Assembly: GCA_963706285.1 (NCBI GenBank)
Contig: CAVPLU010000010.1
Location: forward strand, 1 to 64,000
Source of the DNA: Candidatus Bathyarchaeota archaeon
Lineage (GTDB): Archaea; Thermoproteota; Bathyarchaeia; 40CM-2-53-6
Direction of reading: 5' to 3'
Length of the DNA stretch: 64,000 nt
Shown here: positions 1 to 64,000 of the stretch, one piece after another
Layout: each line of letters opens with the position of its first letter
Position numbering within the stretch: the stretch's first letter is position 1
Made by a program: the position numbers and the translations under genes
Notes under the pieces: generated by a model
Told to the model about the DNA's origin: nothing
Seen by the model: the letters and a program-made list of their open reading frames with translations, nothing else
Database searches by the model: none

Positions 1-903
1 TTCTGACCAGTTCGTGATTAGAGCGCCAACGATTATCGTGCATCCCCCCACTATCGTGGTAGTGGTTGGAACAGTCCCAAAGATCAGGGCCTCTCCGATG
101 AAGGCGACGAGAGGCTCAAGATACAGCCATACCGCAACTTTGACCGCATCAACCGTCGACAGAGAGTAGTTCCATAGCAGGTAGCCCACACAAGAGCAGC
201 CTACAGCGAGATAGAACATGCTGAACCATTGCCCGGGCTGCAAAGATCCTACTGAACCCCAATCCGATGAAACCGACATTGGGATCAACAGTAATGTTCC
301 AAGAACCGTTACGTAGGAAGTTGTGAGAATCGGTTTGCCGGTTCCCTTCATGAGTCGCCTACTCAAGGTTGAGTACAGCGCCCAGCAGACTGCATCTAGC
401 GCGAGGCAGAGGACGCCTACATAGAAGAGCCAGTCAATCTTCTCTAAGAATAGTCCTGGTACCGCAACTAGCGCCACGCCAAGGAGCCCGAGGAGAGTCC
501 CAAACACCCGCCAAATGCCATATTCTTCCTTGAGGAAGAATGCGGACGATATGCCTGTGAGAACAGGTATCAAACCTACGACAAGAAGAGCAGAGATACC
601 CGCGCCAGCATATTTGACGCCGGTGTACTGAAGCACGAAATAGATCGAAATGCTTAGGAAACCGAGAAACGCAAGCTCGACCAACTTACCGGGTTCAGGA
701 TAGTTTCCGGCGGTGGTACTCGACGACAATGACGGGAGCGAAGATCAATGAGGCAATCCCGAATCGGACGGTCGCCAAGATTACTGGTGATAGAGTAGAG
801 AGAATGATTCGCGCTGCCACGAATGAGAAACCCCACATAACCGCCGTTAGGATCGCAGCGACTATGCCATAGGAAGAAGTCCGCAGAACACGTCACCGCT
901 CAT
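1..903 (-). CDS. EamA/DMT family transporter (frameshifted, 3' end runs off window)
   Basis: Manual minus-strand translation gives GIVAAILTAVMWGFSFVAARIILSTLSPVILATVRF...YFVLQYTGVKYAGAGISALL...GYLLWNYSL...LYLEPLVAF. At least one frameshift near 695. Confidence 0.8.
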
Positions 904-1120
904 ATGACACGCGGATACAGGTGACGTTATTGCTGATCTGTTTTGGCATTTTGTGACAGATCACATCTCACGGAAGACGTGGTGAGATAAGCGCATATTG
1001 TAGAACTAATATCGTCTTCTCCGCATCATACAACTACTTGAGAATTGAAGCGAGACGGTTTCTGTAGCACGATACCTTGCGGTGTCCGCGTTTCCAGGAT
1101 TCCGTAGAGAATTCAGTGGC

Positions 1121-1438
1121 TCAAGGAGGGGGAGTTATCTTGATCGCTTGCACTGGGCATTGAACTTCGCATGCCATGCATTGAATGCAGTCCTTCTCTC
1201 TAGCAGGGTCTGACTTCTTCACAGAAGTAGGATGACCCGGACTGTCAATCATCTCAAATACAGTCGTAGGGCAAACGCTCACACAGATCTCATCGCCATC
1301 GCATACGTCTTGATCTACTGCAACATTTGTTCCGTGGATTCCACGCTTCGTGGGAAGGCTGGTCTCACCCCAAATCTTGTGACCATTATGATCTCCACTA
1401 GCCTTCATCTTACTTTGAAATTCAGGATCTATTGGCAT
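1121..1438 (-). CDS. zfx: Zinc-containing dicluster (7Fe-type) ferredoxin
   Basis: N-terminal extension with H-x-x-H...GIHGT, CxxDxxCxxxCP and CxxCxxCxxxCP cluster motifs, and KSDP. Same layout as the Sulfolobus/Thermoplasma Zn-ferredoxins. Confidence 0.85.
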   Translation of the reverse strand: MPIDPEFQSKMKASGDHNGHKIWGETSLPTKRGIHGTNVAVDQDVCDGDEICVSVCPTTVFEMIDSPGHPTSVKKSDPAREKDCIQCMACEVQCPVQAIKITPPP

Positions 1439-1759
1439 GGCTTGTGATCTCGGGTCCTTAGTTCGACCAGCATTGGTACTAGAACCTTTCTACTCAAGGA
1501 TATAGGACGGAATGAGAGGCGCTCCATGATATCAATTCTATTCGAGTTGGTTGATCTCGTGTATCATGTTTGACGCTAGCCACATACAATCTGGAAGACT
1601 AAAAGGGCAAAACTCCCGTAGAGTGACATGCATGATCTGGGAATCATTTCGGAGTGAGATTGCGAAAGTGACAGCTTCCCAATCAGTCCGGCGTTTAAGA
1701 CGTGCACTCCATGGCTTATATGTCAACAGAGGTATACGCGCTCTACAAAGTGATGGTTT

Positions 1760-2146
1760 ATGGTGCATGAAGAACCTGTCTGGAAGCGCGCAGTACTAGA
1801 TTTGTCAGCCATCCTATTCCTGATAGGCGGCATAATCGGTCTGGTGAGCGTCATTATGATGATTCCGATCTCTACAGTGTATCCGTTCATGCTGACCGCA
1901 AGCATCGGTTTCATCCTGATTGTTGTGCTAGTTGTGGGCGTCATCTGCGCCGTTGAGGCTCTTGAGTGCTACAGTTTCGCCTCTAAACGAATGTCGATGA
2001 AAGCAGGAACGCGTGGAATTGTGATCGGCGCAATTCTTCTTGTAGTAGGACTCCTGAACGGATCAGATTTGAAGACTCAGATTCTTATCGGTAGTGCAAT
2101 CCTGATCCTTGTCGCAGGCGCGATAAACTACGTCTATCGCGAATGA
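1760..2146 (+). CDS. Hypothetical membrane protein (about 4 TM)
   Basis: 128-aa ORF with four hydrophobic segments. Confidence 0.65.
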   Translation: MVHEEPVWKRAVLDLSAILFLIGGIIGLVSVIMMIPISTVYPFMLTASIGFILIVVLVVGVICAVEALECYSFASKRMSMKAGTRGIVIGAILLVVGLLNGSDLKTQILIGSAILILVAGAINYVYRE

Positions 2147-2245
2147 CTCACTCGATCGATCTCGTCTGTGGTCCTAGCCTCGGGAGCAGTCACTAGCCCG
2201 TCTGCTTGAGCCAAACGCTTCCGTGACCGCCGAGTTACCGAACTA

Positions 2246-3610
2246 TCATTGTCGGATCTTGATGTATTCATAGGCTGAAGGTGCGGTCTCGAAGGCGTAG
2301 TGCACTTTCTGGAAGTCTCTGCGGAATGCTGACACATCAGCTTTGATTTTTTCGGAAGACTCCTTGTCGATAACTACGCGTTTTATGAATTCAGCTATCT
2401 CCGCCATCTGCGACCGTTTCATTCCGAGGCGGGTAATCTCAGAGACTCCAAGCCGTATCCCACCTGGATTGTGATAGTGGCGTCCGGCTTGAATGTCGCC
2501 TGGGAGTAGTTGTCGATTCACGATAATGTTCGCTTTCTCTAGGGTTTTTTCGATATCTCCTCCGAGGCCGTACTTGGTCGTGTCAACCGCGATTTGATGC
2601 GACTTTGTGAACCCTTTACTCTCAGCAAGCGTGTTTAATCCGCATTCGTACAGTGCCTGCCCGAGCGCCTGGGCATTTGCAACTATCTCGGACGAATATT
2701 CGCGACCAAATTCAAGCATCTCCGCAAACGCGATGGCTTTTCCAGCGACTGTGTGGAGGTGATGGTTGCTCGTGTTCGATGGGAAAGTCGCCGTCTTTAT
2801 CTGCTCTGCGTATTTCTCGAACGAGACGACGGCGCCGCCTTGAGGGCCGAAGAGCGTCTTGTGCGTACTCATCATCATCACATCCACGCCTTCGCGGAGC
2901 GGATCCTGAAACTGTCCGCCAGCTATGAGACCTGAAACGTGTGCAGCATCATACGCAATGTTGGTGCCAATTCCGTGGAAGTACTCGGCCAGTTCCTTGA
3001 CAGGGTGGGGAAACAGGAAGAGGCTTCCGCCGAATGTTGCGAGCTTCGGACGCTTGCCGTCCTTGCTCAACTTCTCGACCTTGTCCTTAGTCTTGTCTAC
3101 GTCAATGTTCATCTCGTTGCGGTCGAAGACGAAGTATTCTACATCGAGGCCGTGGACGCTGCCGGCGGTTCCGTTGAAGTCCTTCTTTGCCATAGAAATG
3201 TGGCCGCCGCTCGGAATCGCTAGAGCCATCATGACATCTCCCGGCTTAGTGAAGGCCGTGTAGGTGACGAGGTTCGCGCAAACGCCAGATACTGGGCGGA
3301 CATCTACAAATTCGGCACGAAAGAGTTGCTTCGCCAAGTCTATGCAGATCTGTTCCACTTGGTCGATGTACGTGCATCCTGCGTAGACGCGTTCGCCAAC
3401 CCATCCTTCCGCGTAACGGTTGCCAAAATCGGAAACAATTGCTTCACGGACCGCTGGGCTCGGAACATTCTCAGACGCGATGAGCGGAATGCTCTCAGAG
3501 AACCAACTATGATGCTGCTTGAGCAGCTCGAACACCTTATCATATGAGCCCTTAACTGAACTCAACACTACTTCCCCTAGTGCTAGAATGCATGGGAGTG
3601 AACTAATCAC
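2246..3610 (-). CDS. glyA: Serine hydroxymethyltransferase, archaeal type (true start probably ~3565)
   Basis: LIASEN, RYAEG, GGHIS, YDAAHV, STHKTLFGPQGG (PLP lysine), GIRLG motifs. Confidence 0.95.
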   Translation of the reverse strand: MISSLPCILALGEVVLSSVKGSYDKVFELLKQHHSWFSESIPLIASENVPSPAVREAIVSDFGNRYAEGWVGERVYAGCTYIDQVEQICIDLAKQLFRAEFVDVRPVSGVCANLVTYTAFTKPGDVMMALAIPSGGHISMAKKDFNGTAGSVHGLDVEYFVFDRNEMNIDVDKTKDKVEKLSKDGKRPKLATFGGSLFLFPHPVKELAEYFHGIGTNIAYDAAHVSGLIAGGQFQDPLREGVDVMMMSTHKTLFGPQGGAVVSFEKYAEQIKTATFPSNTSNHHLHTVAGKAIAFAEMLEFGREYSSEIVANAQALGQALYECGLNTLAESKGFTKSHQIAVDTTKYGLGGDIEKTLEKANIIVNRQLLPGDIQAGRHYHNPGGIRLGVSEITRLGMKRSQMAEIAEFIKRVVIDKESSEKIKADVSAFRRDFQKVHYAFETAPSAYEYIKIRQ

Positions 3611-3661
3611 TCTTTAGATAGCCTGCGTAGCACTGCTGGAACGTTAGGGGGTTGTCTTGGA

Positions 3662-4378
3662 GTGCCCAAACGTCGACAGAGTCGAAGGCAGAAGACAGGC
3701 AGATCTACTAAAGACAAGGCAAAGGCGAGGAAGTACTTTGCCGCTGTGGCGAACCGCTGGGACAAGATGCGCGAAGACTTCTTCGATGAGACCGTAGCCG
3801 ACTCGATACTGAAAGCCTCGGATGTGAAGCCAGGAAATACCATAGTTGATGTGGGCTGTGGAACCGGCTTCCTGACCCGGCGGGCTGCTCTGCAGACACA
3901 AGGCAAGGGAAGGATAATCGGCGTGGATCTCTCCCCCTCAATGCTAGAAAAGGCGAGAGACAACTTAGCCGAACTTTCACTACTCGATGCTGTAGAGCTA
4001 CGATCCGGTGATGCAGAAAATATCCCCGTTGAGGACGGTTTTGCCGACGCAGTTGTGGGCAATATGATTCTCCATCATTGTCCGAGACCGAAACGAGCGA
4101 TCTCTGAAATGACGCGAATCCTAAAGAATGGTGGCAGGATCGCAGTCGCAGATCTGGAGAAACATAAGGAGCGTTGGTTGCGGGGAGAGATGGCTGACCG
4201 GTGGCTTGGATTTGAATTGGCGAAAGTCCGGAAGTGGTTTGAGGATGCTGGCCTAGAAGATGTGAAGGTGGAGCTTGCGAGAACGAAGTGTTGCGGCATA
4301 TCCCTGCATGGAAGGAAAGCTGAGATCGGAATCTTCGTCGCGAGCGGATCGAAACCTATGCCTCCGTTGAAGCTGTAA
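3662..4378 (+). CDS. Class I SAM-dependent methyltransferase
   Basis: VDVGCGTG motif I, GVDLS, GDAE, LHH, RILKNGG. Confidence 0.9.
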   Translation: MPKRRQSRRQKTGRSTKDKAKARKYFAAVANRWDKMREDFFDETVADSILKASDVKPGNTIVDVGCGTGFLTRRAALQTQGKGRIIGVDLSPSMLEKARDNLAELSLLDAVELRSGDAENIPVEDGFADAVVGNMILHHCPRPKRAISEMTRILKNGGRIAVADLEKHKERWLRGEMADRWLGFELAKVRKWFEDAGLEDVKVELARTKCCGISLHGRKAEIGIFVASGSKPMPPLKL

Positions 4379-4423
4379 GCGCTTATATTCCTCGGATTCC
4401 GTAGCCGGCATCGTGATGGCGTC

Positions 4424-4930
4424 TTGGCACAATCGTCGGTTGCTGCTAAGTTCGCCGTTGCTGCTGCTTTGGCAGCAACGACCACCGTCGCAACGATGCT
4501 TATTCAGATACCAATTCCACCGACGAGAGGCTATCTCAATTTCGGGGAGATCCTGGTTTTCACTAGCGCTCTGTTGTTCGGTAGATTTGTCGGAGGCATG
4601 GCTGGCGGGATAGGCTCCGCTATGGCAGATGTCATCACTGGATATGCGTACTTTGCACCTTACACGCTGATCATTAAGGGACTGGAGGGATTTCTAGCTG
4701 GTGCGATTAGGGACGGGAAGAACACACGTCGCGACGTTCTCGGATGGTTCGTTGGTGCCGTCGCCATGGTTGTAGGCTACTTTCTAGTGGAAGCGACCGT
4801 GATGGGTTTCGGCGTTCCAGCCGCCCTTCTTGAGGCTCCCAGCAACATTGTTCAAGTTCTCTCAGGAGCAATCATTGCTATCCCCCTTGCTCGCGGGCTC
4901 AGAAATAGGATACCTAAGATTCTGATCTAG
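4424..4930 (+). CDS. ECF transporter S component
   Basis: IPIPPTRGYLNFGE, GGIGSAMAD, APYTLIIKGLEG; multiple TM helices. Confidence 0.85.
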   Translation: MAQSSVAAKFAVAAALAATTTVATMLIQIPIPPTRGYLNFGEILVFTSALLFGRFVGGMAGGIGSAMADVITGYAYFAPYTLIIKGLEGFLAGAIRDGKNTRRDVLGWFVGAVAMVVGYFLVEATVMGFGVPAALLEAPSNIVQVLSGAIIAIPLARGLRNRIPKILI

Positions 4931-4938
4931 ACTTCGAA

Positions 4939-5364
4939 TTAGGTTCCGATCAGCGTCTTGATGTGCTCCATCTGTTCCCGGGAAAGTCGTTTTCGCGCCA
5001 TGAATGATACTTCATCATCTTCTTTCCTCGGGATTAAGTGGATATGGATATGAGGTACGAGCTGATGCGCTGCCTTTCCGTCGTTGACGGAGATGTTTGC
5101 TCCTTGGGCTGACATCTTCTTCATGATTGTCTCATTGAGTTCCTGAGCTTTGGTGAAGAGTTTGGCAACTTCAGCTGGAGGAATCTCTCCAAACCGCTCG
5201 TAGTGGCGTTTCGTTACAAGCAGGGTATGTCCATCCGCGATCGGGTGATTATCCAAGAAAGCCATTAGGTCATCGTCCTCATACACGATGTGAGCAGACG
5301 CCTTTCGAGCTATGATATCGCAGAAAACGCATGACAAGTCTAACAGCTTCCGTCGAGATTCCAT
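4939..5364 (-). CDS. HIT family nucleotide hydrolase
   Basis: CVFC, GHTLL, HIHIH histidine triad. Confidence 0.95.
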   Translation of the reverse strand: MESRRKLLDLSCVFCDIIARKASAHIVYEDDDLMAFLDNHPIADGHTLLVTKRHYERFGEIPPAEVAKLFTKAQELNETIMKKMSAQGANISVNDGKAAHQLVPHIHIHLIPRKEDDEVSFMARKRLSREQMEHIKTLIGT

Positions 5365-5471
5365 GATGTCTTGAAGATATTCTTTCCGAGAGGGTTCCGT
5401 GAGGTTTGTACTTTCACTTTGCTCTCCCGCTTATCTGCTCCCCGCTGCTTCATATCATATTCTGATGACCG

Positions 5472-5795
5472 ATGCCACCAAGACCTCCCCTCCTCACAAT
5501 CATAGGCAACGAATCTAGACTCAGAATCATTCTGGCTCTAGCAAAGCATGTCGGCGATCCGCTGAGCGTGTACAAGATCGCAAAATTCAGCGGTCTAGAA
5601 AGGAAAGTGATTAGGCCGCATCTGAGAAAGCTTGTTGAAGCCGAATTGGTTCAGGCAAAAGCGTATGGGCCAATCTTTGTCTACCGCCTGAACAGGGAAA
5701 GCATGCCAGTACAACGCCTCATGGACCTGTTCAACGAGTCAAGAATGCTCGGTGAAGCTCCCGTTCCATTAATCTGCTATCCAATGCGCCACTAG
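5472..5795 (+). CDS. ArsR-like winged-helix transcriptional regulator
   Basis: SRLRIILAL...SVYKIAKFSGLERKVIRPHLRKLVEAELV...YRLN. Confidence 0.75.
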   Translation: MPPRPPLLTIIGNESRLRIILALAKHVGDPLSVYKIAKFSGLERKVIRPHLRKLVEAELVQAKAYGPIFVYRLNRESMPVQRLMDLFNESRMLGEAPVPLICYPMRH

Positions 5796-5809
5796 ATACT
5801 TGCTCTATT

Positions 5810-6896
5810 TCACTTGCGTTCGGACCAGGCGAGCAACGTTTCCTGAGACACGTCAGTTCGCCTCAGGTTCGAGAGCCTGACCCCTACAAGACGGATCTTT
5901 CTGGGATCCTTCTCAAACTCACTGAAGAGAGATTTCACCGAGTTCTGGACGACGTCGAGCCGATTTGTGTAATCGCTCCTACTCTTCGCTCGAGTAAATG
6001 TTGTGAAGTCTTCAAACCTGAGCTTAAGGCCGATCGTCCTCCACAGAAATCCGTCCTGCACCGCTCGCGCGTGCACCTCTCTAACAAGCCTGTCCAGTGT
6101 TTCAGCAACCACAGCTCTATCCTCGACATCTTGCTCGAAGGTCGATCTCAGTGCTGATCGACTTGATATCGTATGATGTCACGACAGGCGTCTCGTCGAT
6201 TCCGTTTGCGATCTGCCAAAGCATGATCCCCCATTTTCCAAACAGTTCAACAATACGTCCGGCAGGATAACTTGCGAGATCTCCAATCGTCTTGATGCCT
6301 ACTGTCTCCAGAATTTCGCTGGTCTTCTTTCCAACTCCACTGATTCGTGATACGGGGAGGGGACGCAAGAACGATGATGCTTGATCGGGAGCGACGATCG
6401 TAATCCCATCCGGTTTCTGATAGTCTGAGGCGATCTTCGCTATTGCCTTGTTCGGCGCTACACCGATCGAGCATGTCAGGCCTTCTCGATCTTTGATCTC
6501 TTCCTTGATCCGCTTAGCGATCTGCGTAGCCTCATCGAAATCCGCTGCCTTATCGGACAAGTCTAGAAACGCTTCATCTAGACTCATCGGTTCGAGTTTC
6601 TTGGAGAAGCTACGGAGAATGTCCATCAAGCGTGCGGAGATTTCCTCGTAGAGCGCAAAGTTGGGCCTAAGGTACACTCCTTGTGGGCAGAGTCGATAGG
6701 CTCGCGATATTGGCTGAGCGGAATGGACACCGAACTTTCGCGCCTCGTAGGAACAGCCCATAACTACACCACGGCCTTTGCCCTCTTTCGGGTCTGCGCC
6801 TACTATGATTGGGAGCCCCGTCAACGCTGGGTTCTGTCGTCTCTCCGCCGACGCATAGAAAGCGTCCATGTCGACATGGAGTATTATTCGCTGCAC
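5810..6896 (-). CDS. dinB: DNA polymerase IV (Y-family), frameshifted near 6140
   Basis: HVDMDAFYAS, SYEARKFGV, SLDEAFLD, KIASDYQKPDG. The little-finger domain (LKLRFEDF, IRLVGV) is in ORF 5810-6112. Confidence 0.92.
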
Positions 6897-6979
6897 CGAG
6901 AATCCAGCGCTCAATAGCCTTCTCAACACTGAACTATTAAACGACACAACAATTCGATTCACACTTGGAAGGAAAGCCA

Positions 6980-7972
6980 ATGCGGTTCATTATCTACGGC
7001 GCCGGTGGGGTAGGCTGTGTAATCGGTGGCCACCTATTTCGCCAAGGCTACTACGTGGTGCTGGTCGGCAATCCGCAACACATGGACGCCATCAACGCAA
7101 ATGGCCTGAAGTTGGCAACAGGCGACGAGACATTCGTGTTACGCATTCCCGCAGTAAAGACGGCTAATGAACTCGTACCTTTTCGCGGCGACGATGTCGT
7201 TATGCTATGCGCAAAATCACAACATACGTTGAGATGTCTCGGCCAGCTCAGGAATGCAAGCGTGCCCAGCACATTGCCTATCTTCAGTTGCCAGAACTCG
7301 ATCTGGAATGAATCTGTAGCCATGAGAGTGTTCGACAAGATCTACGGTGTAATGCTCTTCATCGACGCAGTATTCTTGACGCCAGGTGAAGTCATCAATC
7401 CCGTCACGGGGCGATATGGGTTCATCGAAGTCGGATGCTATCCGCGCGGAAAGGATGTGTTGTCTGAAGACGTAGCACTTGCTCTCCGGCGTTCAGGATT
7501 CTCGACGATAGTCAACGAAGACGTCATGAAATCGAAAAGCGCGAAATGCCTCATCAATCTCAGCAACGCAATATACGCCATCACCGACGGCAAGGGCGAT
7601 GCTCATCCGATCACAAGCCAAGTACAGCAAGAAGCCATGAAGGTTTGGTCATCAGCCGGCATTGAATGGGAGGACCTGCAATCCTTCAAGAAACGCTGCC
7701 GCGACAATTACGGCACAAAGAAGACTCCTACTGGGTACGAAGACCTCAGTGCCCATGGATCCTCGTGGCAAAGCCTCACACGCCGCACAAGCAACATCGA
7801 AGCGGAACAGCTGAACGGAGACGTCGTCACACTAGGCCGGATGCTGGGAATCGAGACACCATACAACGAACTCCTGTGGCGCATAGCAGACGAAATGGCA
7901 ATTCATCGAGAGAAACCTGGGAAATACACGGCTGAGGAACTGATGGACATGGTTCAGAAGCGTTCCGGCTAG
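6980..7972 (+). CDS. Ketopantoate reductase (PanE/ApbA) family protein
   Basis: YGAGGVG Rossmann motif, KSQ, CQNS, SSWQSL, EAEQLNG, TPYN. Confidence 0.85.
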   Translation: MRFIIYGAGGVGCVIGGHLFRQGYYVVLVGNPQHMDAINANGLKLATGDETFVLRIPAVKTANELVPFRGDDVVMLCAKSQHTLRCLGQLRNASVPSTLPIFSCQNSIWNESVAMRVFDKIYGVMLFIDAVFLTPGEVINPVTGRYGFIEVGCYPRGKDVLSEDVALALRRSGFSTIVNEDVMKSKSAKCLINLSNAIYAITDGKGDAHPITSQVQQEAMKVWSSAGIEWEDLQSFKKRCRDNYGTKKTPTGYEDLSAHGSSWQSLTRRTSNIEAEQLNGDVVTLGRMLGIETPYNELLWRIADEMAIHREKPGKYTAEELMDMVQKRSG

Positions 7973-8199
7973 CCAAGCATATTCCGACCACAGAAAACCA
8001 ACAACATCTGAATTTCTACCCACTCGGTTCTTTCAACTCCGGCCTCCTGCGCCTTAACCACCGGTTAGTCTAGCCCCTTCACAGGATACCCACGCATATT
8101 GTGAAATCTTGCATTGTTGCACCGCCGTCTTCGGCCGGTTTGTATCGTTTCTACACGTCCCGCACCATTCTTGGGAGCCTGAGAAAACATTAAGTTATT

Positions 8200-8234
8200 C
8201 CTGTAGGATTAATCCTACAGGCATTACTAATGCC
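8200..8234. promoter_or_regulatory. Two abutting inverted repeats over the transcription/translation start of the AbiE-like operon
   Basis: Perfect 22-bp palindrome CCTGTAGGATTAATCCTACAGG (8200-8221), and GGCATTA-C-TAATGCC (8220-8234) containing the ATG. BRE/TATA-like GAAAACATTAAGT lies just upstream. Confidence 0.7.
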
Positions 8235-9000
8235 AAACGCGTTAGATCCCAAGAGGGCTGAAGAACTCACCCATATAATTGAAGCCCTGGGCGATGCAGC
8301 TTCATTCAGGAACATAATGAGGGAGGCTGCGCGTGCGTGTGTCATTAAGGAGAACAAGACACTGCGGCGTTATTTGGACCTCCTCGTTAGTGGGCAAGTT
8401 CTGAAGATGCGAACTCGAGATGTAGGCTCTGTGAACCTGCAGCAACTATACGTCGTGAGTTCTAGAAAGCCCGAAATTTGGGTTGGACTTGGAGTACTTC
8501 GAAGGCATGGCCTGAATTGGGAAGTCCCTGAGACGGAATTGCGACCAGTATCGACAGATTTTGACGGACTTGTGCGTTCCAGAGTCATTGATACGAAAGC
8601 TATGGCGTCTTTGGAGGATTGTCTGATTCACGAGTTGCACAGAGATGCAAATGCAGGAACCGGTGGGATCTCATTCGTAATCGCCATAATATCAACAAGA
8701 ACTTTGGATCTGCCCTACCTTCTTCGACGAGCAGATCAGGAACGCCTGGGTGAGACTTTGCGATTCTTGCTCAATCGTATTCTGAGGATTGTCTCATCAA
8801 GAGAGACCGATGTCTCTGCCTCAGTATTCATTGCAGTACGAGAACAGTTCCTAAAAATTGCCAGGCGATATACCCAAACCGGGTTCTGGAAGCTTGTAGA
8901 TGAAAAGGGAGTTGGCGACTTGGGTCTCCAAACGGCAATTGGTCTGACCGACTATGAGGTCATCATTACAGCAGGGAAGCAACTTGGAGTGACGGGTTGA
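8230..9000 (+). CDS. Putative AbiEi-like antitoxin / wHTH regulator
   Basis: N-terminal wHTH-like segment (TLRRYLDLLVSGQVL), ASLEDCLIHE motif, directly abuts the NTase gene. Confidence 0.55.
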   Translation: MPNALDPKRAEELTHIIEALGDAASFRNIMREAARACVIKENKTLRRYLDLLVSGQVLKMRTRDVGSVNLQQLYVVSSRKPEIWVGLGVLRRHGLNWEVPETELRPVSTDFDGLVRSRVIDTKAMASLEDCLIHELHRDANAGTGGISFVIAIISTRTLDLPYLLRRADQERLGETLRFLLNRILRIVSSRETDVSASVFIAVREQFLKIARRYTQTGFWKLVDEKGVGDLGLQTAIGLTDYEVIITAGKQLGVTG

Positions 9001-9696
9001 TTGAAGAGGCCACAAGACATCAGAGCAGCACCTAAGGAATGGATCGCGCTGCTTCGGGTCGCACACAGATTCTTCTGGGAACAAAAGGTCGGCGACCTTC
9101 TACTGTATGGATCACAAGCGATGTCCGTGTACATGAAGAACCCCCTACGAAGCAAAGATCTGGACCTTCTATCCAACCAAGTGAGTTATCGCCAAATGGA
9201 ACGACTGGCAGAGAAGCTCTCCGAGATTAAAGGGGTCCAGTACAAGACAACCTCCGCCCAAACAAGACCGTTTGAGGATCGAAAAATGACAACCTACGCA
9301 ATAGAGCTGAGAGTGTCTGGGAAACCTTTTTTCGTCGAGCTATTCGACAGAGTACTGGACGGAAGATCGCTTTCCGTCATTCAGCCTTATGTCGTACAGC
9401 GAAAGCGATGGGATTTGGATATCTGGTCGCCAACACGAGAGGCCATAGTCGCTCTACGTCTCGCGTTCAGGCAACCAGAAGGCATCACACGTCTCAATGC
9501 AATACGTTTGAACAGGTTCATTCAGGAAAACCGGCAATCATTACGTTTGAAACAGGTCAGGGCGATTATCAAGGAATGGGAAATAGAAGACTGGGTAGAG
9601 AAGAACCTCGTCGATCTCTATAGTCGAAATAAGATACGCATTCTAGATGACCGCAGGATATCTCAGGGGATCGAACGCAAGATCATTGCGCAGTGA
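9001..9696 (+). CDS. Pol-beta-superfamily nucleotidyltransferase, AbiEii/DUF1814-like toxin candidate
   Basis: LYGSQAM...RSKDLDL (G-S/G...R-x-x-D-x-D) NTase signature and a later FVELF strand. Confidence 0.7.
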   Translation: MKRPQDIRAAPKEWIALLRVAHRFFWEQKVGDLLLYGSQAMSVYMKNPLRSKDLDLLSNQVSYRQMERLAEKLSEIKGVQYKTTSAQTRPFEDRKMTTYAIELRVSGKPFFVELFDRVLDGRSLSVIQPYVVQRKRWDLDIWSPTREAIVALRLAFRQPEGITRLNAIRLNRFIQENRQSLRLKQVRAIIKEWEIEDWVEKNLVDLYSRNKIRILDDRRISQGIERKIIAQ

Positions 9697-10013
9697 GCTA
9701 CTCGAAAAGATGAGGAACGCCGGCGGATACGTTGGAGGCATCGTGATGCTTGACGAGTCCGCAAAAGTCACCGCGGGCAAAGATGTTCCGGCAATAGTGT
9801 GCCAGATCGGCTTCGTGGTACAGCCCATCGCCATGCCAGCCCTCGGCGCATCTCTAGGCATCCTAATGGGAGTTGTCGCCTTGACTTCTTGCGTACAGGA
9901 AACCCAGCAACGCCTGAGTCTATCCGGAACTGGATTCTTTTGCGGTCGATTGCTTTCTGCTTACAGCTCTTTTCGCATGCTCACGGTTCAACTCAACCAA
10001 AGATACGGAAAAC

Positions 10014-10460
10014 CTAGGTGGTTGGTTTCGTGAAGAACGCTTTGATTTGGCGACGGCTCACGAAATAGACAATCATGATCACGATTTGTAGTAGGAAAGT
10101 GATTCCGCTGACAAGAAAAAGGAGAACGAACCCCTCCCAATCACTGACGAAAAGAATCACATTGAGAAACAGTACGCTAGCAGCTGCGGCTGCGACCAGC
10201 ACCAATCCTGCCAGGATTAGGGTGGCTCTTCGCGCCCAACCCTTTCCTGCCCAGAAGCCCCAAGCGACCACGACAGCAATTGCTCCCAAAAGCAGCAGAA
10301 CTCCACCCATCATAGCGATCGGGGCAGCATTCCAATCATAGAATCCGAGATAGTAAGGGTAGTAAGCTGCTCCGGCTCCAAGCCCAAACATCAGCAACGC
10401 GCTGAGAATGTCAAGAACTACGAGGGTCTTCATCCCAAGAGGTCTACTCCGTTTCTGCAC
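10014..10460 (-). CDS. Hypothetical membrane protein
   Basis: RPLG N-terminus, GFWAGKGWAR, four TM segments. Confidence 0.7.
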   Translation of the reverse strand: MQKRSRPLGMKTLVVLDILSALLMFGLGAGAAYYPYYLGFYDWNAAPIAMMGGVLLLLGAIAVVVAWGFWAGKGWARRATLILAGLVLVAAAAASVLFLNVILFVSDWEGFVLLFLVSGITFLLQIVIMIVYFVSRRQIKAFFTKPTT

Positions 10461-10974
10461 GGTTTCAAACCCAGCCAGGATGCGGAGTATGACCGCATTT
10501 ATGACTTGCTCAATCTCCCAACTGAGTGCGGAGTCAATGATTTGCCGGACAGTCGGCTAAGGTATACTTGGGCTGATGCCCAACTGCCCTCGTATGATGA
10601 GAGAATCAAAGTGTAACACACTGCGTGTTACACCTAGTTTTGGGCGATTTGACCCATTAACTGGGCCTTGGAGGACCTGACGTGAGGAAGGCACCCAGTC
10701 ATACCTCGACCCAGCCGCGAACCAACAGATCGCGAGTCAACTCCATGTCAACATGTTTAGCCAGTCGTTTTGCACATCCCAGTCAGATTGTGGGCACGTC
10801 ACGTGCAACTCGTCTATGACACATGGTGCGCCGCGGAGTGATTCTATACGTTTGATGACGTGCACCAAGAGGCCCGACGATGAAAACACGTAATATTCTG
10901 GCTTTTCGGATCTTCATGCCCGCATCTGCAGCAACTGCTATCTACAAGAATTGGTGCACACGCCTGTGATAGTA

Positions 10975-11736
10975 ATGCCCTACTGTTCCTCGTGTGGATA
11001 TGCAGTGCAGCCGGACGCAAGCTTCTGTGAGAACTGCGGTGTCTCGCTTGCAGCATCCAGCGAATCACAGCGGCAAGTTGTGACGCCACCGCTTCCACCT
11101 CGGACTGAGTATGCAGCTGAACGAGGCGCAATGTCGAACGACGAGGCAGTTGTCGACATGATAGGCGGCCTCAGAAGACAAGTATCGCTTGTCAGAACGG
11201 ATAGCTGCGTTATGGTAGTTACGAACCGGCGAATGATCATTGCACAACTAACTAGCCAGGCGATGACTGATATGGCGATGCAGGCCCGCGAACGTGCGAA
11301 GGCGGAGGGAAAGGGCTTCTTTGGGCAGTGGGCGGAGCAGTTGAAGGGAACATTCAGTTATGCTGAGAAGTACAGGAGCATGGAACCTTCGGCAATTATG
11401 GCGGAGACCCCCGGAAATTTCGCCTTGGAAAACAACGATATCGCACAGATCAAGATAAACTACAAACCTATGCATTCGGGGGGCCAGCATCAGCCTGGCG
11501 AATTTGAAATCATAGTCGATTCTGCATCTGGCAAGTTCAACTTTAAGACACATGAAAACGACGACTGCATAAGAATACTCAAGCAGTCTTACGGAGATAG
11601 AGTGAAGCCTCCTTTCAGGTTACTTCTCATCGCATGGTGTGAACGTGAGAATAGGAATCTGAACCCTCAATTCCATGTACGCCATTCCAGTGCGCGACGA
11701 AAACACGCCCTTTCAATGTGGAACTCTGAACGATGA
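10975..11736 (+). CDS. Zinc-ribbon domain protein with PH-like C-terminal domain (C-terminus possibly frameshifted)
   Basis: YCSSCG...FCENCG, Pro-rich linker, MVVTNRRMII. Confidence 0.7.
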   Translation: MPYCSSCGYAVQPDASFCENCGVSLAASSESQRQVVTPPLPPRTEYAAERGAMSNDEAVVDMIGGLRRQVSLVRTDSCVMVVTNRRMIIAQLTSQAMTDMAMQARERAKAEGKGFFGQWAEQLKGTFSYAEKYRSMEPSAIMAETPGNFALENNDIAQIKINYKPMHSGGQHQPGEFEIIVDSASGKFNFKTHENDDCIRILKQSYGDRVKPPFRLLLIAWCERENRNLNPQFHVRHSSARRKHALSMWNSER

Positions 11737-11867
11737 ACCAACCTGTCGGCGGCTTCATGGAACCTGTGAACAGCGTCGGAATAGCAGCACCATACTTGGC
11801 ACTATTCGGACTCATCGCAGTCGTCGCAATCATTGTCGTGAAACCGTGGAAGAAACGCGAGACCTGA
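11733..11867 (+). pseudogene. Orphan C-terminal sorting/anchor tail (44 aa)
   Basis: MNQPVGGFMEPVNSVGIAAPYLALFGLIAVVAIIVVKPWKKRET: motif, TM helix and basic tail, with no upstream ectodomain. Confidence 0.5.
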
Positions 11868-12109
11868 AAACCCATCAGGCTGTTTTCTCGCAATCCAATC
11901 ACTGCCAGTTCGGGACTGGTGTCCGGCACGTGTTGTGGGTTGTTCTCATTTGTACAGTGGTTCTCCATATTGGGGCTGGAATCTAGTGGTGCGGGGATCC
12001 ATAGGAACCGAGTTGTTTTGGATTAGTCTAGAAATGCGAACAGGTCAAGCACTAGTTGCTATCCGTGAATCGTCAGCTAACACGAATCCTTCTAATCCAG
12101 CGTGTCTAT

Positions 12110-12160
12110 CCGATACGTTTTTGTATCGGTGATATCGAAGCCGATATCCAAGCGTATCGG
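12110..12160. promoter_or_regulatory. Twin operator-like inverted repeats CCGATAY-N6-GTATCGG upstream of the Fic gene
   Basis: CCGATAC-gttttt-GTATCGG (12110-12129) and CCGATAT-ccaagc-GTATCGG (12141-12160), 31-bp period, ending 9 bp before the GTG. Confidence 0.65.
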
Positions 12161-12169
12161 GTGGATTGA

Positions 12170-13090
12170 GTGAACTATCTAGACAGTAGGGTGCACGACA
12201 GAATCTTGGAGAAGAAAAGAAGACTGGATGCTCACCGTCCACTGACCTCGTCAACGGTACGCAAGGTTCAGCGAGAGATGGAGGTCGAATACATCTTCAA
12301 CTCCAATGCCATTGAAGGCAACACCATCAAACTAAGGGAAACACAACTCATCCTAGAACGAGGCTTGACTATTCAAGGAAAGAGTCTTCGAGAACACTTG
12401 GAGGTCAGGAACCATCCCCGCGCCATGAAGTTCTTGGAAAAGATGACAAGACGTGTCTTGAGGGAGCAGGACATCCTGGTCCTTCATCAGATGATCATGA
12501 AGGGGATTGATGACGAGGCAGGAAGATTTCGCACCACAGAGGTTAGGGTAGCGGGAGCTATCTTCATACCTCCACCAGTTTACGAGATTCCGCGTCTCAT
12601 CGAAGAGCTAATTGACTGGTACAACCGAGATCCTGACGAGTTACGACCAATAGAACTAGCCGCAATCCTGCATCATCGATTCGTCTGGATTCACCCTTTC
12701 CACGACGGAAATGGCAGAGTTGCGAGATTGCTCATGAACTTGGAGTTGATAAGAAGTGGCTATCCGATTGCAGTGATATTGAACGTGGACAGAAGCAAGT
12801 ATTACGAGACTCTGAAAAAAGCCGACAATGGAGACCCTACGTCTCACATCAATTTTGTTGCCTCGGCAGTTGAGCGTTCTCTAGATCTCTACCTGAGGGC
12901 TTTGGAGCCGACCGAAAAACAGGACAGACTGCTGTCTCTTAGAGAAGCTGCGAAGATGACTCCGTATTCTCAGGAGTATCTCAGTCTTCTGGCTCGAAAG
13001 AGACGAATTGCGGCGGTGAAAGTGGGCAGAACTTGGATGATAACAGAGAGAGAACTACGTCGATATCTGAAAGGAATAGAACGAAGTTGA
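12170..13090 (+). CDS. Fic family AMPylase with C-terminal HTH DNA-binding domain
   Basis: HPFHDGNGRVAR catalytic loop, SNAIEGN inhibitory helix, C-terminal LSLREAAK...YLSLLARK...KVGRTW excisionase-like HTH. Confidence 0.92.
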   Translation: MNYLDSRVHDRILEKKRRLDAHRPLTSSTVRKVQREMEVEYIFNSNAIEGNTIKLRETQLILERGLTIQGKSLREHLEVRNHPRAMKFLEKMTRRVLREQDILVLHQMIMKGIDDEAGRFRTTEVRVAGAIFIPPPVYEIPRLIEELIDWYNRDPDELRPIELAAILHHRFVWIHPFHDGNGRVARLLMNLELIRSGYPIAVILNVDRSKYYETLKKADNGDPTSHINFVASAVERSLDLYLRALEPTEKQDRLLSLREAAKMTPYSQEYLSLLARKRRIAAVKVGRTWMITERELRRYLKGIERS

Positions 13091-13521
13091 TTTCGTCACT
13101 GACAGTCAGATAAGATCGAGCCACCTGCAAATCCGGGGTTCGTCGGGAAGCACCGGGGGTGAGCGCATACCTGAAGGTCAAGCGTTCTTCTGATGCCTCC
13201 TGACGGGCATCTTGGGTGTGAGTCAACGTACCGAGATGGTCTGAACAAGCCAGTTCACGACTTGTCGATTCATCTGTGTCCTTGGGTCATCGATTCCGAC
13301 TTGCCTAACGACAGAGTAACAGCAAGTGGAGGGCGACGAATTGTGTGCATGAGCCTTGTTCGGTCGCATTGTCGAGATTGCGAGCGGAGGTTCTGCTGTT
13401 TCCCTGCAATGCAGCCACTGGCGGTTTGCGATTGGTGTCATGATGATTATTGGTGATGGTGTCTTGGGCACGCTTGTGGGTTCTGAGTTTTCTTCTCAGG
13501 TTCGCGTCTTGGCGGGTTCTG

Positions 13522-13659
13522 CGAATATTGCAGCTCATTATGAAATCCGGGGTGGGCGATTGACATGAAAATGGCAATTCTAGGCTATCAATGCAACACC
13601 AAGGACCACAAAGAACGAACGATTACTTTGTGCTCGCGGTCCATATCGCCAGAATATGT
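13522..13659 (+). repeat. Dispersed ~140-bp non-coding direct repeat, copy 1
   Basis: Shares blocks CGAATATTG, TGAAATCC, GGCGATTGACATGAAAATGRCAATTCTAGGCTAT, GCAACACC, TTTGTGCT and CCATATCGCCAGAATATGT with 18874-19016. Confidence 0.85.
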
Positions 13660-13938
13660 TGTGGTTTTGAGGTCCAAACAATGGGAGATCAACGACTAGG
13701 CGTACTTTGATCCTGTCGTCAAGTTCAGCGTGCGACCACGCTGGTGTCCTGTAAGAGCCTGCTTGGTCTCAGACATCATGCGCTTGAGTAATTTGCACGT
13801 GGTGCTGTGGTGCTGTTGACAAATCGGTGTATCAAATCAATTAATGCTAATTGCCAGTAATCTGGCTCCAAGTAGGTTTCCGCGGCAGTCTAGCCTCGGT
13901 TGGGTTGACGCGGACGAAGATGATGTGGAGTGTCCATA

Positions 13939-14106
13939 TTGCCAGGTAGACCAGGAAGGCCACGTCGACGGGTGGCTAACGTAACCGTCAGCCTACCCCT
14001 GACGATCCTAGACAAACTGGACGACTTGATCGAGAAAGAAAAGGTAAGCTCGCGCTCGCAAGCAGTCCGCGAAGCATTGGAGAGGTTCCTGAAATCCGCC
14101 GAATAG
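13939..14106 (+). CDS. Small ribbon-helix-helix (CopG/NikR-N-like) regulator, 55 aa, absent from the ORF track
   Basis: MPGRPGRPRRRVANVTVSLPLTILDKLDDLIEKEKVSSRSQAVREALERFLKSAE; GGAG SD-like sequence upstream. Confidence 0.8.
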   Translation: MPGRPGRPRRRVANVTVSLPLTILDKLDDLIEKEKVSSRSQAVREALERFLKSAE

Positions 14107-14152
14107 TCAAATGATGATCATAAGAAAAGAAAGTAATGATGAATGATAGTAG

Positions 14153-16424
14153 GTGTTTGATGAAATGATGAAACGAAACCTAAGATTTGCTGTTTTCGCA
14201 ATTAGTATGGTCGCGTTAATGGTTACTATGTCGTTGCTGCCGGCGTCCGCGCAACTTTCACAATGGCGCTCCCTGAACCCCACACGAGATGGCACTACAG
14301 ATCGGACAGCACCGGCTCCATATCTGTACGGCGTTCAGATGCTCACAACAAGTTACGGCTGGGCTGTAGGCGGCACATGTGACATATTCACGGCCGCCGG
14401 AACATGTCCTGGAAATGGGTTTGCGCTGTTTTGGGATGGCGCTAGGTGGAGACAGACCCTGGTTCCCGCAGGCGCAGGCACTCTAACATCAGTTTTCATT
14501 GTTGGCGCCAACGACGTTTGGGCAGTTGGCATGGGCGCGACGATTATCCACTGGGATGGAATCTCATGGACGGCCGCCGTAGTCCCTGCCGGGACAACTG
14601 ATCTGTTCTCAGTCTTCATCATGCCTAGCGGGTTGGACGGATGGGCCGTCGGCCGCGGTGCCACTGCTAACATTCTAAGATGGTCCGGAGCATGGCCAAC
14701 GGGCGCTTGGTCCGTTTTCACATCTCCCGCTGTTGCAAAGGATCTTCGCGGTGTCTTTCTGATCTCGTCAACGAACGGGTGGGCCGTGGGCACTCTTGGA
14801 ACACTATTTCACTGGGATGGCGCTGGTTGGATGGACTTGTCAGGGGGTTCACCCACATCCAACAACTTGTACTCAGTCTTCATGGTAAGCACGACGGACG
14901 CGTGGGCGGTAGGCGCATCGAGCACGATAATCCGTTGGAACGGTGCTTCGTGGACTGGGCCGATGGTTGCTCCAACAATCACTATCGACTATCGGTCTAT
15001 CTATATGGTTAACGCGGCGGAAGGATGGATCGCTGGTCAAGTGGAGCCCGTAACTAAAGAAGGGTTACTGCTTCGCTGGAACGGCGTTTCATGGGCAATT
15101 GTCCGAAGCTATGTGACTGTCGGATTGAATGATGTCTTCATGCTGCCAGGCGGCACCGTGGGTACCGCAGTCGGCGACGCGGAGACGATAGTTCGGTGGA
15201 ATGGCTCCAAATGGTTCGCCCAGACCAGCCCAACCGCTACGGATCTCAATGCGGTTAACCTGGTGGCCAGCAACGATGGATGGGCTGTCGGTAACGACGG
15301 AACCATATTCAGGTATGATGGAGTCTCATGGGCTCACTATGAGACACTTCCAAGCGGCGTGAATCTCTACGGGCTCGACTTGAACGCCAGCAATTATGGC
15401 TGGGCCGTAGGAGACTCGCTCCCCTCGACCAGCCCCTCCGGTGGTTTTCCGCCTACAATTCTGCGCTGGAACGGCGCGGCTTGGACTGTAGTTACACCGA
15501 GCGGTGTGGCACTAGGACGGAGACTTAACGCGGTTGATATTCTCAGCATGAGCGAAAGCTGGGCTGTTGGTAGCGGCAGCGTTACGATTCCAGCTGCGAC
15601 GCTAAAATGGGATGGTACAATATGGACATCGGTGCCCAGCGGCACTCCAGCGGGTTCATCGCTTTTCGGTGTAGAAATGCTAAGCCCGACGGACGGCTGG
15701 GCTGTGGGTTGCACAGACCCACTGGCTGTCTCTCAGACGCCAATCATCATACGCTGGAATGGGTTAGCCTGGAGCGCGGTTACCACGTCCCATTGGAATC
15801 CATGGGCTCAGGAGTATCTTCATGCTTAGTCCAACGAATGGTTGGGCGGTCGGCTTCGCTCCAACAGCGGGTGGACAGGCAACAATAGTTCACTGGGATG
15901 GCTCTCAGTGGACAAGCGTCCCCGGACCGATTGTTGGTGCCGGCGGATACCTGAGTTCAATCCACATGGTCAGCCCCACCGACGGATGGGCGGTCGGATT
16001 CGATGCGGGTGCCGCCAGAAGCCTCATTGTACACTGGGATGGCATAACCTGGAACGTGGTTTCAACTTTGCCTCTCCCGCCGACCTTGGCGGTTTCCCTG
16101 AACTCAGTGTTCATGGTTAACTCGCTGGACGGATGGATAGTCAGCAATCAAGGTTTGATCCTTCACTACGGCCCCGAGAGTGTCCCCGGCACAACAACCT
16201 CAACTACAATAACTACGACAACATCAACATCGACTGTTACTGGTTCAACGACTACTATCACTGGAACGTCAACCACAATTGTCACTTGCATTTCTTGCAC
16301 TGGGACGAGTACAACATCGACGGGTCCAGGTGCGATTCCAGGCTTCCCAGTTGAATCCATCCTTGCAGGACTGTTGGGCGGCCTAATTGCGCTGACAGTG
16401 ATTCGACGCAGGCGAAGACTCTAA
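14153..16424 (+). CDS. Secreted beta-propeller-like repeat protein with Thr-rich linker and PGF-CTERM-like anchor (frameshift near 15790)
   Basis: Signal peptide, many GWAVG...I(I/L)(H/R)W(D/N)G..W repeats, Thr-rich stalk, IPGFPVES + TM + RRRRR tail. Confidence 0.85.
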
Positions 16425-16692
16425 CTGTCGTTGACTCCCGACGGTTCCGACTGTTAGCAGCCTCCGCTCTCCCAATCTTTTTCGTTCTTCTACTGTTTCC
16501 TTCTGGTATCCTAGAATCGTAACTTCCCAGGTCTGGCTTAGGCATCCTTTCCAGGCGATCTCATGTGCAGATATCGTACAGTCAACTGCGACTAAGCAAG
16601 CCTCCTGCCTGGACGATGTCGCCGAGAGCAAGTAGGTTCTCAGTATTCTTCTTGCTCGAGGTGCGGCTACGACTTGGCTTGCATCAACTGAT

Positions 16693-18708
16693 TTGGAGAC
16701 AATTCTATTAGACCAGAGCAGTCCGTCCATGACTAGACACATGTCACCGACGAAGAAGCAAGTCTTGAGTAGTCCTTCGGGTCTCTACGGTACAGCCCGA
16801 TACGGTAGTCTCATCGCCGCGGGCGCCTGCACCTTCCTAGGTCTCGCACTCCTAATGCCAATAGTTGGCGTAACTTGGCACTCTAACGATGAATACCTCA
16901 GGCTCGACACGTACGTCTTCTCACCGTTCGCAGATCTCGTGATTTGGGTTATCGCGTTCGCGTTCTCAGCATTTCCATTCTACGCTTCAGTGAAGAGAGA
17001 TCGAAGCACACTGCATGATCCTCTTCTGTTGTTCTCGAATCTCGTACTGCCGCTAGCTTCGATTGTGATGAGTCTTTGGTCATTCAAGGTAGCGGTCGCC
17101 GGATTGACGATTTCAGGCTTCATAGTCGCTTACGGGCTCGCGAGAAAATCCCCCAGCTTACTTCGAATTGCCAGCAGAGACGCTTTCCGAATTGTGGCAA
17201 CTGTGACTCTGACCTGCCTCGCAGCACTTTCAGCAATCTCAATCTTCGGGATGGCTACTGGAGGCGAGAAGACGCTACGGGTTCTGAGCACCGCTGCAAC
17301 ACTCAGCAAGGAGACTCTGTCCAATCCGTGGCTGCGTGCCATGACACTCGATCTAGAGTTCTTCTTCTTCCTTCGCCCAGCATTGCCTCTGCTGATCGTC
17401 ATCCTCGTCTTTGTCGCAGTCCTGGCAGTCCTATCGGACACTGTGGTTGATCCTGTCAAGTTGATCAGGAATCGACTCAACAGATCGCGAGGATTGATGA
17501 GCGCCAATCGACCGCATAACGAGAGAAGTTCATCGCACAATCGTTCAGTTTCCGTTCTCCTAGTTGTCGGGTCTGTGCTTGTTGGCGCATATGTGACTCT
17601 CTACCCGTATCTATTCGGGCGAGTTGAGCGGCATGCTTGGGAGCGATACTTGGTACTACCTGGCAATGCTGAGGGATTCCCGGGAACCATTTGCAGTTGC
17701 GATTAGCAGTGACCGCCCACTATTCGTGCTCTTCATTCTTGGATTGAAATATTTGACAGGTGCGAGCGCCCTTTCTGTGGCGATATGCACTCCTTTGATT
17801 CTCTCGGTTCTACTCTCATTGAGCAGCTACGTGCTGGTTAGGCAGGGCACCAAAGACACGGTATTCGCATCTGTGGCTGCATTGTTCTCAGTCGTGTCAA
17901 GCCAAACAGCAATTGGTCTTGGCGCAGCAATATTCGCAAACTGGTTTGCGTTGGCTGTAGCCAATTTCTTCTTTGCGCTTCTTCTGCGGGCACAGATGAA
18001 TAAATCAGTCTACCGCAACAGTTCTGGCATCTGTGGTTTCTCTTCTCGTTCTGCTCGCTCATCCCTACGTCTGGGCTGCAAGCATGACGATGATCGCTAT
18101 TCAAGGTCTAGGAACTTTGCTTGCCGCCCGCTCTAGGCCAACTGATTTCAGACAAAGCATGATTCCACTGATCTCCATTGTTCTTCTGAATGCGTTGTTC
18201 TTGTCTCTCGTCTCAACACAATTTGCTTCAGTGCGTGGTTCTCTTGATTATGGAGTATCGGTGGTTGTATCCGCGGTCAAAGCGACCAACGTAACGAACC
18301 CTGATCACAGTCTTAGAAAGCACAGTTGACTACGCAAGGAATAGGCTAGACGCAACTGTCATGATTGTGCTCTCGATAATAGGCATCGCTGACATGTCTC
18401 TTCTACCCAGACCTTTCAGGCGGATTCTGGGAAGCATGATGATTGTTCCCGTGATCTTCACACTGCTTGCGCCGGATATTATTTGGACCTGGAGAGGCCT
18501 GTACTTGCTTCCCACCTATCTGGGGGCTACTCTGGGAGTTCGAAGCATCATAACGAGGGCGGACAGTGCAGTCGCTAGGTCCAACCTACAATCCACGCTG
18601 AGCTTCGCATTCTCATCTTCGCTGCTAGGCTACGTCTTTCTCTCATCACTGGCATGGACTCTTCGCGCGACATTACTGCTCATAGAAACGAGCGTAGTTG
18701 CGGGATGA
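16693..18708 (+). CDS. Large polytopic membrane protein, possibly GT-C-fold glycosyltransferase-like (split by several frameshifts)
   Basis: Consecutive hydrophobic ORFs 16693-17706, 17624-18136, 18033-18329 and 18361-18708; GSDTWYY and DRPLF loops. Confidence 0.55.
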
Positions 18709-18873
18709 TGCTCTCGTTCCCGACCTCGTCAAGATGGTCGGCTCATGGTTGATGTGAGCTCCGCAGAATTCCACGCGTGGAACCCAATGGTGTCCATCAG
18801 CATCATCGAACGACCTCCCCCCATTGCTTCCTAGAACAGAGGCAAGGGCCGTGTAACGCCTCAAGACCTCTTT

Positions 18874-19016
18874 CGAATATTGTAGCCTGTTTTGAAATCC
18901 TAGCATGGCGATTGACATGAAAATGACAATTCTAGGCTATTTCAACGCAACACCGAGGATCTCTGAAAGGAACGATCGATTAATTTGTGCTTACGGCCCA
19001 TATCGCCAGAATATGT
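18874..19016 (+). repeat. Dispersed ~140-bp non-coding direct repeat, copy 2, directly upstream of TATA-like ACATTAAATAT
   Basis: Homologous to 13522-13659. Confidence 0.85.
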
Positions 19017-19064
19017 AACATTAAATATCGCTGGCCCACGACATCAATACCGTGTGTCTCCAAG

Positions 19065-21769
19065 TTGACTACCCGCAGTTCTAGCTCCCTATTCGTTGTG
19101 CTGTTGCTTACTTCAGCACTCTTTGTCTCAATTTCATTCGTGGCAACCCCACCAGTAACCGGGGCGCAGGACGTTAGCATTCACTCCGAGCACTGGCAGT
19201 GGCGGTGACACGATCAGCTTCACCGGAAGCGGTTTCACCAGCTGACCTGTACCACGACTTGCACCCTCACCGGAGGTACTGTGCCGCACCACCCCCTCAG
19301 GTGCTGGTGTCGTCACCAATCTCGTCTACACCATATCGTGTCGGGAGGGACAGTCAATGGGTCATTCAAGGTTGGAGGAGCAGGTGTCCCCGCCCAAACG
19401 GCAACACTGACACTTACATGTACCTCCAGGAGGTGTCGGCCAACAGTAACTTCAGTGTCGTTCCACAGATCTCACACACACTCACGCCTAACCCAGCGCG
19501 TGTCGGAAGACACAGTTAGCGTAACCGGCACCAATTTCGCTGCCGCGGGCGCTGTACCATAACCGGTAGCAGCAGTTACAGCTCGCCCAATGGCTAGTAG
19601 CCGTGTGCGTTGCAGCAGACTTCACTTTGACCGCGCTGCACAATTCGTCGTTCCTGTAACGTTCGCAGGTCTCAGCTGACACTATTACTGTAACCGACTC
19701 CACGGCTAGCTTCTGCGAGCGCGACTCTGAACATAATTCCACACGTGGTCACCCTGACTCCGTCTTCATGGACCCATCGGCGCCAGTCATAGCGGTCTCT
19801 GGAACAGGCTTCGCCTATGACCGACACAACCTGCGCAATCACTCCGCGACCCGCCGTGACAGCGGTTTCACCCTGCGCCATCTGGGCGGGACCGTGACAG
19901 GATCATTTACTGTCGCCGCTGCTGCTCCTTCCGGCCCATACTCCCGTGACTGTTACGGGAAAGCCTAGGTACTGACGTTGGAATCGCAACTTTCACCGTT
20001 ACAGCAAAAATCGATTTGTTTCCGACTGTTGGACTTGTAGGGACAAACGTTCTTATCACAGGCTCAGGCTTCAACCTGGCCGATACTGGATGTGCAATCT
20101 CCTCAACGCCGAGCGGTCTCATCTCAAGTCCGCTATGTAATTTGTTGGTTAGCGCTGGTACCATGTCAGGGTCCTTCGTTGTGGCGAGCGGCGCAAGCGG
20201 CCCATACACGGTCACGGTCACAGGGACCCTAGGGGACACCGCGTCAGCATCGTTTACTGTTCCTACGGTGGCTACATTGGTCCTCAATCCAGTCTTAGGC
20301 CAAGTTGGGACTACAGTAGCCGCGACGGGCACGGGATATTTGGGTACCACATGTACTCTATTGGCTACGCCCGCGAATCTTTTCGCTTCGCACTCATGCT
20401 CAATCGCGGCAGGCGTTCTCACTGGGAGTTTCATTGTTGCGCCAAGTGCCGCTCCAGGCACAACCTACACGGTGAAGTCTCAGACAAACGGTGGTGTAGG
20501 CGATTCTGCGACGGCTAACTTTGCCGTGATATCTGGATCAGTCAACATTCTCAATCTGACTCCGTCGTCGGGTCCAATGGGAACGTTGGTTACCGGCTCG
20601 GCCTCAGGCTTCCCATCCGATACGACCTGTTCAATCATTTCCGCTCCCCAGAGTATCACCTCTTCACCGTCCTGTGTCGTTTCAGGAGGTGTCGTGTCAG
20701 TTGGATTCACTGCAGCGTGCACGTCTCCCTCGTGCGGTGCCGGTATAGGGAGCTATACGATTCTGGCAATCGGTAACACTGGATCATCTGCCAGTGGCAT
20801 CTTCACAGTCACTGGCACACCTGTCTTCAGCCTCTCAGCTAACCCAAGCAGTCTTGTGCTTAGTCCAGGCGGGACTGCAACGATCACTGTAACCGTTTTG
20901 GCAAGCTGGCGGTTTCAACTCGCCCGTTACTCTTTCAGCTATACTGCCATCAGGTATCACAGGAGGATTCAGTCCTAACCCTGTCACACCACCATGGAAG
21001 TACTACCTCCTCGCTCTCTATAGCTGTCTCAAGCGCTACGCCCTCGACTACAACTTCGATTCCAGTTACCGGAACGTCGGAGGTGGACTCACTGCCACAA
21101 CATCGGTATCGATTGTCATCCAGACTTTTGTAACATCCACGGCGACTTCGACTTCGGTTACAACTTTGAACACGGTGACTTTGCCTTTTCAGCCGCCCAA
21201 GTGCATTATTGCAACTGCAACATTCGGCTCAGAGGCTGCGCCGCAGGTGCAGTTCCTGCGCAATTTCAGGGACGGACTTGTCCTTTCCACAAGGGCGGGT
21301 TCAGCGTTCATGGCGGTCTTCAATGCTTGGTACTACTCATTCAGCCCAACTGTAGCTCAGTTCATCGCAAGCAACGATCCGATTCGTGCACCGATCAGAG
21401 TGTTCTTGTATCCGTCTGCTAGGAATCCTCAGCCTAAGCTCCGCGGTCTTCTCACTGTTCAGCTCTGCGCCGGAGTTTGCTGTCGTGATGACAGGATTCG
21501 TGGCTAGTTCGTTGATAGGTCTCGTCTACTTGACAGTGCCCGCGATCGCCGGTTTCAGCACTTTGGCAAAGAGAAGAAAGATCCGAATCACCAGCATAGC
21601 AAAGACTTCATTGGCACTATTGGCGGTCTCGATGGCATTGCTTGCTGCAGGTGAGCTTGCAGGTTCATTCCTGCTACTTGCTGTGGCAGGCTCGGCAATC
21701 GTCCTCACATGCCTCGTCACGGTACCATCAGTCGCCGCTTTGGCCATACTCAGGCGCAACCGAAAGTAG
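19065..21769 (+). CDS. Large surface protein with Cys-paired Ig-like repeats and CFI-box-CTERM-like domain (multiple frameshifts; start approximate)
   Basis: Signal peptide; repeats (L.P..G..GT.V...G.GF....C...C...G.F.V); C-terminal KCIIATATFGSE...LRNFRD...FNAWYYSFSP followed by TM helices. Confidence 0.8.
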
Positions 21770-21949
21770 CCTCGCAGTCGAGCTGGCTACTCTTCGTCCC
21801 TTTTCTCTATTCGATCGATTTCTAGCCGGAGGCTCGCATAGATTTCGAGATAGCTCACGGTCTTCGAACTATACAAATGATCAACGTTCGTGAAAGAATA
21901 GTCGCCTTGAATTCCGAGGCGAGACTTGTTGGCGGGGTTGGATATCTGG

Positions 21950-22252
21950 CTATCTTCGGATTCTTATGATTACAAGCGCGAGCAATATGATCGTGACAAC
22001 CACGAGTAGAACCAGTAGGCTTCGGTTTCTTTCCCAGATCACGAAGTTCGCGTTAAGTCGAGTGAATGGGTCGCGTGACTTCAGCATTCGAAGAGTATGA
22101 TCGTCTCTTCTCTGTTGAATACGCCGTTGTCTACTCGGATCTCGCCGGTTATGCTCTTTTCGAATCTGTGATGTCCCAACCCAGAAAGGGTTCGAGTATC
22201 TGCCGCTCAGCCAGAGATCGAACTCTTCCCGCGTTGTCGCCAATAGCTGCAC
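21950..22252 (-). CDS. Small protein with C-terminal TM helix, abutting the UPF0182 gene
   Basis: 100-aa ORF immediately downstream of the UPF0182 gene. Confidence 0.5.
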   Translation of the reverse strand: MQLLATTREEFDLWLSGRYSNPFWVGTSQIRKEHNRRDPSRQRRIQQRRDDHTLRMLKSRDPFTRLNANFVIWERNRSLLVLLVVVTIILLALVIIRIRR

Positions 22253-24994
22253 CTACCTGATCTGGACGCTGATGTAGTAGAGTTTCACAACTCCGCCTGT
22301 GGAGACGAGCGCTCCAAAGTTGAGGCTGCCGTCCGCGGCAGTCCAATAGTAGACTTCTGACACGTTGTACTTCTGACAGTAGTTGGTGATGAAATCGTTG
22401 ACCGTGGCGCTGATAGAGGTCCATTGTGACTCGTCCGTGTAGGTGATGTTGGCGACTCGAATTTCCACGTTCGCACTGATCTTGTTCGGGGTTACAAGCG
22501 AGTATCCCTTGTCTGTGAATAGTGAGTTGAGCTTCTTCACACGTTCTGCAGATCCCAATATGGTGGGAATTCCGCCGGAGATCGCGTAGTATGCTTGAGC
22601 AGAGTCCGCTCCAACCGCCACCTTGGCGCCAGTCATTGCGTCGACGACCGTTACGAACGCCATCTTCGTTATGACCGCATTCTGGACTTCTGTGTTGATG
22701 TAGACTGGAATGAAGTAGTAGAGGTGGTCGCCGATCAGGTACAGTAGGATGTTTCCGAGCCGATAGTTCGGTAGCAGAGTTAGCTGTGTGCGTACGTAGT
22801 CGTCTGTCTCCACGGCTTGTAGGGCGGCAGATGGTCCGATTAGTTGGGTTGTTGAGTTGGATATCCTGTATAGGTTCAGCCTTCCCAGCTGGTCGCTGCC
22901 GTACGCTATGAACATTCCAGCAAGGTTCCTGCCGGGGGACGCCTGATACTCTACCAGTTGTAGTCCTACGAAGTCAGCTCGATTTCCAAATGTCGCTAGG
23001 ATATACAGCACTTCAGTGGCTTCTGGTCGCTCATAGAAATCAGAGCCTGATCTCCAGACGAACGGGTCGTTCACATGATATTTGAAGGCCACATCGAGCT
23101 GTCCAGGGTTGTCGTGAGTTCCGAGCAGATCTTCAGGATAGCGTAACTGACTAACAAGCCATTCTGGCGGCGCTTTCCATGATGAATAGTATTTCGTGTA
23201 GAAATCCACGAGAAAACCGTCTGGCTTCGCAATGAGGTAGGGATACATGCGACCGTCCTCTATGTCGACGAGGACCACTCCGAAGAACCGGAGGTAGTTG
23301 CTTGCGGAGAATCCAGAGTGGATCGGGTAGTCAGTGTATACCTGTACAAGGTAGTAGATTCTGTTTCCGTCTGTTACGAGGTAGCTTGCACGGTCCGTGG
23401 TCAATCCGCCGATTAGGATGTCGTTTATTCTTTGGTGAACGTCACGGTTGTGCAGCATCATGATGTCTTCTTGAGGAGGGCTAAAGGCAAATCCGACTTG
23501 GCTCTCCTTCACAAGGAACCACAGCGTCCTTTGCCAGCCTGAGAGAACATAGTCAGGGTCTCCCGTGTAGGAGGCGTTTCCGATCTCCTCGACCCCTCTA
23601 ACATGAACATAGACGTCGTCGACTAGTTGCTCGCCATAGTAGATTGAGGGTTCCGCCTTGACTCCGAACGCTTTCTGGACGGTAACATAGTCGCCTGTGT
23701 GACTGTCAGTTACGACTATTCTGGCGGCGTGAGTGTAGATTAGGTGATGACTAATCCAATCTTCGGTTGGATAGTTGATTGTTGTAGGAGCGGCCCAGTA
23801 CTCGTGACCGTTGAGGTAGATTATGTGAGAGTCACTGAGTTGCATCCAGTTGACTCCTATCTGATTCTTCATCTTTGTGTAGGATGCATCGTGATCCCAT
23901 TGTCGTACCAGTGAGACGATCATGCTGGTGTTTCCTGCGGGAAGGCTTGAGAGAGGCTCCGTCGCGACGTTCTCGAGGCCCGCCGCCCACCGCGTGGCTT
24001 GGATTCCCTTCATCGTCATAGGTTTCCATTCATAATCGGTCCAATTGTTGTTCCAGTTCAGCGAGTAGCCAACGACGAAGCCCAAGTTCACGACGAGTGT
24101 GGCGAGCAGTAGCAACGCACCGAGGTAGACGATCCATCGTTTCCGGCGTGTCATGCCTATTGTCCGTCGGATGACTCCGAACTGGAAAGATGCTGCGATG
24201 ACTAGGAAGCTGATGAGGACAATTACGGCGATCAGGTAATTGTTGGGTGTTGCGATGTTCATGACCCAGTAGGGTGCCCCAACAATCGTTGCAAGAACAA
24301 CCAGCGTCAAGATTAGGAATAGATCTCTCATCCACGCGTTTGTCTTCATGCGAGCGAAGTCACGCATTAGCATTAGAATTAGCCTGAGCACCGCCACAAA
24401 AACAACCGCGCCAACGATATCATAGATTATGCGGTACTGAACTTCCATGGAGGGCATCAGCGCAACAAGCTCGGCGCCGGAAACCGGAACCATCGGAAGT
24501 TGAAAGATTCTCAAAACGTGGCTCCAGTCGCCTAGCCCGCTCTGTAGCATCGTAATCACGACGGTCATGTTGCCGAAACCTGGCATCCCGTTCGCGGATG
24601 CAATCATCCAGAATGCCATAGCCCACTTGACCACCTGCCAAAGCAACCATGATACTTTTCCTGGGCCTAGTGAGACAACTTCCTCTTCCCCTCTCGCACG
24701 AGCGAACGAGCCGCCGAGGGCTGACAAACCCTCAAAGAGGTGGCTTCTTCTCGGCATCGGGTTGATGAATAGAAGCGCTAGAATCCCGGCAACGATGAAC
24801 GTGTTGTTGTGGTAGAAGTTTATCGCGAACCAGTCGAGCCCTGCCTTTGAAGCATACATCGACTGTAGAACAATCCAATCCAAATAGACTGACAGCCCAT
24901 AGACGATCACACCGACGAAGACTAGCGCTACAATGACCCAGCCGAACAAACCCAAAAGACGGGGAGGCGGCCCAGCTTGTTCAGAATACTCCAT
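22253..24994 (-). CDS. UPF0182 family membrane protein
   Basis: N-terminal TMs, ATRWAAGL, VRQWD, HLIYTH, SIYYGE, QLRYPEDL, NYRLGNIL. Confidence 0.85.
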   Translation of the reverse strand: MEYSEQAGPPPRLLGLFGWVIVALVFVGVIVYGLSVYLDWIVLQSMYASKAGLDWFAINFYHNNTFIVAGILALLFINPMPRRSHLFEGLSALGGSFARARGEEEVVSLGPGKVSWLLWQVVKWAMAFWMIASANGMPGFGNMTVVITMLQSGLGDWSHVLRIFQLPMVPVSGAELVALMPSMEVQYRIIYDIVGAVVFVAVLRLILMLMRDFARMKTNAWMRDLFLILTLVVLATIVGAPYWVMNIATPNNYLIAVIVLISFLVIAASFQFGVIRRTIGMTRRKRWIVYLGALLLLATLVVNLGFVVGYSLNWNNNWTDYEWKPMTMKGIQATRWAAGLENVATEPLSSLPAGNTSMIVSLVRQWDHDASYTKMKNQIGVNWMQLSDSHIIYLNGHEYWAAPTTINYPTEDWISHHLIYTHAARIVVTDSHTGDYVTVQKAFGVKAEPSIYYGEQLVDDVYVHVRGVEEIGNASYTGDPDYVLSGWQRTLWFLVKESQVGFAFSPPQEDIMMLHNRDVHQRINDILIGGLTTDRASYLVTDGNRIYYLVQVYTDYPIHSGFSASNYLRFFGVVLVDIEDGRMYPYLIAKPDGFLVDFYTKYYSSWKAPPEWLVSQLRYPEDLLGTHDNPGQLDVAFKYHVNDPFVWRSGSDFYERPEATEVLYILATFGNRADFVGLQLVEYQASPGRNLAGMFIAYGSDQLGRLNLYRISNSTTQLIGPSAALQAVETDDYVRTQLTLLPNYRLGNILLYLIGDHLYYFIPVYINTEVQNAVITKMAFVTVVDAMTGAKVAVGADSAQAYYAISGGIPTILGSAERVKKLNSLFTDKGYSLVTPNKISANVEIRVANITYTDESQWTSISATVNDFITNYCQKYNVSEVYYWTAADGSLNFGALVSTGGVVKLYYISVQIR

Positions 24995-25147
24995 GATTAT
25001 CTCAAATGCAACTACTAGAACACCGCTATATCAACTGCGACTATGACCACTCCGGTTCCGGAGCGAATCTACGAGAATGGCTCGACACCAAATGAGCACA
25101 CGTTATGAGAGAGGTTAAGTAGGGATTGCTGAACCTTTACGGGCACC

Positions 25148-26542
25148 GTGCTCGCCATGAGAAAGTCAGACGACGCACTCTCGCTTTCAATCCTCGACCG
25201 AGCCAGAGATCGCATGGTTTCATCGCTACTTGGAGCGGTAGTGCCGGTTGCAGACTCCCCCGAGGATCAGAAGCTGGCCCTTGACTCTTCGAAGTTCAGG
25301 ATTCTGGAATGGCTTGCTGGTCTGTGCGGCTTTGATCGTTCCCAAGTAGAAGGCGTTCTTCGGGAAGGCGCTGGACAGCGGGCGCTGTGGAATCTTCTCA
25401 AAAGCGTCTCTGATTACGGTGTTGGAACGCCTCAGGTGCTTCGGGCGCCGGTAAGCGTTGTTTGGAGTCTCTCCTACGGGTGCAACCTTCGATGCAAACA
25501 CTGCTACCAGAACGCCAGTCGCCCATCATCGGATGAGCTGACGCTCGAAGAGCAACTGAACATTGTGGATCAACTGGGGAGGGCAGGAGTATCGATGGTT
25601 GTTCTCTCGGGCGGCGAGCCCTTGACGAACCCGAATCTTGGCAAGCTCATTGAGCGGATCCGAACATACGATATTGCGATCTCAATCGACTCGAACGGTG
25701 TTCTGATGAACGGAGAAGTTGTTCAATCGCTGAAACGAGCAGGGGTGGCTTCTGTCGAACTCAGCCTCGACTCCATAGACCCATTATCACACGATCAATT
25801 CCGCGGCCTCGATGGCGCCTTCGAGAAAACCCTCAACGCAGTTGACCTCTGTTCAGAAGCAGGAATCTTCACAACCATAGCGACAACGATCACAGCAATG
25901 AACTACGCTGACAGCAGCAAACTTCTCACACTTGCGAAGAACCATGGAGCAAGCAGGGTCGTGTTTTTTGACCTCATCCCTGCAGGAAGAGGTCGAAACA
26001 TTGAACAACTTCGGCTTTCACGCGACCAACTCCTTGACCTTATGGAACTTGTGAAGAAACAATCGAGAAACGGAATCGAAGTATTCACTGAACTTCCACA
26101 ATACGTAGTCTATTCTTCAAATGGAGAAGAAGACTCTGTGTCGAATCATGCCGATCAGACATTGTCGATAGAAAGATTCACTGTTAGCACATTCTTCGAC
26201 TGCGCAGGGCGAAACAACGCTTACAAGAGATTCGCGCCGTACCTAGGCGGCTGCCCGGCAGGAAGGATATACTGTAACATCCAGCCCAACGGTAACGTGA
26301 CGCCATGCATGTTCATGCCCGAATATCCGGTTGCAGGCAACCTGAGGAGACAATCATTCGAAGACATTTGGAGGGGTGAAACCTTCCAAGCATTGAGAGA
26401 TCGGACGCGCCTCAAAGGAAAATGCAGAGAGTGCAAATTCGCGATCGTTTGCGGCGGATGCAGAGCAAAGGCAGTTGCCTACAACGGCGATTACCTAGCT
26501 TCCGACCCCACGTGCCCGATCGATGTTCACCGCTCTTCATAG
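25148..26542 (+). CDS. Radical SAM / SPASM domain protein
   Basis: CNLRCKHC, SGGEP, GCPAG...VTPC...CRECKFAIVCGGCRA...DPTC. Confidence 0.92.
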   Translation: MLAMRKSDDALSLSILDRARDRMVSSLLGAVVPVADSPEDQKLALDSSKFRILEWLAGLCGFDRSQVEGVLREGAGQRALWNLLKSVSDYGVGTPQVLRAPVSVVWSLSYGCNLRCKHCYQNASRPSSDELTLEEQLNIVDQLGRAGVSMVVLSGGEPLTNPNLGKLIERIRTYDIAISIDSNGVLMNGEVVQSLKRAGVASVELSLDSIDPLSHDQFRGLDGAFEKTLNAVDLCSEAGIFTTIATTITAMNYADSSKLLTLAKNHGASRVVFFDLIPAGRGRNIEQLRLSRDQLLDLMELVKKQSRNGIEVFTELPQYVVYSSNGEEDSVSNHADQTLSIERFTVSTFFDCAGRNNAYKRFAPYLGGCPAGRIYCNIQPNGNVTPCMFMPEYPVAGNLRRQSFEDIWRGETFQALRDRTRLKGKCRECKFAIVCGGCRAKAVAYNGDYLASDPTCPIDVHRSS

Positions 26543-26561
26543 AGAATAGCGAGCACAGGCG

Positions 26562-26834
26562 TTAGAAGTTCTCTAGAAGGAAGTCCTTGGCCCTCGGCCA
26601 CTTGTTCAGTCTCTCCAGAATTGCTTCAACTAGCTGTTTCGTTTGTCCGTCGAACATCCTCGTAGCGAACAGCACAATGAAGAAGCTTGCGAGAGATGCC
26701 GAAAGCACATAGAGCAGCTTAGATGTCCTAAGGAACGATAAGATCACCGAGAAGACTCCCGTGCCCAGCACGCCCATCAGTACGGACCTGACTATGAAGT
26801 ACAGGTAGAACTCGTCATCCTTGATTCTGCTCAT
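26562..26834 (-). CDS. Small 2-TM hypothetical protein
   Basis: 90-aa ORF with two hydrophobic helices and an amphipathic C-terminus. Confidence 0.6.
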   Translation of the reverse strand: MSRIKDDEFYLYFIVRSVLMGVLGTGVFSVILSFLRTSKLLYVLSASLASFFIVLFATRMFDGQTKQLVEAILERLNKWPRAKDFLLENF

Positions 26835-27229
26835 ACGTTTTGTCTTGGCCTAAACGCTTCCTTCTCTTACTTCTCTCTTTCTTTTTCGCGAGATCTCGCA
26901 TTCAGGAATCCAGCTACGCCGATGAACATTTGATACTCGGTCAAGTGTGACTTCTCGATGAAGGCACAGAACTGTCTTCCTTTGAGACCTCGAACTAGAA
27001 CGCCAGCATCACGACACAAACAGAGAAACTAGCTCCCGCGCATGACGCGTAACATCGGACTATGATTTTGACAATCTGTCTCGTGCGCATTCAACATGGA
27101 GATCAATTTGCGTTCGTGGGTGACATCTGGTGCGGGGGTCGACGTAGCCGTGCGGTATTGACACGCGGTCTGCGTCAAGCTGACGGCCACGTGTTGTCAG
27201 ATTGATACTTTTCAGTTAACAAAGTCGAG

Positions 27230-27257
27230 TTCCAGTGGAAATCTCTTTCCACTGGAA
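27230..27257. promoter_or_regulatory. Perfect 12-bp inverted repeat in intergenic DNA (operator or hairpin)
   Basis: TTCCAGTGGAAA-tctc-TTTCCACTGGAA. Confidence 0.45.
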
Positions 27258-27570
27258 GACTGTCATCTTCAAGATTCCTAACGTGTGCGTCAGAATTTGA
27301 ATCGTCGTGCTCTTACGACTAGCATTTTGTCGTCAGGTTTGATTTTGAATTGATCTCTCGCTTTCTTAGGAATTGTTTGCTTGTCCCTTCTCGGCCCTCG
27401 TGGCGAAGGTGTACAAAAATGTCCTCTTTCCTAATTCATAAATGCGAAGTGCTCCCTAATCCTTTCGTGTAAAGCATGTGCATGAGATCATGCACTTGCT
27501 GCTTGGAAAGAACGATTCATCCACAAAATGTTTTATCACGTGGCTCCGGACTGTGCGCGAGGTGAATAAG

Positions 27571-27711
27571 ATGCCAGCCATTGGGGCTCTAGTATTAGTA
27601 GGTCTGATTAGGACAATTCTTGCTGCGGCAGTAGTAATAGCGCTCATCTTCCTTTTCTGGAAGATCGGAAAACTCGCAGATGCCTACGCGAAGAAACTTA
27701 AGACGTCTTGA
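27571..27711 (+). CDS. Small single-pass membrane protein (46 aa)
   Basis: Strong GAGGTGA SD just upstream of the ATG; MPAIGALVLVGLIRTILAAAVVIALIFLFWKIGKLADAYAKKLKTS. Confidence 0.7.
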   Translation: MPAIGALVLVGLIRTILAAAVVIALIFLFWKIGKLADAYAKKLKTS

Positions 27712-27757
27712 GAGCTACCTAACATTTCAAATTGCGAATATGCACGCTCAAGCCGTG

Positions 27758-29390
27758 CTAATGACTGACGGTGGTCTCCACTGTAATGTCTACAATGTGA
27801 TATCCGGTTGCGCCGCTTGGAAACGGGTTTTGGAGATTAGCTGTTTGGACAGTTCCTGTTTTGTCGGTTGCCCTTACAGTAATCTGATAGTTCCCTTTGG
27901 TCGGAGGGTTCCATTCGGTTGCCCAGAAAACCCACGTGTATCCTGAAAGAGGATCTTTGAGGCTGGCGGTTTCCCAGGTCTTGCCGCCGTCTGTGCTGAC
28001 CTCAACCTTCAGTATTCCACGGTCACCTGCAAAAGCTATGCCGGCTGATCGGCGACTTACTTCCGGCCAGAACATTTGAGACGCCTAACTCGACGAACCT
28101 ATCTCTTACCGAACTGTCGCCTGGGATGACTATTGTTGATTCGGTCTGGTACCTAGCGTCGTTAGTCCAGCCTCTCCTCTGCCAGAAACCTTGATGGACC
28201 TTGTCAACGACTTGTACGTCATTAATCCATTTCGCGTTCATCATACCATACAGACCAGGAACAATAGCTCTCAGGGGGTGACCATGCTCCTGTGGAAGGG
28301 GCACACCGTTCATCTCGTACGCGAGTATGGTGCCGTCGAGAAGTGCTCTCTCGATAGGTATTCCAACATCGTAGCCGTCGACGCATCCGAAAACGACATA
28401 CACGGCTCCTGACCCTGCCTGCGCCTTCGCCAGCAAATCCTTGACGCGGACGCCCTTCCAGAGGGCGTTGCTAATCAGATCGCCTCCGACCACGTTGCTT
28501 ACACATTCAAGCGTATTGTACTGAGTGACGGACTGCATTGCCTTCAGTTCCGTATAGTTGAGCGTAAACGGATTGTTGACTAATCCATGCACAGTAAGCT
28601 TCCAGGCATTAACGTCAACCGAAGGTGGCGAAACATTCACGTCTACTCTGTAGAATCGATCGTTGGCAGTCACCTCGGACGCGACAAATGGAGCAAGCAT
28701 TGGGTCCGCGAAGATTCCTTTCGTTTCTGATGGAGGCGTCACAACCTCTGACGTCGGCGTCCGTTGGCTTGACGGAAAAAAGAGATCAAGCCCATAGAAG
28801 AGAATGATAGACGCGACAGCGCCCGCGGCAGCTGCACGTATCAGCAGCCTTCTCCTGCGATTCATCCTTGGCAGAGCCACAGGTGCCCCCTCGGGGAGAG
28901 CGCTTGATCCGCCGAACTCGATATCGGATAAGTAAGTTAGCGCGAAGCCGAAGATCAACTGAGCCGGAAGAAGATAGAGAGCCGCATACTGAATTGAGAT
29001 CGCCTGGGTCGTAATTTCGGTTACGCTCAGAAACGTAGCTGAAGCTAGAAACAAAATCAAGTAAGCCAACAGTGAGAATCCGAGAGCTCTAAGCGCGTAT
29101 CCCTTGTTGGCAAGCCTAGGGCGTAAGCCTTGGAGGAGTGCTCCAAGAACCCCGTAGAGAGCAAGATTGACAAAGATCGCGCCTATCAAAGCAGAATACT
29201 TTGCAAGAGGGCCGAGCGTTTCCACGGCTCGGGACTCTATTTCTCCAGGTGTTAGGGAGAACAAGGTTTGTGCAGCAAGTTCAGGAACAAACAATCCGCC
29301 AAACAGGATCCTGAGAAGAAAAGAGAGAAAGATCGCAAAGGCTCCCACCGTAAATCCTATCCAGAACCCTCGAGACTTGTCGCCCATCAC
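27758..29390 (-). CDS. Membrane-anchored sulfite-oxidase-family molybdopterin oxidoreductase (frameshift near 28060)
   Basis: FYRVD, TLECVSN (Mo-ligating Cys), NALWKGV, HGHPLRAIVPGLYGMMNAKW; dimerization domain VEVSTDGGKTW in ORF 27758-28075. Confidence 0.9.
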
Positions 29391-29747
29391 GCTCAGTCCT
29401 CAGTGCACCAAACAATATCAGATGTCGGTTCTGCAGATGAAATGACCGTAGAATACAGACGCTAATTATCTTTGTCGTTCAAACACTGAATCTGAACACT
29501 TCGAAACATGTCCATCCTCAGGATGAGGAGAGGGGTAGTTTTGTGAATCCGTGCGTGGGTGAACAAGGGCAATGGGTCTTACCGTTCATGATAGATATGG
29601 CGACGGAGTCTTGTCAGAGCTGAGAATTCCTCTGCATCGTCTTTCTCTGAACTGATGATTGAGCGACGAGTCTACCTCTTCGTATGACGTGCGAAGCCTC
29701 GGCTTGAAAGGTGTACGCTATACTCCAACGCTTTTCGCTCGGCGCGA

Positions 29748-30320
29748 CTAATCGGTCGTTACTGCATAAATCGGCAGTACGGTTCTCTTGTATGCTTCGT
29801 TCAGGACTTCTGCGAGTGAAAGATAGAATGCGCTGAAGCCGCAGATGACGCCTTCAACTCCAGCGATTGGTAGGAGGGCAGGGACTTCGCGGGCTGCTGC
29901 GAGCAGGAAGAAAAGTATCGCGAGGCTCATGAAAATGAACTGTAGTGCTCTGTTTGTCTTCAAGGTCCCGAAGAACATTGTCAGAGTGAAGAGCCCCCAC
30001 ATGAAGAGGTACGCCGCCATTGCTGTATTGTCGGGCGCGAAAGCTGACGTGTCAGTCGGAAGTAGAACCAAGTAGACCAGTGACAGCCAAAAGAGACCGT
30101 ATGAGGTGAAGGCGACTGTTCCAAAGGTGTTGCCTTTCCGGAACTCCATTATGCCAGCGATAATTTGCGCGATTCCGCCGTAGAATATGCCCATCGCCAC
30201 GATCATGCTGTTCATTGGAAAAAGACCCGCGTTGTGCATGTTCAGCAGGATCGTCGTCATGCCGAAGCCCATCAAACCTAGCGGAGCAGGATTTGCGAGT
30301 TCAGACGCTTTGGCACTCAT
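29748..30320 (-). CDS. satP: GPR1/FUN34/YaaH family acetate/succinate uptake channel
   Basis: [12 protein letters not shown] signature, FYGGIAQ, GNTFG, SYGLFW. Confidence 0.9.
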
Positions 30321-30736
30321 TCTCGTTTCAACTGCTGACGATCCGCGGCTACGCAAGTTGAATCTATAAAGACGTTCTTTCGCACAATTTGTAGTCGATC
30401 AGAAGATACGATAAGTAGCTACTGGCACTTATTGGTAAGATAAAAAAGATCCCAAGCATTCGAACCGAAAGTCCGGTCTAGATAACAGTCTCTGAGATCC
30501 AAAAGGAAACGTATCCTTTGGAGTCGTTCACTCGGGGAATGAGCGGTCATACGAGATAGATGCTTCTGTACGAGAACCGCGCACATCCAACGTTCAACTC
30601 GATCGATGACACAGGCTACAAAGTTGGAAGAGGTTAGCAGAGGTTCGTATTTGAAGGCGTGGTCTAATGAGTGCCATAATTAGAAGATGCAATAAGGAAC
30701 TGCTAACACTAGACGAGAAGGAAAGGGTGTACGTCC

Positions 30737-32407
30737 TTGGCATTCAAGCCTGAAAGTCCGGCTGAGAAGACGATCTTCGACGTATGGAAAGAAACGAGTC
30801 CCTCAGAGGCATTTACTGGGGGCTTGAGTGATCATGCAGGAAAGATGCTCGTGTACGATACCGCCGGCATCGAACGGCTGATACGAAAGATCGACGATGC
30901 AAGCTCAAATGCTGAGACGAGAGCTCAACAGAGGCTCGCCGCCTCCTTGAAAGCGTACATGAAACTTAGCCTAATGGGTGAGGCACACATCGTACCTGAC
31001 ACAGTCGTTAATGCGTTCTTTGCACACCTCATCAAGGAAGGAATCGTTCCAACCCACCTCACATCACTCGCGAATTACGCAGCGGAATCGCTGTCCGCCT
31101 ACGCCGCAAGTGCTAGCAGCAAGACATGTCCGACTGGCATCAAAATCCTAACATCGATCAGATGCTCCGGCGTAATCGAAGTAGCGGACACAGTCAGGAA
31201 ACAAACGAGAAGCAAGACTCTCAAGCTAACGCTCGACAATCTAGTCGGTAAGGTGAATGATTACTCGAAGAAGTTTGGTTTTCCAGATTTCAAGAACAGT
31301 GGATTCGACGAGATCGTGGAGATTTGCACCAGAGAAGGATGCGATCTCGGAAGAAGCGAATACTACGCAGACGCACTCACCAACCTGTACGATTACAGCG
31401 AAACGCCCTCAGAACTTGAAGAGAAAGGTCTGGCAATGCTCAATCGAGAATTGCCCGATTTCAAGAGAGAAGTTGAGGGATTCGCTTCCAAGTTGGGGGT
31501 CGATGCTAGCGGCGAGTCAGTTGCTCATGCAATATCGAAGAAGAAGGCATTGAAAGCGTCTCGAGTGGTCGGATATGTCAAAGGCCTGAAGAAACATGTG
31601 GGCAAGCTGATGAACAGGAACATCGTGAAGATCAATCGTCGCTATGTGACGAGGGTTGTCGAAACCCCGACATTCCTCTCCGCAGTGTTTCCTTCAGGAG
31701 GCGCCATGTTTCTAGACTACTTGACGAGAAAACCGTTCCAAGTCTTTCTCGCAACCACGGACCCTAGAAGAGCACCAGAGACATCGCCATCCGAACTCCT
31801 GAACCTGCTAGTTCATGAAGAGTACGGACACTGTCTTCACTCATCCAACTCCGCGTTCTCATTCGCGGCAAAACCAACTCTGACAGATATGCTTCAATCA
31901 CAAGCTGGAAACGCAGTCTCAGAAGGGATCTCATTCCATAGAGAAAAGGAGTTCCTGAACTACCTGAACGAGATGAAACAGAGGAAGCCAACCTCAACTG
32001 AACGCGCGTTCTTCAAATTCCTTGGCAAGTACGGCGGAGCGGACGAAGTGTTCGCAGACTACGGATTCTTCACACACCTTTGGAGAATAGTACGTTTCCT
32101 TCGTGTCATAGGGGACGCACGCATCAACTCGGGCAAGCAGGGTCTAATGGATTTCATTGACTGGGCGAATCAAGAAACCGGATTGAGCAAGAGTCTCATC
32201 TATCATCAAGTATTCCCGGCTCACCAAGGCAACGGCCCAGGATACGCATCAACATACGCAATACTAGGTCAAAGCATTGCGAACATCCAGCAGGAAGCCT
32301 TGGGAAACGGAAAGAATCTCTTGGACTTCAACACCTATGCCTGTTCGCTCGGATTTCCGCCACGTTCTGTCTTCGAGCAGAAGCTCAGAGACTATGCTAG
32401 CAGTTAG
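30737..32407 (+). CDS. DUF885-like / zincin-type helical protein
   Basis: LLVHEEYGHCLH followed by SEG; RFLRVIGDARIN; PGYASTYAILG. Confidence 0.6.
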   Translation: MAFKPESPAEKTIFDVWKETSPSEAFTGGLSDHAGKMLVYDTAGIERLIRKIDDASSNAETRAQQRLAASLKAYMKLSLMGEAHIVPDTVVNAFFAHLIKEGIVPTHLTSLANYAAESLSAYAASASSKTCPTGIKILTSIRCSGVIEVADTVRKQTRSKTLKLTLDNLVGKVNDYSKKFGFPDFKNSGFDEIVEICTREGCDLGRSEYYADALTNLYDYSETPSELEEKGLAMLNRELPDFKREVEGFASKLGVDASGESVAHAISKKKALKASRVVGYVKGLKKHVGKLMNRNIVKINRRYVTRVVETPTFLSAVFPSGGAMFLDYLTRKPFQVFLATTDPRRAPETSPSELLNLLVHEEYGHCLHSSNSAFSFAAKPTLTDMLQSQAGNAVSEGISFHREKEFLNYLNEMKQRKPTSTERAFFKFLGKYGGADEVFADYGFFTHLWRIVRFLRVIGDARINSGKQGLMDFIDWANQETGLSKSLIYHQVFPAHQGNGPGYASTYAILGQSIANIQQEALGNGKNLLDFNTYACSLGFPPRSVFEQKLRDYASS

Positions 32408-32416
32408 CTCAGGCTG

Positions 32417-33679
32417 TTAGCTTTCTCTAACTGCCGGCCTCAATGTTAGAATACAGCCTATGTAGAGAAGCGCAGTTATCACGAAAGTGACTGCATAGCC
32501 GAAACTGTACGAAAGATAGCCCGACATGATTGCGCCTGCGAATGCGGCAGTGCCGGTCAAGGCGCTGTAGATTCCCAGAAGTTCGCCTTGTTTGCCTTGA
32601 GGTAGAGTGCGGAAGAGGATAACTGATGACGACGTGTTGAAGAAGGCGAATGCAGTTCCAATCATAGCAATTGACGCAATACTCGCAATCATAAGCGTGG
32701 AATTGTGAAGTGTCAGTAGGACCGTTACGAAAGCCGCAAGAATACCTATTGTGCGGAGCCACAGAGCCGAGACCGCTACGCGATCTTCTCCGAAACGGGC
32801 GCAAGCACGACCAGTGATTGGGTAGATCGCGGCCTGAAGGATGTAAAGTGCTGTGAAGATGATAAACACTCCAGTGTCATCCATCTCACGACTCTTCAAG
32901 AACGGCGTGTACGAAGTAAAGAAGAGATTGCTTGCAGTGAAAAAGAGAAAGAACGACATGTACAGCAGCGGCAGGTGTCTTGTGAACACGCTCCGCATCA
33001 TTTTTCCGAACGCCTTGATATCCTCCAACCTAGGAATTGTGATGAAGATCATGGTGACAGTTCTGAGTTTCGTCACGAAACTTTCCTGTGTCAAAGCGAC
33101 AACTTTTCGTTCAAACGGAAAATCGGGTTCTGCAAGGTATTTTGCAGCAAGGACTACCGAGACACCGGAAAAGATGGCACAGAGAAGGAAGTACGCTCCG
33201 AGTGGCAAATAGTCTGTCCAGAAGATGCCAGGAATTGTCCCAAGAGCTGTTCCTAGCAGGGTCAGGGCCGAATATCTTGCGAATATCATCGAGAGTTTCT
33301 TCTTCGGCGCAGACTCGATCAAGAGAATGCTGACGGCTGGGCTCGATGCGGTGGAGATGCCAGCATAGCACACGTAGAGTAGCAGCAGTGCGCCGACATT
33401 TCTTAGGAAGAACCCTATGACTAGCAGAACCGTGATTCCCAAGTAGCCGTAGATCACGAAGGGTTTACGCTTCTCTTTCCTATCAAGCACCATCCCCCAT
33501 AGGATCGACGACGGGATCAAGGCTAGACTGTAGGCGGAAACTACGTTGCCGACATCTATGACAGTTCCACCTATGTCGAGAATGTACAGGGGAAGAAGCG
33601 TACTGAATCCGCCTATAGCTGCGTTTATCGGAACGAAGATCCACAACCATTTCTGGCTGCTCTTTTTTGGAGATGTCAA
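32417..33679 (-). CDS. MFS transporter
   Basis: About 12 TMs, WGMVLDRKEKRK motif A-like loop. Confidence 0.88.
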   Translation of the reverse strand: MTSPKKSSQKWLWIFVPINAAIGGFSTLLPLYILDIGGTVIDVGNVVSAYSLALIPSSILWGMVLDRKEKRKPFVIYGYLGITVLLVIGFFLRNVGALLLLYVCYAGISTASSPAVSILLIESAPKKKLSMIFARYSALTLLGTALGTIPGIFWTDYLPLGAYFLLCAIFSGVSVVLAAKYLAEPDFPFERKVVALTQESFVTKLRTVTMIFITIPRLEDIKAFGKMMRSVFTRHLPLLYMSFFLFFTASNLFFTSYTPFLKSREMDDTGVFIIFTALYILQAAIYPITGRACARFGEDRVAVSALWLRTIGILAAFVTVLLTLHNSTLMIASIASIAMIGTAFAFFNTSSSVILFRTLPQGKQGELLGIYSALTGTAAFAGAIMSGYLSYSFGYAVTFVITALLYIGCILTLRPAVRES

Positions 33680-33867
33680 GGACTGTAGCCTTCAAGTGAC
33701 TTGCAGCATGTGAATAGTGATGACTGCTGTAGTTGCATTACGAAATGAGGAAGGTTCATTTGAAGTTTGACCACACAATGTAAGAGTGTGACGAGTTCAC
33801 GAGGTAGTTGTCTTACGCCCATAAACAATGCTGGACGAGGTCTCTCGAGAATTCCCTAACATGGAAG

Positions 33868-34831
33868 ATGACAGAAGGTATGCAGAACAGACGATTCCTG
33901 TACATGATTGCGTTCGTCATGATCATACTTACGGTGGGATCGATTCTTCTTTGGCAGCCAAATAGTCTTACTCAGCCTTCGAAGACGAGCACTAGCGAGC
34001 TTTTGAAGACGAGCACTAACCAGCTTTCGAAGACGACTTTTGATAGCAAACGAGCCTACCAAGATGTCCTCGCACAAGTGGAATTAGGGCCACGCATTAC
34101 TGGCACCGAAGGAAACCTGGAAGTGTGCTGAATACATCGCCGAACAACTCAGACAGGCCGGCTGGTCCGTTGAGTTCCAGAACTTCACATATCGAGGTAC
34201 TCAGGTCAGAAACGTGATAGGTCGCGCGAATGTTGGAAAAGGTTCCATTATCATTTTAGGCGCACATTATGACACCAGACGTTGGGCCGACCAAGACCCA
34301 GCTCACCCACGTGACCCGGTACCAGGCGCGAACGACGGTGCATCCGGCGTGGCAGTCCTGCTCGAACTAGCACGAGTCATCAATGTGGACAAAGTCCACC
34401 ACGAGATCTGGCTGGCCTTCTTCGATGCCGAAGATGATGGTCAAATCGACGGCTGGGATTGGATCGTAGGATCGACCTACATGGCCAATAACTTGTCAGT
34501 TCAGCCTCAAGCCATGATTCTCGTCGATATGGTTGGGGACACTGTGCAGAACTTCTATTTTGATGGCAATTCGGATCCCTCACTTTCACAAAAGGTGTGG
34601 GCGATTGCAGCACAACTCGGATATGGCGACTATTTCATCCCTCAAGTGAAATACTCGGTGATTGATGATCACACTCCCTTCGTACAACGCGGGATCCCGT
34701 CTATCGACATCATAGACTTTGACTACCCATACTGGCACACAATCGCTGACACCGCTGACAAGGTGAGTCCAGTTAGCCTAGAGCGCGTAGGCCAAACGTT
34801 GCAGGTCTTCTTGGAAACCATGGATGAGTAA
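33868..34831 (+). CDS. M28-family protein, glutaminyl-cyclase-like, N-terminally anchored (frameshift near 34120)
   Basis: GAHYDTR, GANDGASG, FFDAED, DMVG, DDHTPF, YWHT. Confidence 0.85.
33973..34037 (+). repeat. 24-bp tandem repeat (about 2.7 units) encoding a Ser/Thr linker
   Basis: cagccttcgaagacgagcactagc / gagcttttgaagacgagcactaac / cagctttcgaagacgac. Confidence 0.75.
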
Positions 34832-34876
34832 GCTGAAAGCGAATGCCATGAACAGCGGGGGCATACATGGAAACAT

Positions 34877-36151
34877 TCAGTCACGAGATCGGATCTTGGT
34901 CCAAAGTATGGAAGCGCCCGCTATTGCTAGTGGGAATAGGACATACTCGCGCACAAACACGAAAACGATAAGCGAGACTATGAGGGTTACATAAGGGAAC
35001 GCTCGTCCCAATCCTCGCAACTTCAACAGTTTAACCGCCGATCCTGCGCCCAAAATGTAGAGCGCAATGAAGCCAGCACCTGAAACCAGAAAAAGCTGAT
35101 CAAGCTGAGCATTCAGCACCGCAATCAAGAGCAGAGTCATCGCCGTACCGGCGAAAAGAAACAGAAGAGCCCTCGCGGGCGCAGCAAATTTGTTCAGTCT
35201 AGACAGTGAGAATGGCATGCCCTTATCGCGGGCCAACGCGTAGACGAGACGTGATACACCAATACTGTAGGCGTTCAAAGTGCCAAAGCACAGTGCTAAT
35301 GCCAAAAGCAAAGTCACAGCGACCGCACTAACGCCAACGAACTTCGAGAACATCAGGACGACAGGCGCGTAGAGGCTCTCCTGAAGATACATTGACGTTC
35401 CGATAACTGCGAACGACGTCAGAACATATAGCAGGCTCGTGATAGCCGCGCTAATAGCGATGCTCAGCTGGAAATCACGTTTAGGATTCTTGAACTCCTC
35501 AGCCATCTGCGGAACATTTTCATAACCCTGAAAGGACCAGAATATTATCACCGCAACTACGCCAACCGCGTACCAACCTTTCGGAGCAAAGGGCACGAAA
35601 TTGCTCTGCTGAATGTGCGGAATTGATAGCGCCACGGCAGCAAACAGCGCTACTATGACGGCTCCAAGAATGACGGATTCGGTCCGGCTGCCTATTCTGA
35701 TTCCTAAAATGTTGACCAGGATTGTTAGGGACATGAAGAAAAACGCGATCGGATACAGCAGGTTAGTTGATAGATTCAGTGATGTTATGATATACGACGA
35801 CGCTATGATCCCGACTATTGGCGCCCCAACAAAGAACGAGAAAACGAAGAGCCATCCTGCAACAGTACCAGCAGTCTGGCCAAACGCGCGTTTCACAAAA
35901 GCTGATAGCCCTCCAGCCTCTGGATAATTGGCAGCGAGAGCGCCGAAAGTATAGCCGATTGGATAGCTCAGCAACGAAAGCAGAACCCACGCCACCAATG
36001 AGGCAGGACCGGCTATGTTTGCCGCTATTGCCGGCGTAACAAGAATTCCGCCACCCAGAACGGAGCCAACGTACATGAAAATACCCTCTCGCAACCTGAT
36101 GCTCTTCCTGAGAGTACGAGGCTCCGAAACCAACGCTACCACGAATTTCAT
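34877..36151 (-). CDS. APC-family amino acid permease (YjeH-like)
   Basis: GSVLGGGI, YPEAGG, FWSFQGYE, AEEFKNPKRDF. Confidence 0.88.
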   Translation of the reverse strand: MKFVVALVSEPRTLRKSIRLREGIFMYVGSVLGGGILVTPAIAANIAGPASLVAWVLLSLLSYPIGYTFGALAANYPEAGGLSAFVKRAFGQTAGTVAGWLFVFSFFVGAPIVGIIASSYIITSLNLSTNLLYPIAFFFMSLTILVNILGIRIGSRTESVILGAVIVALFAAVALSIPHIQQSNFVPFAPKGWYAVGVVAVIIFWSFQGYENVPQMAEEFKNPKRDFQLSIAISAAITSLLYVLTSFAVIGTSMYLQESLYAPVVLMFSKFVGVSAVAVTLLLALALCFGTLNAYSIGVSRLVYALARDKGMPFSLSRLNKFAAPARALLFLFAGTAMTLLLIAVLNAQLDQLFLVSGAGFIALYILGAGSAVKLLKLRGLGRAFPYVTLIVSLIVFVFVREYVLFPLAIAGASILWTKIRSRD

Positions 36152-36331
36152 TCCGCATCACAGTTCCTGCAGTTAAGAAGATTGCGAGCCCTGCAGGATC
36201 AGATGATGCCTCACATACAGCTGATAATCACATGGTTGCGGACCAGCCCACCGAGTCGAGCTTGTGACTTGGAGACGCGCTTATTACGCTAAGCAATCTA
36301 CATTTCTAAATGGAACACGAGGAAAGAGCGT

Positions 36332-36907
36332 ATGCTCCAACAGCAATTGCAGACACGCCCTCTGTCTCAAAGTAGAGAGATTGCCACACTCGCCGGCGGA
36401 TGCTTCTGGTGTCTGGAAGCAGTATACGACGAACTCAAAGGAGTTGAAGACGTGGTTTCAGGCTACGCCGGAGGCAGAATGCCGAATCCATCCTACGAAA
36501 TGGTCTGCACAGGAACGACCGGCCACGCTGAGGTTGTACAGATCACTTTCGATCCAGAGATCATATCATTCAAAGAAATTCTCGAAGTATTCTTCACAAT
36601 CCATGATCCGACAACACTGAATCGTCAAGGCTCCGACGTAGGAACACAATACCGCTCCGCCATATTCTACCACACTCCAGAACAGAAAGTGACTGCTGAG
36701 CAAGTGATCGCGGAACTTAACTCGGAGCACATCTGGGACGGCCCAATCATCACCGAGTTGAAGCCGTTCGAGGAATTCTATCCCGCAGAAGCCCACCATC
36801 AAGAGTACTTCAAGAAGAATCCCAATCAGTCATATTGTCGCGTCGTGATCGCGCCGAAAGTCACCAAGTTCCGCAAACAGTTTCTGGACAAACTAAGAAA
36901 GACATGA
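36332..36907 (+). CDS. msrA: Peptide methionine-S-sulfoxide reductase
   Basis: [30 protein letters not shown]. Confidence 0.97.
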
Positions 36908-37027
36908 TCAAAAGTTGCCAGCCTGCCCTAGGAAGTCAGACTTTCGCCGGGGGCACCCTCTCAAGAAGAGGGCTCAGCACGATAGCTTCCTGTTCAGGCA
37001 GATTTGCCTAAGAATTCAACAGCGCAT

Positions 37028-37858
37028 TCATAATCGCGTGGGCTTTCCCGGATTGCCACGGGACATGTAGAAGTCGACAAACCCTGTCTTCATCAGGAAA
37101 GGTGCCAGGAGTATCAGGAGCGCCACGATGCCGACCGTTATGATTGAAGAAGCGAAGATCGGAGACATCGCGCTTCGATTGAGGGCAATTCCTATCGAGG
37201 CCCAGATTACGACAAGTCCGAAGGCGAAGTCTCTACGAGTCAATACCATGAAGCTACTGATCAATAGAGCGATTACAATTACCATGCCCGTCCAGAGCGC
37301 TTGTGTCGGCTCTGGGATACCGGGGAATAGAACGTTCAACACTGATGCTATGTTGGCAATGATGGCAAGCGAGATCCATCCGAGATAGACGCTGATCGAT
37401 AGATGCACAGCTAGCTTGATGTTTCGAGGCGCTTCCCTCCTTCCAATACCCAAGCGCTGGTAGATCGAAAGCAAGCAGAGGAGGAGGACCGCGATCGGCA
37501 CTAATGAAAAAACGAAGAGCTGCGGCAAACCGTACGAGTAGTGGAAGACGAGTAGCCAAGATATGTTAGCGACAGCACCAAAAAGGTACAGGAAACCTAT
37601 CTGCGCCAGGTAGCTTTCCTTACGTTGGCTGGGCCTGACCTGATAGACCATGAAGACGATTCCCAGAACGTAGATGACCCCCCAGATGGAGAATACGTAT
37701 CCTGGAGGCGTGAACAGGTTAGGATACGAGTCGGAGACCTGACCTGTTGTCACTCCATTGAATGGAAGAACGTTAGCTAACATATTCACTACAAGCGCAG
37801 AGGCAACCGCAGCCACATTCGCCATTTGATAGGTTAGCGAATTGGCACTCGTTGCCAT
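37028..37858 (-). CDS. TspO/MBR-like tryptophan-rich membrane protein
   Basis: VNMLAN...LFTPPGYVFSIWGVIY, SVYLGW, VIWASIGI; start at MATSAN. Confidence 0.8.
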   Translation of the reverse strand: MATSANSLTYQMANVAAVASALVVNMLANVLPFNGVTTGQVSDSYPNLFTPPGYVFSIWGVIYVLGIVFMVYQVRPSQRKESYLAQIGFLYLFGAVANISWLLVFHYSYGLPQLFVFSLVPIAVLLLCLLSIYQRLGIGRREAPRNIKLAVHLSISVYLGWISLAIIANIASVLNVLFPGIPEPTQALWTGMVIVIALLISSFMVLTRRDFAFGLVVIWASIGIALNRSAMSPIFASSIITVGIVALLILLAPFLMKTGFVDFYMSRGNPGKPTRL

Positions 37859-37875
37859 TAGTGCTGACTTCCCTG

Positions 37876-38259
37876 TTACTTGAACTCCTTTTCTTCCCAC
37901 ATGTCGTAGGCAGTGGCTGTGGACGATGCTTGAGCAATCATGGCTAGTGCAACAACTAGATGGAGAACGGTGATCGCCCAATGAATTGTTCCTTCCGTAA
38001 ATACATAGAGGGGAATGCCGATGACCCCATTCAACCCCGCCATGGCTGGAATGGCTTTTGATATTCGCTTCACACGGTTCGGCGCAGAGGTCTTCATAAT
38101 TTCGCGATAGTTCATGATTGCCAAGACTAGAACTGCAAGCCCGACCACGGAATGAAGGTATAGGACACCGAATATTTCCGAAAATGCAGTTACAAAGAAC
38201 TGAATGAAAGCAAGCCAGATCAGAAGGTAAAGACGCGCCCACAACTTCAACGCGTTCAC
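37876..38259 (-). CDS. Small 4-TM protein with intramembrane His residues
   Basis: LHSVVG, LHLVVA, QASSTATAYDMWEEKEF. Confidence 0.7.
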   Translation of the reverse strand: MNALKLWARLYLLIWLAFIQFFVTAFSEIFGVLYLHSVVGLAVLVLAIMNYREIMKTSAPNRVKRISKAIPAMAGLNGVIGIPLYVFTEGTIHWAITVLHLVVALAMIAQASSTATAYDMWEEKEFK

Positions 38260-38525
38260 CAGATGACGAGTCTACCTGTGACACCATAAGGCTTTGCATA
38301 CGGTGACGTGGTGGTCGGTCAATTCGCGTCCTAGTGGTCGTCAATAGGTTCTGACCTTCCTCGATCTGTATTGTTGGATCTGAGTGTGCACACGCAAGAC
38401 TGACGAAACCAAGGGACGACGGTGCATGACAACCCAGGGAGATATCCTAGCCTATTCTTGTCAGGATGGGGATTTGCGTCAGTCTTATTTCCATCCTATC
38501 CACGAGCGTTACTGGTGTGATTGTG

Positions 38526-39044
38526 TTGCCTTTCTGCCCGAAATGCGGCGCGGAATTACCTGCTGATGCAACATTCTGTATGAAATGCGGTAGACAGATG
38601 ACTGCTACGTCAGCAGTCGAAGAGCGAAGATATTCGAGAAGAGAGAAACGCGAGAAAGATGAGAAGCAAGAGAAGGACGAGAAGCGCGAGAAGGATGAGA
38701 AGTCAGGCGACAGGACTGGAGTCTTTGTTGGCGGTCTTATCCTGATATGGTTCGGTATCTCGTTCTATCTTGTGCAGGCACAATACATTGGCTGGAATGA
38801 ATGGTGGCCATATCTGCTCGCAGGAATCGGAGTGATTCTAATCGCTCAAGCAGCCGTGCGATACTCAACTGTGCATCGCAAAGGCCCGGTGATGGGCCCC
38901 TTGATCGGAGGCTTAGTTTTGCTGATGATCGGTCTCGCAAGCATAATGGGGATGAAGGATTGGTGGCCGTTTGTTCTAATCGCGATAGGCATAGTGGTGA
39001 TAATCGGCGGCGCGACAGCAAGAGCGCGGACGCCAAGAGCCTAA
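38526..39044 (+). CDS. Zinc-ribbon + charged repeat + LiaF-like 4-TM protein
   Basis: FCPKCG...FCMKCG, EKDEK repeats, WWPY/WWPF motifs. Confidence 0.8.
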   Translation: MPFCPKCGAELPADATFCMKCGRQMTATSAVEERRYSRREKREKDEKQEKDEKREKDEKSGDRTGVFVGGLILIWFGISFYLVQAQYIGWNEWWPYLLAGIGVILIAQAAVRYSTVHRKGPVMGPLIGGLVLLMIGLASIMGMKDWWPFVLIAIGIVVIIGGATARARTPRA

Positions 39045-40177
39045 ATGAACCATCGCGTGATTGCCCGATACAACACGTGCTCAGCGGTCGTGCGGAATCT
39101 AGCACGACCGAAGATCCTGAAGTACTGACCGCCCAAGCATTCAACCATATCGCCTATGTCGTACCTCGGCAACAGACAGGATGAAATGAGGAGTCTTCCC
39201 CACTCACCTCTTCTCATCTCATACAGCATCTTGACGCCATCTCCAGTGATTACTTCAAAGAAGTATGCGTCATAGTTGGGCGAAACGTAAGGCAGATCGT
39301 CTAGTTGCTGAGCGAAGACTCCCTCTGTTGCTGTGTACATCTCCACGACAGGCGCTTGACCATAGAAATACTGTAGAACAGGAGCATACTTCCAGTGTAT
39401 CTTCGGAACACTGGTGCAAAAGAACGCGCCGATCTTCCAGAACTCCTTAGGAAGCTTGTGGTGTTTGCGTTTCACATACCTGGCGAATGAGGTGATGATT
39501 GGCGCGACACCCATGCAGACTCTAACATCTTCGTCTTTGGCGAGCTGGTAAGCTAGCTCGAACCTTTCCTCCCAGGCCTTCTTCGTGACGCTGCTGCCAA
39601 GTGCGTCAATTTTCTCTTGAGGAGGAACAAGATTCGTTCCTGCAAAAGCTGGATTCAATCTTGCGTAGGTTCCCGAACTGAAGCCACATGTTTCAGCTCC
39701 GCTGGTGGCTGGCATCGATCGCGTGCGCGAAGGGAAGTTAAGGTTGAGGACTTTGCCCTGGAGAATATCGAATCTCCCAGTTCTAAGAACATGGTTTACT
39801 ATTGCACGTGCTCCGCAAGAGAGAATCTGATTCAGATGCTTGCTCGTGACGGGAAGGATTTTCGGTAGATCGGTGGTTCCTCTTGTCATAACCCAGGCTG
39901 CCGGTGGTTCAGGCAGCAACGCTTTGAAATCGCCTTCAGTCACTTTGGCTATGATAGGTTGGAAGTCAACATAGCTACTCGGCTGGAACACGCTCCGATA
40001 TTCATCAATAGAAAGAGAAGAGGCGACTTTGAGATTCTTACCATACTCGGTACTGCTGTAGTCCTTGAGAAGACTCTGCAGCGTTCTCTGTTGAGCTTCA
40101 GCTGGGTCGCGTAGTGAGTCATGCCATGGCTTCACTACGGCTTTCAGAGATTCTACCGCTGAAATATTCAGAGACAT
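39041..40177 (-). CDS. GH3-family (ANL superfamily) acyl-adenylating enzyme
   Basis: STEYGK, TRGTT P-loop, EMYTATEG, LLPRYDIGD. Confidence 0.85.
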   Translation of the reverse strand: MSLNISAVESLKAVVKPWHDSLRDPAEAQQRTLQSLLKDYSSTEYGKNLKVASSLSIDEYRSVFQPSSYVDFQPIIAKVTEGDFKALLPEPPAAWVMTRGTTDLPKILPVTSKHLNQILSCGARAIVNHVLRTGRFDILQGKVLNLNFPSRTRSMPATSGAETCGFSSGTYARLNPAFAGTNLVPPQEKIDALGSSVTKKAWEERFELAYQLAKDEDVRVCMGVAPIITSFARYVKRKHHKLPKEFWKIGAFFCTSVPKIHWKYAPVLQYFYGQAPVVEMYTATEGVFAQQLDDLPYVSPNYDAYFFEVITGDGVKMLYEMRRGEWGRLLISSCLLPRYDIGDMVECLGGQYFRIFGRARFRTTAEHVLYRAITRWFI

Positions 40178-40708
40178 CCAAGATCATCCGAAGGTTGGTC
40201 CCCAAGGGTTAACTTGGTTCTTCTTAACTCTTGATCACTTACAAACCAACCATCTTGCGCGTGACCGTCGTTCAATCTATCTCAGATGTGGTTTGGTCAG
40301 TAACATTAGTGACTGACTGAAGCTATATCGAGAATTCGATGACTCCTGAACGCGCAGCAATGAACTGTAGAACATCACTCGTGCCCAATGCCTGGATTCG
40401 AGAATATGACCTGTCTTGGTGCAGCACTGTAACGGGTTTCATGCGAAGACTAAGAACCTCACACCTTAACTATGAGCCAGAGAATAGGAAAATTGGAGAA
40501 TGGAGACGACTTCATGGAAGAGTACTATAGAAACAGCGAAGGCCACTACCAACCTAAGAAAACCACCAAACGAAAAACCAAGAAACTCAACCGGTAATTT
40601 TGTGCCTCTTGGTATCCTGCAATAATTCTGTGCGGGGCTAGTACGCACAAGCGCCAGCAAAACTAAATGGAATCTCTCCCAGCGATGCTTTGATGGAGCT
40701 GCATCAAG

Positions 40709-41368
40709 ATGAGATTCACGCACCTGACCTTCGATTGCTACGGGACACTAATAGACTGGAGAAAGGGAATCGAAATCAATCTCGGCGAACTTCTCCGAAG
40801 GCACGGTCTCAAATCAGGCGTAAGCGTCCATCCTCTCTATCTGAAGTTCGAGGCCGAAGAAGAAGGCCAATACAAGTCTTACAGAGAAGTCCTAAGAAAC
40901 ACAGCAATCAAGGTCGCGGAACATCTCAATCTCTCAATTACACAAAAGGAAGCGGAAATTTTCGCGGCCAGTGTCCCCTCCTGGCCTCCGTTCAGCGACA
41001 CAGTTCGAAGCCTGAAGGAATTGGGAAAGATTGGATACAAGCGAGTCATACTCTCAAATATTGACGAGGAAACATTGAAGGCGACGATTCATCAAAACCG
41101 TTTGGAAGTTGATGGCTACATCACTGCTGAAGATGTTGGGTCGTACAAACCCGCGTTTGGACACTGGAACAGATTCTATGAGGTCTACAAGGTTAGCAAA
41201 GAGCGAACTCTTCACGTGGCCCAGAGCATATATCACGACATCATTCCATGCAGTAAGCTCGCCATCTCTACAGCATGGATCAACAGATATTCTGAAGCGA
41301 CCCCACCGGGAATCAACCCAACATATGTCTTCAGCGATCTCAGGAGTCTATTGACACTTCCAAGTTAG
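40709..41368 (+). CDS. HAD-superfamily hydrolase (haloacid dehalogenase type II-like)
   Basis: FDCYGTLID, LSN, SYKP, HVAQSIYHD. Confidence 0.92.
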   Translation: MRFTHLTFDCYGTLIDWRKGIEINLGELLRRHGLKSGVSVHPLYLKFEAEEEGQYKSYREVLRNTAIKVAEHLNLSITQKEAEIFAASVPSWPPFSDTVRSLKELGKIGYKRVILSNIDEETLKATIHQNRLEVDGYITAEDVGSYKPAFGHWNRFYEVYKVSKERTLHVAQSIYHDIIPCSKLAISTAWINRYSEATPPGINPTYVFSDLRSLLTLPS

Positions 41369-41397
41369 AGTATTCGCGTGCCGCATTCGCACACGAC

Positions 41398-41925
41398 TCA
41401 AGAATGTCCTTTCGGCAGAATCTTCGGTTCTTTCCAATCTTCTTTAAGTATACTGTAGAGAGCCGTGTCTCTCCATACACCACGGCTGAAGAATGACTTG
41501 CGCAGTATGCCCTCCTTACTGAATCCCACTTTTTCTAGCACTCTCGAGGAAGCCTCGTTTTGCGGATGAATCTCGGCCTGAATCCGAACAATGTCTTTGT
41601 TGAGAAACAAGTAATCCACCATAAGCTGAACTGATTCACTACCGTATCCTTTGCCTCTCTCGTCAGGAACAAGCATGTACCCTACTGCAATGCATCCCTT
41701 CACGTTGAAGTGTGCAATGTAACCTATCTTCGTCCCATCCTTTTTCTCAACGAAGAACCATTGTCCTCCTGCCAAGTTGTCGTACTGTCTCTCAAGGTCT
41801 GCCAAAGTCTCCTGAGAAATAGGTTCGAATTCGCCCACGAAATGTAAATCGTTCACCCAACGCTTCAGCACCGGCAGTTCCCCTTTCTCAACAAGATTCA
41901 AGTTCACTTTCCTTCCCTCCAACAA
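41398..41925 (-). CDS. GNAT acetyltransferase, RimJ/RimL-like
   Basis: RGKGYG, NEASSRVLEKVGFSKEG. Confidence 0.9.
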   Translation of the reverse strand: MLEGRKVNLNLVEKGELPVLKRWVNDLHFVGEFEPISQETLADLERQYDNLAGGQWFFVEKKDGTKIGYIAHFNVKGCIAVGYMLVPDERGKGYGSESVQLMVDYLFLNKDIVRIQAEIHPQNEASSRVLEKVGFSKEGILRKSFFSRGVWRDTALYSILKEDWKEPKILPKGHS

Positions 41926-42063
41926 TGGGATTCAATCCTCCTCGGTGCCATACCTGATTCGATCTGTTTTTGCACTTCACCTGCTCACATATAGCTAGTC
42001 CTTCACTCGTGTTCCTGATTCCGCTACGTCGCAAGAGCAGAAATTTCTAGCAATCGATCCTTG

Positions 42064-43155
42064 CTACTTCACGATAGTGACGATATCGCGGTCCTGAACG
42101 ACATGATCCACTCCGACACGCTGAGGGCTGAATCTTACACTCTTTCCGGAAACCAATGCGTACTTCGCTTCGCCCGCGAAGTTCCTATGGATCTTCTGAC
42201 AAACATCGGAAATCGTTGAACCCGCTGTCACTATCAGGGGCTCTTCAAAATCGGCAGGACCGTTCCGTGGCTTGAGGTAGATCTTGATCAATCTCAGCCG
42301 CTGATAGATTGCTACCTTCACCTTGTCCAGGTTGACGTCTCTATCTGCGGAGATTGGAATCAGATCTTCACTCACTCGCTTCTTAGCCTCAGCGACGTAC
42401 TTTGGGCTTACCAGATCAGTCTTATTCAAAACAGTGACCGATGGAATATATCGACGATTTCCGGCGATCAGGTCGATGAGTTGATCGTCGGTGATATCCT
42501 CCCTAATGATCACGCTACCTTGATTGATCTTGTATGTGTTCAATATTCCTCGAATAGTAGATTCGGACAAGTGGGTGAGCTTGCAGGTCGTTGTTATGCC
42601 AAGCCCGCCTTGAGAGGTTCGGTTGATGGTGACATTCGGAGGTCGAGTGTCGAGTCGGATTCCCATTTCGTATAGTTCGTTCTTCAACACGCTGATTTGA
42701 TCGGGTTGAAAAACATCCAGAACCAAGAGTATCAGATCGGCGTTCTTTGCGACGGATAACACTCTCTTGCCTCTGCCGGTGCCGGTTGCTGCTCCTGAGA
42801 TGATGCCGGGAAGGTCAAGGATTTGTATCCTAGCTCCTTGGTACTCAAGTAAGCCGGGAACAACCGTTAGCGTCGTGAAAGCGTATGCGGCGACTTTTGA
42901 TTTGGCGTTTGTTAGCCTGTTTAGGATTGTTGATTTTCCCACACTTGGCAGACCGATCAGTACGGCGGTGCAGTCGCCGCCTTTCTTCAGCTCGAAGCCT
43001 GCTCCGCCTTGTCTAGATCCTTGCGAACGCTCTTGTTCACCCTTCAGTTTTGCAATTTTGGCTTTGAGCAGACCAATATGGTGTTCAGTGTGCTTGTTGA
43101 TCTGTGTTCTTTTCATCTCCTCCTCTATTGCCCGTATCTTCTCTGGTAACCCCAT
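42064..43155 (-). CDS. DRG/OBG-family GTPase with TGS domain
   Basis: GLPSVGKS, YAFTT, DLPG, NKTD, C-terminal TGS domain. Confidence 0.95.
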   Translation of the reverse strand: MGLPEKIRAIEEEMKRTQINKHTEHHIGLLKAKIAKLKGEQERSQGSRQGGAGFELKKGGDCTAVLIGLPSVGKSTILNRLTNAKSKVAAYAFTTLTVVPGLLEYQGARIQILDLPGIISGAATGTGRGKRVLSVAKNADLILLVLDVFQPDQISVLKNELYEMGIRLDTRPPNVTINRTSQGGLGITTTCKLTHLSESTIRGILNTYKINQGSVIIREDITDDQLIDLIAGNRRYIPSVTVLNKTDLVSPKYVAEAKKRVSEDLIPISADRDVNLDKVKVAIYQRLRLIKIYLKPRNGPADFEEPLIVTAGSTISDVCQKIHRNFAGEAKYALVSGKSVRFSPQRVGVDHVVQDRDIVTIVK

Positions 43156-43566
43156 TCGCGTCTGCTCCAGGCAAAGGCGATAGAGATATCGGCAATAAAC
43201 CGAACGGTAGAACACGAAAGCTGGGAACAGAAGCCGTCATTTGGCCTTGCAAGGTAAACCAAGGAGTCACTCTTTGTTCGGTGCTTGATACACATCAAAA
43301 GAAATCGAGGCGACGGCGTGGTCAAGTATCTCTCAGTCATCCAAGCGTCGTTTCGCGGAAAAACGTGTCACAGGAGAAGCATCGCTTGGTACTCTAATTC
43401 TCATGCTCAGCCTCTTGGCATCAGTTGTCCGACATTTCTGCAGACAAATGTAAAGAATTCCGGAAATTAGTATCTATTTAGCATATATGGTCACACATAA
43501 AGAAAATACTATTTGCGAAGTTTCTTATAGTTTCCACACACTCTCGGTAGGTTTTGTGACCTCACC

Positions 43567-45341
43567 TTGACTTCTACCACTTCAGCCCTTGAGACAAAGT
43601 GGAATATGCCATTCATAACATTCGCTGCCTCTCTGGGCACGATGATTGATTGGTATGACTTTTACATTTTTGGTTCCTTGAGTGTTCTGCTATCTACCAA
43701 GTTCTTTCCACCGGGAGACCCTGTCATCGCGTTCTTGTCGACTCTGGCAGTCTTCGCAACGGGTTTTGCCGTAAGGCCTTTCGGAGCAGTCGTCTTCGGA
43801 AGGATCGGAGATCTCGTCGGAAGAAAGTACACGTTCCTGCTGACGATAGGCATCATGGGAACGGGAACAACAGCAATCGGCTTTCTACCCACGTACGAAG
43901 CAATAGGTATCTTCGCACCTCTGATACTGGTTCTTCTTCGACTTCTGCAGGGACTTGCACTAGGCGGAGAATATGGAGGGGCCGTGATCTACGTTGCGGA
44001 ACACTCCCCCGACGAGAAGAGAGGCTACTGGACCAGTTACATTCAAACAACTGCCACGTTCGGACTCTTTCTCTCATTAATGGTGATCCTTGGCACGAGG
44101 GGCCTTGTAGGAAATACCGTTTTCAATGACTGGGGCTGGAGAATACCATTCGCCCTATCAATCGTGCTAGTCGCGATGTCGCTTCTGATAAGATGGAGTC
44201 TAAGTGAAACTCCCCTGTTCAAACGCCTCAAGCAACAGGGCAGCCTTTCCAAAAGCCCAACTCGAGACAGCCTCGGCAACAAAAGAAACTGGAAACTCAT
44301 CCTACTAGCGTTGTTCGGAGCGACGGCGGGTCAAGGAGTAGTATGGTACACCGGGCAATTCTATGCGCTGTTCTTCCTGCAGACAGTCCTGAAGGTAGGT
44401 ATTGACATGTCGAGTATCATAGTCGCGGTGGCTTTGGCCGCGGGAGCCCCATTCTTCGTACTCTTCGGCTGGCTCTCTGACAAGATAGGTAGAAAACGAA
44501 TTCTTCTGGCCGGCAATCTGTTGGCAGTGATAACATACTTCCCAATCTACTACGCGATGCATGCTTTCTCGAACCCACCAAACTTTGCAGTCCTAACAGT
44601 CCTCGTTTGGGTTCAGGTGATATACGTCACAATGGTATACGGACCCATAGCAGCGTTCCTAGTGGAATTCTTCCCAGCGAAAATCAGATACACCTCTCTC
44701 TCAGTTCCCTATCACTTGGGAAACGGTGAGTTCGGCGGATTCCTCCCTCTCATAGCATCAACGATCGTCGTTGCTACAGGCAACATCTACGCGGGACTGG
44801 CCTACCCAATCGCCGTATCCGCAATGACCCTCATTGTAGGCGGGTTTTTCCTCAAAGAGACTCGGCACATCAAGATCTGGGATGAAGTCCGAGCTCCAAT
44901 GCCCATCGCAGTGCCAACCAAGAGAATCTCAAGAATTCTGATCCCAGTTGACGGATCAATAAACTCGGAAAGAGCTCTCGACTACGCAATATTCCTGGCG
45001 AAGAAATGCGAAGCGTCCTGGAAGCTGTCCACGTATGTCATGCTCCCCCACTTCCCACTTCAGATAAGGAGAGGGATTCCTTCCTTAGAATGCTCGACCG
45101 TGACGCAGACGCGATCTTGGATAAAGCGCAGAATCGAGCCAAGGAAGAAGGAGTTGTGATTGAAAAGCTCAAGGAAGTGGGTCACCCTGCAACTCGCATA
45201 CTGGAAGTCGCGAGCTCTCGCGAGCCCAGCCTCATAGTCATGGGAAGCCGAGGGATGAGCGGCTTCAAGGAGGCCGTTCTGGGGAGCGTAAGTCACAAAG
45301 TAAGCGAAGATGCCAAATGCCCAGTACTCATAGTACGCTAA
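43567..45341 (+). CDS. MHS-family MFS transporter fused to a C-terminal universal stress (UspA) domain (frameshift near 45020)
   Basis: DWYDF, RPFG, GDLVGRK, GGEYGG, then in frame RILIPVDGS..SERALDYA; the UspA end (GHPA, MGSRG, LGSVSHKV, PVLIVR) is in ORF 45006-45341. Confidence 0.85.
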
Positions 45342-45716
45342 ACATCGACATGCTTTGAACCATATCCAGTGGATGCAATGGGTTAGTGCGAAGAGACTCT
45401 TGTAGGCATTACAGCTTCTCTCCGCTCTGAGACAAAAGCCAAGGTTACGGGTCCAGAACCGTGGATTCTCGACCTAACTAGACGACTCAAGTCGAATGAC
45501 AAGTAACGATTCCTGCCGTTGCGACCCTCGCAGTCATTTCTTGCCTCTGAAACAAACGCTCACGTGCGACTACCATCCAGATACTCGCGACATGTCTCGC
45601 TTCTTGTTGCGTGTTGTCAACGGTTTGAAAGAAGGCAACATCTATACATTCGGGCAGCATGACTCATCCTGAGATCTCCGAATCGAAACTGAGCATTGGG
45701 AGGCATTTGCGCAGAA

Positions 45717-46514
45717 ATGAGCCTAATCGGTAAGTCGATCCGACTAGAGCGGATAATGAACCGCAAGAACAGGAGGACAGTCATCGTTCCGATGGATCAT
45801 GGAGTCTCAGTTGGTCCAATCAAAGGCCTCGCCAACCTGAACGAAGTTGTTGACAAGGTTGCGGAGGGAGGCGCGAATGCTGTCCTCGGCCACAGAGGCT
45901 TACCCATGTACGGCCACAGACGATACGGTAGAGACATCGGACTGATCCTGCATCTCTCAGGTAGCTCCATGCTCAACCCGGACCCTAACAACAAGGTTCA
46001 GGTAATGACGGTTGAAGAAGCATTAGTGATGGGCGCGGATGCAGTGAGCGTCCACATAAACATTGGAGCAGACAATGAATCTGAAATGCTCAAGTCTCTA
46101 GGCACTGTTTCAAGGGACTGCGTGCGATGGGGCGTACCGCTCGTCGCCATGATGTACCCTCGAGGCAAGAAAGTCAAATCGGAGCACGATTTGGAGGCTG
46201 TGAAACTTGCGGCGCGGATCGGCGCCGAACTTGGAGCCGACATCGTCAAAACAAACTACACCGGCACCGTTGACAGCTTCAGAGAGGTCGTTAAGGGATG
46301 TCTAGCCCCAGTGATTGTCGCCGGAGGACCAAGAATGGAAACCAGCAAAGACGTGTTACAACTAATCTGGGAAGCCGTCGAAGCCGGAGGAGCAGGCGCC
46401 TCAATAGGTAGAAACGTCTTCCAAGCTCCTGATCCCACAAAAATGGTTAGAGCGATATCGCGAATCGTCCACGAAGGATACACTGTGGACGAAGCAATGA
46501 AAGAAATCGCTTGA
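45717..46514 (+). CDS. aroA': 2-amino-3,7-dideoxy-D-threo-hept-6-ulosonate (ADH) synthase, class I aldolase
   Basis: [30 protein letters not shown]; adjacent to DHQ synthase II. Confidence 0.88.
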
Positions 46515-46611
46515 GTAGTCAACCCTTGGACAATGTCAAGTTATTGACCGCATCGGCAAGCCTCACATGGTGTACAACAATTCCACTCGCCACAACAGCA
46601 GTGATCTCACG

Positions 46612-47612
46612 ATGATAGTGAAAGAAGTCTGGCTGCAATCAGAAACCGATCTCGAAGAGAACTCCGCCAGAGATCGACAATGTGATTGTGAAGGACAAGA
46701 CTAGAGATGGCAGGCGCGTGGTCAGACACAATATCCTAGAGGAACTCAAGCATGATCAGAAACTCATTCCTTGGATAACGATAGAATCTATGGGCGATGT
46801 GAATCTTGCCGCGAAGGCAGCCGAGCTAGGTGCAAAGGACATCATATTGTCAGGCAAGAACAACGCTTTCCCCGTAGGCATCGCTCTGGAGAAAGTAATT
46901 GCGGAGACCCAGAGATTCGGAACGAATCTGCATGCAAGCGTGAAGTCATTTGAAGAAATGCTAGCAGCTTCCCGAACATTGGATGTTGGAGTCAGCCTCG
47001 TGGTTAACGATGCCTCATTAGCTAGAATGTTCAAGGACTATTTTGCTCCGATGAAATTCGATCTAATCGCGACGCCGGTGAAGTCCGTGGATAGAGTTGG
47101 CGCCTGCTGGAGATCCTGCATCGACACAGGAGATATCATGAGCGTCGGCGAAGGAATGCTCGTAGGATCGACCTCCAGCGCATACTTTCTGGTTCATGCG
47201 GAAGTTCATCGGAACTGAGTATACTGGAAAAAGGGAATGGCGCTGCAACGCAGGCCCAGTATCGAACTACATCATCATCGACAAGCCCGCTGGGGCCGGA
47301 ATCAAGACGAAATATCTAAGCGAACTCAAATGCGGAGACAGCGTTCTCACCGTAGACAAAAACGGGAACGCTAGAAGAACAGTCGTAAACAGAAACAAGA
47401 TAGAGTACCGCCCCGCAGTCAAAATAACCACGGAAGTCGAGGGAAAGAGATACTCGGTGCTGCTGCAGGGCGAGAAGAGTATCCATCTCACCACGAAGGA
47501 TGGTAAGTGTGTCTCTGTTCTAGACAGCCTAGGCCAGGACGTCCTAATGTATCACACAAAAGGCGGAATGCATTTCGGAACCAAAGTTGAAGAAGGCATC
47601 TTCGAATACTAG
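46612..47612 (+). CDS. aroB': 3-dehydroquinate synthase II (frameshifts near 46670 and 47210)
   Basis: RSCIDT...GEGMLVGS...FLVHAE, CNAGPV, KYLSEL, KIEYRP, HFG. Confidence 0.88.
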
Positions 47613-47678
47613 ACTAGTGCAGCACACTGTATCATAGAGCCTTCAGCAACACACACCTCATATGGGTCCCCTCGTTCT

Positions 47679-48254
47679 CTATCGCTTTTTGCCCTTCGCG
47701 GACTTCTTCGAGAAACCATGTATGCCTATTCTTTTGTGAAGATCCCAATATTCGCCCTGATTGTAAACGAATGGAGATACTTTCTTGAAATCGATTCGTC
47801 CCTTCTTGTCAAGCACCTTCTTGTCAACGTGAACACGGACGATCTTGCCAAGGAACAGATCGTGACTCCCTAACAAAATCTTCTCGCTAAGAAGACACTC
47901 CATATTCACCGGGCACTCTTTGATTAGCGGAGGTTTGACTTTCTGAGCACGTTCCGGTGTGAGCCCTGCTTCGGAGAATTTGTTCACATCTCTACCTGAG
48001 ACGAGCCCGCAGAAGTCCACCGCGCGAAGCATTTCCTTTGTTGGAATATTCACAACGAACTCTGCAGACCCTTCGATTAGACTGTACGATTGCCTCTCGG
48101 GCCTGATGCCTAACCCGATCATGGGTGGTACAGAACAGACTACCCCTGACCATGCCAAGCTGATTATGTCGGGCTTTCCGTCCGGACCCACGCAAGTGAC
48201 AAGAACGACCGGGCAAGGGAATAGAGCGGCCCACGGGGCCTTTTTCAATTTCAT
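47679..48254 (-). CDS. Flavin reductase-like (DIM6/NTAB, flavoredoxin) protein
   Basis: PCPVVLV, EFVVNIP, SGRDVNKF, ECPVNMEC, GSHDLF. Confidence 0.9.
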   Translation of the reverse strand: MKLKKAPWAALFPCPVVLVTCVGPDGKPDIISLAWSGVVCSVPPMIGLGIRPERQSYSLIEGSAEFVVNIPTKEMLRAVDFCGLVSGRDVNKFSEAGLTPERAQKVKPPLIKECPVNMECLLSEKILLGSHDLFLGKIVRVHVDKKVLDKKGRIDFKKVSPFVYNQGEYWDLHKRIGIHGFSKKSAKGKKR

Positions 48255-48478
48255 GAACGAACGCTGTGTAATACCTCTACTTGATCTTTACCTGCACATT
48301 CGTTCCAAGATTCGCGGCAAAACTGCCGGTTCTGGCGAGTTTGTCTCTGGATCTGGGTCTCTTGGTGCGCATCACCACCCCGGTTCTCAGGTCCTCTAAC
48401 ATTTATCGACTAGGAGAAGCGGCGATTCTCGCGTTCGCTCCTCCATGGGATGCTTAGAATGTTTCGCGGGGTGGTTGT

Positions 48479-48997
48479 GTGCTTAAGGGTACACATCTGA
48501 GAAGGGTGAATGCTTATTGGCGGTGCTCTGTTCGCGTGTCAGTTCTCATCATAGCGCATCTTGAGCGGATTGCTGTTAGGGAGCATTGGATGCTGTCAGA
48601 TCTGGCTAGGATGCTGATCTGCCTAGGCGCGGCTGGCACCTATCTGAGATTGGGAGATCCGGAAGTCTCGGACAGGTTCAAGACGTTGGCGAGCTTGGGT
48701 GGAGCACTCACCGCATTAGATACAACTTTGGGTCGAGTGAGTCGTCGCCATCACGCCTCTCGTGGGCTGGCTAGATCAGAATTGTTAGCTCTACGCCTAC
48801 CAACGGGTCTCACAAGCCTCATCACCACATATGCGAGGACTAGTGGGAGATCACGAAACGAAGCCTTGACGATGTTTCTGGAGCGCGGCTTAATCATCTA
48901 CCTGAAAGCAGAAAAGATACTACTAGAAACAATCCAATCAGTCGAAGCCGAGTCCGTCAAGAGAATGAAACCAGATGAAGCAGTCGCTGGTGTATGA
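48479..48997 (+). CDS. Tandem ribbon-helix-helix DNA-binding protein (putative)
   Basis: Two RHH-like units: SVRVS..IIAHLERIA.....LSDLARMLI and ALRLP..LTSLITTYA...GRSRNEAL..FLERG. Confidence 0.55.
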   Translation: MLKGTHLRRVNAYWRCSVRVSVLIIAHLERIAVREHWMLSDLARMLICLGAAGTYLRLGDPEVSDRFKTLASLGGALTALDTTLGRVSRRHHASRGLARSELLALRLPTGLTSLITTYARTSGRSRNEALTMFLERGLIIYLKAEKILLETIQSVEAESVKRMKPDEAVAGV

Positions 48998-49459
48998 TTT
49001 GCAGGAGCCGTTCCGTTGGATAGCGGATGTTACTGTGATGGAAGCGTTCGAGTCCGGAGTGTTGGATTTGCCGGATTTCTATTTCACAGGTGACGATTAC
49101 AGGTACCGCTTTGAGCCTGAGGCTAGACAGCGATTCATCGATCTCATACGGACACGATTCAACACAGGCGTGAAGTACAAAGATCGAACTATGAAGCGGG
49201 ATACGGTCATCGAGAAGAAGGCAGTAGAGCTTGGCAGTCACCTTACAGGCAGCAACAGCAGGCTCGATTTTTCGGAACCTTCTCCCGATATGCATCGAGC
49301 AGACGATAAGGAGCTGCGGAGACGAATCCTCAGATCTATCTCGATCGAGACGCACGAACGCTTGGAATTGGAAGAAGCACCCTGCACTGCTTGAAACGTA
49401 GGGCGAATGAATCTCGTCCGTTCAAGATCTACAGGCCGGTTTGGAATATACTCGATTAA
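48975..49459 (+). pseudogene. cas1: 3' fragment of casposase-type (stand-alone) Cas1 with C-terminal HTH
   Basis: KQSLVYDLQEPFRW Cas1 motif, LDFSEPSP, DDKELRRRIL; after a frameshift, ARTLGIGRSTLHCLKRRANESRPFKIYRPV (stop at 49457-49459). The N-terminal part including the catalytic His is missing. Confidence 0.8.
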
Positions 49460-50081
49460 TGGAGAAGAACCAAGTGAAGAGAAATCGCAAAAACGCATCT
49501 GCTCAAGGCAATGAGGACGAATAAAGCCACAGCATTAGTCGGACTCTGCTTCCGAGCACGATGTGGCGAAGATCTGTCTGGATTGACCAGAAACTATCAA
49601 GCGTCTGGCGGACGTCCGTGGTACATTCACGGTGTATCTGGCATATCTTCTTCAAAGGAGAATACATCAATGGAACGTCTAGAAGAATGTAACTTGCACA
49701 GCTGCGCAGAAATTGGTGCCAAAAACGCGCTGGAATGGCTCAGACGTACCAAAGGTCGAAAAGTATCTTGCGAGCTACGCAAGAGATCGCCAACCACAGA
49801 AGCAGCGCGACAGACGGTGCCGGCTAAACGTACGGATCTCGCCGTGAAGATCTGCATCAACTCATCAAGTGACTCGGCATTCGGCATACTGCTCGTAGCG
49901 TCAGTTCTATCGAACAGCGTTTGAACTCATAGCGAGCAAGGCAGGAAGCAAAACCGGGCTTGCGATACTTGACAAGAATCCGGTAAGACGGGACGGGAGA
50001 GATTCTACTTGAGCCGAAAGATCGTCGCGTGTGTATTGGACTCAGCGTCACGCTGCGAATCACTCGTTGGGTCACCCGACT

Positions 50082-50104
50082 TGCGGGGAGCAGGGATTTG
50101 AAAC
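50082..50104 (-). repeat. Degenerate tRNA-3'-end-like repeat (copy A)
   Basis: Minus strand GTTTCAAATCCCTGCTCCCCGCA; one extra base and no CCA compared with the other copies. Confidence 0.45.
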
Positions 50105-50890
50105 AAGGAGAACCGCTGGTGTGTGTACGAACTTGATTGCAGGTAAACGGAATGTGGATCGGGAGCGGTCACTATTTGGACCTTAGGCTCGCTCATTGGC
50201 AGGTACAGGATGCTGAGAAGCTTGATCTTGCTGGACTCTCGGATGGTTTTCGCATTCGCGGTTTTCTTCATGCACTCGGAAGGATGGTCTATGACGTCGC
50301 ATACTCGATCGGATATCAATACGCCCTGGTACCCAGCAATTTCCTTTTCGACTGGGTGCATCGCGATTTGCTCTGTCTTATCTCCTGACATGGAGGTGGA
50401 TTGTCAGGGCATACCGAGACAAGTTCACGCGTTCTTTGCATGCTGACGGTGACCAGGATGAATCTGCCGTGGCAGATGTTGTCAAGGTCGCACACGGTAT
50501 CAAATCGAAGTGACTTCGTAGTTGGAATCATGCAGAACGTGGTCAACTCGAGCGAATTGCTGGTCTCTGTGGAACAATTTCCTTGGAAAGAAGATTCAAG
50601 ATTGGACGAACTAGTCAAGACCTTCTCAAACAACATCGCGGCAAGTATTCTACACTGGCGACGGCTATATCAGTCTCCGTCTCCATTATCACCCCAAGCA
50701 CCAATGCCGATCTGGAACAATCCAACGTAAAGTTCGTCAATCTTGTCCTAGAAATCGCAGCAGGCAAATATCTCTTTTAGGTCTTTGCCATCTAGGACGA
50801 TCATTCTGCGTTCTCCTTGCCAGGCTACCTTGACGGCCCCCAAGCACGCTGCAACCCATCCCCGGACAGGCGTTTTGTGTGTGGTACGCT

Positions 50891-51017
50891 TGGTGCGAGC
50901 ACCCGAATTTGAACCGTCGTGGTTGAGGTAGTGTGTGTGATACCCTTGGTGCGAGCATCGGAAATTGAACCCTTGATCGTCGTCGCCGCTCTTGGTGCGG
51001 TCATCCAAATTTGGACC
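50891..51017 (-). repeat. Mini-array of three 25-bp tRNA-3'-end-like repeats with 31- and 21-bp spacers
   Basis: Plus strand TGGTGCGAGCACCCGAATTTGAACC (50891-50915), TGGTGCGAGCATCGGAAATTGAACC (50947-50971), TGGTGCGGTCATCCAAATTTGGACC (50993-51017). Confidence 0.8.
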
Positions 51018-51281
51018 GTCGTTCAGGCGTTGATTTTCAGTGCTTGCACGCACCAGTCAATGCAAACGCGACAACGAGTCGTTCATCTGGGTGGTGAGTG
51101 GAAATCCTCATTCTACTAGTCTGAGCTTTGAGTTCATACCAATACTGAGATTAACACCCGTGCTCCAATGCTGGCAATAGCTCTCTATCGCATGGAACAC
51201 ATCTTGCCAATGTCGCCCAGAAGTTTGTTAGGGATGGATGAAGGACTGACAGCGAGAGCCGCCATCGATGGGAGGTAGCCT

Positions 51282-52256
51282 ATGACACAGAGCGGTTCTA
51301 GAATAGCGGTCTTCGCGGCCATCATCGGCAACCTGATCATCGCGATCATCAAGTTCATTGCGGCGGCAATCACCGGCTCATCGGCCATGATTTCCGAGGG
51401 CATCCACTCGCTCGTCGATACGGGAAACGGTGTCCTCGTGCTGCTCGGAATGAACCGCGCCAAGCAGCCTGCCGATGAAACCCACCCGTTCGGCTACGGC
51501 AAGTCGCTCTACTTCTGGACGCACATCGTGGCGATCTCCATCTTCGGCATCGGTGGTGGCATGTCGCTGTACGAGGGCATCTCGCACATTCGCCACGTCG
51601 CACCGGACGCCGAGATGGGCGATCCCACGGCGGCCTACATCGTGCTCGCCATCTCGCTCCTGGTCGAGGGCGGATCATTCACGGTGGCCATCAAGCAGTT
51701 CCTGCAGGCCAAGGGCGATATGGGCGCCTGGCAGTTCATCAAGCAGTCGAAGGACCCGAGTCTCTACACGGTAGTGCTCGAGGACAGCGCGGCCATGCTC
51801 GGTCTCATCTTCGCGTTCCTCGGGATCTTCCTCGGCCACCTGTTCAACAATCCGTATCTCGACGGCGCAGCATCGATCGCAATCGGCCTGCTGCTGATGA
51901 GCGTGGCCGGGATCCTCGCGTCGCGGACCAAGGGTCTGCTGCTGGGCGAGGGCGTGAACCCCGACGAGCTCGCGGACATCCGGCGGCGCGTGGAGTCGGA
52001 TCCGGCGGTCGAGCGGGCCGGCGACATCCTCACCATGTACATGGGCCCGCACGATCTGCTCGTGAACATGGGGGTGTGCTTCGTTGCAGGTACCACGGCC
52101 GAGCAGATGCACGAGGCGATCCGCCGCATTGAAGCCGACCTGCGCAGCGCATACCCGGAGACCAACCGCGTCTACATCGAAGCCGAGTCGCTGCCGGTCG
52201 AGGAGACTGAGGGCTCTCTGAAAAAGCGTGAGGCTCGGTCATCTCAGATTGTGTGA
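51282..52256 (+). CDS. Cation diffusion facilitator (CDF) transporter, GC-rich, probably horizontally acquired
   Basis: SSAMISEGIHSLVDTGN, HPFGYGK, EDSAA, YLDGAAS; third codon positions almost all G/C, unlike neighbouring genes. Confidence 0.93.
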   Translation: MTQSGSRIAVFAAIIGNLIIAIIKFIAAAITGSSAMISEGIHSLVDTGNGVLVLLGMNRAKQPADETHPFGYGKSLYFWTHIVAISIFGIGGGMSLYEGISHIRHVAPDAEMGDPTAAYIVLAISLLVEGGSFTVAIKQFLQAKGDMGAWQFIKQSKDPSLYTVVLEDSAAMLGLIFAFLGIFLGHLFNNPYLDGAASIAIGLLLMSVAGILASRTKGLLLGEGVNPDELADIRRRVESDPAVERAGDILTMYMGPHDLLVNMGVCFVAGTTAEQMHEAIRRIEADLRSAYPETNRVYIEAESLPVEETEGSLKKREARSSQIV

Positions 52257-52540
52257 GGAATAGCCTAGCCTCATATGATTTCCATTTACAGTGCGTCGCT
52301 AGACTGATTGAATGAGATGTTTCTTCAATTTCCAAATTCAATAACGATATAGATGTAGAGGATTCTTCTACGCTTAGTTTTTTCACAAATCTATGTGCAG
52401 AAAGACAGGATTTGCGATTTCTAGTCTGTCTAATACTATTACACATATTTCTGGCGGAGAATTCTGCTTTCTAAGATAGTCTCTTCTGGCATCTAGGGGG
52501 CGCGTTTGGGAACAGAATTAGGAATTGTGTGTGAGTATGC

Positions 52541-52565
52541 TGGTGCGGGCGACCGGATTTGAACC
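52541..52565 (-). mobile_element. tRNA 3'-end fragment (att-site / target-duplication-like) at the island's right boundary
   Basis: Minus strand GGTTCAAATCCGGTCGCCCGCACCA = T-loop, 3' T-stem, acceptor strand, A73 and CCA. The rest of the tRNA is absent. Confidence 0.75.
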
Positions 52566-52650
52566 ATAACGAATGGAGGAGCGTCATGCGTCTTCGCCGA
52601 AGTCTAGGTCCCGGACTAGGTGAAGCCGAGAAAGTGCAAGGCGTTCTGAA

Positions 52651-54246
52651 TTACCTAGCCAGTTCCACTAGGTCGCTCCAGACTTTAGCGGGCTTCCAGT
52701 TGTAGACGATTGTCTTCAGTCTCGTCATTTCTTCTATGCTGTATCCTATTCCTTCCCTACCGAGTCCAGAGTCTTTGTTTCCGCCGAAAGGATAGTAGCC
52801 GACGCCGTGGCGGGGAGCCGCGTTTATCGTTATCTCTCCTTCTTCAAGTCTCTTTGCGACTTTTCTCGCGAGGTTAAGGTTGAAAGTGAAGACACACGAA
52901 TCCAAGCCATACTTCGACTTGTTCGTCAGGTCAATCGCTTCATCTACATTCTTCACAGACATTATCGGGATTATGGGACCGAATGTTTCTTCCCACATGA
53001 TGTTCGCGTTTGTAGGAACTGGGTAGAGCACCGTTGGATAGTAGTAGTTACCTTCGAACTTCGCTCCTACAAGCGCCTTGGCGCCTTTGTCGATTGCATC
53101 AGTAACGAGGCCATGTACCCTTTCAACGGCGCCTGCGATTGATGAGTGGTCCAACTTTGACTGTGGGGTCGCGTGGGTCGCCAACCTTGTACGTTCCAGC
53201 CTCTTCCACGATCTTCTCAACAAACGTTTCTACAATATTATGCTCAACGAGGACTCGGCTTACTGCGTCACATCTCTGCCCGCTGTAGCTGAGAGCAGCC
53301 TTTCGCGATCTCTTTCACCGCAAGATCAAGGTCAGCGTCTCCGAGAACTATTGCGCATCCTTTCCCGCCCAATTCCATGTGCAGTTTCTTGATGCCTGCA
53401 ACTCGGGCCAGCCTCTTTCCGACTTCGGTGCTTCCCGTGAAACTGATCATGTCAATCTTCTCGCGGCCGGCTAGATACTCGCCGATTGGTCCCCTTCCTG
53501 TCACGACATTGAGTGTGCCCGCCGGAAGTCCAGCTTTTTCCAGAAGTCGAGCGAACATGAGAAAGGAGAGTGGATCTTGACTTGCTGGTTTCACAACGAC
53601 CGAATTTCCCGCGAGAAGTGCCGGGATCACTTTGGTTGAGGTAATGTAGAGTGGATAATTGAAAGGTGAAATCGCTAAGACGACCCCCAGCGGTTCTCTT
53701 AGTACGTCTGCGGAGGTACCTACGGTCTCGTCTGACCAATCGCCTGGGATGTGTTCTCCTCTGATCTTGCTGTAGTCCTCCGGGGTGAGCTTCAGGCGCT
53801 CGGCCGTGGATCTCACTTCACCCTTTGCATTAGCCAATGTCTTGCCTGCTTCCAGCGACAGAATATGGACAAAGGAGTCTTCGTTGTCGAGCAGCAACTC
53901 GCGCGTGCGCAAGGAAGATCTCGATCTTCTCGACTGCGGGGACGGTCCTGATGGCGTTTCTGTGAGTGTCTGATGACTCGACCGCTTGGTCCGCTTCTCG
54001 TTCTGAAGCGTTCGGGATGGTCGCAACTAGACCATTATCGATTGGACTCCGGACTTCGATACGTTGCTCCAGCGAGGTCCATTTTCCATCAACTAGCATT
54101 TTGAATTCCGGACAACCGGACGCCGCAAGTGAGTAGATTGGGTTGAAGATATCTCCGAGTTTGTTCGCTTTCGCAACTTCCGTCGTATGCAATTCCTCAT
54201 CGTACGGACGGTGGGTGGTCGATATAGGTGACTCCCTACAGCACAT
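52651..54246 (-). CDS. gapN: Aldehyde dehydrogenase, archaeal non-phosphorylating GAPN-like (split by frameshifts)
   Basis: IPGDWS...REPLGVVLAISPFNYPL, FTGSTEVG, ELGGK, EETFGP, RHGVGYYPFGG.KDSG.GREG. Confidence 0.8.
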
Positions 54247-54317
54247 GCTCTCAAGGTTGAGCTCGGATCGGAAGTCAGCGACCTCCGAGAATCTTCCTGC
54301 CTCTCCCTGAGAGGTAT

Positions 54318-55244
54318 CTAGGCCTGGTGGTTGCTTCTCGATGATCCTGTCAGATAGACTCCGATGATGACGAGAGCTCCGCCGAGGAGTAGGAAGTATG
54401 TCATCTTCTCCCCGAGGAATAGGTAGGAGAGAATTGCTGTTGGTATTGGTATGGCGTACATTGCGACGAGGAGTTTAGTGATATCGATCTCTTTTATCGC
54501 GCGGTTCCAGAGCATGTAAGCGATCACGGAGCTCGGTATCGCTAGGTAGACGATGCTAAGCCACGTCATCCATGATGAATTCAGAACGAGGTTTGTGCGG
54601 CCTTCAACGAGCGCGAATGGAATCAAGTACAACGTGCCGAGCAGAAACACGCAAGACGTGGCAACGGCGCTGGAGTAACCATGGAGTATTCTCTTGCCGA
54701 GAATAGAATAGGCTGCCCAGCAGAAGGCAGCGGCAACCATAAGCAACACTCCAACTGGCTCAAACAAGTTCAGCGACACCGTTGAAGCGTTTCCTATCGT
54801 TATCACCGTGACTCCAACAAATGCTAGGAGGACACCAGCTGTCTTCCCTCGAGTGAGAGGTTCTCTGAGAAACAATGCAGAAAGTAGCATGGCGAATATG
54901 GCGTGGAGATTGATTATGATAGAGCCCTCTGTAGCTGAGATGAGTTGCAGCGAGTAGAACTGGAAAACGTAGAGAAGCGTGACGCCTGTCAGAGCGAGAG
55001 CTGAGAACTGCACAAAATCGCTGGTCAGAGCGATTCTCATTGCTTCTCTTGAGGATCGAGCGTATACGGTGGGTATGATCAGAATGGGGGCGGCTACTGC
55101 GAATCTTGCTAAAGCCAGCGTTACTGGTGGAATCTCCTCCAACGCTATCCTGATGAAGATGAACGACGCTGACCAGATGAATACGATCGAGCTAACTAGT
55201 GCGAATGAAACGAGGTTTCTGTTGGCCGACGTGTTTCTTCCCAT
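54318..55244 (-). CDS. EamA/DMT family transporter
   Basis: IWSASF...PPVTLALARF, FLREP, FLGEK; about 10 TMs. Confidence 0.9.
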   Translation of the reverse strand: MGRNTSANRNLVSFALVSSIVFIWSASFIFIRIALEEIPPVTLALARFAVAAPILIIPTVYARSSREAMRIALTSDFVQFSALALTGVTLLYVFQFYSLQLISATEGSIIINLHAIFAMLLSALFLREPLTRGKTAGVLLAFVGVTVITIGNASTVSLNLFEPVGVLLMVAAAFCWAAYSILGKRILHGYSSAVATSCVFLLGTLYLIPFALVEGRTNLVLNSSWMTWLSIVYLAIPSSVIAYMLWNRAIKEIDITKLLVAMYAIPIPTAILSYLFLGEKMTYFLLLGGALVIIGVYLTGSSRSNHQA

Positions 55245-55356
55245 TCTTTGCTTACTGTGATCGATGCAAGCGACAAGCAGGCCTCATATTCTATGCGGTA
55301 ATGGTCAGATCCTAGCGTATCAGTGAAAGCTTGTGCTCTGCTCGGGAGTCGCTCGG

Positions 55357-57295
55357 TTACTCTTCGAGTGTCGAGACATCTCCGATTGGGAGGCCTAGTT
55401 CTTTCGCTCTGAGAAGTCGCCTCATGATCTTGCCGCTTCTAGTCTTCGGGAGCGAGTCCACTATGTCGATCTCAGCAGGCACCGCAATTGGGCCGACGGC
55501 TGTTCTCACGTGTTTCTTCATCTCGTCAATTATTGTCGGTGACTTGTGGTATCCGACGCGCAGAATGACGAACGCCTTGATGATTTCGCCTTTGAGTGGG
55601 TCTGGTTTGCCAATGACTGCTGCCTCAGCCACTGCGGGAAAACTGACTAGTGCGCTTTCAACTTCGGCGGTGCCAATTCGGTAGCCTGAGGTTTTGATGA
55701 CGTCGTCTGATCGTCCTTTGACCCAGAAGTATCCATCCTCGTCCTTGCTCGCTATGTCGCCTGCCTGGTACCATCCCTTTATGGTGTTCCAGTAGACTTC
55801 GTATCGAGCTGGATCCTTGTTTATCGTCTTCATCATTGCAGGCCATGGAGTCTTGATCGCTAGATATCCGCCCTTGTTTGGTGGAAGCACATTGCCGTCT
55901 TTGTCGATGATTTCGGCGACTATTCCAGGGAACGGTTTTGCGGCTGAGCCAGCCTTGAGAGGTAGGCAAGGCAGCGGCGTAATCAGGATCATTCCTGTCT
56001 CTGTCTGCCACCATGTATCCATGATCGGGCATCTGTCGTCGGCCGATGTTATTGTGGTACCAGAGCCACGCTTCGGGGTTGATTGGTTCTCCAACTGTTC
56101 CGAGGAGTCTAAGGCTACTCAGGTCGTATTTCTTCGGAATCTCGTCACCACATCTCATCAGTGCGCGTATGCCGGTTGGTGTGCTGTAGAGTATCGTTAC
56201 TTTCTTGTTCTGGACGATCGACCACCATCGTCCGGCGTCAGGCTGATCTGGAGCGCCCTCGTAGAAGACTTCTGTGGCGCCGTTGATGAGGGGTCCGTAC
56301 ACGATATAGCTATGGCCGGTCACCCAGCCAGGATCGGCAGTGCACCAGAACACATCGTTGTCTTTCAGATCGAATATCCATTTCGTAGTAATGTAGAGTC
56401 CGACCATGTATCCGCCGTGGGTGTGGACGACTCCTTTGGGACGTCCGGTGGTTCCTGAAGTGTAAAGGAAGTACAACGGATCGTCTGAAGCCATTCGCTC
56501 GGTCTCACACTTCTCCGATGCTTTATCCATCAATTCGTCCCAGTACAGTGCGGGAGCCGGTGACTTCGTGATAGGCGTGTTAACTCTTCTCACATAGACT
56601 ACGTTCTTGAGGGTTGGAACATCAGTCATTTCGCCGACGATACTCGCAAGAGCGAGAATCTTTCCATGATAATGAGAGCCGTCAGCTGTTACGAGGAGTT
56701 TAGCTTCTGAATCTCTGATTCGCTCCTGAAGAGCACCTGCGCTGAATCCAGAATACACGACGGTGTGGATTGCGCCGATCTTAGCGCATGCAAGCATTGT
56801 CACGAATTGCTCGGGAATCCTGGGCAGGTAGATTGCTACTCTGTCTCCCTTTTTGATGCCTAGGTTCTTGAGAGTGTTTGCGAACTTGCATACGAGCGTG
56901 TTGAGTTCTCCGTAAGTGATGGCTCGATTCTCACCCTTCTCGCCTTCCCATAGAATAGCGACCTTGTTCTTTGTCGGCGTGTTCTGGTGTCTATCCAGTG
57001 CGTTTTGGATGATGTTGCATTGTGCGCCAACAAACCATCTGGCCCACGGATACTTCCATTCTAGGACTTTGTCCCACTTCTTGTACCAGTCTAATTGATT
57101 TGCAATGCCTTCCCAGAATTTCTCGACATCATCGATCGACTCCTTGTAGATAGAGTCGTAATTCTTGATCCACGCCTTCTCGACAATTGACTTCGGCGGA
57201 GGAAAGATTTCCTTTGTTCGAGACAGAGTTTCGACAGCGTCAGGGCCGCTCTCCTTACTCATTGGAACATCTCTTCGGAGTTCGGCTGGGTCCAC
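55357..57295 (-). CDS. acs: AMP-forming acetyl-CoA synthetase (frameshift near 56040)
   Basis: [52 protein letters not shown]. Confidence 0.95.
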
Positions 57296-57400
57296 GGTTA
57301 TGAGATTTTCGGCCTGTAACGATTTGGCAGGAAACTATGATCTAGCTACAATCATGACTGTGACCATAACTCTGCAATTGTGACTCTATGCAGTTGGAAC

Positions 57401-57589
57401 TCACGTTCGAGTCTTTCTTGATTTCAATTCTTTCGTGTCAGGGTTGTACTCCCAAAGCCCATGTTCGACGCACCAATAGTCGCAGACCGCAATGCGCATC
57501 CCGTCAGTTGTTACCTTTGACCTTTCGCGAACAAACGACATGGGAATAGCACAATCTGGGCATTTCACTTCTGGGCGATTAGTCTTCAA
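57401..57589 (-). CDS. Small putative Zn-finger protein
   Basis: CPDC...WCVEH, 62 aa. Confidence 0.5.
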   Translation of the reverse strand: MKTNRPEVKCPDCAIPMSFVRERSKVTTDGMRIAVCDYWCVEHGLWEYNPDTKELKSRKTRT

Positions 57590-57635
57590 TCTTGAAATCC
57601 CGCTTCTTGACCAACGAGCACTTGCCTCTTCACTG

Positions 57636-58742
57636 CTATCTGATTCTTCGTCCGGTTTCTCGTAGGAATGTTATGCCTGGCGTAGAGGCTTCGACTTCTT
57701 TCTGGAAGCGTTTTGATCTTAGGATATCGAAGAACTTACGGGTGTAGGGGTTTCTCAGTCTCTTCTCAACAAGGAAGTCATAGATCTCCTCTGCGAATGG
57801 GATAGAATCCAAGTTCGTTTCAGTGGCGATTGAGGTGAGGCCAACGCCCACATCCGCTCGCCTCGAAGCAACAGCCATGGCGACCTCTCTGTGAGTCATC
57901 ATCTCTGACCCATACCCTCTTATCCGCTTTGTCAGCGCATCAAAATCTATTCTCTTTCTTCTCGCAAGTTCTCGCAGCTTTGTGTCGAGCAAGATTCTGG
58001 TTCCGGATCCGATGTTACGGTTTGCCAATTTTACGTCGCTTCGGAGAAGATCGCTGAGATCGTTGATCTTCTTCGGGTTTCCTTTCTTTACGATGAGGCT
58101 TTGTTGTCTCTTGTAGCCGCGCACTAGGGCGCACGTTTGTGATAGCCAATATTTTGAGAGCAGGGGTTCATTGTATTTTGATTCCGTTTCATCGTAGATG
58201 TGTATCCCTGCTATGTCTGCGTCTCTCAGCATCATTGCGGTCATGCCTCCCCAGGAGCCAACATTGACCATCTGGTAGGTCATTCTCGGGTTTGTCAAGT
58301 GTAGTGAGTGTAGTATCTTCTCGACTACTATGCAGTGACTGCCAACGAAGGATAGGTTTGGACGAACGCGCCCGGTTTCGGGCAGGTATCCTTTCGCGGG
58401 CGTGTCTCCTTCGAGAAAACGGTGCACCTTGGAATCAAGCTCAGTGTAGGCCTGGAGCAGCTGTTTTCCTTGGCTTGTCAGTTCTGCTCGTCCTCCTTTC
58501 TGTCCTCCGCGTTCTCTGGTCACGAGCTTCCGGTTTGTGGCCCGTTCAATTCGAGAGATGGTGTTCCAGAGGAAGGGATAGGATAGGTCGAGCGTACGCG
58601 CGGCGAGCGAGAGGCTTCCTGTTTGATCGATCGATCGTAGCATGCGGACTTCGAGTTCACCAACAATCTTCCGATTCTCGATGCTGAGCCAGACAGCATA
58701 GGTCGGTTCGAGTTTTGGGAATCTCAGTGCATCCTTATTCAT
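57636..58742 (-). CDS. ModE-type wHTH regulator fused to a PBP-like (MoeA C-terminal-type) domain
   Basis: TGSLSLAARTLDLSY...RERGGQKGGRAELT; then GSHC, VGSWGG, AGIH, KGNPKKI, NRNIGSGTR, ADVGVG. Confidence 0.88.
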   Translation of the reverse strand: MNKDALRFPKLEPTYAVWLSIENRKIVGELEVRMLRSIDQTGSLSLAARTLDLSYPFLWNTISRIERATNRKLVTRERGGQKGGRAELTSQGKQLLQAYTELDSKVHRFLEGDTPAKGYLPETGRVRPNLSFVGSHCIVVEKILHSLHLTNPRMTYQMVNVGSWGGMTAMMLRDADIAGIHIYDETESKYNEPLLSKYWLSQTCALVRGYKRQQSLIVKKGNPKKINDLSDLLRSDVKLANRNIGSGTRILLDTKLRELARRKRIDFDALTKRIRGYGSEMMTHREVAMAVASRRADVGVGLTSIATETNLDSIPFAEEIYDFLVEKRLRNPYTRKFFDILRSKRFQKEVEASTPGITFLRETGRRIR

Positions 58743-58760
58743 GCTGACCGCGAACCGAGC

Positions 58761-59475
58761 CTAGAACTGGAGCTCTCCATTAATGAAAAGCTTCGTTCTT
58801 TCGTCGCTCGGGCTCGCAAAGAAACGTGACGGTTCACCCTCCTCGACCACTCGTCCCTTGTAGAGATGAATTACGTGGTGGGAGAGTCTTCGAGCCTGAG
58901 CCAGGTTGTGTGTGCTGAGCAAGACTGCCCTGTCTTGAGCAGAATTCTTGATCGCCCGCTCGATGATCATCGCATTGGCAGGATCTAGATTCGCGGTAGG
59001 TTCATCGACAAGCAGAAGATTCCTATCCAGCGCGAGCGCTCGTGCCATGGCGACTCGTTGCTGTTCGCCACTTGAGAGTTTCCGCGCCTGTTCTTTTCTC
59101 GAAGCCGTCTAGGTTGACGAGTGCAAGTGCGTCTTTGACTTTTGAGGAAACGTCTTGATTGGGCATCCCGTTGATCCTAAGGCCATAGGCAACATTGCTG
59201 AAGACACTGGAGCCGAACATCACACTCTTCTGGAATACCATTGTGGAATTCTTTCTAAGTTGGTTTGAATCGACCTCGTTGCCTCTCATCAATATTCTGC
59301 CAGAATTCGGCGAGTCTAATCCAGCCAAGATCCTGAGCAGGGTAGTCTTGCCGGATCCGTTCACTCCTACGATCGACGTCACATTTCCTTGACGTGCTGA
59401 GATGCTTACGCTGTCTAATGCGCGGATGCTGTCGTATTGTCTAGTGAGGTCGATGGTTTCCACAAAAGGTGTCAT
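58761..59475 (-). CDS. tupC: Tungstate ABC transporter ATPase (frameshift near 59090)
   Basis: GVNGSGKTT, MVFQ, DEPTANLDP, STHNLAQA. Confidence 0.85.
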
Positions 59476-60164
59476 TTCGATGATTTCCTGGCGAGGTTAA
59501 CCACTATGCTCAGCGACATCACTATGGCCAGCAGAATGAAACTTAGAGCGATGCTCAATGCAATATCTCCACGCGCAGTCTCTAGTGATATTGCTGTCGT
59601 CAGAATGCGTGTCAGGTTTCGTATGTTCCCGCCGAGCATCATTGCCACTCCCAGCTCCGCGAATGCTCTGTTGAAGGCGGCTATGATCGCGAGAGTGATT
59701 CCCCAGAATGCTTCTCTCGCTATGACTTGGTATGTCTGAATGTCTGAGGCGCCGAGCGTTCTCGCGAGGGTTCTCAAGTCGGGATCTACTGATTCCAATG
59801 CGCCAGTGGCAAAGCTGACGATGATTGGCGTCACGAGTGCAGACTGGCCGATGATGATGGCGTTTGGAGTGTACAGGAACTGGAAATACCCTAGAGGTCC
59901 GGCCCTTGAAAGTAGCAGGTATAGATACAATCCCAATGCGACGGTGGGAATTCCTATCAAGGCGTTGAATAGTCCCTTGATGATTCGTTTTCCGTGAAAG
60001 CTTCGAAGAGCTAGCGCTACAGCAGCGGGGATGCTCCATGTACACGCGAGGAGTGTTCCCACTATCGAGACGTACAGTGACAATGCAGCTATGCTGAATA
60101 CTTCAGGATCGCCAGTGATTATTAGATTGATAGCGCGGACTATGCCTTCAATGATTGGATCCAA
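59472..60164 (-). CDS. tupB: Tungstate ABC transporter permease
   Basis: PTVALGL..YLLLSRAGPLG, ELGVAMMLGGNI..TRILTTAI.LET. Confidence 0.92.
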   Translation of the reverse strand: MDPIIEGIVRAINLIITGDPEVFSIAALSLYVSIVGTLLACTWSIPAAVALALRSFHGKRIIKGLFNALIGIPTVALGLYLYLLLSRAGPLGYFQFLYTPNAIIIGQSALVTPIIVSFATGALESVDPDLRTLARTLGASDIQTYQVIAREAFWGITLAIIAAFNRAFAELGVAMMLGGNIRNLTRILTTAISLETARGDIALSIALSFILLAIVMSLSIVVNLARKSSK

Positions 60165-61261
60165 GACGACGCTTTCCTCTGCTCAGGTCCCGTTAGGATG
60201 CTTATGACCATGACAAGTACGGGGGTCTGTAGCAGGTAGAGGTCGTCTGCTTGATACCTAAACTGCGGGGGACATTCGGATCCTTCAAGGAACGCATAGT
60301 CGCTTATCCACTGGATCATTTGGGCTGGGTCGTTGCCCAACGGGTCATTCTTAGTCTGGAGTAACTTGAGGTAGGGCCCGAATGCCGGCTTTCCATCCGG
60401 GCTAACGGCGTAGTCTGCGAAGAGCTGTTGGCCCTCGTCTGAGACGAAGTACTTGATGAGCTGCATGGAACCTTGAAAATTCGTCTTCGTCATGTTTGCA
60501 TTTCTAGGGTCGTCTGCAATGGCACTGTACACGTTGAGCATGCTCTTCTGACCATTTCCAGCCATTTCCATCAAGTCGATGTTGTGATTCTTGAAGTTAA
60601 GAAGGTATGACGCTGAATCGCTGAGCGTGTAGCCACGTTTCTCGTTGGCAAGCTTCAGTGTGGCGGTCATACCGCTACCAGCTTCAACATACCATTTCTC
60701 TTGTCGTAGCTGCTTAACATCTAACCCAGCTGCCTTCCAGAGGCTCATCTCTTTCGTGTAGGTGCCTGAATTGTCGCCTCTAGATACCCAAACTACTTTT
60801 CCGTCAAGTCCGGCAGCTCTAATTGCCTTCAACGCGTCCGAAGGAGACTTGCCCTTGATTCCAGCCGGATCCTCTGACGGGCCTACTATCAGGAAGAAGT
60901 TGTATGCAACAATTTTCCGGTTCACTCCATATCCCCCGTTCAAGAAGGGATACTCCTGTGAGGGAGCATGTACAAGGAGCATGTCAGCGTCACCACGCAT
61001 CGCTGTCTGTATTGCCAGTCCGGTTCCTTGGGAGATGAAGGAGACGTTCATGTTGGGATACTTTAGTTCAAATTTGGTCTTCAGAGCATCAAGAAAGCCA
61101 GTCTCGTAGAGGCTGGTGGTTGTGGATACTATTAATCGCATTTTCTCGGGCTTGTTCCAGACGGTGTAGCCGTATATTGCGAGGGCGGCTCCGGCAAGTA
61201 TGACCACGATTATTATCGAAGCCTGAATTCTTGTAAGAGCTGATCGAGATACGAATGTCAT
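60140..61261 (-). CDS. tupA: Tungstate-binding protein
   Basis: STTTSLYETG (TTTS motif), GTG, GDAD.LLVHAP, SRGDNSGT, GSGM. Confidence 0.92.
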   Translation of the reverse strand: MTFVSRSALTRIQASIIIVVILAGAALAIYGYTVWNKPEKMRLIVSTTTSLYETGFLDALKTKFELKYPNMNVSFISQGTGLAIQTAMRGDADMLLVHAPSQEYPFLNGGYGVNRKIVAYNFFLIVGPSEDPAGIKGKSPSDALKAIRAAGLDGKVVWVSRGDNSGTYTKEMSLWKAAGLDVKQLRQEKWYVEAGSGMTATLKLANEKRGYTLSDSASYLLNFKNHNIDLMEMAGNGQKSMLNVYSAIADDPRNANMTKTNFQGSMQLIKYFVSDEGQQLFADYAVSPDGKPAFGPYLKLLQTKNDPLGNDPAQMIQWISDYAFLEGSECPPQFRYQADDLYLLQTPVLVMVISILTGPEQRKASSWIQSLKA

Positions 61262-61268
61262 GCGCGTG

Positions 61269-61292
61269 CAATGTATTCGACCAAATATAACG
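61269..61292. promoter_or_regulatory. ModE-box-like operator overlapping the tupA TATA box
   Basis: CAATGTAT-N8-ATATAACG, resembling CGTTATAT-N8-ATATAACG; on the minus strand GAAAAGCGTTATAT looks like BRE/TATA. Confidence 0.55.
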
Positions 61293-61569
61293 CTTTTCCA
61301 AACCCGTGGGCTCAATCCTTTCCGCTGGACTGACAAAGGCGGACATAGTCACTCGTGCGCCGACCAGCAGAGCAGGAGCGTTCAATCTGTCGTGGCAGCG
61401 TGCCTTCTGTCATCCAGAGAAGGCAAGTTGGTCATTGGGATCGTGGCGGCATGACGGGTTTCGGATCGAGCTTGAAGGCATTCCCTGATCGGAGGGACAC
61501 ATTCAGGATTTTCGGCAACGAGGCGGAACCGTCATTTCTTCTGAACCGGGCAATTGCAGCTATAGAATT

Positions 61570-61626
61570 GAAAGTATATAGGTGAGCGATATTACCGTTC
61601 AGTAATATTACTGGCTGATAATATCG
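61570..61626 (+). promoter_or_regulatory. modA promoter (GAAAG-TATATA) followed by a nested 40-bp palindrome
   Basis: CGATATTA-N5-CAGTAATATTACTG-N5-TAATATCG (61587-61626), concentric, ending 4 bp before the ATG. Confidence 0.65.
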
Positions 61627-61630
61627 AGGG

Positions 61631-62662
61631 ATGAAGCAATCATTGAGACGGACATTGAAACTGTTCGTAGCGATCCTGATTGTGGTGCTTTCTGTCGGCG
61701 GGTACACGGGCTACCTCTATTACACGGGGCTCCAGTCCCAAACCCAAATCGTGGCAACTGTTACTGCGACGCAGACCACAGCAACTGTGAGTGCGACCCA
61801 GACACACCCTCCTCAGAGCCCAACTGAAGTACGCGTTTTTGTAGCGGCGAGCATGAACACAATCGTGACGGAGAACAAAGAACCATTCCAAACAGGCAAC
61901 AACGCTAGACTCCTGTTCAATGCAGGAAGCTCGGACGCCCTCTACGCACAGATAGTTGCAGGATCGCCGGCTGATGTCTTCATGGCTGCTGACTTCAAGT
62001 GGCTGAATCAACTAAAGGCAGGAGGGTTGCTCTACCAAGACAAGTACTGGAACTTCACGACCAACATTCTTGTTGTTATGCTACCCAGTGACAACCCAAA
62101 GAACATTACATCTCTGCTAGACCTCGTCAAGCCGGGTGTGAGGATCGTAATCGCTGGCTGGACCGTTCCTGCAGGAAAATATACCAACACCACGCTGAAC
62201 AAGATAGACAGCACATGGGGAAATCCGACCAGCTCGAAGTACAAAGGAGCGCAGTGGGAGAACTACAAGACCCGATTCATTCAGAACATAATCTCCTATG
62301 AAACCACAGTTGAGCAAGTGGTAGGGAAAGTTGTACTCGGCAATTGTGACGCCGGAGTTGCGTACGTTTCCGACGCGAAAACCTTAGGCGGATCCAAACT
62401 GAAACAGGTCCAGATACCTTCCGAAGTGAACACACTAGGGATCTACGCGATAGGAGCCATCAAAGCCTCAAGCCATCCAGATCTAGCCATGAAATATGTG
62501 AACTTCTGGCTTTCAAACGAAGGCCAAGCCCTGCTGGCAAGATACGGTTTCGGACAAACTCTATCTATGGTATCTTCACCAATCTGGGCGGCTTGGTCGC
62601 CGAAGGCGCTCACTATCAATTGTCACACATCCCCTCCGAGAATGCCGCAGGATCTGGTATAG
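61631..62662 (+). CDS. modA: Molybdate-binding protein
   Basis: FVAASM, AGSSDAL..QI..GSPADVFMAA, VPAGKY, DAGVAYVSD. Confidence 0.9.
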   Translation: MKQSLRRTLKLFVAILIVVLSVGGYTGYLYYTGLQSQTQIVATVTATQTTATVSATQTHPPQSPTEVRVFVAASMNTIVTENKEPFQTGNNARLLFNAGSSDALYAQIVAGSPADVFMAADFKWLNQLKAGGLLYQDKYWNFTTNILVVMLPSDNPKNITSLLDLVKPGVRIVIAGWTVPAGKYTNTTLNKIDSTWGNPTSSKYKGAQWENYKTRFIQNIISYETTVEQVVGKVVLGNCDAGVAYVSDAKTLGGSKLKQVQIPSEVNTLGIYAIGAIKASSHPDLAMKYVNFWLSNEGQALLARYGFGQTLSMVSSPIWAAWSPKALTINCHTSPPRMPQDLV

Positions 62663-62672
62663 GCGCAGAATA

Positions 62673-63554
62673 TTGTCCTGTCGTGAGACATGTATCACAT
62701 TGAGAGGGAACGGACGGGTCAGTTTGAATCCAACAAGGCTGTCCAACCGAAGAGTTTTCCCCGACGGAATGGTCGGAAACCTTCTCTTGGGCTCAATCTC
62801 CCTCGTCTTCATCCTATTCATCCTACTCCCCCTAGCGGCGATATTCGTCAACCTCAGCCCTGATGCCGTGTTTAATGAACTGCATAATCCAAGTGTGCTT
62901 GACGCCATGAAAGTGGGTTTGGCAACATCCTCGCTGGCCACGATCATGTCTTTCGCATTTGGAGTCCCAACCGCCTACTTACTAGCAACAAGAGATTTTC
63001 GCGGGAAATCGCTCGTGGATGCTTTGCTGGACCTCCCGATGGTGCTTCCGCCAGCTGTTGCCGGCTTGGCCCTACTGCTGGCTTTTGCGCCAAGAGGCCT
63101 TCTCGGACCCGCGCTACTGCAACTCGGCATAATCTTGCCCGGTAACGTATTCGCCGTCGTATTGGCTCAGCTCTTCGTGGCATCGCCCTTCATTCTGAGG
63201 TCAGCGAAAACAGCGTTCGAGAATGTTCCGAGAAAGCTGGTGGACAACGCCAGAATACTCACTCCTTCAGGAGTCAGAGTCTTCCTAACGGTCACTCTGC
63301 CCCTTTCCATGTACGGAGTCATGACTGGACTAGTGATGACTTGGGCGAGATCAATGGGCGAGTTTGGGGCAACTCTCATGTTCGCAGGAAACCTGCCCGG
63401 AGTTACTCAGACTATGCCGCTGGCGATATACATGCTAATGGCCCAGGATCCCTTTGCGTCGAATCTGCTCTCAGTCATCCTGGTTGTCATCTCATTCTCT
63501 GTCCTTGCGCTCTTCAAAATATTCGATCGAAAAAGGTACGGTGTGAGATTATGA
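62673..63554 (+). CDS. modB: Molybdate ABC transporter permease (true start probably downstream)
   Basis: DLPMVLPPAVAGLALL, WARSMGEFGATLMFAGNLPG.TQTMPLAIY. Confidence 0.92.
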   Translation: MSCRETCITLRGNGRVSLNPTRLSNRRVFPDGMVGNLLLGSISLVFILFILLPLAAIFVNLSPDAVFNELHNPSVLDAMKVGLATSSLATIMSFAFGVPTAYLLATRDFRGKSLVDALLDLPMVLPPAVAGLALLLAFAPRGLLGPALLQLGIILPGNVFAVVLAQLFVASPFILRSAKTAFENVPRKLVDNARILTPSGVRVFLTVTLPLSMYGVMTGLVMTWARSMGEFGATLMFAGNLPGVTQTMPLAIYMLMAQDPFASNLLSVILVVISFSVLALFKIFDRKRYGVRL

Positions 63555-64000
63555 TTCGCCTCGACTTGATCAAGAAACGTTTCGGAGAAAGAGAAGTTCT
63601 GAAAGGAGTCACATTACAGGTTGAGAAAGGTGAACTTCTTTCTCTCGTCGGTCCCAGTGGCTGCGGAAAGACAACAACCCTCAACATCGTAGCCGGGCTC
63701 TGCCAGCCAGATGATGGATCGGTATTGATCAACCAAGTTCTCGTTGAAGGAAGATCCGGGAAGAAGCGAGTCCACGTTAAGCCGGCAGACCGCAGGATAG
63801 GATATGTCTTTCAAGATTACGGACTCTTCCCCAACATGAAGGTATACGACAACGTCTCATATGGACTCAAGGGCAGGCATCTGCCGGAGGACGAAGTCAA
63901 GAAACGAACTCTGTCATTGCTTGAGTTTGTGGGGCTTTCTGATCATTCTGAACATTACTCTCATGAACTGAGCGGAGGGCAGAAACAACGAATCGCCTTA
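63551..64000 (+). CDS. modC: Molybdate ABC transporter ATPase (partial, runs off window)
   Basis: ATG at 63551; GPSGCGKTT, IGYVFQDYGLFP, LSGGQKQRIAL. Confidence 0.88.
   Translation, partial: MIRLDLIKKRFGEREVLKGVTLQVEKGELLSLVGPSGCGKTTTLNIVAGLCQPDDGSVLINQVLVEGRSGKKRVHVKPADRRIGYVFQDYGLFPNMKVYDNVSYGLKGRHLPEDEVKKRTLSLLEFVGLSDHSEHYSHELSGGQKQRIAL

Follow-up and report, generated by a model that had tools for sequence, protein, structure and literature searches.

Repeat units resembling a tRNA 3' end in a soil bathyarchaeon are probable casposase target sites carried within element ends

The tRNA-end-like repeat units in a 64-kb stretch of DNA (the window) from a soil archaeon of the Bathyarchaeia (genome G000, 89% complete, 2.13 Mb) are probably recognition and insertion sites of a casposase that have also been built into the ends of the elements it moves, and the units in the window probably belong to a decayed stack of serial insertions. 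The CRISPR adaptation machinery is held to descend from casposons; to our knowledge the casposons described so far are few in number, carry a family B polymerase in every case and occupy one or a few sites per genome. An earlier note on this DNA had taken the units for a possible proto-CRISPR or cassette array beside a casposase-type Cas1 fragment, and we show below that the link to the casposase stands while the resemblance to a CRISPR array does not.

Repeat units and the stack in the window

The pattern GGTYCAAWT-N9-CGCACCA was matched exactly four times in the window, always on the minus strand (Table 1), where a mean of 0.08 matches is expected by chance and none of 100 shuffles gave four or more, and three of the units (the trio) stand in tandem with intervals of 31 and 21 bp. 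A fifth, degenerate unit (GTTTCAAAT...CCCCGCA, 50082-50106) was seen by eye and by a scan allowing one mismatch, and was missed by an nhmmer profile built from 18 unit copies of this genome even at E<=10. The co-oriented group of units described in the earlier note is thus real, and so is the lack of an intact tRNA, none being found in the window by ARAGORN and nothing by Rfam at the gathering score. The conserved unit proved to be longer than 25 bp, reading (terminus CACACACA or CGACGACGAAAA)-linker-ACGAC-GGTTCAAAT-N6-GCY-CGCACCA-N7, and the short intervals within the trio are the conserved terminus and linker parts of element ends, not unique DNA. An alignment of the five window modules gave a mean column identity of 47%, and Tandem Repeats Finder returned 0 rows, the copies having diverged too far for it, so the array is not CRISPR-like and the proto-CRISPR proposal is not borne out.

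Three other candidate identities were considered and rejected. The units matched nothing in Rfam, even at E<=5, and a tRNA-like RNA fold was discarded as the T-stem pairing of the upstream bases with the variable six bases is absent in most copies. An integron cassette array was set aside since the units, on inspection, are not palindromes as attC sites are, and a tyrosine recombinase was not found. Split-tRNA halves were considered because ARAGORN found only 3 tRNAs, but the tRNAs of this genome are merely intron-rich (16 RF00005 matches, with more tRNAs found in the intron mode of ARAGORN).

Table 1. Features of the stack and its borders (window positions)
Feature	Position	Strand	Details and evidence
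Flavin reductase gene, left border of the stack	47679-48254	minus	
Composite insertion (decayed casposon-like ends stacked with cargo)	48295..52603	.	Homology break against relative G001
14-mer CGCACCAAGAGACC, preceded by ...GGTGGTGATG	48356..48369	-	14-mer scan
Segment with 172-179-aa ORF in place of the casposase N-terminus	48372..48997	+	
Casposase remnant, C-terminal part only	48969..49394	+	Pfam Cas_Cas1 positions 226-280 of 283, E 2.3e-6
Degenerate module ACACACAC...GTTTCAAAT...CCCCGCAAG	50082..50135	-	Inspection, 1-mismatch scan, module alignment
Trio module 3, terminus CACACACAC and linker	50878..50939	-	A motif 50907-50915; 14-mer CGCACCAAGCGTAC 50884-50897; next terminus CACACA 50878-50883; nhmmer E 4.2e-12
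Trio module 2, terminus-like CGACGACGATCAAG	50940..50985	-	A motif 50963-50971; 14-mer CGCACCAAGGGTAT 50940-50953; nhmmer E 2e-11
Trio module 1	50986..51048	-	A motif 51009-51017; 14-mer CGCACCAAGAGCGG 50986-50999; nhmmer E 2.4e-7
14-mer CGCACCAGTCAATG, orientation opposite to units	51049..51062	+	14-mer scan
Segment opening with terminus CACACACAATTCC	51063..52533	-	Contains the CDF gene
Cation-efflux (CDF) gene	51282-52256	+	Pfam Cation_efflux E 1.1e-34
End/target module, CGACGACG type, degenerate	52534..52600	-	A motif GGTTCAAAT 52557-52565; 14-bp target CGCACCAGCATACT 52534-52547; nhmmer E 4.6e-9
Aldehyde dehydrogenase gene, right border of the stack	52651-54246	minus	
Exact units	50891-50915, 50947-50971, 50993-51017, 52541-52565	minus	Pattern scan

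The stack is 4.3 kb long and holds four modules, one degenerate module, two orphan 14-mers, the cation-efflux cargo gene and a truncated casposase. It is an insertion, in a nearly empty intergenic site, relative to the ~93% identical relative G001, where the flavin reductase and aldehyde dehydrogenase genes are only ~110 bp apart; homology between the two genomes ends at ~52604 and restarts at ~48294, and the G001 site has 68 unmatched bases of its own and is therefore not a clean empty site. At the other arrays the conserved genes likewise stop, but no clean orthologous empty site was recovered, and in public sequencing runs the shares of matching words were at most 0.14, with Logan contigs of 4 runs giving joints between repeats and short stretches of related organisms' DNA.

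Several parts of the stack can be read as element ends. The CACACA at 52528-52533 directly abuts the 14-mer of the outermost module, while the outermost junction itself, at ~52600, shows no CGCA-type target. The segment carrying the cation-efflux gene (GC 0.587 against ~0.51 in its surroundings) is likely a non-autonomous element with cargo, its terminus also opening a 1.6-kb element bounded by duplications of its target site (TSDs) in the same genome (C3:30963-32598), and the homology with that copy breaks at the CACACA. The inverted 14-mer at 51049..51062 is read as the target duplication after the right terminus of the element to its left, an arrangement also found at verified right ends of metagenomic elements, and its partner was not found in the window. 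The 14-mer at 48356..48369, with the bases before it, is likewise taken for a target duplication next to a right terminus; it agrees with that of trio module 1 in 11 of 14 bases and may be paired with it. No segment of the window lies between an exact pair of 14-mers, the best pair agreeing at 11 of 14.

The Cas1 of the window, which the earlier note had recognised as a casposase-type remnant, is a dead C-terminal piece, with the degenerate unit ~0.7 kb and the trio ~1.5 kb away. It corresponds to residues 244-361 of a ~405-aa protein and over 118 aa shares 72% identity with the full-length Cas1 that relative G009 encodes, and no Cas1 reading frames were found upstream of it. The ORF that stands in place of its N-terminus matched no family above threshold, and this segment together with the casposase piece recurs at C14:88924-89602 and C9:1-933 of the same genome.

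Casposase-carrying elements in metagenomes

The earlier note had called for an intact casposase elsewhere; in the window's own genome only fragments were found, whereas full-length versions are present in G009 and in 80 metagenomic loci. A full-length member (P0003, 82% identical to the G009 Cas1) matched the Methanosarcina mazei casposase 6OPM (so named where PMC6977970 states its data availability) from end to end, the C-terminal HTH region included, with an E of 5.7e-77, compared to 1.3e-23 for its best CRISPR Cas1 match, and by this homology the Cas1 of the family is classed as a casposase. NCBIfam gave the family generic Cas1 names only, and 358 metagenomic stretches encode a relative of it (>120 distinct protein clusters at 71-84% identity).

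Units were found in 46 of the 80 loci, amounting to 128 in 759 kb compared to 47 in the 2.13 Mb of G000, and they face inward from either side of the casposase gene (36 plus and 11 minus upstream, 12 plus and 69 minus downstream), though owing to kinship among the loci (L216 and L217 being one element, and L156, L162 and L166 being close) these counts are not of independent events. Eleven distinct segments of 8.7-14.1 kb, all with the casposase gene inside, lie between exact direct repeats of 15-29 bp, the common core of which is a 14-mer of CGCACCA plus 7 bases; the CGCACCA start is present in 11/11, and in 11/11 the left copy comes after a GGTTCAAAT-type motif (GGTTCAAAT-N6-GCC). Their termini are inverted repeats of ~20-60 bp, with CACACACA in 8 elements, CACCCCCC in 2 and a C-run/A-run in the remaining one. 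The inward units flanking the casposase, together with these 14-bp duplications, therefore point to the unit as the casposase target, and the link between units and a casposase-type Cas1 drawn in the earlier note is upheld. From reading the end alignments, a further inward A+B-like copy lies within 80 nt at 13 of the 22 verified ends and is absent from the other 9. Non-autonomous elements of 1.3 kb and 1.8 kb carry the same duplications, as does the 1.6-kb element in G000, and CACACA follows exactly 14 nt past CGCA in 51 of the 90 units that the regex defines in the casposase loci and in 16 of 30 in G000.

Judged by their predicted genes, the elements appear to be a casposon variant without PolB and with MCM-like and primase-like genes. 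Their conserved genes include those for an MCM-like ATPase and a small primase-like protein; PolB was not found among 10 ORFs of L156 or, in the bounded elements, among the 8 largest ORFs other than Cas1, L162, L201, L207, L209, L213 and L231 have no ORF >426 aa, and an HNH nuclease was not found in the scanned ORFs. PHROGs applied to ten conserved neighbours gave one unnamed family.

Taken together, these data suggest how such a stack could arise. The unit mimics the 3' end of a tRNA-Leu, with the T-loop GGTTCAAAT, 6 variable bases, GCC, and CGCA-CCA plus 7 bases, and the resemblance to a tRNA end seen by the earlier note does hold for a tRNA-Leu(GAG)-like gene of the same genome (C4:358700). 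Integration would use a cut with a 14-bp stagger starting at CGCA, so that a copy of the 14-mer comes to lie on either side of the insert, as shown in the 11 related elements. The element ends are CACACACA, CACCCCCC or CGACGACGAAAA, many with a further inward-pointing copy of the site ~25-35 bp inside, and resident elements would thereby offer fresh targets. Later elements could then insert into the ends of earlier ones, and such nesting would stack end modules head to tail on one side, one every ~45-70 bp, and leave gene-sized cargo on the other; we infer that the tandem modules have this nested-insertion origin. The window stack is in this sense a record of serial Cas1-type transposition and not an immune array. 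Of the serial Cas1 insertions proposed in the earlier note, the target-duplicating insertion and the mixture of short intervals with gene-sized cargo stand, but the trio's 'spacers' are element ends rather than captured DNA.

Alternative readings and the wider unit family

The tandem modules could instead be multi-site ends, that is, ends holding two or three casposase-binding modules made by internal duplication rather than scars of serial insertion. Other transposons have ends with several transposase sites, doublets are common in the casposase loci (22 doublets and 2 triplets compared to 78 single units), and in L166 a second CACACA terminus lies past the inner 14-mer at both ends of one TSD-flanked element, which looks symmetrical. 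We nevertheless think this unlikely, because the trio mixes CACACA and CGACGACG terminus types within one array, its modules are divergent, its module junctions all fall exactly at the integration point, 14 nt after CGCA, and L159 and L193 are truly nested or tandem elements with 14-mers in common. Nor is the trio a simple local duplication.

The motif is not confined to a local array, as had first been supposed, but belongs to a family that is spread across the genome and the genus. With nhmmer there were 47 matches at E<=0.01 in G000, two of which are true tRNA ends, leaving ~45 unit copies, and the pattern was matched 5-63 times per genome in 8 of 10 genomes of the genus and 0-3 times in most others, with 0 matches to a reversed control pattern in every genome. 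Insertions into true tRNA genes were not observed, the three true tRNA ends being unoccupied. Four unit-rich genomes of the genus (G001-G004) gave no Cas1 match, and their units are either relics or dependent on a casposase absent from the assembly; across 31 relatives the correlation between units and Cas1 is weak because metagenome-assembled genomes lack or fragment these regions.

Such a distribution, with copies in G000 that are intergenic, dispersed and clustered in islands with accessory genes, and with several unit-rich genomes lacking Cas1, might be expected of a generic MITE- or REP-like repeat moved by some other transposase and close to Cas1 only by way of the variable islands. This is very unlikely given the strong polarity of the units around the casposase gene, the exact 14-bp duplications that bound the casposase-carrying elements, and a duplication length and CGCA start which are the published casposase signature. 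Moreover, a paralogue screen and Pfam scans near the units found no recurrent recombinase or other transposase family, yielding cargo instead (a peroxidase, KARI, an MFS transporter, beta-propeller surface proteins and an M6 peptidase). The genome-wide copies thus do link to Cas1.

More improbable still is a working or nascent CRISPR-like memory, with the casposase adding short foreign pieces beside a leader-like motif to an array that is transcribed and used. The analogy is a formal one, in that each insertion duplicates a 14-bp repeat beside a conserved upstream motif; the array period is 43-72 bp, and reviews (a passage of PMC6452270) propose casposon ends or target duplications as the source of CRISPR repeats. 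But the short intervals are conserved end sequence, the units lack any Rfam match, and the ORFs scanned between 43.5 and 54 kb included no intact Cas1, no Cas2, no effector and no other Cas family. Finally, att sites of tyrosine-integrase elements serially integrated at a tRNA gene are barely credible, since although the units look like a tRNA 3' end, a unit-rich island of G000 (C3, 23-65 kb) starts 50 bp past a tRNA gene and such arrays are known in archaea (in the part of PMC6563490 that treats them), there are 0 PF00589 matches in this 89% complete genome, the window has no tRNA, the flanking repeats are 14-bp duplications beside inverted termini with a casposase inside, and the unit next to the C3 tRNA differs from the 3' end of that tRNA.

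Relation to known systems and significance

The casposase-target reading places these elements closest to the M. mazei family 2 casposons (MetMaz-C1 and relatives). According to passages of PMC4779613, PMC6977970 and PMC10359463, the M. mazei TSD, 14 bp in length, opens with the CGCA that forms the final 4 bp of tRNA-Leu, the target requires the TSD and 30 bp upstream, and tandem insertions and solo TIRs occur. The Bathyarchaeia elements share the full-length casposase with its HTH region, the 14-bp TSD starting CGCA at a site resembling a tRNA-Leu 3' end, ~25-30 bp more upstream as part of the site, and inverted ends, insertion in both orientations, tandem insertions and solo ends. The published MetMaz-C1 end motif GGGATATAGGTAA stands directly after the 14-mer at L156, L166 and G000 C4:177731, and with one mismatch (GGGATATAGGTGA) at G000 C14:602. 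They differ in their Bathyarchaeia host, in their usual termini (CACACACA or C-runs), in having target copies within the ends, in using dispersed pseudo-tRNA targets (~45 per genome) rather than tRNA genes, and in the predicted MCM-like and primase-like proteins in place of PolB and HNH, where a family B DNA polymerase is called universal in casposons in passages of PMC6452270.

As in CRISPR integration by Cas1-Cas2, a Cas1-family enzyme would duplicate its target at each insertion, need a conserved motif upstream and build an array by repeated use of a single site, but the 14-bp repeat diverges between copies, unlike near-identical 24-47 bp repeats with unique spacers of similar length, and what lies between them is an element end or a whole element rather than a protospacer. 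Like Tn7-type transposons, which pile up at a single attachment site, an analogy drawn for casposons in a passage of PMC4779613, the elements combine strong site specificity with islands of stacked, partly dead elements and cargo genes; they differ in enzyme family and chemistry, and carry their own site, which therefore multiplies. Archaeal tRNA-targeting elements (tyrosine integrases and the thaumarchaeal iMGE, in part of PMC6563490) likewise use the 3' part of a tRNA and form arrays, but with att sites, rather than short duplications and inverted ends, and with functional tRNA genes as targets.

Against the literature searched, polymerase-less elements are new, although supplementary TIR/TSD lists of casposon papers might hold similar ends. 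Also new there are casposase target copies in the ends, enabling insertion of elements into one another, and hence the tens of tRNA-end-like sites per genome, the tandem arrays and the non-autonomous cargo carriers. It is doubtful, if conceivable, that the Bathyarchaeia elements offer a living model for how a casposon turned into a CRISPR array, with single end modules of ~45-70 bp serially added; a polymerase-less element with its own target would then focus insertion beside a fixed leader-like motif, and every insertion would duplicate the 14-bp repeat. The elements do offer a natural system for studying repeated Cas1-type insertion at one motif, and the casposase-target reading would account for a puzzling Bathyarchaeia repeat family that marks the borders of variable, cargo-rich DNA.

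Repeat units in the window and across the genus

The tRNA-3'-end-like unit GGTYCAAWT-N9-CGCACCA was found as four exact copies on the minus strand of the 64-kb window (at 50891, 50947, 50993 and 52541), compared to 0.08 expected, and none of 100 shuffles of the window attained four. With a fifth, degenerate copy at 50082-50106, this confirms the array described in the earlier note, in which the three tandem copies are spaced by 31 and 21 bp. No tRNA and no Rfam family was found in the window. The earlier note had proposed a scan of the genome and its relatives for the motif, and this revealed a dispersed family: a unit profile made from 18 copies gave 47 matches at E<=0.01 in the host genome (G000), two of which are true tRNA ends, and among 31 related genomes the unit pattern had 5-63 matches in eight of the ten genus genomes, most of the others having 0-3, and none of the 31 contained a reversed control pattern. 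Tandem units were frequent in G000 (three doublets and four triplets, with periods of 46-68 bp), and an inverted copy of the unit's last 14-15 bases often precedes it.

The conserved unit exceeds 25 bp, running from a terminus-like CACACACA or CGACGACGAAAA through a linker ending ACGAC to GGTTCAAAT, six variable bases, GCY and finally CGCACCA plus seven bases. It resembles the 3' end of a tRNA-Leu(GAG)-like gene at C4:358700, which was called by no program and whose anticodon was read by eye; the T-stem is not preserved, and so the unit was ruled out as a folded tRNA-like element. Transfer RNA genes of G000 (2.13 Mb, 21 contigs, 51% GC) are intron-rich, nearly all having introns and several of these being long, and most encode CCA; in this 89% complete genome, 3 were counted by ARAGORN in default mode compared to 16 by the Rfam tRNA model, and some tRNA-Leu-like genes escape both. 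A near-identical 50-bp stretch (C6:70336-70400, C9:95402-95454 and C13:93365-93413), recurring many times in relatives, was rejected as a new repeat, as it corresponds to the 3' half of tRNA-Leu/Ser-type genes that do not encode CCA.

Units and target-site duplications at casposase loci

No further Cas1 frames were found upstream of the Cas1 piece in the window. Two full-length Cas1 proteins were found in the genus: with that of the related genome G009 (residues 244-361) the piece shares 72% identity, and to that of G006 it is barely similar. The family numbers 1054 metagenomic proteins at E<=0.001, the best 120 clusters having 71-100% identity and being mostly about 400-415 amino acids long. 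One full-length protein, P0003, could be aligned from end to end, C-terminal HTH region included, with PDB 6OPM, the Methanosarcina mazei casposase (PMC6977970), at E 5.7e-77, compared to 1.3e-23 for the best CRISPR Cas1.

The test treated as decisive was a scan of metagenomic casposase loci with the G000 unit profile, for units and their polarity, together with a search for exact repeats of the 14-mer (CGCACCA plus seven bases). Units were present in 46 of 80 loci, taken from 358 confirmed stretches, amounting to 128 units in 759 kb, roughly eightfold denser than in G000. Relative to the casposase gene, 36 were plus and 11 minus upstream, and 12 plus and 69 minus downstream (Fisher test 3e-12, a guide only, as units are not independent). 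Eleven distinct casposase-carrying segments of 8.7-14.1 kb lay between exact direct repeats of a CGCACC-type 14-mer, the target-site duplication (TSD), and all eleven had a GGTTCAAAT-N6-GCC motif before the left repeat. Just inside the repeats were inverted ends, of CACACACA in eight, CACCCCCC in two and a C-run/A-run in one; five elements were oriented one way relative to the site and six the other, and an inward site copy lay no more than 80 nt from the end in 13 of the 22 ends, on our reading of the end sequences. Shorter casposase-free elements with the same duplications were also found (1.3 kb, 1.8 kb, and 1.6 kb at G000 C3:30963-32598). Of the 90 units in casposase loci, 51 had CACACA exactly 14 nt past CGCA, as did 16 of the 30 in G000; it was absent from this position at all three real tRNA ends of G000.

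The core inference of the earlier note, that Cas1-driven insertions occurred serially at a site derived from a tRNA, holds. The window locus is a member of a genus-wide family of casposon-like elements and not a local proto-CRISPR.

The window locus as an insertion

Only about 110 bp separate the aldehyde dehydrogenase and flavin reductase genes in G001, a relative with about 93% identity; the 4.3 kb between them in the window (48295-52603) is an insertion relative to G001. A second copy of window 52527-54848, 93% identical, is present at C3:41146-43462 of G000. On one side its homology stops at the CACACA after the unit and on the other a captured gene fragment is fused directly after a CGCACCAAGGTACC, so that the unit borders are breakpoints. 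The 2.3-kb copy between two units at C3:41060-43445 (93% identical), carrying the aldehyde dehydrogenase and a truncated EamA transporter, looks like host DNA taken up as cargo.

Each of the stacked modules at 51048-50878 joins exactly 14 nt past the preceding CGCA, and their terminus types are mixed. No exact TSD pair survives in the window locus, and so the order of insertion events cannot be reconstructed.

Features of the window locus and of related elements (rows marked minus are given in minus-strand view, in part by interpretation)
Feature	Location	Remark
Cas1 piece	48969-49394	Pfam match restricted to the final 55 model positions
CGACGACG-type end module	52600-52534	minus; provides the 14-mer at 52547-52534
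CACACACAATTCC-ended segment with GC-rich cation-efflux gene		minus; joined to the 14-mer 52547-52534
Inverted 14-mer	51062-51049	minus; abuts three stacked modules, 51048-50878
Degenerate module, then casposase remnant		minus; further in
Terminus and 14-mer	48369-48356	minus; further in; 14-mer shares 11 of 14 bases with that of module 1
Unit clusters in variable regions of G000	C3 23-65 kb; C9 3-36 kb; C16; C10 near 140 kb; C4 173-180 kb; C6 near 69 kb	
TSD-bounded casposase elements	L156, L159, L162, L166, L185, L201, L207, L209, L213, L216 (= L217), L231	metagenomic loci
Divergent operon	L157:6877-8421 and 26 other loci	MCM-like ATPase; protein of about 125-185 aa; small primase-like protein

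An ORF of 172 amino acids joined to the truncated casposase C-terminus occurs with the same junction three times in G000 (window 48372-49051, C14:88924-89602 and C9:1-933; 78-97% amino acid identity), indicating that the broken gene was itself duplicated, perhaps within a non-autonomous element. The cation-efflux gene (51282-52256) has 59% GC compared to 51% around it, and it is matched at about 88-92% by many short contigs from wetland metagenomes, which end where the gene does; it was probably acquired recently. A number of the window's housekeeping genes are broken into two or three ORFs, including 3-dehydroquinate synthase II (two, 46682-47612) and the aldehyde dehydrogenase (three, 52651-54246; a single 507-aa ORF in the second copy at C3:41819-43342), reflecting either assembly indels or decay, for the dehydrogenase at its native locus.

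Comparison with known casposons

In M. mazei a TSD of 14 bp opens with CGCA, which forms the last four bases of a tRNA-Leu gene; the TSD and 30 bp of upstream tRNA sequence are both required as target, the HTH domain of the casposase is essential, and elements occur in both orientations, with tandem insertions and solo ends left behind (PMC4779613, PMC6977970, PMC10359463). The Bathyarchaeia unit shares this target layout, with CCA encoded. The published MetMaz-C1 end motif GGGATATAGGTAA follows a 14-mer directly, exactly at L156:184, L166:283 and G000 C4:177731 and at G000 C14:602 with a single mismatch (GGGATATAGGTGA), so that a second, more canonical casposon end type seems to use the same sites.

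No such element was described in the literature searched on casposons in Bathyarchaeota, nor were polymerase-less casposase elements or target-carrying ends described in the main text of the casposon papers searched. Cargo downstream of the casposase is variable, including DarT-Macro, beta-helix and cyclase-TPR proteins, and the slot directly after the casposase is filled in part by defence-like genes; in three loci it holds a DarT-Macro fusion of an ADP-ribosyltransferase toxin and its antidote domain (L156:10230-11414).

Family B polymerase has been called universal in casposons by reviews (PMC6452270), but none was found in the 10 ORFs of L156 or in the 8 longest non-Cas1 ORFs among the bounded elements, and six of the eleven elements have no ORF above 426 amino acids. 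About 27 loci keep instead a three-gene operon running divergently from the casposase gene. Its ATPase has a Walker-A motif and a model (pLDDT 82) matching MCM ATPase domains (Foldseek E 2.7e-7, TMq about 0.6). The small protein has DxD, HGxH and D motifs and weak matches to Pfam AEP-TOTE (E 0.015) and the LigD polymerase domain (E 0.014, 77 aligned columns), and is tentatively primase-polymerase-like. The operon may be a replication module replacing the polymerase of classical casposons.
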